DNA of 32,071 nucleotides from Acidobacteriota bacterium (lineage in GTDB: Bacteria; Acidobacteriota; Thermoanaerobaculia; Multivoradales; DATKCC01): assembly GCA_050050355.1 (NCBI GenBank), contig JASFUJ010000001.1, positions 1 through 32,071 of the forward strand, in the 5' to 3' direction. The notes under the pieces were generated by a model. That model had not been told where the DNA came from. It saw only the letters and a program-made list of their open reading frames with translations, and searched no databases. A program made the translations under genes and the position numbers. Of the stretch, positions 1-32,071 are shown one piece after another (within the stretch, counting starts at the first letter, position 1; each line of letters begins with the position of its first letter).

Positions 1-963
1 CACTTCAAAAAGAAGCCGCTGACCAAATAAAAGCAATTGAAGACCAAAAAGAAGCCGACGCAATCGAAGCCGCTAAAAAGAAAATGGAAGCGGACAAAGA
101 AGCCGCTGAAGCTGCGATTGAATTGGCAAGATTTGAATTAAGCGAATATATACGCGCGAATAAGTCGAAGCTTGATTCAGATAAATTCTTAACACAAGAA
201 GCGGTTGCAGAAGAAACGCGAAGGCTTGAAGCACTTGCCGAAAAGCGTCGGGAATATGAAGCTTTAAGACTTGAAGAAGGTCAGATTTCCCAGCTTGAAT
301 ATAATGAAGCTATTGCAACAATAAACGAAGAAAATCAAGCTTCTATTGACGAACTGAATCAAGCCAGAAAGGAAGCTGAAGCTGAACAAAGGGCAATCGA
401 CGCGGAAAACGAATTGATATTTCTGGAAGAACAAGCGTCAACGCAATTTGAAGCGTTAAGCAGAAGACTTGAAAACGAACGTTTGGCTGAAATAGCCAAC
501 GCCGAAAAGACTGGGGCTGACATAGATAAAATAAATCAGAAGTACGCGCAAAGAAAACAGAATCTTGACGAATCCGTAAAGACCGCGCAACTTCAAGGAA
601 CGCAACAAACGCTTGACGCCGTTTCTTCGGCTTTAGGAGAACAGACAAAAGCGGGGAAAGCCGCCGCGATTGCTTCGACTTTAATTTCGACCTATCTGGG
701 GGCGCAACAAGCTTTTACTTCTTTGTCTTCTATTCCTATTGTCGGAACTGTTTTAGGAGTTGCCGCCGCCGCCGCCGCTGTTGTTTCTGGTTTATCAAGG
801 GTAAGCAAGATAAGAAGCACCCCAGACAAATATTCAAAAGGAGACATTTTAAGGGGGCGAAGTCATTCACGGGGCGGAATACCTTTTTCAATTGCTGGGG
901 GTCTTGGTTTCGAAGCTGAAGGCGGCGAAGCTTTAATCAATAAAAAATCAACTTCAATGTTTG
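1..963 (+). repeat. wrap-around / terminal redundancy copy A (partner 31109-32071)
   Basis: Hand alignment at constant offset 31108 shows 1-127 identical, 128-858 diverged and 859-963 identical, with no net indel. Confidence 0.9.
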
Positions 964-1193
964 CGCCTTTGCTTTCTGCGATTAATGTTGCTGGCGGCGG
1001 AAAGAAATTCGCTGACGGTGGAATTGCTGGCGCAACTTCAAGTTTAAGTTCGAAATCATTAATTGATTACGACCTTCTTTCGTTAAGAATAGCAGAAGCA
1101 AACACGACATTACCCGCGCCAGTTGTAAGCGTAGAAGAAATAAACACAGTTAACAACAATGTAAGTGTTATCGAAACGCTTGCAACGTCTTAA
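1..1193 (+). CDS. tape-measure-like protein, C-terminal part (5' end cut by the window edge; same gene as 29830..32071 after wrap-around)
   Basis: Frame 3 is open from the window edge to TAA 1191-1193; the track lists it only from the first Met at 84. The sequence is E/A/K/Q-rich and coiled-coil-like, then has hydrophobic Ala/Gly segments (GKAAAIASTLISTYLGAQQAF, VGTVLGVAAAAAAVVSGL) and a Gly-rich tail. Nt 1-963 is collinear and in frame with 31109-32071. Confidence 0.7.
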   Translation, partial: LQKEAADQIKAIEDQKEADAIEAAKKKMEADKEAAEAAIELARFELSEYIRANKSKLDSDKFLTQEAVAEETRRLEALAEKRREYEALRLEEGQISQLEYNEAIATINEENQASIDELNQARKEAEAEQRAIDAENELIFLEEQASTQFEALSRRLENERLAEIANAEKTGADIDKINQKYAQRKQNLDESVKTAQLQGTQQTLDAVSSALGEQTKAGKAAAIASTLISTYLGAQQAFTSLSSIPIVGTVLGVAAAAAAVVSGLSRVSKIRSTPDKYSKGDILRGRSHSRGGIPFSIAGGLGFEAEGGEALINKKSTSMFAPLLSAINVAGGGKKFADGGIAGATSSLSSKSLIDYDLLSLRIAEANTTLPAPVVSVEEINTVNNNVSVIETLATS

Positions 1194-1239
1194 TTATAAA
1201 TTGTATATTAGCAAAAAATTAATATTTAAAAATTAAATT

Positions 1240-1632
1240 ATGAAAAAGTTTATTTTTGTACTATCAACATTGTTTATGTTGTTCGCTTTGCCTTTAACGG
1301 TGTTCTGTTCTGGCGGCGACGTATTGACAGAACCTTCAGGGCTTGAAGTTTACTTCGTTTCAATTGCCGCGCTTGCCGCGATTGTGCTTCCTGTAACTAA
1401 CTTTATTAAAAATCTGATTGGTTCTTCTGGGGGCTGGACGGTTGTCTTGTCTTGGATTGTTTCAATCGGGCTTTCTTTTATTGGTTGGTGGTTAAAACTT
1501 GGAATGTTTGAAGGAATAACGATTGTCTGGGTTTTGATTTACGGGGTTGCTGTTGGCATGGTTGCGAATTCGCTTTTCGATATTGGAATTGTAAACGCGA
1601 TTTTAAGCCTGTTTAAGCAAAACAAAGAATGA
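1240..1632 (+). CDS. small integral membrane protein, holin-like or exclusion-type; function unknown
   Basis: 130 aa. It has an N-terminal signal/anchor (MKKFIFVLSTLFMLFALPLTVFCSGG) followed by three further hydrophobic helices. It is the last gene of the rightward arm and sits directly before the terminator hairpin. Confidence 0.7.
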   Translation: MKKFIFVLSTLFMLFALPLTVFCSGGDVLTEPSGLEVYFVSIAALAAIVLPVTNFIKNLIGSSGGWTVVLSWIVSIGLSFIGWWLKLGMFEGITIVWVLIYGVAVGMVANSLFDIGIVNAILSLFKQNKE

Positions 1633-1663
1633 ATGATATAAATATACTTGAAGACATAAAAAA

Positions 1664-1699
1664 AGCCGTCAGAAATAAAATTTGACGGCTTTTTGTTTG
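1664..1699. terminator. bidirectional rho-independent terminator between the convergent arms
   Basis: There is a perfect 8-bp stem, agccgtca (1664-1671) with tgacggct (1683-1690), and an 11-nt loop. An A-run lies upstream and ttttgtttg downstream, so a U-tract is available in both directions. Confidence 0.8.
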
Positions 1700-1709
1700 T
1701 TTTACGAAG

Positions 1710-2120
1710 TTATCTGAACAAGCTTCGAAGTCCTTTTGATTTTTTTGTGTCGGTTTCTTGCTTTTCAATTATCTTACCAAGATTCAAAGCTTCTTCTTTT
1801 ATCTGGTCAGCTTTTTCTTGATGTTTATTCGCTTGTCCTTGCTTCTTCAGGACGGTAAGTTTCGCCTTCTTGATTTTATCCATTTCAGCGCGAAGGGCTG
1901 GAAATGTTTCTTCAGCGACTTCAATCATTGTTTCGTAATCAGAAAAGGCTTCACAAAGCTTTTTGAAAGTGTCGTCGTCCGCTTTGTTTCCGAATTTGTG
2001 AATTGCAAGGGTTGAATCAATCGAACACCTTTCAAGTTCCGACAATCTTTGTTCAACTGACCATTTAAGGAAGGTCAAGCCGTAAAGATAATTACGTTGT
2101 TTTCTTGTGTTAACACTCAT
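1710..2120 (-). CDS. hypothetical protein (last gene of leftward arm)
   Basis: 136-aa ORF with a coiled-coil-like, K/E-rich C-terminus. It is tightly packed against the upstream gene (3-nt gap) and I recognised no motif. Confidence 0.7.
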   Translation of the reverse strand: MSVNTRKQRNYLYGLTFLKWSVEQRLSELERCSIDSTLAIHKFGNKADDDTFKKLCEAFSDYETMIEVAEETFPALRAEMDKIKKAKLTVLKKQGQANKHQEKADQIKEEALNLGKIIEKQETDTKKSKGLRSLFR

Positions 2121-2123
2121 TTG

Positions 2124-2357
2124 TTATTTGTTTTTATGACGCCCGTTGACTGTTAAAGTTGTATGTTTGAACTTCAGCTTCACGCCGTCGATATTAGTAA
2201 ATAAATTAAGATAAAATTCTTTTAATCGAAACGGTTTAAAATTGTCCCAAATATTCAAGGGTGAATCTTTGTTTCTAGTTGCGAATTCCTGAACTGGGTC
2301 GTCTTTTTCATTTCTTAAAAGAATTACTTCGTCAATAAGTTTTCGGTTTTTATTCAT
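2124..2357 (-). CDS. hypothetical protein
   Basis: 77-aa ORF that overlaps the upstream gene by 8 nt, consistent with operon packing. Confidence 0.65.
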   Translation of the reverse strand: MNKNRKLIDEVILLRNEKDDPVQEFATRNKDSPLNIWDNFKPFRLKEFYLNLFTNIDGVKLKFKHTTLTVNGRHKNK

Positions 2358-2616
2358 CTTTTAAAAGGTCGCTTTCGTGAAGTATAACTTTTCTATTGCG
2401 TTTCGGCGCGTCTGGCTGTCTAATTTCAACAAAATTATAATTGACAGTTCGACCGAAGTCAACCTTTTCTTCTTTGAATAATTCCCTTAAAGCTTTTAAC
2501 ACGCGTCTTTTAATTTCCTTGTTTAATTCATGGTCAAGAACAAGGACGGGGAACTTTTTCGCATTGCGTTTTTGTGCGCTTAGTTCTTCGATAATTTTCA
2601 AGACTTGTTCTTTCAT
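2350..2616 (-). CDS. hypothetical protein
   Basis: 88-aa ORF with a 4-nt start/stop overlap with the upstream gene. Confidence 0.65.
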   Translation of the reverse strand: MKEQVLKIIEELSAQKRNAKKFPVLVLDHELNKEIKRRVLKALRELFKEEKVDFGRTVNYNFVEIRQPDAPKRNRKVILHESDLLKDE

Positions 2617-2906
2617 GCTTCAGGAATTCCGACTTGATTTTCTTTCAATTTCATATACAGGGAAACGGCGTCTTTTTTACTTTCAAGACTATATTGAACG
2701 TAAGTAATTTCACGACCGTATTTGTTATGTGAAGAAATTGGATTTGAAATAATTTTTAAACCCATATTTCGAAGGTTTGAAATTCTAGCGGTCAAGTTCC
2801 AGACGCCAGAAGATAACATCATTGTTCGGCGGTCAATAAAAAGCCGATTGATAAGTTCAAAAAGAACTTCTTGAACCTGACTTTCAGGTAATGGAATCTT
2901 TTTCAT
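2613..2906 (-). CDS. winged-helix/HTH DNA-binding protein (candidate)
   Basis: The segment NLTARISNLRNMGLKIISNPISSHNKYGREITYVQYSL has the pattern of small phage winged-helix proteins: recognition helix, then G-x-x-I, then a beta hairpin ending in Y. Confidence 0.5.
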   Translation of the reverse strand: MKKIPLPESQVQEVLFELINRLFIDRRTMMLSSGVWNLTARISNLRNMGLKIISNPISSHNKYGREITYVQYSLESKKDAVSLYMKLKENQVGIPEA

Positions 2907-2916
2907 AATAATTGAA

Positions 2917-3069
2917 TTAAATTGATTTGACTTTCTTTCTTGTAATTATATAAGCTTCAGGGCTTTCTTTGTGTTTTCGGAAAAGATAAGCGGCGAAGCT
3001 GAAGAACGCGACTAAATAAAGCACGTAGCCGACAATAAAAACGATAATAAATAAAAGAATTACTTTCAT
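2917..3069 (-). CDS. small hydrophobic peptide, 50 aa (below ORF-track cutoff)
   Basis: Hand translation gives MKVILLFIIVFIVGYVLYLVAFFSFAAYLFRKHKESPEAYIITRKKVKSI, one TM helix plus a basic tail. The ORF fills the gap between 2906 and the promoter box at 3075-3091. Confidence 0.55.
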   Translation of the reverse strand: MKVILLFIIVFIVGYVLYLVAFFSFAAYLFRKHKESPEAYIITRKKVKSI

Positions 3070-3074
3070 TTTTT

Positions 3075-3091
3075 AAGGTTTAAAATTAAAC
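3075..3091 (-). promoter_or_regulatory. candidate early promoter/operator box (GTTTAATTTTAAACCTT on minus strand)
   Basis: This 17-mer is identical to the copies at 3968-3984 and 9002-9018. It contains TAATTTTA (Bacteroidota -7 consensus TAnnTTTG with the last base changed), with TTTTG 17 nt upstream. It ends 5 nt before the ATG at 3069. Confidence 0.5.
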
Positions 3092-3184
3092 AAATAAACT
3101 AAAAACAAAAATCCAGAATAACACACCTAACAAAAGAAGTGTTAAAAGGATTAGCAGACGGGTTCTTTTAGTGTACTTCTTCAT
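3086..3184 (-). CDS. small hydrophobic peptide, 32 aa (below ORF-track cutoff)
   Basis: Hand translation gives MKKYTKRTRLLILLTLLLLGVLFWIFVFSLFV, a basic N-terminus plus one TM helix. It starts 2 nt after the stop of the upstream ORF. Confidence 0.45.
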   Translation of the reverse strand: MKKYTKRTRLLILLTLLLLGVLFWIFVFSLFV

Positions 3185-3186
3185 AT

Positions 3187-3348
3187 CTATAAATTTAAAG
3201 ATTGTTGCGGGTTTTCAAGCTTTTCAATCATTTCGTCAACTTCTTTTTCAAGACGTTTCGCTTTGTTGAGGTCGTTAAAATTCCGCGTTCTGAAGTAAGT
3301 CTTTTGCGCCTTGCGCAATTCTTTAACCTTAATTAAAAATTCATTCAT
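3187..3348 (-). CDS. small hypothetical protein, 53 aa (below ORF-track cutoff)
   Basis: Hand translation gives MNEFLIKVKELRKAQKTYFRTRNFNDLNKAKRLEKEVDEMIEKLENPQQSLNL, a helical charged protein. It starts 10 nt after the HNH gene stop. Confidence 0.6.
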   Translation of the reverse strand: MNEFLIKVKELRKAQKTYFRTRNFNDLNKAKRLEKEVDEMIEKLENPQQSLNL

Positions 3349-3358
3349 ATTGATTGAT

Positions 3359-3772
3359 TTAAAAAGGACAATCGGACGCGCCTTTGCTGGCGTTCTGTCT
3401 TAATGTCAATAATTGAATGTTATCAATTGTATAACCTTTTGAATTATCAATTCGGTCAATAGTAGCATTTTGCCCGCGCTTTCCTTTGCTTATAAGATAG
3501 CCAGTATCAGAACAGAACTTTCGGAATTGTGAAATTGTTATTTCGAAGGGCTTGTTCCTTCTTCTGGCATTACCTTTAAATTGATTGAAGCGCGTTCCAA
3601 CAGGGTCAAATTCACGGCGTTTTCTTGCATAGTGTTTATGACAAAGACCGCCTTTTCTTTTAATCGGTTCGTTTGTGCAATTATAAGCGCAACAATACCG
3701 CCCCGCTTTCTTTTTGGCTTCACTTATGCAAAACATAAGCTGTTTATTCGTCAGCCGAAGAAAGGTATTCAA
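3359..3772 (-). CDS. HNH homing-type endonuclease (free-standing)
   Basis: It has an N-terminal Cys/His cluster (CCAYNCTNEPIKRKGGLCHKHY) and a C-terminal TIDRIDNSKGYTIDNIQLLTLRQNASKG, which is the HNH_3-type D-R-x-D-N...N-x-x motif. An alternative start at 3736 (MFCISE) would remove the 29-nt overlap with 3744..3944. Confidence 0.75.
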   Translation of the reverse strand: MNTFLRLTNKQLMFCISEAKKKAGRYCCAYNCTNEPIKRKGGLCHKHYARKRREFDPVGTRFNQFKGNARRRNKPFEITISQFRKFCSDTGYLISKGKRGQNATIDRIDNSKGYTIDNIQLLTLRQNASKGASDCPF

Positions 3773-3944
3773 TCAAAGCCAGTTCAGGCTTCTTCCAGTT
3801 ACTAACACGTAAACGGGTGTAAAGCGTAACTTTAGACATTCCAAGCAAGTCGGCAAGTTCATTGTCGTTTTGTGCCTTCTGGCGCAAATCATAAGCCTTG
3901 TTTGTGGCTTCCAGTTGTTCAATAGATGCTTGTTTCTTAGTCAT
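3744..3944 (-). CDS. small HTH DNA-binding protein
   Basis: I prefer the start at MTKKQ (3944) because it leaves the promoter box 3968-3984 intergenic; the track ORF extends to 3986. The HTH is NELADLLGMSKVTLYTRLR. Confidence 0.6.
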   Translation of the reverse strand: MTKKQASIEQLEATNKAYDLRQKAQNDNELADLLGMSKVTLYTRLRVSNWKKPELALIEYLSSADE

Positions 3945-3967
3945 TTTATTAAATTTATAATTGATTA

Positions 3968-3984
3968 AAGGTTTAAAATTAAAC
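3968..3984 (-). promoter_or_regulatory. candidate early promoter/operator box (GTTTAATTTTAAACCTT on minus strand)
   Basis: It is the identical 17-mer, lying in the 47-nt gap between the stop at 3992 and the ATG at 3944. Confidence 0.5.
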
Positions 3985-3991
3985 AAAAATA

Positions 3992-4471
3992 TTAAATATT
4001 TGCAGCCCCGCCGAAATATTTTCCGACGAAGAAAGAAGTTTCAATCGGTGTGTCGTCCCCTATTTCAGTTCTGAACCAGTCAAGGAAGGCGCAAAGTTCT
4101 TTTATTTTTTTATTCGTGCTTTCTTCTTTGACTTCAAGTTCTTTGATTTCGTCAAGGGCTTCAATAACTTGTTCGTAAACTTCGGGGCTTGTAAGCTGGT
4201 TAGTTTCATAAAGTTTATTGAATTCCTTTATACTGTGTAATACTGAAGCGTGGTCGTAAGTGCCGTTTAAGGCTCTGCCAATGGTAGCCAAAGAAGCTTT
4301 TGTCTTTTCCTTACAGATTTTACAATAAACCTTTTTCATGTCTGAAACAATTCGCTTCCTTGATTTCATCCCTATATCTGGAACGCCTGAAAACTGTTGC
4401 ACAAGGAATTTAATCCTTGTGCATTTATCAGTTAAAAACCTTTCGTAATCGACTGAATTATTCATTTTCAA
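3992..4471 (-). CDS. DnaA C-terminal (domain IV)-like DNA-binding protein
   Basis: KASLATIGRALNGTYDHASVLHSIKEFNKLYE resembles the DnaA domain IV signature (S-L-x-x-I-G-x-x-F..-DHSTV-x-H-A-x-x-K-I). There is no AAA+ domain (159 aa only). Confidence 0.5.
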   Translation of the reverse strand: MKMNNSVDYERFLTDKCTRIKFLVQQFSGVPDIGMKSRKRIVSDMKKVYCKICKEKTKASLATIGRALNGTYDHASVLHSIKEFNKLYETNQLTSPEVYEQVIEALDEIKELEVKEESTNKKIKELCAFLDWFRTEIGDDTPIETSFFVGKYFGGAANI

Positions 4472-5654
4472 TCATGTTTAAAGTGATGGTTTTATAATAT
4501 TCAACGCCTAATTTAACAGACGTCAAAAGAACTTCTTCAAGTTCATAATCGCGGACAAAAGAAAACGTTTTGACGCGTTCTTCTTTGGTATAAAGGTCAG
4601 AATCTTCGTAAAGATAATTACGTTTGAATTGTTCAATTGCTTCTTGATATTCTGGAAGCGTGTCGTCAATTATTCCGTGCTGAAAACAAAATCTTTTGTA
4701 TTCGTCGGCGAAAACATCGGGCGGGCAATCAACAAGGCAATGACGAAGGCGGAAAATATCAGCGTTATATAAATACAAATAAGCGCGCCCTTGCCATTCA
4801 TAGCCAGTTGTTAAAGAAGCTTGCATAAAAGTTCGGGGATTCCAAGAACATTTTGTGTCGTCAATTACAAGCGCGTCAACTGTTTTTTCGCTTCCTTCAA
4901 CTTCCATGTCTTTAAATTCGGTTATTACGTCGGCTTCGCCTGTAATATGATTTTTATATTCACGCTTTTCGTTTTTCACGTACATAATACCGTCAACGAA
5001 TGATATTAAATTGATTGCGTCTTCTTCAGCTTGAAGACCCTTGCGAAGCTTCTTGTCTGTTACTTCTTCTTTGAAACCCTTTTCGTTTTCAAGCCAGACT
5101 TCTTTTATATAAGTTTTTGCGCCTTGCGAAAGTTCTGGCGGTCTGGCGTTACGTTCTTTTAAGTCCCAAAGACGCGCGTTTTGTGTTGGTGTTAATCCTT
5201 TTGGTTGTTTAAGCCTGTTTTTGTAGTCGTCGCGCTTTTGCATTTGCGAAGGGGTCAAGGTCTTTCCGTCTTTTACTTTTGCGTTCCAGTCGTCAAGTTC
5301 AGCTTGTTGTTTTTCGGTTAAACCGATTGGCGTTCTTTTGGCAAGTTCTAAAGCTTCCATTTCTTCGCGTTGCTTTTCGGTTAAGCCGTGTCTGATTAAG
5401 CCGCCAGCAAGCAACCCGATTTTTGAACTTCTGAAGAAAATTTCTTCAATAGGGGTTTTAAAGTTTTTAGTCAAAAAATTTGAACATTCAATAACGTTAT
5501 CGTTGCCAACACCGTCGCCGAATTTAATGTTTTGAGAACCGCAAGTCGGAACGTCAAACATACACTTTTCACATAAATTTGATTTAGAATCTTTTGCTTT
5601 CATTTTACTTGAATTTAATTGATTAATATTAAGCTTCAATAAGTTTGTTTTCAA
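4458..5654 (-). CDS. YqaJ/lambda-Exo-like PD-(D/E)XK (RecB-family) exonuclease with N-terminal Cys cluster and an inserted repeat region
   Basis: It has a YqaJ-type start (SSKIGLLAGG), motif II (TGEADV), motif III (VIDDTKCS, reading D-x-K) and QxxxY (WQGRAYLY). An alternative start at 5603 (MKAKD) would avoid the overlap with 5629..5856. Confidence 0.6.
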   Translation of the reverse strand: MKTNLLKLNINQLNSSKMKAKDSKSNLCEKCMFDVPTCGSQNIKFGDGVGNDNVIECSNFLTKNFKTPIEEIFFRSSKIGLLAGGLIRHGLTEKQREEMEALELAKRTPIGLTEKQQAELDDWNAKVKDGKTLTPSQMQKRDDYKNRLKQPKGLTPTQNARLWDLKERNARPPELSQGAKTYIKEVWLENEKGFKEEVTDKKLRKGLQAEEDAINLISFVDGIMYVKNEKREYKNHITGEADVITEFKDMEVEGSEKTVDALVIDDTKCSWNPRTFMQASLTTGYEWQGRAYLYLYNADIFRLRHCLVDCPPDVFADEYKRFCFQHGIIDDTLPEYQEAIEQFKRNYLYEDSDLYTKEERVKTFSFVRDYELEEVLLTSVKLGVEYYKTITLNMIENE

Positions 5655-5856
5655 ATATTGTTAGTCGTCCCGTGTGAACCCTTCTTGATTCAAAAGACGC
5701 GAAAGGCGTTTCGTCAAGGCTTAAAACTTGCGCTTCATTGCCTTTGTCGTTCCTTAGTTCTTCGGCTAATTGTGCCGCTTTGACCATTGCTTCACGGTCA
5801 TTTCTAGCGTGAATATATAAGTCGAGTGTTACGGTATATCGTTTTTCTTTACTCAT
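5629..5856 (-). CDS. hypothetical protein
   Basis: 75-aa ORF, 5 nt downstream of the preceding gene. I recognised no motif. Confidence 0.65.
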   Translation of the reverse strand: MSKEKRYTVTLDLYIHARNDREAMVKAAQLAEELRNDKGNEAQVLSLDETPFASFESRRVHTGRLTIFENKLIEA

Positions 5857-5861
5857 AGGAA

Positions 5862-6191
5862 TTAAACTGAAGTTATATTTGTTTCGATTTCTCGAAAAAG
5901 AATAGTTTCTTGCTTATTTGTCAAGTGAATTTCTTCACCTTCTTTGTCGAAAACAAGTGCTTCAATGTTGTCAACGGTTAAACCGTCAGAAGAAAAACAC
6001 GGAGGCGTCAGATAGTCGCCAGCGTCATAAGTCCCAGTTTCAAAACAAGAAAAGCTTGCAAATATAAGGAACTTGCCAGCTTCAACTTCTTCGTCTTGAA
6101 CTTCCTTGCTTCCTTCTAATCCGTCCCAGTCAAGACAAACTTCAATTGAAGGAATGTTTTTTATAAGACTGTTAAATTTAAAATGATTCAT
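5862..6191 (-). CDS. strongly acidic small protein
   Basis: 109 aa. A hand count gives 22 Asp/Glu against about 7 Lys/Arg. It is the first gene after the promoter box at 6211-6228. Confidence 0.7.
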   Translation of the reverse strand: MNHFKFNSLIKNIPSIEVCLDWDGLEGSKEVQDEEVEAGKFLIFASFSCFETGTYDAGDYLTPPCFSSDGLTVDNIEALVFDKEGEEIHLTNKQETILFREIETNITSV

Positions 6192-6210
6192 ATTGAATTA
6201 TATTGATTGA

Positions 6211-6228
6211 TAGGTACAAATTTAAACC
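6211..6228 (-). promoter_or_regulatory. candidate early promoter (variant box GGTTTAAATTTGTACCTA on minus strand)
   Basis: It contains an exact TAnnTTTG (-7) match, TAAATTTG. A TTG lies 19 nt upstream, at the end of the terminator stem, and the ATG at 6191 is about 25 nt downstream. Confidence 0.6.
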
Positions 6229-6237
6229 AAATAATTT

Positions 6238-6281
6238 AAAAAACAAGCGGAAACGGTAAAAAAATAAACCGAATCCGCTTG
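6238..6281 (-). terminator. rho-independent terminator after the Rad52-like gene
   Basis: The stem pairs caagcgga (6244-6251) with tccgcttg (6274-6281), with an inner cggt/accg pairing. On the minus strand it is followed by TTTTTT (6238-6243). Confidence 0.75.
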
Positions 6282-6285
6282 CGTG

Positions 6286-6978
6286 TTATTTGCTTTCTTC
6301 AATGGACTTAACAAAAAGATTCAAATACTTCTTCAATAAATCCTTCGAAGCTTCAGTTTCTTCAGCGGTTTCAAGATACTTATTATAAGTGTGTTCAACT
6401 TCGCTGACTGTTGCGGCTTGTTTTAAGAAGTGGTCAAGTCGTTCAAGCTTCTTTTTATCGGCGTGGTTCATTTCTGGAATTTCCGCTTTCTTTTGGTCAG
6501 CGTGTTCTTGTCCGTAAATGTCCCAGCAAAAACCGAATTCGCTTGCGCACTTTTTAAAGGCGTCAGAAGCGGCGGCTTTATATCCGTTTCCAATATCAGA
6601 AGCGTAAGTTGTAGTAACATTTTTATTCACTTCTGTTTTAAGTTGAAGATAATGTTGTCCAAACTGTTCGCGTTTAATAGTCATTCCGTTCAGCCAGATA
6701 GTCAAACGACCGTGAACAATAACTTCTTTTGAAGATGGGATATATTCACGGGAAACAACTTCAAAACAAAAGTTCCCGCCAGTTACTAACGTTACAAGGG
6801 CTTTAACGTAAGCCGCCTTAACTGATTTGTAAGTAAAGCCGCTTTTGTCAGTCTTGATTTCAACTTCGCTGTCTGGCGTTTTGCGGTTGATAATCTTCAT
6901 TTGACTTGGGTCAAATACAGGTTTATGACCTTCGAATAAAGCCAGTTCTGACTTTGTGAAATAATTTGCTTTTCTCAT
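6286..6978 (-). CDS. Rad52/Sak-like single-strand annealing protein
   Basis: KSGFTYKSVKAAYVKALVTLVTGGNFCFEV, VIVHGRLTIWLNG and GYKAAASDAFKKCASEFGFCWDIYG parallel the Rad52 N-terminal domain blocks (Y-I-x-G..N..FG..GW; beta hairpin; K-x-A-x-S/T-D-x-x-K-R-A...FG...Y). Confidence 0.6.
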   Translation of the reverse strand: MRKANYFTKSELALFEGHKPVFDPSQMKIINRKTPDSEVEIKTDKSGFTYKSVKAAYVKALVTLVTGGNFCFEVVSREYIPSSKEVIVHGRLTIWLNGMTIKREQFGQHYLQLKTEVNKNVTTTYASDIGNGYKAAASDAFKKCASEFGFCWDIYGQEHADQKKAEIPEMNHADKKKLERLDHFLKQAATVSEVEHTYNKYLETAEETEASKDLLKKYLNLFVKSIEESK

Positions 6979-6989
6979 AATTGAATTTA

Positions 6990-7868
6990 TTAATCGTTGT
7001 TTAATTCATCGTTTACAAATGACTTTAATTGAAGCCTATATTCAGAACGTTCTTCTTCTTCGGTTTCCATTAAGTAAGAATAAGCTTCTTCGTCAAATAT
7101 GTCGTTGATTGCATCAAGACAAAGACGTTGAAGTTTCTTAGGGTCAACCGCGTCAAGTTCAACTTGTCCAAGACCGTCCCAGTTCGCGGTTCTTGAATCT
7201 GTTTTTTTAGCTGGCGCGGGCGGCAAGTTCCATTCAACGACCTGTTCTTCAAGCAAGGCAATTCTTTTGACTTCAACTGTTACGCCTAAGTCAATAAAGT
7301 TTTGTTGAATACTTCGGGGAATATCTTCGCCGCTGGGGTCATAGTCCCCAAAATATAAAATAATTGGAATTTTGCCTTCGTTTCTGGCAAGCTTAAACCG
7401 CTTTGAAGCGTCGTAAAGAAAAGTTAAAGACGGATAACCTTTGCACGGGGAAAGCGCAACGTCCATTTCGTCGCAAGGGCTTTGAAAAACACCTTGAAGG
7501 GCTTTCTTTTCGATAAATACTTCAGGGTAATAAGATTGATTTTCCCAACGGTTTTTTGAATAGTGGTTCATCCATGCGCGAAGCTGGCGTTTTGCGTAAC
7601 TTACAGAACTTTCAACAGTTGTTTCTTCATAATCTGTAAAGCCAATTGTTTCGCGGTCGTTGTCTGAAAATGTGTCGAAGTCAACAAGACCTTGCCAGCG
7701 GGCTTGAATCATAGCGTTTACAACGCGTTTGTAATGCTGGATTGTGTTTGTCATTCCGCGCGCAACAAGTCTATAATGAAGCCCGCGAATAGTTAAAACG
7801 CCCTTTTCATATTGTTCAATTTCTTCAAGCGCGTTTTCAGTTATCCAAGTACGATTAAATTTATCCAT
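6990..7868 (-). CDS. Top6A/Spo11-like protein (winged-helix Tyr motif + Toprim domain); JetD-like alternative
   Basis: TIRGLHYRLV provides the R..Y motif. VFIEKKALQGVF provides the Toprim Glu. CKGYPS matches the KGYPD signature. ILYFGDYDPSGEDI provides the Toprim DxD. VELDAV lies near the C-terminus. Confidence 0.55.
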   Translation of the reverse strand: MDKFNRTWITENALEEIEQYEKGVLTIRGLHYRLVARGMTNTIQHYKRVVNAMIQARWQGLVDFDTFSDNDRETIGFTDYEETTVESSVSYAKRQLRAWMNHYSKNRWENQSYYPEVFIEKKALQGVFQSPCDEMDVALSPCKGYPSLTFLYDASKRFKLARNEGKIPIILYFGDYDPSGEDIPRSIQQNFIDLGVTVEVKRIALLEEQVVEWNLPPAPAKKTDSRTANWDGLGQVELDAVDPKKLQRLCLDAINDIFDEEAYSYLMETEEEERSEYRLQLKSFVNDELNND

Positions 7869-7891
7869 AATTGAAAAATGATTGATTAATA

Positions 7892-7908
7892 ATAGTACAA
7901 AATTAAAC
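7892..7908 (-). promoter_or_regulatory. candidate early promoter (variant box GTTTAATTTTGTACTAT on minus strand)
   Basis: It contains an exact TAnnTTTG match, TAATTTTG (7898-7905), with TTTG exactly 19 nt upstream. The ATG at 7868 is about 30 nt downstream. Confidence 0.6.
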
Positions 7909-7944
7909 TAAATAATTGAAACACCAAATAAAAACAGTAAAAAA

Positions 7945-8112
7945 TTAAACCAGATAAATATTCGGGTAAAACTTACCTTCAGGACTAAATTCAAATTGAA
8001 CTTCTTTTGTGTCCGAATAGATTGAAACTGTTGTTCCGATTAAAGTATTTACTGAAGTAAAGTTGCAATTCATTTGTTTCAAGGTGTCCTTGAAGCGTTC
8101 TAAGTCTGTCAT
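7945..8112 (-). CDS. small hypothetical protein, 55 aa (below ORF-track cutoff)
   Basis: Hand translation gives MTDLERFKDTLKQMNCNFTSVNTLIGTTVSIYSDTKEVQFEFSPEGKFYPNIYLV. An ATGA start/stop overlap with the 8109..8594 gene suggests translational coupling. Confidence 0.6.
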   Translation of the reverse strand: MTDLERFKDTLKQMNCNFTSVNTLIGTTVSIYSDTKEVQFEFSPEGKFYPNIYLV

Positions 8113-8594
8113 ATATTTACGGTTGTTGAACGAATTAAAAAATCAAGTTTATAAGCTTTTGCTGGGTTCGCGTGAATCCATAAATGACCGCGACGGGACA
8201 CGGCAAGCCAGAAAGGAACGTAATTCAGAAGCTTTCCTTTTCGTCCCGCTTTGTGATGAACTTCACGGGCTTTTATTAAACCTTTATTCCTGAATATTTC
8301 ATTCGGATTGTGAACTTCTGACGGGTCAATTATGCCGTCAAATACAGCTTTACAGACAGGGCAATATTTATTTTCTTCCTTTGACAAAAAAGTCTTTCGC
8401 TTTTTTGTGTAAGTATAGGATTCGCGCCGCCTTTTATCGCTTACCTGTTTAATCGGTTTACGTTTCTTATGTGGCTTGTCCTTCTGGTCTGCATAAGCGC
8501 AAGCTGGGGAACAATATTTGTCGGTTGACCTGTAAAGTTTGAATTCTTTGTTGCAACCCTTACGGGCGCAAATTCGAGTTGTTTTAAATTTCAT
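8109..8594 (-). CDS. NinG/Rap-like or HNH-type zinc-binding nuclease (candidate)
   Basis: It has an N-terminal CxxxC...CxxxC (CARKGCNKEF...YCSPACAYA), a basic linker, a second CPVC, and then EVHHKAGRKGKLL...HLWIH, an HNH-like His cluster. Confidence 0.5.
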   Translation of the reverse strand: MKFKTTRICARKGCNKEFKLYRSTDKYCSPACAYADQKDKPHKKRKPIKQVSDKRRRESYTYTKKRKTFLSKEENKYCPVCKAVFDGIIDPSEVHNPNEIFRNKGLIKAREVHHKAGRKGKLLNYVPFWLAVSRRGHLWIHANPAKAYKLDFLIRSTTVNI

Positions 8595-8734
8595 TTGCTT
8601 TCGTCTTTTTTAAATATTGGTTCGTTGTAATCTTTAGTCATTAATTCATAGAATTCAATTAAGTCGTCGATTCTTGAATTATCAATATTCGGATTCTTTT
8701 CGAGTTCCGAACGAATGTCTGAAATTTTAGTCAT
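8591..8734 (-). CDS. small hypothetical protein, 47 aa (below ORF-track cutoff)
   Basis: Hand translation gives MTKISDIRSELEKNPNIDNSRIDDLIEFYELMTKDYNEPIFKKDESK. It has a TAATG overlap with the upstream gene and an ATGA overlap with the downstream gene. Confidence 0.6.
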   Translation of the reverse strand: MTKISDIRSELEKNPNIDNSRIDDLIEFYELMTKDYNEPIFKKDESK

Positions 8735-8955
8735 TATTTCAATATAGGGTATTTAATAAAGTAAAAGTCTTTTACATTATAATCAACGAACAAATCGGGG
8801 GTCGTTTTCCTTACTTCTTTTAAAAGACGGATATTATCAAGAAGGAAAAGCTTTTTGAAGAAGCGTTCTTTTAAATGTTCAGGAATAACAAGCTGACGCG
8901 TATATAATTCTATAAGCTGACGCTTGTTTATTTGGATTTTAACAAAGCTTATCAT
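8734..8955 (-). CDS. hypothetical protein
   Basis: 73-aa ORF. It is the first gene downstream of the palindromic box at 9002-9021. Confidence 0.6.
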   Translation of the reverse strand: MISFVKIQINKRQLIELYTRQLVIPEHLKERFFKKLFLLDNIRLLKEVRKTTPDLFVDYNVKDFYFIKYPILK

Positions 8956-9001
8956 TTTGAATAAAGGTTGATTTATGTTGATTATACGTAAACGAACTTA
9001 A

Positions 9002-9021
9002 AAGGTTTAAAATTAAACCTT
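9002..9021 (-). promoter_or_regulatory. candidate early promoter/operator, perfect 9+2+9 palindrome AAGGTTTAA-aa-TTAAACCTT
   Basis: It contains the identical 17-mer box, and here the inverted repeat is complete. It overlaps the stop codon of the RHH ORF (9013-9015) and lies 47 nt upstream of the ATG at 8955. Confidence 0.5.
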
Positions 9022-9192
9022 CTTTCGTAAATCAGAAATAAGGATTTTAGAACCGCTATGTTGTTTTATATAATTCCGAATGAATTTATAAAGTTCCTGA
9101 CTGGGGTTCGAAAAGTTTTCCTTGCAAAGTTCTTCAAATTGAATTTTGATTTCTTCTTCGACTTTGCAGTTGATTATTTTGTCTTTTGGCAT
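9013..9192 (-). CDS. ribbon-helix-helix (Arc/CopG-like) protein, 59 aa (below ORF-track cutoff)
   Basis: Hand translation gives MPKDKIINCKVEEEIKIQFEELCKENFSNPSQELYKFIRNYIKQHSGSKILISDLRKKV. The layout is a beta strand (KIINCKV) followed by two helices. It overlaps the upstream gene by 19 nt. Confidence 0.55.
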   Translation of the reverse strand: MPKDKIINCKVEEEIKIQFEELCKENFSNPSQELYKFIRNYIKQHSGSKILISDLRKKV

Positions 9193-9419
9193 GGTGTAAG
9201 CTGTTTTAATAAATTATGAATTCCACGACCGTCTTTTATTCCTTTTCCAGAGAACCAGCCAGTATAAGGAAAAACGGAAATTTCACTTCCTTTATAGTAG
9301 AATTTTAGTGTTGTATCACTGTGGTAATGTATTTCAAAGCCACGCGACACAATTTGTTCGTAAGCGTATTCAAGTCGCTTCGGTTGTTCTTCGGTCTTCT
9401 TGATTTCTATATGCGACAT
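9174..9419 (-). CDS. hypothetical protein
   Basis: 81-aa ORF with a 1-nt gap to the upstream gene. Confidence 0.7.
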   Translation of the reverse strand: MSHIEIKKTEEQPKRLEYAYEQIVSRGFEIHYHSDTTLKFYYKGSEISVFPYTGWFSGKGIKDGRGIHNLLKQLTPCQKTK

Positions 9420-9420
9420 T

Positions 9421-9774
9421 TTACAGTTCTTTAACGGTTCTTAATTTTAAAGCCTTTATAAAGTCAGCGTTCATCTTTGGCGAATCTTCGGTATAAATTA
9501 AAAGGTTAAATCTTAAACCGAATAAGCTTGTTGATTCATTGACTAAAATAGTCGTATGATGTTTATTGACTTCTTTGAAGTGTTCGAAATGTTCTTCGTC
9601 ATTCGAAACGAATCCGATTATAAGACTTTTGCCTTCAATCGGTAATGAATGATAATTGTTCATAATAATTGATTCGCCGTTATAGTGCTTATGAAAAGCC
9701 CGACGCGCGTCGCCTTCTGTTCTTGCGCTAATGATAGAACCGTGAAAAGTTCCAGTAACTACATAAGTATTCAT
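9421..9774 (-). CDS. hypothetical protein
   Basis: 117-aa ORF in operon packing. Confidence 0.7.
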   Translation of the reverse strand: MNTYVVTGTFHGSIISARTEGDARRAFHKHYNGESIIMNNYHSLPIEGKSLIIGFVSNDEEHFEHFKEVNKHHTTILVNESTSLFGLRFNLLIYTEDSPKMNADFIKALKLRTVKEL

Positions 9775-9785
9775 ATAAATTGATT

Positions 9786-9938
9786 TTAATTATAAGATAC
9801 AGACCAATACAGAACAGCAAATTCTTTCGGGTGCTTGTCTTTCCGTTCAAAGAATTCAGCTTCATAGGAAGCCAGAAAAGCGAAATCCCGAAGAACTTGT
9901 TTGTCTGGAATACATTGTTTAAACCTAATGTTCGACAT
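9786..9938 (-). CDS. small hypothetical protein, 50 aa (below ORF-track cutoff)
   Basis: Hand translation gives MSNIRFKQCIPDKQVLRDFAFLASYEAEFFERKDKHPKEFAVLYWSVSYN. It starts 2 nt after the upstream stop and fills the gap exactly. Confidence 0.55.
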   Translation of the reverse strand: MSNIRFKQCIPDKQVLRDFAFLASYEAEFFERKDKHPKEFAVLYWSVSYN

Positions 9939-9940
9939 AA

Positions 9941-10234
9941 TTAAACTTTTGCTTGTTGCTTCACGCGGCTTTTATCAAGCTTTATGTCTTCGACCTGAAC
10001 AACAACAGGAAGTTCTTTTTCTTGTTCCAGTTCTTTCAATGCTTCCTTCAATGGAACTTCGAAAGAATTGACGAAGCGGGTTCTTCCTTCGCCGTTACAA
10101 GCTGGACAATCTTCAACGAACTTCATTTTGCGGAATACGCGCGTCTTTGTTCCAGTTCCGTCGCAAACAGCACAAGTCGCGTAAGTGAAGACTTTCTTCA
10201 CAACAACGAATTCATGATTATTATTTGACGTCAT
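9941..10234 (-). CDS. DnaJ-type (CxxCxGxG x2) zinc-finger protein; first gene of leftward arm
   Basis: CAVCDGTGTK and CPACNGEGRT are two CxxCxGxG repeats, as in the DnaJ cysteine-rich domain. Confidence 0.7.
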   Translation of the reverse strand: MTSNNNHEFVVVKKVFTYATCAVCDGTGTKTRVFRKMKFVEDCPACNGEGRTRFVNSFEVPLKEALKELEQEKELPVVVQVEDIKLDKSRVKQQAKV

Positions 10235-10250
10235 TTTACTAATTTTTACT

Positions 10251-10267
10251 AAGGTTTGAAATTGAAC
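10251..10267 (-). promoter_or_regulatory. degenerate copy of the early box (GTTCAATTTCAAACCTT on minus strand)
   Basis: It matches the 17-mer at 15 of 17 positions and lies 16 nt upstream of the ATG at 10234. Confidence 0.4.
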
Positions 10268-10350
10268 CGAATAAAAATATTAATTCACAAACCTTAAAAA
10301 TAATAAACAATATTGTTAAAAGTTGAAATAACCTGAAATAAAGCACGTTA

Positions 10351-10390
10351 GCAAAACAACAGGTAAAACAACGTAAAACAAAGTAAAACA
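10351..10390 (+). repeat. phased 10-bp direct repeats G(C/T)AAAACAA x4
   Basis: gcaaaaca is at 10351, and gtaaaaca is at 10363, 10373 and 10383. The last three are exactly 10 bp apart. Confidence 0.85.
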
Positions 10391-10439
10391 AAAATAATGA
10401 AACCAACAAATTGACGTGAATAAATAGTTTAAAATTATT

Positions 10440-10469
10440 CTTGAATGTTTGTTTGTTAATATATATTTG
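10440..10469 (+). promoter_or_regulatory. candidate rightward (structural arm) promoter
   Basis: CTTG (10440-10443), an 18-nt spacer and TATATTTG (10462-10469) give an exact TAnnTTTG match. The box ends 5 nt before the ATG at 10475, implying a very short or absent leader. Confidence 0.4.
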
Positions 10470-10474
10470 CCTAC

Positions 10475-11845
10475 ATGAAAGCGACAATTTATATTTCTGG
10501 TAAGATTGGCAAGGGAACGACGCTTGTTGATGTTATTCGTCAATTCAAGTCGTTTGAAGACCCGACTGAAGTCGAAGCTTTTATTCATTCCGAAGGTGGA
10601 AACGTTGAAGAAGGCGACGGAATTTACAACTATTTAAAAGGTCTTGACAAAACGATTCCAGTTAGAACAGTTACAGACAAAGCTTATTCAATCGCTGCAA
10701 AGATTTTTGCTGCTGGACGTGAAAGGATTGTTGAAGATGTTGACAAAGCTTTAATGATTCATTTTGCTTGGGCTAAGGTTGAAGGTAACGCCGACAAGCT
10801 TGAACTTGTTGCTGAAGCTTTACGGGAACTTGAAGACGAATTCGCGACGTTTTATTCTGAATTTCTGGACGTGGACGAAATAACCGTTCGGAATCTTCTT
10901 GACAATGAAACTTTTGTTTCTGGAACTGAAGCGGTCGAACTTGGATTTGCTACACAAGTAAAAGTTGCCGCTGAAGCGGTGGCTGAATTAAATATTCATA
11001 AATCAAATTTTAATAAGATGACTGAAAAATCAAAGAAAAACAAAGGTTTGGCTTTGCTTCAAGCAATGGCTGAATTTGTTGGCATTGAATTAAAGACGAA
11101 AGACGTCGAAGTCAACGCTGAAATGACGCTTCAGGATTCTAACGGAACGGAAATTGTATTTCCTGACCTTGACAGCGGGGACACCCCGAAAGTCGGGGAC
11201 GCGGCAACAATTGACGGTTCAGCAATTCCAGACGGTTCTTATATTATGCCTTCGCTTGAAGAAGCAACGGTTGTATTTACCGACGGGAAAATTTCTGAAA
11301 TTATACCGAAAGAAGACCCTGAAGAAGAAACTGACACAGAAGCCCAAGCTTCAGCGAAAAAGAAAGGCGAAAAGAAGCCTGAAGTTAACGCTGAAGAAAT
11401 AAAAGAAGTTTCTATCTGGTCTGTTGAGGTTACGAATACAACGTTCGAAGTCGGCGAAACTGTAATGTATCAATACGACGGCGAAAGTTATCCAGTTTCA
11501 GCGGGTGAATTCCGATTGAATGACGGAACGAAAATTGTTACTGACGCGTCTGGCGTAATTGTATCAAAAGAAGAAGCTGGCACGGCTGAACCGCCTGTTG
11601 AAGCTGAAGCTTCTTTTGACAAACTACTTGAAAAGGTTACTGAAAAAGTAACTTCGAAAGTTACCGCTGAAATAAACGCTGAATTTGAAGCTAAGTTGAC
11701 CAAGAAGGATAACGAAATAAAAGCTTTAAAGGCTAAAATAGGCGGAAAAGAAATCAACGCTGAAGAAAAAAACGTTGATACTTCGAAAGAAGAAAAACCG
11801 AATTATCAAGCATCCGTTTTGTTAAGGCGGACAAAACAAAAATAA
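10475..11845 (+). CDS. ClpP-like (S14) prohead protease fused to an acidic scaffold-like C-terminal region
   Basis: IYISGKIG...EAFIHSEGGNVEEGDGIYNYL...DKAYSIAAKIFAAG...ALMIHFAW follows the ClpP blocks (I-x-L-x-G-x-I, N-S-x-G-G, catalytic Ser in A-x-S-x-A, His in M-I-H). The remaining roughly 280 aa are E/K/T-rich. Confidence 0.8.
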   Translation: MKATIYISGKIGKGTTLVDVIRQFKSFEDPTEVEAFIHSEGGNVEEGDGIYNYLKGLDKTIPVRTVTDKAYSIAAKIFAAGRERIVEDVDKALMIHFAWAKVEGNADKLELVAEALRELEDEFATFYSEFLDVDEITVRNLLDNETFVSGTEAVELGFATQVKVAAEAVAELNIHKSNFNKMTEKSKKNKGLALLQAMAEFVGIELKTKDVEVNAEMTLQDSNGTEIVFPDLDSGDTPKVGDAATIDGSAIPDGSYIMPSLEEATVVFTDGKISEIIPKEDPEEETDTEAQASAKKKGEKKPEVNAEEIKEVSIWSVEVTNTTFEVGETVMYQYDGESYPVSAGEFRLNDGTKIVTDASGVIVSKEEAGTAEPPVEAEASFDKLLEKVTEKVTSKVTAEINAEFEAKLTKKDNEIKALKAKIGGKEINAEEKNVDTSKEEKPNYQASVLLRRTKQK

Positions 11846-11870
11846 TTATTAATTAAAAAAACTTTGAACA

Positions 11871-12785
11871 ATGGCTTACGATGTTTCAAGCTTTACAGAT
11901 TATGTCGGTCGTGAAAATGAATTTCTGACCGCAACGCTTTTTTCTGGCGGTGATACAGGAAAGTTCGCCCGCTTTATGACGGGTGTAAAAGGAAAAGATT
12001 CGATTCCTAAAATCGACGGCGACGCAACAATTCAGAAAGGTACTTGCAAAACACCTTCAGGAACTACGACCGTAACTGAATACTTCATTGAAGTTCAGCA
12101 ATGGGAATATTACGAAGGATTCTGCGAAGACGACCTTCAAAAGAAATTCCCGAATACTGTATTCGCCCCCGGTTCTTCAAACGCTGACGCGCCCCCACAA
12201 TGGCAAGAAACCGTTGTTGACGTGAAAGTTGCTTCTATTCAGAAGACGCTTGAATTGACTTATTGGCAAGGCGACACAACTGGAACTTACACCTTATTTG
12301 ACGGTTTTATTAAGAAGATTGACGCGGACGGAAACGCAATCGACGGAAATACTTCTTCGGCAACCGCAATCACTAAGGCGAATGTTATCGGTCTTGTTGA
12401 CGACATGATTGTTGCCGCCCCTGTTGATACTAAGGAAGCGGACGACTTTCAAATTCTTGTCGGAAACGACGTGTTTGATTTATATATTCAGGCTGTAAAA
12501 GATGCAAATAACTACCATTACAACGCCGAAAATGACGGTAATACTTACATGATTGGCGGTTCTGGTAAAATGTTGCGTAAAGTTCGCGGCTTGAATGGAA
12601 CTGACAGAATGTTCGCGGCTCGCGGTGCTTTCTTCGTTGTAGGAATGGACGTTGAAGACGAACAGACTTTAATTAAAATCTGGTATTCTGAAGACGACGA
12701 CAAAGTTTACTTCAGGACAAAAGCGAAGTCTGGCGTTACCCCTGTGAATATTGACGAAATGGTTGAATTTACGCTTGTTCCGTAA
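11871..12785 (+). CDS. major capsid protein (candidate)
   Basis: 304 aa. It lies directly after the protease/scaffold gene and is followed by a hairpin terminator. I did not verify a diagnostic motif by eye. Confidence 0.65.
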   Translation: MAYDVSSFTDYVGRENEFLTATLFSGGDTGKFARFMTGVKGKDSIPKIDGDATIQKGTCKTPSGTTTVTEYFIEVQQWEYYEGFCEDDLQKKFPNTVFAPGSSNADAPPQWQETVVDVKVASIQKTLELTYWQGDTTGTYTLFDGFIKKIDADGNAIDGNTSSATAITKANVIGLVDDMIVAAPVDTKEADDFQILVGNDVFDLYIQAVKDANNYHYNAENDGNTYMIGGSGKMLRKVRGLNGTDRMFAARGAFFVVGMDVEDEQTLIKIWYSEDDDKVYFRTKAKSGVTPVNIDEMVEFTLVP

Positions 12786-12812
12786 TTGGATTTATATTGA
12801 TTGATTGATTTG

Positions 12813-12840
12813 GAAGCCCGACGCGTTCGGGTTTCCTTTC
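12813..12840 (+). terminator. hairpin terminator/attenuator after the capsid gene
   Basis: The 9-bp stem pairs gaagcccga (12813-12821) with tcgggtttc (12827-12835), including one G-U pair, around the loop cgcgt. The trailing ctttc is a weak T-tract. Confidence 0.5.
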
Positions 12841-12870
12841 AAAAGTTAAACCTTAAAAAAATTTGAAATT

Positions 12871-13449
12871 ATGGCTTGCGCTAATAAAGTAACAGCAGAC
12901 ATTTTATTTGATTGTGCAGACGCGCCGAAAAAAGGTATTGACGGCGGGAAAGCTGTTCTAATCAACTGGGACGACATAGACCGTGCCGCGTCAACTGTAA
13001 ACGGTTCGATTGTAACCGATTTAGTTTTGAAGTCTGGCACTTCAGGAATTTCGATTTCTTGGTATAAAGATTTAGCCAGCGCGAACAGTTCTTTCGCACC
13101 GAACACCGAAGACGTTGACGGATTCCTTCAGAACTTTCTTTGTAGATTGGCAACAACAACAGCCGAACACGCTGAACGTGCAAACGAACTGAAACAAGGT
13201 CGTTTTGTGGTTGTTTACGAATCGAAATACAAAGGCGTTGATTTAGACGACGCGTTCAAAGTTCGTGGCTGGGATTGTGGTTTAAAGCTGTCAGAAATGA
13301 CAGAAAACACCCTTGAAAATTCTGGAAGTATATTGTTTACCCTTGCGACTGAAGAAGGGGACGTTGAACAATATCCTTATAACATTTTCCTTGAAACTGA
13401 TTACGCAACTTCAAAAGCTTCTTTTGACGCTTTATTTGCGGTCGTATAA
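12871..13449 (+). CDS. abundant-virion-protein candidate (major tail/tube or decoration); function unknown
   Basis: 192 aa. It is bracketed by hairpins on both sides directly after the capsid gene, a position typical of highly expressed structural genes. Confidence 0.4.
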   Translation: MACANKVTADILFDCADAPKKGIDGGKAVLINWDDIDRAASTVNGSIVTDLVLKSGTSGISISWYKDLASANSSFAPNTEDVDGFLQNFLCRLATTTAEHAERANELKQGRFVVVYESKYKGVDLDDAFKVRGWDCGLKLSEMTENTLENSGSILFTLATEEGDVEQYPYNIFLETDYATSKASFDALFAVV

Positions 13450-13453
13450 TATA

Positions 13454-13486
13454 AAGCGGGATAACGTCAAATTGTCCCGCTTTTAA
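13454..13486 (+). terminator. rho-independent terminator
   Basis: A perfect 8-bp stem pairs aagcggga (13454-13461) with tcccgctt (13475-13482), and T residues follow. Confidence 0.65.
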
Positions 13487-13497
13487 TACTTTTAATT

Positions 13498-14217
13498 ATG
13501 GGTTTCGAATTCGACAAGACACAAATGACAATCATTGAAATTCTAAACGGGACGGTTAAAGATATTCGCGAAAATATTGACCTTCTGGCAAAAGACTACA
13601 AAGCGAAAACAGGAAGGGACGTTTGTCGTTCTTGTCCTTCGGACATTCAATACATGATTTTATCACTTAAAAATTTGTATAAAATGACACAGTTTAAATT
13701 TAAACGTCATGCCGCTATGTATAAAAACAAGAAGGGCGACAAGGCGACAATTTCGAACGCCACAATGACGGACGAAAAAGCGATTGAATTCTTACGGACT
13801 AATCCTGAAAGAATCAAATTATTTTCAGATTACCCTTCAAACTGGGAACAACTTATAATTGACGGCGTTGATTCCGAAACCGCTGAAGAAAAAGAAGCCC
13901 GCCTTGCCGCTGAAGCTGAAGCGAAAGCTGTTGCTGAAGCTAACAAAAGTAAGGAAGAAGAAACAACAGAAGAAGCCAAAACCGACGAAAACGGTCAAGG
14001 TTCTGTTGAAGAAGAAAAGGCTGAAGATACTGGCGAAACTGACGCTGAAAAAGAAGCCCGCCTTGCCGCTGAAGAAGCGGTTCAGGGAAACGCGGCAAGT
14101 GAAGAAAAGCCTTCGCGCGACGAATTAATGAAAATGCAATTAAAAGACTTGCGCGTTAAATACCCAGATATTAAGGCAACGAACATAAAAGACTTTGTTG
14201 ACAAAGTTCTTGCCTAA
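13498..14217 (+). CDS. hypothetical structural-module protein with acidic repeat region and HeH/SAP-like C-terminus
   Basis: 239 aa. EEKEARLAAEAEA and EKEARLAAEEA are encoded by a perfect 28-nt in-frame direct repeat. The C-terminal SRDELMKMQLKDLRVKYPDIKATNIKDFVDKVLA resembles a helix-extended-helix motif. Confidence 0.7.
   Translation: MGFEFDKTQMTIIEILNGTVKDIRENIDLLAKDYKAKTGRDVCRSCPSDIQYMILSLKNLYKMTQFKFKRHAAMYKNKKGDKATISNATMTDEKAIEFLRTNPERIKLFSDYPSNWEQLIIDGVDSETAEEKEARLAAEAEAKAVAEANKSKEEETTEEAKTDENGQGSVEEEKAEDTGETDAEKEARLAAEEAVQGNAASEEKPSRDELMKMQLKDLRVKYPDIKATNIKDFVDKVLA
13888..13915 (+). repeat. 28-nt perfect direct repeat, copy 1 (copy 2 at 14047-14074)
   Basis: gaaaaagaagcccgccttgccgctgaag occurs twice, 159 nt (53 codons) apart, in frame. 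Confidence 0.9.
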
Positions 14218-14242
14218 TAAGTAGGTACTTTAAACCGAATCA

Positions 14243-14290
14243 AAGGGCTTTATTTTGCTTGTGTCAAGTAAAGTGAAGCCCTTAATTTTT
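14243..14290 (+). terminator. long hairpin (about 19 bp with 3 G-U pairs) followed by a T-run; terminator or RNA structure upstream of the portal candidate
   Basis: aagggctttattttgcttg (14243-14261), loop tgt, then caagtaaagtgaagccctt (14265-14283), followed by aattttt. Confidence 0.5.
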
Positions 14291-14303
14291 ATACTCAAAG
14301 AAA

Positions 14304-15701
14304 ATGAAGCTATATTATAACCAAGTGTCAAGCACTATTCTTGACGTAAAAGTTGATAAAAGAAACGAATGTTTCAATTTTGGTTCTGACAACGCCTTTC
14401 CGTCATTGATTGAAGCCTTGATTTCAATGTCAATTACTTCAAAGAATTGCGCCGACCGTGTCGCAAAAGCTATTTACGGAAAATCATTCGGCGACGCTGG
14501 AAAAGTTAAAGTAAACAGCAAGGGTCAAAGCTTGAACGAAGTTTTAAGAATAGCCGCCCGCCAATATTCAAAACATAATAATTGTTATTTACAAGTAACT
14601 TATGACGCAAACCTTGACGTCAAAGCAATTGTTGTCGTTCCAGTAACAGACGTAAGAATCGGGAAAGCTGACGACAAAGGATATTCGGGGAAATTTCTTG
14701 TTTATGATAACTGGGATAAATCCAAAAGTAAAAAGATTAAGCCTTCAGATTTCAAGGTTGTTGACAAATACAATCCAGAAAAAAAAGTAATTGAAGGTCA
14801 AATTCGCGCGGCTTCAAAAGAAAAAGGCGCGAAAGAAGCTAAGATTGAAGACATCATTCAGAACTACAACGGTCAAATCTTGCACTTACGTAAAGACGAC
14901 GGATATATTTATTCATTAACAGATTTAAACCCCGCCTTATCTGAAGCACTTCTTGAAGCGAATTCGCAAACGTTCAGAAGTCGGGGCGCGTCAAAAGGCT
15001 TTTTAAATACAAAATTATTGACTGTTCAGCCGTTTAAAGACGACGACACAAGGAAAGAATTCAAAAAGGACTTAAATTCGCTTAGAGGGGCTGAAAATTC
15101 GTCTGACGTTCTTCTTCTTGAAACGTCCCAGCAATCGGACGACCTTTCAAAGCAAGTAAAACTTGACGACCTTTCGGGAACTTATAACGATAAACTGTTC
15201 GAATATTCAGACAAGCAAGCAGAAAAGAACATTTGTAAAGCCTTTACAGTTCCTTTAATGTTAGTTTCACAGACAGACAATTCGCTTTTCGGTTCTTCTG
15301 GGGAAATGCTGAAGGAAGCAAAGCTTCAGCTATGGGAAAACCGCGAAGAAGAACGCGACCAATTCGAAGAAGTGTTTTCTGGTATTATGAAACTTTTTCA
15401 AGAAGGCAAAAAGATTGAAGAAGGTTTGAAGATATTGAATCCTTATGTTGATGAACAGGAACAAGGAAGCGTAAATATAAATAAACAAGCACAAGCGACG
15501 CTTCGCGGTTCTGTTGGTGGTGTTACTGCAATTCTTGACGTTGTAAAAGCTGTAAAAGAACAGACAATTGACAGAGAAAACGCGGTTTCTATAATTGTAA
15601 ATATTTACGGATTCAGCGAAAAGAAAGCAAAACAAATGGTCGGCGGTTTTGACGGCGAAGGGAATCCAGTTGAACAGAATAGTAAAACAGTACAAAATTA
15701 A
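14304..15701 (+). CDS. portal protein (candidate)
   Basis: This call is provisional: I verified no motif. At 465 aa it is the only ORF of portal size without carbohydrate-binding or fibre features, and it is followed by a connector-like gene. Confidence 0.45.
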   Translation: MKLYYNQVSSTILDVKVDKRNECFNFGSDNAFPSLIEALISMSITSKNCADRVAKAIYGKSFGDAGKVKVNSKGQSLNEVLRIAARQYSKHNNCYLQVTYDANLDVKAIVVVPVTDVRIGKADDKGYSGKFLVYDNWDKSKSKKIKPSDFKVVDKYNPEKKVIEGQIRAASKEKGAKEAKIEDIIQNYNGQILHLRKDDGYIYSLTDLNPALSEALLEANSQTFRSRGASKGFLNTKLLTVQPFKDDDTRKEFKKDLNSLRGAENSSDVLLLETSQQSDDLSKQVKLDDLSGTYNDKLFEYSDKQAEKNICKAFTVPLMLVSQTDNSLFGSSGEMLKEAKLQLWENREEERDQFEEVFSGIMKLFQEGKKIEEGLKILNPYVDEQEQGSVNINKQAQATLRGSVGGVTAILDVVKAVKEQTIDRENAVSIIVNIYGFSEKKAKQMVGGFDGEGNPVEQNSKTVQN

Positions 15702-15706
15702 ACAAA

Positions 15707-16243
15707 ATGGCTAATTTGATAACAGCAACGGAATTCGCGTCATTTAGAAATGTTTCAATAAAAAGGGACGACGCGAAGATTGACGAAGCGATTTCGCTGG
15801 CGCAACAATCCGACCTTCTTGAAATATTAGGGGAATTTTATTTTGACGTAATAAAAAACGCGGCTGAAGCTTCTTATTCCGAATTAATGAACGGTTCAGA
15901 ATTTGAATACAACGGCGAAAGCTTTGAACATGCTGGAATTAAAAAACTTCTTGCTGACTATGCTTATTCGCGTTATATCTATATGAAGCCAGTAAACGAC
16001 ACGGCTTTCGGGTTTATAGTTAAGGAAACACAAGACGGAACGCCAGTTGACAGGAATTATTTAAAAGACATGCAAAAGCAAGCGCAAGTTGACGCGGGTG
16101 TCAAGTTTAAATTCATTGAATTATACATTCTTGCAAATACAGCAACGTTCCCGCGATATTGCACAGCTTCAGACCGCGACAAATATTTGAAGGATAGGTT
16201 TTCGGTAGGTTCATTTTCAACCCAAAAATTTAGTAAATTATGA
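15707..16243 (+). CDS. head-tail connector/adaptor-like protein (candidate)
   Basis: The N-terminus LITATEFASFRNVSIKRDDAKIDEAISLAQQSDLLEILG resembles gp6-type connector N-termini. It lies directly after the portal candidate. Confidence 0.4.
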   Translation: MANLITATEFASFRNVSIKRDDAKIDEAISLAQQSDLLEILGEFYFDVIKNAAEASYSELMNGSEFEYNGESFEHAGIKKLLADYAYSRYIYMKPVNDTAFGFIVKETQDGTPVDRNYLKDMQKQAQVDAGVKFKFIELYILANTATFPRYCTASDRDKYLKDRFSVGSFSTQKFSKL

Positions 16244-17229
16244 TAACCATTGAAAGAAGTTCAAAGAACGGTTTTTTTACTATTGACGGTCTTGACTACC
16301 ATCAAAACCACTATACAATTGAATACGACAACGAAAAGGGAACTGACGAAACAAGAAACTTTTCGCTTAGAAACATATTCACAGGAAATAAAATTGTTGC
16401 TTCGCGTGGTTATGCTGAAATAACAGACGTTAATTCATGGGGTGAATTAATGGAACTATTGAACGAAGTCGGGGCTTTGAAAAATAATGACGTTGCAATT
16501 TCAGACCAAACAAGCCCAGTCGTTATAAATCCGTTTAACACCCCAGTTGTTTCTTCAACTTCAACGGGCGCGGTTGCGATTGGTGAAAAAGACGTAACAG
16601 TTGCAAGTATTACAAGTTTTGCAGTCGGTCAACATTTAACTTTATTTAGTCCAGACGACAACCGTTTTTATTTAGGTGAAATTCTAGCTATTAACGGAAG
16701 TGTAATTTCAGCCGACACGCCTTTTGACTTTGATTTTCCAGCGGGTTCTTATGTTATAGGCGCAATTAAGAACATGAATGTCAACGGAAGTATAACGCCT
16801 GTTGCGTTTGGATTAAGAAATCCCGCTTTGATGCTTGGAACGCTTGAAACGACTTTTGATGTTACGCGTTTAATGTTTGTTTGTACGGCTGCAAGTGCTG
16901 TCGATTTATCAAAATTTGGCGACATTGTTGGCGGTCTAACGAAAGGAATTGTTATCAGGAAAATTGACGGAACTTACAGGAATATATTAAACGCCAAAAC
17001 AAACGGCGACCTTGCAAATATAATGTACGATTTTAATGTTCAGGCGGCTTCGAATCCAGCAATAGGACAAGACGGATTCACGGGACGTTTAACTTTTGCG
17101 GGTCAAAATAAAATTGGCGTTGCGATAAGGCTGGAAGCTGGGGAAGATTTACAAGTAATTATTCAAGACGACCTTTCAACATTAACGTCATTTTATATTA
17201 TTGCCGAAGGACATGAAGTTGTATATTAA
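16240..17229 (+). CDS. virion structural protein, unknown role
   Basis: 329 aa with an ATGA overlap with the upstream gene. Its N-terminus (MITIERSSKNGFFTIDG) resembles that of the fibre protein at 18758. Confidence 0.7.
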   Translation: MITIERSSKNGFFTIDGLDYHQNHYTIEYDNEKGTDETRNFSLRNIFTGNKIVASRGYAEITDVNSWGELMELLNEVGALKNNDVAISDQTSPVVINPFNTPVVSSTSTGAVAIGEKDVTVASITSFAVGQHLTLFSPDDNRFYLGEILAINGSVISADTPFDFDFPAGSYVIGAIKNMNVNGSITPVAFGLRNPALMLGTLETTFDVTRLMFVCTAASAVDLSKFGDIVGGLTKGIVIRKIDGTYRNILNAKTNGDLANIMYDFNVQAASNPAIGQDGFTGRLTFAGQNKIGVAIRLEAGEDLQVIIQDDLSTLTSFYIIAEGHEVVY

Positions 17230-17240
17230 ATCAATCAATT

Positions 17241-17675
17241 ATGAACACTTGGTTTGAAGTAAAAATAAAATTCAATAAGACAGGCGACGACGGGAAAGAC
17301 AAAACAGTTTCCGAAACATATCTATTTGACGCGAAAAGTTTCACAGAAGCCGAAGCGCGGACAATTGAAGAACTGACCCCTTACGTTTCTGGCGAATTGA
17401 AAATTGAAGCTATAAAGAAAGCGAACATTGTTGAACTTTTTCCTTACGATTCTGGCGAAATATGGTTCAAGGTTGCCGCCGAAATGATAACACTTGACGA
17501 AGGCGCGGGAAAGGAAAAGAAAGTAAAGCTTCATTATTTGATATTAGCCGACGACATTCAGCAAGCTTTGACGCGATTCACGAAGAACGTTGACGCTTCT
17601 GTTGTTCCTTACATAGTTACTTTAATTACAATGACTGGAATCATTGAAGTTTATCCTTATAACGAATCAGAATGA
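17241..17675 (+). CDS. DUF4494-like protein
   Basis: WFEVKIKFNKTGDDGKDKTVSETYLFDAKSFTEAEARTIEELTPYVSGE matches my recollection of the Bacteroidota DUF4494 family (WFE-x-K-x-x-Y-x-K...K-K-V-T-E-x-Y-L-V-D-A-x-S-F-T-E-A-E). The two halves end in ELFPY and EVYPY. Confidence 0.5.
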   Translation: MNTWFEVKIKFNKTGDDGKDKTVSETYLFDAKSFTEAEARTIEELTPYVSGELKIEAIKKANIVELFPYDSGEIWFKVAAEMITLDEGAGKEKKVKLHYLILADDIQQALTRFTKNVDASVVPYIVTLITMTGIIEVYPYNESE

Positions 17676-18289
17676 ACAGTATAAAATTAAACAAAGGCGT
17701 AATTTACAATTTGATAATAATTGCTTTAGTGATTTATATTGTATCGCTACGCCAGAAAGAAGAAGAACAGATTATTGTTCCTTCACAAGAAAACGAAATG
17801 ACAGTTGAAAACCCTATCGAAGAACAGCGTTTTGATACTGTTATTTATAAAGATTCAATCAGAAACATTGAAGTTGTAAAAGTTGTTAAGGTAGAAAACC
17901 CAGTCAATGAAGATTTGCTTGAAAAATATGAACAGGCAATAAAAGACAATGACAGATTGAAGCAAATTTCGCTTTATAAAGAAGCAATAACAGAACGGAA
18001 ATACAATCAGGTGTTCGAAGATTCAGTTCAAACAATAACGGTTAAAAGTGAAGTCATAGGGACTTTGAAAACTCAATCAGTCCATTATTTGACTAAGCCA
18101 AATATTATAAGCGTTCAAAAAGAACCCGAAAAAATATCCTTGTTTGCGGGCGGCTTTGCCTACGGATTCAAAGAACCTGCGTTCGGTTTAAATCTTAACT
18201 TGGTAAATAAAGAAAAAAATCGAATATTTATAGTCGGATATGACACGAAGAACGTTGTTCATATTGGCGTAACTTTTAAAATTTATTGA
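17672..18289 (+). CDS. N-terminally membrane-anchored protein next to the holin (lysis accessory / spanin-like candidate)
   Basis: It has one TM helix (VIYNLIIIALVIYIVSL), a charged helical middle and a beta-rich C-terminal part ending in VTFKIY. ATGA overlaps link it to both neighbouring genes. Confidence 0.4.
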   Translation: MNSIKLNKGVIYNLIIIALVIYIVSLRQKEEEQIIVPSQENEMTVENPIEEQRFDTVIYKDSIRNIEVVKVVKVENPVNEDLLEKYEQAIKDNDRLKQISLYKEAITERKYNQVFEDSVQTITVKSEVIGTLKTQSVHYLTKPNIISVQKEPEKISLFAGGFAYGFKEPAFGLNLNLVNKEKNRIFIVGYDTKNVVHIGVTFKIY

Positions 18290-18753
18290 ATATGGAAGAC
18301 ATTTTGAACTTTGTAAAAAGTTTGCTTTATGCCTTGTTTGTGTACTTGGGAATTAAAACGGGAATTGTGAAAGTTTTATTTTTATTAATGGTCATTGATT
18401 CGGTGCTTGGAGTAATTAAAGCCTTCAGGCTGGGTCAGAAGTTTAGTCTTAAAAGATTGGGCTGGGGAATGGTTTCGAAGCTTTCTATTTTAGTTATTCC
18501 GATGATAGTTGCTTTAATGGCAAAAGGCTTAAGTTTAAATTTTAACTATTTTGTTGTTGCCATCATCGACATAATAATTGTAAACGAAGGTATTTCATGT
18601 ATTACGAATATTCTGGCAATCAAGACGAAGAAACAAATCGAAAATACTGACTATATTACGAAGATGCTTGAAGCAATAAGGCGGGCGTTTATGTCGATTA
18701 TTCAGCGGCTTCTTTGTGCTATTGAAAAGAATAATATAACCGATAAAAAGTAA
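18286..18753 (+). CDS. holin (phage_holin_4 / phi LC3-TcdE-like family)
   Basis: VKVLFLLMVIDSVLGVIKAFRLGQKFSLKRLGWGMVSKLSILVIPMIVALM follows the family pattern (M-x-x-D-x-x-x-G-x-x-K-A...S-x-x-x-x-x-G...K) and there are 3-4 TM segments. Confidence 0.7.
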   Translation: MNMEDILNFVKSLLYALFVYLGIKTGIVKVLFLLMVIDSVLGVIKAFRLGQKFSLKRLGWGMVSKLSILVIPMIVALMAKGLSLNFNYFVVAIIDIIIVNEGISCITNILAIKTKKQIENTDYITKMLEAIRRAFMSIIQRLLCAIEKNNITDKK

Positions 18754-18757
18754 AGCA

Positions 18758-21211
18758 ATGATTTTAATTAATTCATACGACGAAAAGCACTTCACAATTG
18801 ACGGCGTAATGTTTGCGAAGATTTATCAACCATTGGCGCAAGGTTCACAAGGTATCGGAATTTATTCGATATATGACACAAAGCAAAGGCTTGTTAATTC
18901 AACAAAATACACAGAATTTTCAATTGACGGTAAAACTTACAGCACACAAGAAGCCACTATTTCGGCGATTCTTGCTGTTACTTGGTACGCTTTAAGTGAA
19001 AGCGACATTGAAGTTCTTTCAAACAGAATCGACAACATTGAAGAAAACCAATACACGGGCGTTGTTGTTTATGAAACTTTGGCTGAACTTCCTGTAACTG
19101 GGACGTTGCTTGTTTCTTATAAAGTTTCAAACGATTCGACTTCTTCAAATAATGGTTATTATCATTGGAACGGTTCGGCTTACGTAAAGGACGCAAGTCT
19201 TGTTTTATCTGAAATCGACCCGACAAATGAAAGCGAAGCACTTTCAGCGGCGGCAACTGACAGGTTTGTAAATAGAACGATATTGCCTTATAATTCCCGC
19301 TTTAATTCCGATACACCTGTAACGTTGTCAACGGCTGGCGAATTTGCAATAACTGTCGGAACTGGGAACTTGTATTTGTACGAAACGAACGCGCTTAGAA
19401 TCGAAAATACAGTTGCGGCGAACTTCGTTCTTGCAAATACTACAATCTTAGACGGTAACGACGGACAAACTTTATATTATAAGTTTTACGCGAAATGGAT
19501 TTCAGGAAGCAAGAAACTTTTTATTAGTGCTGGCGACACAGCCCCCGAAAGTGATTACACGGACAAGGTTACACTTTCAAGCGATTATCAGCTTTTCGAA
19601 GGAAGCGTTGAGGTCGGAACTGTTTACGCTGACAGGTTAGCGTTCTTGATTGTTGGCGCGGTTGCTGAAATAGCAATCAAAGACTTTCAAGTTCTTATTG
19701 ACGAACAAGGTTTCGGCGTAGGTGAACAGGATTTGCAGCAAGTTCAACTTCAAGTTGACGCTTTGAACGAAGAAATATTTGACGAAAATATTGTTCCTTC
19801 AGATTCAAGGTTTAACGAAGACACAAACATTGACGGAACGAATATAGGTGTTTTTGAATTTACGCTTGGGGCTGCAACCGTTGACGAAATCGCAATTGAA
19901 CAGGAAGGCGTAAAAATCGACATAACTGGAACGGGCGGGAATGTGAATTTCAACGATACTTCGATAATATCTTCAATTACAAACGGGAATGAAGTTCATT
20001 GTCAGTTCAAAATTAAATGGCTTGAAGGGAATGACAAGCTTTATTTTGCTGTTACAACTTCAACAACTGGCGCGGTTCAGATTGCACATTCGACAAGTTG
20101 GCAAATAGTGAACGCAAAATTGACAAAGGGTACAGAATACCCGAATCGCGTTGCTTTCTTCTGGGCTGGTACAACTGGAAAACAAACAGTAATTATCAAA
20201 GATTTAGTAATTGACGACACAGAAATTGTTTTCGGGGAAATAAGTAAGCTTAAAGACAGAGTTGACATAATTGAAACGCAAATCGGGATTGAAGACCCAG
20301 AAACGGAAAGCTTGAAGGTTTCAATTATCGGGGATTCAATTTCGACCGCTTCTGATAACAACGCCGTTGAAATTGAAGTTCTTTCTTCTGACGTAGGCGG
20401 AACAATTGAAGCTTATGTAACAAAATACGACGTTGACGCGGGCTTAACAATTGGCGGTTATACAGTTCAATCTTCAGACATTGGAGTTCTGAAGACATTT
20501 AGCCCCGATTCTGGCGACATTGGGAAGGTTGTCGGAAAGCCTTTGAATTATAATGCACTTACACAAAATCAACTTTGGTGGGGAATACTGGCGGAACGAA
20601 AAGGCTGGGAAATACTTCAAAATGTTTCTTGGTCTGGGGCTTCGATTAGTTCACACGAAGGAAGTATTGAACAATATAAAACGTCTTACGCGTGGCATCC
20701 AGCGCAAATAAACAAATTACAGAAGCGAAACGACGCGGGGGTTTACGAAACGCCTGACTTGGTTATTGTTTATCGCGGGACAAATGACTTCAGTCATACG
20801 CCCTACGCAAAATTAACTTCGTTCGACGCTTCTGAAACTGAAATTCCTTCTGACGACATTGTGAATGTTTCTGATTATGGTTACAAGGAAGCCTTGACGC
20901 TTTTGGTTAAAACTATACGCGAAACTTATCCTTTGGCTGAAGTTGTTCTTTGTACGCTGAACGTTTTTAAGCGTGTTGTTTACGACCATTTTCCAACACG
21001 TAACGGAACGAACACGCTTCCAGAATTCAACAACGCAATTCGTGAAGTTGCGAATCAAATGGGTTGTCGTTTGATTGAATTTGACAAAGACGGAATAACA
21101 TTCGAAAATGCTTATCCGACTTATATTTCGGATTCTGCAACGATACCAACACACCCGAACGCAACGGGTCATTCGAAAATGGCTGAAAAAGCAATCATTG
21201 ACTTATCATAA
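18758..21211 (+). CDS. tail fibre/spike protein with two beta-sandwich (CBM-like) modules and a C-terminal SGNH/GDSL esterase domain
   Basis: The SGNH blocks are VSIIGDSIS (block I, GDS), VIVYRGTNDF (block III, GxND) and PTHPNATGHSKMA (block V, HP..GH). The upstream modules are at 19283-19708 and 19793-20227. Confidence 0.75.
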   Translation: MILINSYDEKHFTIDGVMFAKIYQPLAQGSQGIGIYSIYDTKQRLVNSTKYTEFSIDGKTYSTQEATISAILAVTWYALSESDIEVLSNRIDNIEENQYTGVVVYETLAELPVTGTLLVSYKVSNDSTSSNNGYYHWNGSAYVKDASLVLSEIDPTNESEALSAAATDRFVNRTILPYNSRFNSDTPVTLSTAGEFAITVGTGNLYLYETNALRIENTVAANFVLANTTILDGNDGQTLYYKFYAKWISGSKKLFISAGDTAPESDYTDKVTLSSDYQLFEGSVEVGTVYADRLAFLIVGAVAEIAIKDFQVLIDEQGFGVGEQDLQQVQLQVDALNEEIFDENIVPSDSRFNEDTNIDGTNIGVFEFTLGAATVDEIAIEQEGVKIDITGTGGNVNFNDTSIISSITNGNEVHCQFKIKWLEGNDKLYFAVTTSTTGAVQIAHSTSWQIVNAKLTKGTEYPNRVAFFWAGTTGKQTVIIKDLVIDDTEIVFGEISKLKDRVDIIETQIGIEDPETESLKVSIIGDSISTASDNNAVEIEVLSSDVGGTIEAYVTKYDVDAGLTIGGYTVQSSDIGVLKTFSPDSGDIGKVVGKPLNYNALTQNQLWWGILAERKGWEILQNVSWSGASISSHEGSIEQYKTSYAWHPAQINKLQKRNDAGVYETPDLVIVYRGTNDFSHTPYAKLTSFDASETEIPSDDIVNVSDYGYKEALTLLVKTIRETYPLAEVVLCTLNVFKRVVYDHFPTRNGTNTLPEFNNAIREVANQMGCRLIEFDKDGITFENAYPTYISDSATIPTHPNATGHSKMAEKAIIDLS
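19793..20227 (+). repeat. 145-aa module shared with the 26467..29814 gene (partner 28060-28494)
   Basis: Gap-free hand alignment gives 99 of 145 identical residues, running from VPSDSRF through KIDITGTGGNV, FKIKWL, YPNRVAFFWAG and QTVIIKDL to IDDTEI. Confidence 0.9.
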
Positions 21212-21215
21212 AATT

Positions 21216-21704
21216 ATGAAAATCAGAAATAAATTCAGTTTCGGAAATACAAGCCAACAAAGAAGAAAAGGCGTTTCAAGGTATTTGATTTTAGCTTCAG
21301 ACCGCGCTTTGATGTGTTCACCTGTTGACTTCGGCGTTCCTATGGACGGCGGCGTCCGTGAAGCAAGTCGTCAAAATTGGATATTCAAACAGAAATGGTC
21401 TAAGTGCGACGGATATATAAAGAAATCATTTCACCAAAAGAAAGACGAAAACGGCGAAGGTCAAGCCCTTGACCTAGTTCCTTATATTGTTGGCGAAGGT
21501 CTTTGTTACGACGCTTTAGGTCGCTTCGGTGTTATTGGAATGTTAATGCTGGAAGCTTGGCAAGAATTACAAGAAGAAGGCAAGGTTCCAAAACATTTAT
21601 ATTTGCATTGGGGCGGACTTTGGAAGAAGAAAAAGAATAAAAGTCTTGGCTGGGATTTAGCACATTTTGAAATTCGGGAATATGAGCAAACAGAACAAGT
21701 TTAA
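21216..21704 (+). CDS. endolysin, peptidase M15 (VanY / L-Ala-D-Glu peptidase-like)
   Basis: GGVREASRQN...SFHQKKDENGEGQALDLVPY...HWGGLW...WDLAHFEI matches the H-x(n)-D...D-x-x-H zinc triad layout of M15 peptidases. I chose the start at MKIRNK (21216) rather than the track start at 21108, which lies inside the fibre gene. Confidence 0.75.
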   Translation: MKIRNKFSFGNTSQQRRKGVSRYLILASDRALMCSPVDFGVPMDGGVREASRQNWIFKQKWSKCDGYIKKSFHQKKDENGEGQALDLVPYIVGEGLCYDALGRFGVIGMLMLEAWQELQEEGKVPKHLYLHWGGLWKKKKNKSLGWDLAHFEIREYEQTEQV

Positions 21705-22284
21705 AAATGAACAAAATAAAAGAAACTTAACGCCCAGAACACTTGATAAATACAAACGAATCATTGATGAATGGTTTGTAAATAAATTCAACGGCGCGGC
21801 GGCTTACCGTGCCTTTTATCCAAAAATTAAGAAGGAAGAAACGGCGACAGTCAATTTCTCAAAGATTCAGGCGTTGCCAGAAGTAAAAGCTTATATTCTT
21901 GAAAAACATCAAGAAGCGGCGAAGGTTGTCAATATGACACATGAAGGAATTTTGAAAGAACTTCAAAACTGGATTGAAGCCGATATAACAGAAACAATTT
22001 CACTTTCAGCCGAACAAATAAAAGCTTTGCCTGTTGAAGTCCGTCGTTTAATTACAAAATACAAAACAAGATTAAAGCATTTTTACGACAAGGACGGTCA
22101 TTTGCTTAATACTGAAGAAACGATTGAACTTCATTTCGTATCGAAAGAACGTGCAATTGATATGATGAACAAACACTTGGGATTCTACGAAGCTGACAAC
22201 AAACAAAAGGCGACCGAAATCAATATTCACGCCAGTAACGAAAAGCACATGACAATTGTCAGTCAAATATTAAACGGTGAATGA
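21682..22284 (+). CDS. terS: terminase small subunit (Terminase_2 / P27-like)
   Basis: FNGAAAYRAFYPKIKKEETATVNFSKIQALPEVKAYI parallels the G-N-A-T-x-A-A-x-x-A-G-Y-S...A...L HTH block. It lies directly upstream of TerL with an ATGA overlap. The start could be 21667 or 21682. Confidence 0.65.
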   Translation: MSKQNKFKNEQNKRNLTPRTLDKYKRIIDEWFVNKFNGAAAYRAFYPKIKKEETATVNFSKIQALPEVKAYILEKHQEAAKVVNMTHEGILKELQNWIEADITETISLSAEQIKALPVEVRRLITKYKTRLKHFYDKDGHLLNTEETIELHFVSKERAIDMMNKHLGFYEADNKQKATEINIHASNEKHMTIVSQILNGE

Positions 22285-23468
22285 GTTTAGCGGGTCAATA
22301 TAAAACAACGACCGCTTTTGAAAAGATATGTCAACTAAAAAAAGAAGTCAGAATCATTCAAGGCGGAAAAGGTTCTTCAAAAACGGTTTCGATTTTGATG
22401 TTGTTTATCTTGTTGGCTATTTCCAAGCGTCAAAATTTAATTCTTTCCGTCGTTGCTCAAAGCCTGCCGAATTTAAAATCGGGCGCAATTAGGGATTTTG
22501 AAAAGATTCTTAAAAGCTGGGGTTTATATGATAAGTTTCACGTCAATAAATCAGACCACACTTACACGTTCGGTTCGAATGTAATTGAATTCTTTTCCGT
22601 TGACGGCGAAGGGTCAAGGCTTGGTTCGAGAAGAACACACTTGTATATAAATGAAGCCGACTTTATAAAGTTTTCGACTTATATTGAATTATATTCAAGG
22701 ACTTCAGAATTCACAATTCTTGATTACAACCCGCGCCGACGCTTCTGGGTTCACAAAGAACTTATCGGCGAACCTCACGTTGATTATTTAGTTTTAAACT
22801 TCACACATAACGAATTTATTCCTGTTAAAGAAAAAGCTTCGATTCTTTGGTTTAAAAAGAAAGCCGACGAAGGTTCGAAATATTTTCAAAACAAGTGGCG
22901 TGTTCTGGGTCTTGGACTTCTGGGAATAACTGAAGGAATAATTTTCGAAAACTGGAAGGAAGCGAAACAAGTTCCTTCAGGCGCGCGTTATCTTGGGGCG
23001 GCTTTGGACTGGGGTTTTTCTGGCGACCCGACTGGAATTGTCAAGATTTACAAGTTTGATAATAAGATTTACTTGAAAGAATCGCTTTACAAGAAAGGTC
23101 TTTTGAATAGTCAAATTGCAGCCCACATAAAACAAGACAAAGAACTTATTGACGGAATAATAATCGCGGACGCTTCAGAGCCGAAGTCAATTGCGGAATT
23201 AAGAACTTACGGCGTTAAGATTAAGAAGTCAGACGTTAAAGACATTGACTTCGGAATTTCAGTCATGCAAGAATTTGAACTTGTCCTTATTGGTAAAAAT
23301 TTAATTGACGAATTTGAAAATTATTCTTATAAGTTCAATAAGGCGGGTGAACAGTTAGGCGTTCCCGTTGACGACTGGAATCACTTAATCGACCCGTCAA
23401 GATATTTCTTCGCTGAAGTGTTGTCGAAATCTTCTACAACTGGCGGCGACTTAAAATTTGTTAAATAA
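22281..23468 (+). CDS. terL: terminase large subunit (PBSX-type)
   Basis: Walker A is IIQGGKGSSKTVS and Walker B-like is HLYINEADF. Acidic nuclease motifs (GAALDWGF, IIADASEP) are in the C-terminal half. Length is 395 aa. Confidence 0.85.
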   Translation: MSLAGQYKTTTAFEKICQLKKEVRIIQGGKGSSKTVSILMLFILLAISKRQNLILSVVAQSLPNLKSGAIRDFEKILKSWGLYDKFHVNKSDHTYTFGSNVIEFFSVDGEGSRLGSRRTHLYINEADFIKFSTYIELYSRTSEFTILDYNPRRRFWVHKELIGEPHVDYLVLNFTHNEFIPVKEKASILWFKKKADEGSKYFQNKWRVLGLGLLGITEGIIFENWKEAKQVPSGARYLGAALDWGFSGDPTGIVKIYKFDNKIYLKESLYKKGLLNSQIAAHIKQDKELIDGIIIADASEPKSIAELRTYGVKIKKSDVKDIDFGISVMQEFELVLIGKNLIDEFENYSYKFNKAGEQLGVPVDDWNHLIDPSRYFFAEVLSKSSTTGGDLKFVK

Positions 23469-23483
23469 TTGTACTTTTGAATT

Positions 23484-24020
23484 ATGATAATAGATAATTT
23501 TAAACTAATTGAATATTTGAATCAACCGCCTGAAGTGATTGAACAATACTTGATTGCTTTAAGGTATTTGAAACCGAAGGAAACTGAACAACAGCTTTAT
23601 AAAATGAAGTTGAAGGAAGTTGAAGAAATTAAACAGGATATTGATTCGGGCGAAGATAGGGACTTGATTAAAATTGTTGCTTTAGTACAAAATTGTACAC
23701 AAGAAGAAGTTCTTGACTTCAAGATAATAGACTTCTTCGGGCTTTTAAATTCAATACGCGAACAAATAAAGGTTATATTGACAGCCGAAGAAAACGCTTT
23801 CACGCCTTCAAAATTAAATGTTAAATGGGAAATGGTTAACGGGGCTGAAAGAATGTCAAAGTTTGGTATTTACAACACGCTTGAAAGCCTTTCGAACGGG
23901 GACGCAACGAAATACGAATATTTTATGAACATGGAATATTCAGAAGTATTCACAATTCTATTAATGAGAAAGACCGCTTCTGATATAAGTCAGGAAATGA
24001 ACGAAATTAAAACGAAATAA
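23484..24020 (+). CDS. hypothetical virion-module protein
   Basis: 178-aa ORF after TerL. I recognised no motif. Confidence 0.7.
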   Translation: MIIDNFKLIEYLNQPPEVIEQYLIALRYLKPKETEQQLYKMKLKEVEEIKQDIDSGEDRDLIKIVALVQNCTQEEVLDFKIIDFFGLLNSIREQIKVILTAEENAFTPSKLNVKWEMVNGAERMSKFGIYNTLESLSNGDATKYEYFMNMEYSEVFTILLMRKTASDISQEMNEIKTK

Positions 24021-24022
24021 TT

Positions 24023-24436
24023 ATGTATGAAATATTAAAAGCTTTGGCAACGTCAAACGGCTGGGTCTTCGAATACGGACGACACGACTTTCAAAATCTT
24101 TTTAAAGCCGCTGAACAAAAAAATGTTTCTCATATATTTTTAGACCCTGTAAAAATCAGGGATATTGACAACGATTCGGGAATTACTGAAAAGAAAGTTT
24201 ATTCGGGTTCATTTATGATTCTTTTTTCTTCAGACATTGACGAACAGGATTACGATACGAGGTATCAGAATTATATTAAGCCGATTGTTTCGGGCGACCT
24301 TAAAACGATTAAAGACGAAATTCGTTGCGGTTACGACGTTGTGTTTGATTTATGGGAAACAACAGAAGTCGTAAATATATTCGATTACAATTTCGACGGT
24401 CTTATTTGTACTTATCAATTGACAATTGACGAATGA
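24023..24436 (+). CDS. hypothetical virion-module protein
   Basis: 137-aa ORF with a 2-nt gap upstream and a 4-nt overlap downstream. Confidence 0.7.
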   Translation: MYEILKALATSNGWVFEYGRHDFQNLFKAAEQKNVSHIFLDPVKIRDIDNDSGITEKKVYSGSFMILFSSDIDEQDYDTRYQNYIKPIVSGDLKTIKDEIRCGYDVVFDLWETTEVVNIFDYNFDGLICTYQLTIDE

Positions 24437-24906
24437 CAGACCAAGAAGTAATAAAAGAAGAAATTGACGCTATATTAAGCGACATTTTGACGGTTTACGA
24501 ACAGTCTGGAAGGAAAGCTTCAGGGCAATTCGCCGAAGGTCTTGAAGCGATTTATTCGCCTTATCAGGCGACAATTCGCGGTTATGTTTATTTAGCTGGT
24601 CGCGGAAAAACGAAGAAGAAAGGAAAGGCGGGCGAACCGACACTTCAGCAATCAATTTTAAAATGGTTGCAAGTAAAAGGAATCAAGGCAATTGAAAGAA
24701 ATATAAGTCAAAAAAGTCTTGCATTTTTAATTGCTAGAAAAATACATGAAGAAGGAACGAACCCTTCTGAATGGTTAAGAATTTACGAACAAGTGATTAC
24801 GCCTGAAAGAATTGACAGAATTATTGATAGGGTTTCACAATTGAACGTGAATAGGATTATAACACAAATTAACGCCGAACTTGAAATTCTGGCTAAAAAC
24901 GTTTAG
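24433..24906 (+). CDS. hypothetical virion-module protein
   Basis: 157-aa ORF in operon packing. Confidence 0.7.
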   Translation: MTDQEVIKEEIDAILSDILTVYEQSGRKASGQFAEGLEAIYSPYQATIRGYVYLAGRGKTKKKGKAGEPTLQQSILKWLQVKGIKAIERNISQKSLAFLIARKIHEEGTNPSEWLRIYEQVITPERIDRIIDRVSQLNVNRIITQINAELEILAKNV

Positions 24907-24909
24907 ATT

Positions 24910-26463
24910 ATGGCTATTACATTAACAAAAGAACCTTACGGGATTTATCCAGCTTATAACGATTCATTTATTGAATTTACGTCGGATTTGCCAGACAATT
25001 ACAAAGCTGAAATAACTGTTTACCCAGTTGAAAAATTCCCGCGCGTATTCGTTATTTATCCAGACGAAAACGGCGTTTATTTATTCAATCTTAAAGAATC
25101 AGTAAAGGCAATATTCAACGAAAGCGGATTTGAAGACGACAATTATTTTACAGATTCGTATTATAAAACAATAGCGGGTTTATATCTTGAACAAAGTATT
25201 CAAGTTAAAGTCATTGGCGTTTCTGGGTCTGTTGAAGATGTTATTCCAGCGGGTTCAGAATTGGACGAAAACACGACAACAAACGGGACAATTGCGGGAA
25301 TATGGCAAATAAGATACCCGAATGCAAATAATTACATTGAAAAGTTAACTGACGAAGCTGAAGACTATTTCAAAATATCAATTAACCAAGACGGAGGAAC
25401 AAACCCTTCTTTATGGTCGATAAATGACTTTGACCCAGAATTAAGAGGGCGAAATATTAATCTTCGCGTATGGATTAAAGGCGACGCTTCTGGTGCTGTT
25501 AGATTAAATACAGACGGGAACAAAATTGTTTTGAATTTTACCGATACATGGCAGCAAATAAACACAGCGGTTGTTTTTGGTTCTTCATTTGGGGATATGC
25601 GTTTTCAATTTTACCTTCAGTCAACAAGTACGGTGTTTTATTTAAAGCAAATAGAACTTATTCAAAGCCTTGAAAATGAATTTGTAACAAAGGTTTACGA
25701 CTTCTTCAAGGCTGTTAAACAGATTGGCGAACCTATTCACGAAAACAATTATCAATTATTGTCATATTCGCCAGACGGAATAAATCACGACTTGACTTAT
25801 TTCGAAGGTTTTCCGTTTCATTTTGATATTCAGCAAATCGAAAGCGGAAAAACTGTAAAGGTAAAGAACTTTAATACTGGGAATGAATCTGAAGGAATGG
25901 TTTCAACAGGAAAGGAAGCTTTCAGAATTAACATTGACAGGGGCGGTCGTAATAATTGGACGTTTGACAATTTCCTTCCTTTAATTGTAGGATTGAACAG
26001 GCTGGGAATTTACGAAGGTTCAACTTTTAAGGCGAATGTTTTCTTGCGCAAAAAGAAAAATTGTTCAGGAATTTATTTAAAATGGTTTAACAGGAACGGC
26101 GGCTTCAGTCATTACTTGTTTGACGAATATTATATCAGACAATTAAAAGGTTCTGACATTGGAAAAGTAACGAACAATGAATTTAAAAACATTGGAGAAT
26201 CAACAAGTAATTATAAAAGCATTGGAAAGACGGCGGCGGGAACTGTAAACGTTAAAACAAAATATGAATCTTATGACTATGAACTTTTAAAAGACATTTT
26301 TGTCAGCCCTTTGGTTCAAATGTTTACGGCAACTGAAGCTTATGTTGAAGGTCGATTCATTGACGTTTTTGTTGACGGTGTAATTTCATTTAGTAATAAA
26401 AAGTCAAAAAATGAAATAGCGTTGACAATTGATTTGCCAGAAGTACAAACCGCAAAACTTTAA
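24910..26463 (+). CDS. distal tail / baseplate-type protein with an inserted CBM-like module (candidate)
   Basis: 517 aa. It lies directly upstream of the 1115-aa tail protein. The middle segment from IWQIRYPN to MRFQFYLQSTSTVFYLKQIELIQ has the same W...F..K.... end pattern as the fibre modules. Confidence 0.5.
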   Translation: MAITLTKEPYGIYPAYNDSFIEFTSDLPDNYKAEITVYPVEKFPRVFVIYPDENGVYLFNLKESVKAIFNESGFEDDNYFTDSYYKTIAGLYLEQSIQVKVIGVSGSVEDVIPAGSELDENTTTNGTIAGIWQIRYPNANNYIEKLTDEAEDYFKISINQDGGTNPSLWSINDFDPELRGRNINLRVWIKGDASGAVRLNTDGNKIVLNFTDTWQQINTAVVFGSSFGDMRFQFYLQSTSTVFYLKQIELIQSLENEFVTKVYDFFKAVKQIGEPIHENNYQLLSYSPDGINHDLTYFEGFPFHFDIQQIESGKTVKVKNFNTGNESEGMVSTGKEAFRINIDRGGRNNWTFDNFLPLIVGLNRLGIYEGSTFKANVFLRKKKNCSGIYLKWFNRNGGFSHYLFDEYYIRQLKGSDIGKVTNNEFKNIGESTSNYKSIGKTAAGTVNVKTKYESYDYELLKDIFVSPLVQMFTATEAYVEGRFIDVFVDGVISFSNKKSKNEIALTIDLPEVQTAKL

Positions 26464-26466
26464 GAA

Positions 26467-29400
26467 ATGGCTGAAAGTTTATTTTTAAACAAAACGAAAA
26501 TTGATATTTACGACAAGCCAATAACGCGGCGAATTCAAATCGGCGAAGTTACAAGCATGACGGAAAGAAAGTCTTCATTTTCATACACGATTAAGATTCC
26601 GAAAACTTCAAGAAACAAAGCTTTTTTTGAAATGCTTGGAACGATGGGGAATACAAGTCGCAAGCCTTACGAAGAAGTTCTTGCAGACTATGTTGTTGAC
26701 GGTGTTTATCTTGTTTCGAATGGTTATGCAATTATAAGGGAATCTTCAGGAGAAGACTATCAAATAAATTTAATTGACGGAATCAGAAGCCTTTCAGAAT
26801 TATTAAAAGACAAGAAGCTTTCAGATTTGCCGCTTGAAGATTTAAACCATATTTTAACAACACAAAATTACATTGACAGTTATTCAAATAAGGAAGGGTT
26901 TATTTATGCGATTGCGGACTTCGGGCGCGGCGTTTCTTCAGCGATTAAAGTTGAAAAACAAGCCCCGTCAATATTTACACATACTTTGTTCAGAAGGATA
27001 TTTGAAGCGAACGGACTAACGTTGCAAGGTGAATTCTTTACAACAAATGAAAAGTATTTAAATGAAGTTTTGACGCCTTCACGCGGTTATACTTTAGAAT
27101 ATTCGTCAGTAATATCAGAAGACAAAGGCGGAACGACTTCGAACACGGTTTCAGAATATGAAACTTCAAACGAATATTTGACACAAACTGAAAAAATTAC
27201 ATTAGTTAACAACAGTCTTGTCGGTGCTTCAATATCAGACGGCGAAATATTGTTTTCTGTCGCTGGAACTTATAGGCTTGACATTGCTGTTGATTACAAT
27301 CTTTATGAAACATACGCTTCGATTATAGTTAAAAAAAATGGTTCAGCTATAAGTTACATAAGCTTATTAACGGACGAATATTCAAAAACAAAAAAGATTG
27401 TGTTTTCGGTTAGTGCTGGCGACAAAATTTCGGTTTATATCACTGCAAGTTCTTACTATGATTACTATTATCAACAAGAAGGCGGCTATCAATATTATAC
27501 TTTGAATTATAGTGCAAGTATTATTTCGACTTTATATTTGCAAACAGGCGGTCAGGTAATTAGCCCGATTGACTATATCGGTGAAATGAATCAACTTGAC
27601 TTTCTGAAGGACGTTATCAACAGATATGGTCTTGTTTTGCATCCAGTGCAAAATACAAATGAGTTTAAATTTAAACGAATTGAAGCCTTGCTTTCTGATA
27701 GGGCAACGGCTGAAGATTGGTCTTCAAAATTAGTTTCGATTGATTCTGAAGATTATGTTTCGGGATATGCGAAAACAAACAAGGCTTCGTTTAAATACGA
27801 CGAATCAATTGTTGTTCCGACGAATGACGGTGAATTATTAATTGATAATGTAAACGCTGAAAGTGAAAAGACAATGTTTACAAGTCCTTTTGAAATTCCA
27901 GCGAAAGGAACGTCTTTATCTGGTAATTCAGTTTATAAAGTTCCTATCTGGGGCGAAGAAACGCAAACAGAAACGGAAGTTGAAACGCAATTGACTGAAG
28001 ACGGAATTGGAAAGCCAGCAATTTTAAAAACAGACGGTACCATTGAAATTGTGAACCTTGTTCCTTCGGATTCAAGATTTGATTCAAGCACGGTAATTGA
28101 CGGAACGGACATCGGTGTATTTTCTTTTAATTTAGGCGAGGCAAATGTAAATTCAATAGTTATTCAAGAAGGCGGAATAAAAATTGATATTACTGGAACT
28201 GGCGGGAATGTCATGTTTTCGGACACTTCAATAATTTCAGGAATTACAGTCGGGAACGACGTTCATACGAAGTTCAAAATTAAATGGCTTACAGGTTCGG
28301 CAACGATGTACTACGCTGTTACAACTTCAACTTCTGGGGCTTTATCAATAACACCTTCGACCGAATGGCAAGAAATAGACGTGAAGCTTCCAAAAGGTTC
28401 GGCTTATCCGAATAGGGTTGCGTTTTTCTGGGCTGGCGTTTCTGGTCAACAAACTGTTATCATAAAAGATTTGATAATTGACGACACGGAAATTGAAGAC
28501 AGAATCGAATATAAATTTTTAAATATAGATTTAGAAAATAAAACCTTTAAGGCTTCAGGACGCGTCAGAACTTCAGACAATGCTTTTGTTTGCTTTTATG
28601 ATTCTGACGACAACTTTATTTCATATCAGGGCAAAGGGTCAGGGTCAAATTTTGATTACACAAAAACAACGCTTTACCCGCCGTCAAATACAAGAACGAT
28701 AAGAATTTCGGGTTCGATTGACGTTGAACCAGAATTGTACTATTATGAAGATATACAATACACAACGGCGGTCAATGAAGAAACGGCTTTAAAAGTAATG
28801 TATATTGAAAGACACAACCTTTCAATTAATGCGAAGTTATTCGACGAATCAACAGGCGTTTCGGCAAGTGAAGACATTCCTTTTCTTGGTATTGAATTTA
28901 TGACAATGCAATATTTTTTGAATGTGTTTTATAGTGCCTTTCAGAATTTAATTGAAAACTACAAGAAAATGACATTCACAATCAATTTATCTGTTATTGA
29001 CATTTTTAATATTGATTTCTTTAAGCTTAAATTCCTGAAGCAAACAGGTCGTTTTTATTATCTTAACGCAATACAGAACACGCAAGGGAAACCGTCAAAA
29101 GTTGAAATGATTGAAATAAAAGAATTTCCTTCAAACAAGCCGCCGACGCAAATCGGAAACTTTTCTTTTAATATGCAAAGACTTGCAACGCGGACAATTA
29201 CCTTGAATAATTTAAAAACAGGTTATGAAGACCCAGAACTTGACGAACCTTTAAAAATCAAGATAATTGACGGATTCAATTCAAATGTATTATTGAAACA
29301 AGACGGCGTAACAATTACCGAAGAAACTGAAATATTAGCTTCTGAATTAGCGTTGACGGCTGTTGAAGTTCTTGGGGGTGTTGACGACTATGTTGAACAA

Positions 29401-29814
29401 TGGTCTTTTACAATTGCTGACAAAGGAAGCGGGACTTATCCCGAATTAACTGGAATATTAACCGCGAATGTTCTTGAATATACTAATTACGCGCCAAATG
29501 CTAACGCGGGCGAAGACAACACAGTATATTTGACGCCGCCTGAAGTTTATTCAGCCCCGTCTTATATTCAACTGAACGGTTCGGCTTCAAATGACAGTAC
29601 GGGCGAAATAGTTTCTTATGCTTGGGAAATATTATCGAAGCCAACGAATTCAGACGCGACACTTTCAAGCGAAAGCGGAACGATTGTAAGTTTGATTGTA
29701 ACAAACGACGAAGAAAACGTCGGCGTTTATGAATGTCAATTGACCGTAACTGACGAATTCGGATTGACTGACACAGACACGGTCAAAATAACTTGTTTAA
29801 TTAATTATGAATAA
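26467..29814 (+). CDS. large tail-tip / receptor-binding protein (CBM-like module + C-terminal PKD/Ig-like domain)
   Basis: 1115 aa. The shared module is at 28060-28494. The C-terminal NAGEDNTVYL...LNGSASNDSTGEIVSYAWEI...LTVTDEFGLTDTDTVKI follows the PKD-domain pattern. Confidence 0.7.
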   Translation: MAESLFLNKTKIDIYDKPITRRIQIGEVTSMTERKSSFSYTIKIPKTSRNKAFFEMLGTMGNTSRKPYEEVLADYVVDGVYLVSNGYAIIRESSGEDYQINLIDGIRSLSELLKDKKLSDLPLEDLNHILTTQNYIDSYSNKEGFIYAIADFGRGVSSAIKVEKQAPSIFTHTLFRRIFEANGLTLQGEFFTTNEKYLNEVLTPSRGYTLEYSSVISEDKGGTTSNTVSEYETSNEYLTQTEKITLVNNSLVGASISDGEILFSVAGTYRLDIAVDYNLYETYASIIVKKNGSAISYISLLTDEYSKTKKIVFSVSAGDKISVYITASSYYDYYYQQEGGYQYYTLNYSASIISTLYLQTGGQVISPIDYIGEMNQLDFLKDVINRYGLVLHPVQNTNEFKFKRIEALLSDRATAEDWSSKLVSIDSEDYVSGYAKTNKASFKYDESIVVPTNDGELLIDNVNAESEKTMFTSPFEIPAKGTSLSGNSVYKVPIWGEETQTETEVETQLTEDGIGKPAILKTDGTIEIVNLVPSDSRFDSSTVIDGTDIGVFSFNLGEANVNSIVIQEGGIKIDITGTGGNVMFSDTSIISGITVGNDVHTKFKIKWLTGSATMYYAVTTSTSGALSITPSTEWQEIDVKLPKGSAYPNRVAFFWAGVSGQQTVIIKDLIIDDTEIEDRIEYKFLNIDLENKTFKASGRVRTSDNAFVCFYDSDDNFISYQGKGSGSNFDYTKTTLYPPSNTRTIRISGSIDVEPELYYYEDIQYTTAVNEETALKVMYIERHNLSINAKLFDESTGVSASEDIPFLGIEFMTMQYFLNVFYSAFQNLIENYKKMTFTINLSVIDIFNIDFFKLKFLKQTGRFYYLNAIQNTQGKPSKVEMIEIKEFPSNKPPTQIGNFSFNMQRLATRTITLNNLKTGYEDPELDEPLKIKIIDGFNSNVLLKQDGVTITEETEILASELALTAVEVLGGVDDYVEQWSFTIADKGSGTYPELTGILTANVLEYTNYAPNANAGEDNTVYLTPPEVYSAPSYIQLNGSASNDSTGEIVSYAWEILSKPTNSDATLSSESGTIVSLIVTNDEENVGVYECQLTVTDEFGLTDTDTVKITCLINYE
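28060..28494 (+). repeat. 145-aa module shared with the 18758..21211 gene (partner 19793-20227)
   Basis: See the partner feature. By eye the copies are roughly 70 percent identical at nucleotide level, with the same length and the same strand. Confidence 0.9.
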
Positions 29815-29829
29815 TAAAATATTGTAGAT

Positions 29830-32071
29830 ATGCCAGAACAAGTAAATATTGCAAGCTTAACGATTAACGTTGACGACGTTATCAAAGAAAGTGTTCGACT
29901 TCAAAAGGAAATCGACAAGGTAAAAAACGCGCAAAAAGACCTTGACCGTACAACTGAAGAAGGGGCGGCGGCTTACGCGAAGTCTGAAGCACAATTAAAG
30001 AATTTGAATAAAGCTTACAGGGACAATCAGAACTTCGCGGCGGCTTTAGATGCTGCAAACACAGACCTAACAAAGACAATGCAAGTTCAAGGTAAGTCAA
30101 CGCAAGAACTTTACGACAGCCGACGTCAACTTCAGCAAATTGCGAAAAACATTGCAGGGGACACAGAAGAAGAAATTCAGCTTAGGGAACAATTAAACAC
30201 AGCCATTGACGAACAAACAGAAGCTTTGCGCGGTCAAAGTGCTGAATTTATTCAGGGAAAAGATTCAATTGGGGAATATACGAAAGGAATCAACGCTTCT
30301 GATTTAAGTCTTCAAAATATTATTACGGCTTCTTCTGAAGCTGGCGGCGCGACAAATCTTTTGAAGGGTGGATTGAAAGCCGCTACTTCTGGAATGATGG
30401 GATTTATTAAAGCTTCGCTTGCATTTATAGCAACGCCCGTTGGGATTGTTCTTGCTGCGATTGCTGGCGCGTTCTTATTGATTAAAAATGCAATGCAACG
30501 GAACGAGGAAACAATGAACAAAGTTAAAACGGCGGTGTCTGGCATTACTGGCGTTTTTAAAGGTTTGTTAAAATTCCTTGAACCGCTTGGGAAATTCCTT
30601 GTTGACGGACTTGTAAAAGGTTTTGAATTAGTTGAAAAAGGAATATTTAAAACAATGCAAGCCCTTGAAAAAGGTCTTCGTCTTGTAGGTCTTGACAAAG
30701 CCGCCGACAATCTTCACAACTTTACGGCGGCAATTGAAGAAACTGCAAAGGCAAACAAAGAACTTACGCTTGCTGAATTAGAATACACAAAAGCGCAAAG
30801 GCAAGCAAGAAAGACGCAACTTGAATATCAGAAACAAGCCGAAAAGCTTCGTCAAGTTAGGGACGACGAAAACAAGTCGATTAAAGAACGTATTGCAGCA
30901 AACGAAGAACTAGGAAAGGTTTTGAACAAACAGTTGAACGAAGAACTTGCACTTGCACAAAAAGCCCTTGACGTTGCGAATCTTAGAATTAAAGTTGAAG
31001 GCGAAACAACCGAAGCACTTGACGCCCGCGCCGAAGCTGAAACTGAAATTGCAGACATTCAAGAACGAATAACAGGTCAAACTTCTGAACAATTAACGAA
31101 TCGTGTTGCACTTCAAAAAGAAGCCGCTGACCAAATAAAAGCAATTGAAGACCAAAAAGAAGCCGACGCAATCGAAGCCGCTAAAAAGAAAATGGAAGCG
31201 GACAAAGAAGCCGCTGAAGCTGCGATTGAATTGGCGCGGTTTGAATTAAGTGAATATATTCGGGCGAACAAATCAAAGCTTGATTCAGATAAATTCCTGA
31301 CACAAGAAGCGGTTGCAGAAGAAACGCGAAGGCTTGAAGCACTTGCTGAAAAGCGTCGGGAATATGAAGCTTTAAGACTTGAAGAAGGTCAGATTTCCCA
31401 GCTTGAATATAATGAAGCTATTGCAACTATAAACGAAGAAAATCAAGCTTCAATTGACGAACTAAATCAAGCAAGAAAGGAAGCTGAAGCTGAACAGAAG
31501 GCAATTGACGCGGAAAACGAATTGATATTTCTTGAAGAACAAGGGAATAAAACCTTTGAAGTTATGCAACGGCGGCTTGAAATGGAAAAAGAAGCCGAAA
31601 TTGCAAACGCTGAAAAGACTGGGGCTGATATTGACAAAATAAATAAGAAATACGCCCAACGTGAAAAGCTTCTTCAGGATTCTATTTCAGACGCTAAACT
31701 TGCGGGTTTTCAATCGGTGTTTGATTCATACGCTTCAATTCTTGGGGAACAAACAAAAGCAGGGAAAGCCGCTGCGATTGCTTCAACATTAATTTCAACA
31801 TATCAAGGGGCGCAACAAGCTTTCACTTCGTTGTCAGGTATTCCAGTTGTCGGAACGGCTTTAGGTATTGCGGCGGCGGCGGCGGCTGTTGTTGCTGGTA
31901 TTCAGCGCGTGAATAAAATTAGAAGTTCGCCTGATAAATATTCAAAAGGGGATATTTTACGGGGAAGAAGTCATTCACGGGGCGGAATACCTTTTTCAAT
32001 TGCTGGGGGTCTTGGTTTCGAAGCTGAAGGCGGCGAAGCTTTAATCAATAAAAAATCAACTTCAATGTTTG
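29830..32071 (+). CDS. tape-measure-like protein, N-terminal and central part (3' end runs off the window; continues as 1..1193 after wrap-around)
   Basis: It is absent from the ORF track because no stop occurs before the window end. I translated it codon by codon from ATG 29830 (MPEQVNIASLTINVDDVIKESVRLQKEIDK...) with no in-frame stop through 31140, after which it is collinear with 1..963. It is coiled-coil rich and has a hydrophobic segment, GFIKASLAFIATPVGIVLAAIAGAFLLI. Joined across the wrap, the gene would be 2472 nt. Confidence 0.7.
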   Translation, partial: MPEQVNIASLTINVDDVIKESVRLQKEIDKVKNAQKDLDRTTEEGAAAYAKSEAQLKNLNKAYRDNQNFAAALDAANTDLTKTMQVQGKSTQELYDSRRQLQQIAKNIAGDTEEEIQLREQLNTAIDEQTEALRGQSAEFIQGKDSIGEYTKGINASDLSLQNIITASSEAGGATNLLKGGLKAATSGMMGFIKASLAFIATPVGIVLAAIAGAFLLIKNAMQRNEETMNKVKTAVSGITGVFKGLLKFLEPLGKFLVDGLVKGFELVEKGIFKTMQALEKGLRLVGLDKAADNLHNFTAAIEETAKANKELTLAELEYTKAQRQARKTQLEYQKQAEKLRQVRDDENKSIKERIAANEELGKVLNKQLNEELALAQKALDVANLRIKVEGETTEALDARAEAETEIADIQERITGQTSEQLTNRVALQKEAADQIKAIEDQKEADAIEAAKKKMEADKEAAEAAIELARFELSEYIRANKSKLDSDKFLTQEAVAEETRRLEALAEKRREYEALRLEEGQISQLEYNEAIATINEENQASIDELNQARKEAEAEQKAIDAENELIFLEEQGNKTFEVMQRRLEMEKEAEIANAEKTGADIDKINKKYAQREKLLQDSISDAKLAGFQSVFDSYASILGEQTKAGKAAAIASTLISTYQGAQQAFTSLSGIPVVGTALGIAAAAAAVVAGIQRVNKIRSSPDKYSKGDILRGRSHSRGGIPFSIAGGLGFEAEGGEALINKKSTSMF
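31109..32071 (+). repeat. wrap-around / terminal redundancy copy B (partner 1-963)
   Basis: See copy A. The flanks are identical (127 nt and 105 nt) around a diverged core. Confidence 0.9.

Follow-up and report, generated by a model that had tools for sequence, protein, structure and literature searches.

A probable Topo Mini-A protein encoded beside a Rad52-like annealase in a Bacteroidota-type siphophage

The stretch of DNA analyzed here (the window; 32,071 nt) comes from a Bacteroidota-type siphophage of ~31 kb, the genome of which is probably complete at ~31.1 kb. It raises the question of what a protein resembling Top6A and Spo11 does in a phage, where it is encoded directly upstream of a Rad52-like annealase. 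An earlier note on this DNA had read the pair as a DNA-breaking enzyme coupled to a strand annealase. It had also stated that the phage has neither a Top6B/GHKL partner nor JetABC-type genes, and that it lacks genes for a polymerase, helicase or primase. Both statements are borne out by PHROG scans, which found none of these among the ~36 ORFs of the window; SMC-type genes are also absent from the window. The two genes in question are:

6990..7868, (-) strand: probable Topo Mini-A gene, 292 aa, with a CAP-like N-terminal domain, a Toprim domain and a C-terminal T2BI box
6286..6978, (-) strand: putative Rad52-like single-strand annealing protein, 230 aa, separated from the upstream Mini-A gene by 11 nt (6979-6989)

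Motifs, fold and family of the 292-aa protein

The ORF at 6990..7868 contains the motifs described in the earlier note in the order given there, i.e. TIRGLHYRLV (residues 26-35), VFIEKKALQGVF (117-128), CKGYPS (142-147) and ILYFGDYDPSGEDI (170-183). They include R28 and Y32 of the CAP-like N-terminal domain and E120, G144-Y-P and D175-x-D177-x-x-G180 of the Toprim domain. Further conserved residues are K221 and D224, and the T2BI box at the C-terminal end reads QVELDAV (235-241). We aligned 75 diverse homologues with 30-62% identity. Nine positions (R28, Y32, E120, K121, G144, S147, D175, D177 and G180) are invariant in 75/75, and the same holds for K221, D224, E237 and A240. Among them are the Tyr, Glu and DxD residues (Y32, E120, D175 and D177) on which the earlier note had based its reading. 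Judged from this alignment the four motifs are not a product of chance.

The relationship to Top6A was examined with profiles and with a structural model. Compared with the PDB, the family profile matched only Top6A (1D3Y, E 0.015), and a sub-threshold stretch pairs tlRqlYY of the family with TLREAYY of 1D3Y (R99, Y103). The AF2 model of the window protein (pLDDT 95.2) has a helical N-terminal domain (H6-58, H85-101), an alpha/beta Toprim domain (113-230) and further helices at the C-terminus. Its best two Foldseek matches in the PDB are Topo VI A chains with probabilities of 1.00 and 0.99. These alignments cover 158-186 columns and the whole-chain TM-score is only ~0.3; hence the equivalence of the CAP domain rests on the motifs and on the sub-threshold alignment. 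A Foldseek search against BFVD returned nothing informative except a fragment homologue. A comparison by hhalign with an alignment of Top6A Toprim domains (PF21180 proteins) gave a probability of 91% and E 1e-6, and it pairs the GYP, DxDPxG and LPxxPxKxxD motifs of the two families. This test refers to the Toprim half, because the query for Top6A homologues was an 81-aa fragment from the 1D3Y alignment and returned only Toprim fragments. The PDB profile, hhalign and Foldseek point to Top6A, but the Pfam or NCBIfam models of Top6A/Spo11 did not match the window protein even with the E limit relaxed to 1. The sole PDB match of phmmer, an actin-related protein, was spurious.

The data support the view that the window protein is a stand-alone protein of the Top6A/Spo11 type, with a CAP tyrosine and a Toprim domain and no B subunit. 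It has in common with Top6A/Spo11 (PDB 1D3Y, 2Q2E, 9O0G) the Arg/Tyr pair, the Toprim Glu and DxD, GxP, LPxxPxK..D and the T2BI Glu. In contrast to these proteins it is ~100 residues shorter, and it lacks the N-terminal Top6B-binding region as well as a B subunit.

The earlier note had taken the protein for one of an uncharacterised kind. Instead it fits a published family, Topo Mini-A, which was described by Takahashi, Da Cunha, Krupovic, Mayer, Forterre & Gadelle (NAR Genom Bioinform 2019/2020; PMC7671362), and it is very probably a member. Mini-A proteins have ~300 aa with CAP-like and Toprim domains and no ATPase subunit, and no B subunit was found around their genes (PMC7671362). A biochemical characterisation has been reported for none of them (PMC8185306, PMC11894792). 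The window protein has this short form, with 292 aa comprising the CAP-like and Toprim domains. It shares with the family RxxxY, E, DxDxxG, the [W/V]ELDAL T2BI box, the viral origin (portal, TerL, TerS, protease and endolysin genes are present in the window) and the lack of a B subunit nearby. Two residues set it apart from a typical member: H31, a position mostly occupied by Y or F in the family, and the V that takes the place of W in the T2BI box. Of the 75 homologues in the alignment, 57 have Y before the catalytic Tyr, 13 have F and 5 have H. The variable T2BI position is V in 40/75 and W in 29/75; the other columns are E (75), L (73), D (73) and A (75), with L, I or V at the end of the box. 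This agrees with the published Mini-A signature xWELDAL, which is distinct from R/KxExxA/S in Topo VI and RVELNAM in Topo VIII (PMC7671362).

The database matches fit the same assignment. The window protein hits phrog_6247 'DNA topoisomerase' with E 2.3e-62 in the PHROG scan. Homologues occur in 84 phage records, many of them annotated as DNA topoisomerase, and 6382 clusters (50% identity) match the family at E<=1e-3. Proteins annotated 'DNA topoisomerase' from Pseudomonas and Salmonella phages are 35-37% identical to it; both genera are among the hosts named for Mini-A (PMC7671362). A Bacteroidota phage lineage and a Mini-A gene in an annealase operon are not described in that study.

Two other systems resemble Mini-A in part. 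Plasmid-borne Topo VIII, a type IIB enzyme, is also encoded by mobile elements and has the same catalytic motifs, but it has a Bergerat ATPase and transducer, either fused to it or encoded next to it (PMC7671362). MksG/JetD of the Wadjet/MksBEFG plasmid defence systems is likewise a Top6A-like Toprim dimer without an ATPase domain of its own; MksG acts as an ATP-independent nuclease. In contrast to Mini-A, MksG/JetD lacks the catalytic tyrosine of the CAP domain and acts together with an SMC-like complex (PMC10123090). The JetD profiles of PADLOC matched Mini-A marginally (E 1e-3 to 5e-3) and in the DxD region only.

The transcription unit and the neighbouring module

For the downstream gene the match of the window protein to Pfam Rad52_Rad22 (PF04098) is 17.0 bits (E 0.006), below the cut-off of 20.3. 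The same model is matched by 25/34 of its homologues at E<=0.01 (best E 8e-9), and 2 homologues also match Mgm101. The family profile found no match in the PDB, and a single-sequence AF2 model with pLDDT 40 was unusable. These matches support a putative Rad52-like assignment, weak for the window protein alone and good for its family; in this sense a Rad52-like gene does lie next to Mini-A, as had been claimed. The signals around the two genes are:

7895..7950, (-) strand: early promoter cassette upstream of Mini-A, with two 14-mers (repeat family D20), kept in related phage loci
6214..6269, (-) strand: second copy of the early promoter cassette, 14-mers at 6214-6227 and 6256-6269
6237..6282, (-) strand: hairpin resembling an intrinsic terminator, with the stem at 6243-6282 and a T6 run at 6237-6242

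The 14-mers of the Mini-A cassette, GTTTAATTTTGTAC (7895-7908) and GTTTAATTTTTTAC (7937-7950), are spaced 42 nt apart. The cassette contains a Bacteroidota-type -33 element, TTTG (7925-7928), and a -7 element, TAATTTTG (7898-7905), so that TTTG-N19-TAATTTTG extends over 7898-7928(-). As a bare pattern this box does not exceed chance (1 match vs 2.0 expected), and the generic TTTG-N17-21-TANNTTTG is not enriched in the window. The 14-mer GTTTAAWTTTGTAC, however, occurs 19 times with <=2 mismatches compared to 2.4 expected. The promoter box that the earlier note had placed at 7892-7908 is hence part of a real repeated element, but these coordinates cover only the -7 part of the box. The ~60-nt cassette is also found upstream of early genes in related phages. 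In the window the pairs of 14-mers at 7895/7937 and 6214/6256, each 42 nt apart, bracket exactly the unit of Mini-A and the Rad52-like gene. The second cassette drives the next unit, which comprises p109, p75 and the exonuclease onward.

The hairpin after the Rad52-like gene has a predicted dG of -21.6 kcal/mol (z = -6.1), and 0/200 shuffled sequences fold as well. One 14-mer of the next promoter cassette, the upstream one, lies in its loop. Neither the sigma-70 scanner nor the simple terminator scanner called the promoter cassette or the hairpin, the latter being missed because of internal loops; the calls therefore do not rest on these scanners. The strong terminator and the single promoter-terminator unit that the earlier note had described both hold in the window phage, and this co-transcription of Mini-A with the annealase is peculiar to it.

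The unit sits at the edge of a recombination/replication module:

8109..8594, (-) strand: NinG/HNH-like protein, 161 aa, marking the conserved flank on the upstream side of the Mini-A insertion site
4458..5654, (-) strand: exonuclease, 398 aa, lambda-Exo/YqaJ core at residues 173-317 (phrog_5715 E 2e-28; PDB 3K93 E 1e-5)
3992..4471, (-) strand: DnaA domain IV-like DNA-binding protein, 159 aa (PDB 1J1V E 2.6e-4; homologues carry Pfam Bac_DnaA_C)
3359..3772, (-) strand: Endonuclease VII/HNH-like protein, 137 aa (phrog_3322 E 4e-26; phrog_1035 endonuclease VII)

The conserved order is Rad52-like annealase, a small gene, lambda-Exo-type exonuclease, DnaA domain IV-like protein and EndoVII-like nuclease, and the Mini-A cassette is located between the NinG/HNH-like gene and this module. 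Related phages keep the exonuclease as a partner of the Rad52-like protein, with Mini-A present or absent, and the DnaA domain IV-like gene stays beside the exonuclease in relatives. The sequence matches make the latter protein a candidate for an origin-binding or replication-initiation factor; the EndoVII/HNH-like protein is a candidate junction resolvase of the recombination module. The pair of Rad52-like protein and 398-aa exonuclease, kept in all relatives examined, resembles the SynExo pairs such as lambda Exo/Red-beta or Sak/Rad52-like proteins with an exonuclease. Classical SynExo modules lack an enzyme dedicated to making breaks; in the window phage Mini-A is an optional addition.

Linkage of Mini-A genes to annealases

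The earlier note had proposed a survey of whether homologues are linked to annealase genes, and the survey speaks largely against such a linkage. Among ~240 Mini-A loci the HMM of the Rad52-like family found a neighbour in the window and in 2 other loci, all within the window's own clade. The 85-locus censuses held only 3+2 proteins of the Sak4 type (AAA_24), and Sak4 was seen in 5 of the ~240 loci; phage PaMx25 has the order Mini-A-Sak4-SSB-Cas4 exonuclease-helicase. In 85 representative loci scanned with Pfam and PHROG the neighbours of Mini-A are helicases, primases, ligase and ParB, and most Mini-A phages carry a primase or helicase of their own. When 925 neighbour proteins were clustered by BLAST, the most widespread family occurred in at most 9 of the 86 representative loci. 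When 24 of the neighbour clusters were compared with the Rad52-like profile, the window's own family was the sole match. As a candidate for a hidden Rad52-like protein we considered phrog_9513, the +1 neighbour of Mini-A genes in gut phages; no similarity was detected by BLAST, hhalign or a PDB profile. A stable arrangement does exist elsewhere: the order DnaQ-like, Mini-A, phrog_9513 is kept in ~18-24 loci, and Mini-A is present in all of the Nipunavirus and Chivirus records listed. No protein accompanies Mini-A consistently across the ~240 loci; its place beside the annealase is an accident confined to the lineage of this phage, and a general pairing is not supported.

The relatives of the window phage show the same from the side of the annealase. 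In seven loci with Rad52-like homologues of 30-73% identity no Mini-A was found within 4-5 kb. Close relatives keep the module of HNH, Rad52-like, exonuclease, DnaA domain IV-like and EndoVII genes, with no Mini-A within 4 kb. One locus (L249) with a Mini-A 83% identical to that of the window has the gene after the DnaA-like gene, and in four others (L006, L036, L250 and L252) a promoter box separates Mini-A from the Rad52-like gene. In the isolated phage PDS1 and in L036 Mini-A is frameshifted, which indicates that, barring sequencing errors, it is dispensable at least there. In GC content the Mini-A gene (0.40-0.43) is close to its flanks, so that composition gives no sign of a recent acquisition. 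In the lineage of the window phage Mini-A is an accessory, mobile early-gene cassette.

Possible function of Mini-A in the phage

Taken as a whole, the observations are in our view best explained, with moderate confidence, by a Mini-A member carried as an accessory cassette and acting as a Top6A/Spo11-like cutter. The gene most likely encodes a Tyr/Mg2+ enzyme that cleaves and rejoins DNA, and we lean towards the window copy being catalytically active. Since all catalytic residues of Top6A/Spo11 are invariant across the family, a homodimer with cleavage by Tyr32 is expected. In such a dimer Tyr32 would attack the DNA with assistance of Mg2+ and form a 5'-phosphotyrosyl link, either as a nick or as a staggered double-strand break, which would then be resealed or processed. 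Cleavage in the absence of a B subunit has precedents: mouse SPO11 by itself makes covalent double-strand breaks in vitro (PMC11922746), and MksG is a Top6A-like nuclease that needs no ATP (PMC10123090). In many phages, PaMx25 among them, Mini-A genes are located within replication/recombination modules. More speculatively, the breaks or the relaxed DNA could enter the adjacent exonuclease/annealase pathway and so promote recombination-dependent replication and concatemer formation. That Mini-A supplies substrates to this module is a plausible but tentative proposal, which we consider less likely than not. Its contribution would be a non-essential boost to the DNA metabolism of the phage. A Top6A-type protein shares a unit with the annealase here, but the proposed coupling of the two is not general.

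Of the other explanations, an ATP-independent topoisomerase survives best, even if it is unlikely. Such an enzyme would cut and reseal DNA, relaxing supercoils or unlinking intermediates of replication, recombination or packaging, and leave no breaks. The homology to the cleavage-religation core of type IIB enzymes, the strict conservation of the T2BI dimer-interface box, the position of Mini-A in replication modules with helicases, primases and ligases and the widespread annotation as 'DNA topoisomerase' are all consistent with this function. However, we know of no report of a relaxation activity of Top6A alone, and host topoisomerases are available to the phage. Furthermore, no B subunit, ATPase or transducer is present (PMC7671362), and without these directional strand passage is not possible.

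There is only a slim chance that Mini-A is a replication initiator, which nicks or cuts the origin, stays covalently linked to the 5' end and offers a 3'-OH to the host polymerase in a rolling-circle-like manner, analogous to HUH Rep proteins. Such a role was proposed earlier for Mini-A in viruses without other replication genes, the skuldviruses (bioRxiv 10.1101/2021.07.29.453957; 10.64898/2026.02.13.705702). The lack of detected replicase genes in a probably complete genome would agree with it, and the invariant Tyr/Toprim chemistry suits an enzyme that nicks and holds DNA. On the other hand, in close relatives that share the early module Mini-A is missing from the 4-5 kb on each side of the Rad52-like gene, the position of Mini-A varies from one relative to another, the cultured phage PDS1 has a frameshifted copy, and most Mini-A phages have their own primase or helicase. 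The DnaA domain IV-like protein at 3992-4471, which is kept with or without Mini-A, is a better candidate. With it present, the argument that replication could not be started by anything else loses force.

It is similarly improbable that Mini-A is a viral analogue of Spo11, making programmed, covalently capped double-strand breaks in its own or a co-infecting genome, followed by lambda-Exo-type resection and Rad52-like annealing. If true, this would mean break-initiated recombination-dependent replication or homing in a bacteriophage, with the logic seen at the start of meiotic recombination, and the window phage would be a rare case of breaker and annealase in a single operon.

Least probable is a selfish or offensive nuclease cassette, which cuts host DNA or co-infecting relatives without the cassette, so that repair by the phage exonuclease/annealase copies it (homing-like spread or marker exclusion), or which alternatively acts against host defence DNA-protein machines. 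Its patchy distribution among close relatives with a variable insertion position, its own promoter cassette in relatives, the frameshifted copies, the location next to recombination genes in the window clade, the weak JetD profile matches and the precedent of MksG and JetD as Top6A-like dimers that can be plain nucleases (PMC10123090) would fit, but the synteny is stable elsewhere, and the invariant CAP tyrosine, absent from MksG, argues for controlled covalent chemistry and not for degradation. A homing endonuclease with a Top6A-like fold is, to our knowledge, not known either.

The family itself was already known. In the Bacteroidota phage group of the window Mini-A is optional and moves around a conserved module, which argues against an essential initiator role there. 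Near-identical natural phage pairs with and without Mini-A exist, and cultivable carriers include PaMx25/NP1, Chi-like phages, TCUEAP2, PDS1 and BKO1-3, so that knock-out experiments and the mapping of covalent ends are feasible. Mini-A comprises more than 6000 clusters at 50% identity and retains the full set of Spo11/Top6A cleavage motifs; the family is also relevant to how type IIB topoisomerases and Spo11 arose.

Sequence and structural identity of the 292-aa protein

The two ORFs claimed in the earlier note were both confirmed, including their spacing, and are given here with the control elements and the genes that follow.

Features of the two-gene unit and of the neighbouring module (window coordinates)
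6990-7868, minus strand: Mini-A gene, 292 aa
6286-6978, minus strand: Rad52-like gene, 230 aa, 11 nt from the Mini-A ORF
Stem 6243-6282, T6 run 6237-6242, minus strand: terminator-like hairpin, dG -21.6 kcal/mol, z = -6.1
7898-7928, minus strand: promoter box TTTG-N19-TAATTTTG, part of a repeated element
4458-5654, minus strand: exonuclease, 398 aa; phrog_5715 (E 2e-28), PDB 3K93 'phage related exonuclease' (E 1e-5)
3992-4471, minus strand: DnaA-domain-IV-like protein, 159 aa; PDB 1J1V (E 2.6e-4), homologues with Pfam Bac_DnaA_C
After the DnaA-domain-IV-like gene: endonuclease VII-like protein, member of the module

All four motifs quoted for the 292-aa product were found in the order proposed. 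They are conserved in an alignment of 75 sequences, which comprises the window protein and 74 representatives (30-62% identity to it) from an exhaustive HMMER search; this search yielded 6382 clusters (50% identity) at E≤1e-3. Because the key residues are invariant among these homologues (R28, Y32, E120, K121, G144, S147, D175, D177, G180, K221, D224, E237 and A240), the motifs are not a chance occurrence. No family match was found in Pfam and NCBIfam; in PHROGs the protein corresponds to phrog_6247 'DNA topoisomerase' (E 2e-62). A tblastn search detected homologues in 84 phage records, with 60-63% identity in Alistipes, Bacteroides, Parabacteroides and Elizabethkingia phages and about 35% in Pseudomonas PaMx25/NP1-like, Xylella Sano, Chi-like Salmonella, Brevundimonas and other phages.

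The same architecture has been published under the name Topo Mini-A for viral genes that encode proteins of ~300 aa and have no B subunit nearby; the hallmarks are an Arg ahead of the catalytic Tyr, an E plus DxDxxG, and a diagnostic C-terminal T2BI box, xWELDAL (PMC7671362). The window protein shares every one of these features. Its T2BI box reads QVELDAV; among the 75 aligned sequences the variable position holds V in 40 and W in 29, with E and A unchanged throughout. Judged by its sequence, the 292-aa protein is a Topo Mini-A member. This kind of protein is already known; what is new is one more member, which is here joined in a local operon to a Rad52-like gene.

The Top6A-type structural reading in the earlier note was correct, and three kinds of comparison back it. 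The Mini-A family profile matched a single entry among 177,635 PDB sequences, the Top6A of M. jannaschii (1D3Y, E 0.015), and a sub-threshold stretch of this match puts R28/Y32 onto R99/Y103. The alignment-based AF2 model of the window protein has a pLDDT of 95.2; Foldseek against the PDB ranked two M. mazei Topo VI A chains first (probability 1.00 and 0.99, with a whole-chain TM-score of only ~0.3), followed by RecR Toprim domains. In hhalign, the Mini-A profile matched the Top6A Toprim-fragment alignment (Pfam PF21180) with 91% probability and E 1e-6 over the motifs GYP, DxDPxG and LPxxPxKxxD. JetD in PADLOC gave only marginal matches, on the DxD segment.

Association of Mini-A with annealase genes

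The 230-aa window protein alone scores under the Pfam Rad52_Rad22 threshold. The fact that 25 of its 34 homologues match this model (best E 8e-9) makes 'Rad52-like annealase' a reasonable label at the sequence level; Mgm101 is matched by two. Past the terminator and a second copy of the promoter cassette lie two small genes, then the exonuclease, the DnaA-domain-IV-like protein and the endonuclease VII-like protein. The exonuclease is the conserved partner of the Rad52-like protein. Its N-terminal ~170 residues are an extension outside the PHROG and PDB matches, and the alignment with relatives starts only near residue 60. In the extension, which could be a protein-interaction module, there are a cluster of Cys residues (CEKC...C...C) and four repeats of the peptide 'GLT(E/P)xQ', partly encoded by a 33-nt DNA repeat with 63-nt spacing (5293-5388, minus strand). 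DnaA domain IV is the DnaA-box-binding domain; the 159-aa lookalike is kept directly after the exonuclease in related phages and is a candidate for binding the origin or for acting as a decoy for the DnaA boxes of the host.

The earlier note had proposed a new functional pairing of Mini-A with an annealase. This is not supported by ~240 Mini-A loci, which were taken from IMG/VR with three differently ordered profiles and in which ORFs were called. A family HMM found the window's Rad52-like family near Mini-A only in the window and in loci L006 and L036; iterated searches found Sak4 in only 5 loci. No further Rad52-like neighbours emerged when 24 neighbour clusters were compared with this family by hhalign. 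Among 86 representative loci (Mini-A clusters at 70% identity, at least 2.5 kb per flank) the neighbours are extremely diverse, and BLAST clustering found no common family in more than 9. When neighbours on the same strand that are at least 140 aa long and lie within 2.2 kb were tallied by Pfam family, the counts were Helicase_C (8), ResIII (7), SNF2 (5), Sak4-type AAA_24 (3), DUF5906 (3) and DUF669 (2) downstream, and ResIII (6), Helicase_C (4), DNA ligase (3) and AAA_24 (2) upstream. The PHROG census agreed, with helicases, primases, ParB, Sak4 (3), Cas4 exonuclease, SSB and HNH.

Conversely, no Mini-A lies within 4-5 kb of the Rad52-like homologues with 73, 65, 56, 54, 51, 41 and 30% identity; several of these loci belong to phages that are clearly related and share the HNH, exonuclease and EndoVII genes. 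The arrangement also varies among the closest Mini-A relatives. The 83% identical copy follows the DnaA-like gene and is not ahead of the annealase; in the 75, 73, 72 and 68% copies a promoter cassette, a small gene or both intervene before the Rad52-like gene; a Mu-like phage carries the 71% copy. From these censuses, the converse test and the varied arrangement we conclude that the pairing is local mosaicism inside recombination/replication modules and not a conserved two-gene system.

Among distant lineages, a non-homologous annealase adjoins Mini-A in only one, that of Pseudomonas phage PaMx25 (NC_041953, 5896-11344): immediately behind Mini-A come Sak4, an SSB-like DUF669 protein, an exonuclease with a Cas4 domain and a helicase, and just ahead of it is a gene for an ATP-dependent DNA ligase. 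In gut Bacteroidales phages (L001-L003, L020-L031 and similar loci) the order is conserved: DnaQ-like 3'-5' exonuclease, Mini-A, phrog_9513, NinG/HNH, a small gene and SSB; phrog_9513 (229 aa) has no PDB or Rad52 similarity. These loci also contain an SMC/RecN-like ATPase of ~480 aa, ~2.5 kb upstream, and this could mirror Wadjet, with Mini-A as the Top6A-like protein. In one Mini-A clade (L212, L214, L228, L198 and 8 other loci) the next downstream gene encodes a ~211-aa protein, which contains the hexapeptide 'WGNAKV' 10-12 times in tandem and looks beta-helix- or bactofilin-like.

Control elements, genome and host

The strong hairpin claimed after the Rad52-like gene is borne out. The promoter box is present within a repeated 14-mer element; the bare TTTG-N19-TAATTTTG pattern is not above chance. 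The 14-mer, GTTTAAWTTTGTAC, occurs 19 times with at most 2 mismatches (2.4 expected), and pairs 42 nt apart at 7895/7937 and 6214/6256 flank the two-gene unit on both sides. This ~60-nt cassette is also found in related phages, ahead of their early genes. The early 14-mer has a palindromic variant, GTTTAATTTTAAAC, at 3078-3091, 3971-3984 and 9005-9018 (minus strand) and also at 9495-9519, in other early intergenic regions inside a 25-32-nt repeat (families D2, D7, D18); this variant may serve as an operator or represent another class of promoter.

Window nt 1-963 recur at 31109-32071 with 84% identity overall, identical termini (at least 50-127 nt) and 151 internal mismatches, many at multiple-of-3 spacing; the junction falls within a tape-measure-like gene. 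Such ends suggest a circular or terminally redundant ~31.1-kb genome assembled from two strains. Related contigs measure 29-32.5 kb, and together with the recurring ends this makes the genome probably complete at ~31.1 kb. NCBI assigns the exact window proteins (PVG07_00055/00050) to an 'Acidobacteriota bacterium' MAG. The contig is a complete-looking siphophage; the hosts of its nearest relatives are Bacteroidota (Alistipes, Bacteroides, Parabacteroides, Elizabethkingia), and the early promoters of the contig fit the Bacteroidota TTTG/TAnnTTTG consensus; it is probably a phage mis-binned into this MAG.

Possible action of Mini-A

A Mini-A homodimer would cleave DNA via Tyr32 and a Toprim-bound metal. 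There is precedent for an A subunit acting alone: mouse SPO11 makes covalent double-strand breaks in vitro (PMC11922746), and MksG is a Top6A-like dimer with ATP-independent nuclease activity (PMC10123090), although it is without the CAP tyrosine, whereas Tyr32 is invariant in Mini-A. Sequence cannot decide between a resealed, topoisomerase-like break, an origin nick and a recombinogenic double-strand break.

A selfish or offensive nuclease fits in part, as it agrees with the patchy distribution of Mini-A in the window's phage group but not with its stable synteny in other lineages. The role of replication initiator, a published idea for skuldviruses, would suit a phage in which PHROG scans of ~36 ORFs found no polymerase, helicase or primase, in line with the earlier note. 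This role is weakened, however, by the absence of Mini-A from close relatives, by its differing position among relatives, by the DnaA-domain-IV-like protein of the window phage, and by frameshifts in the IMG/VR contig L036 (6001-6950) and in the isolated Parabacteroides phage PDS1 (MN929097, 8983-9872), where the gene is annotated as two, 'DNA topoisomerase' and 'DNA primase'. The frameshifts are either errors of sequencing or a sign that these two phages can do without Mini-A. A Spo11-like course in which Mini-A breaks DNA and the Rad52-like protein anneals it is possible, but on present evidence we consider it unlikely. The Mini-A of the window phage is a stand-alone Top6A-type protein in which every catalytic residue is strictly conserved, carried in an accessory early-gene cassette.
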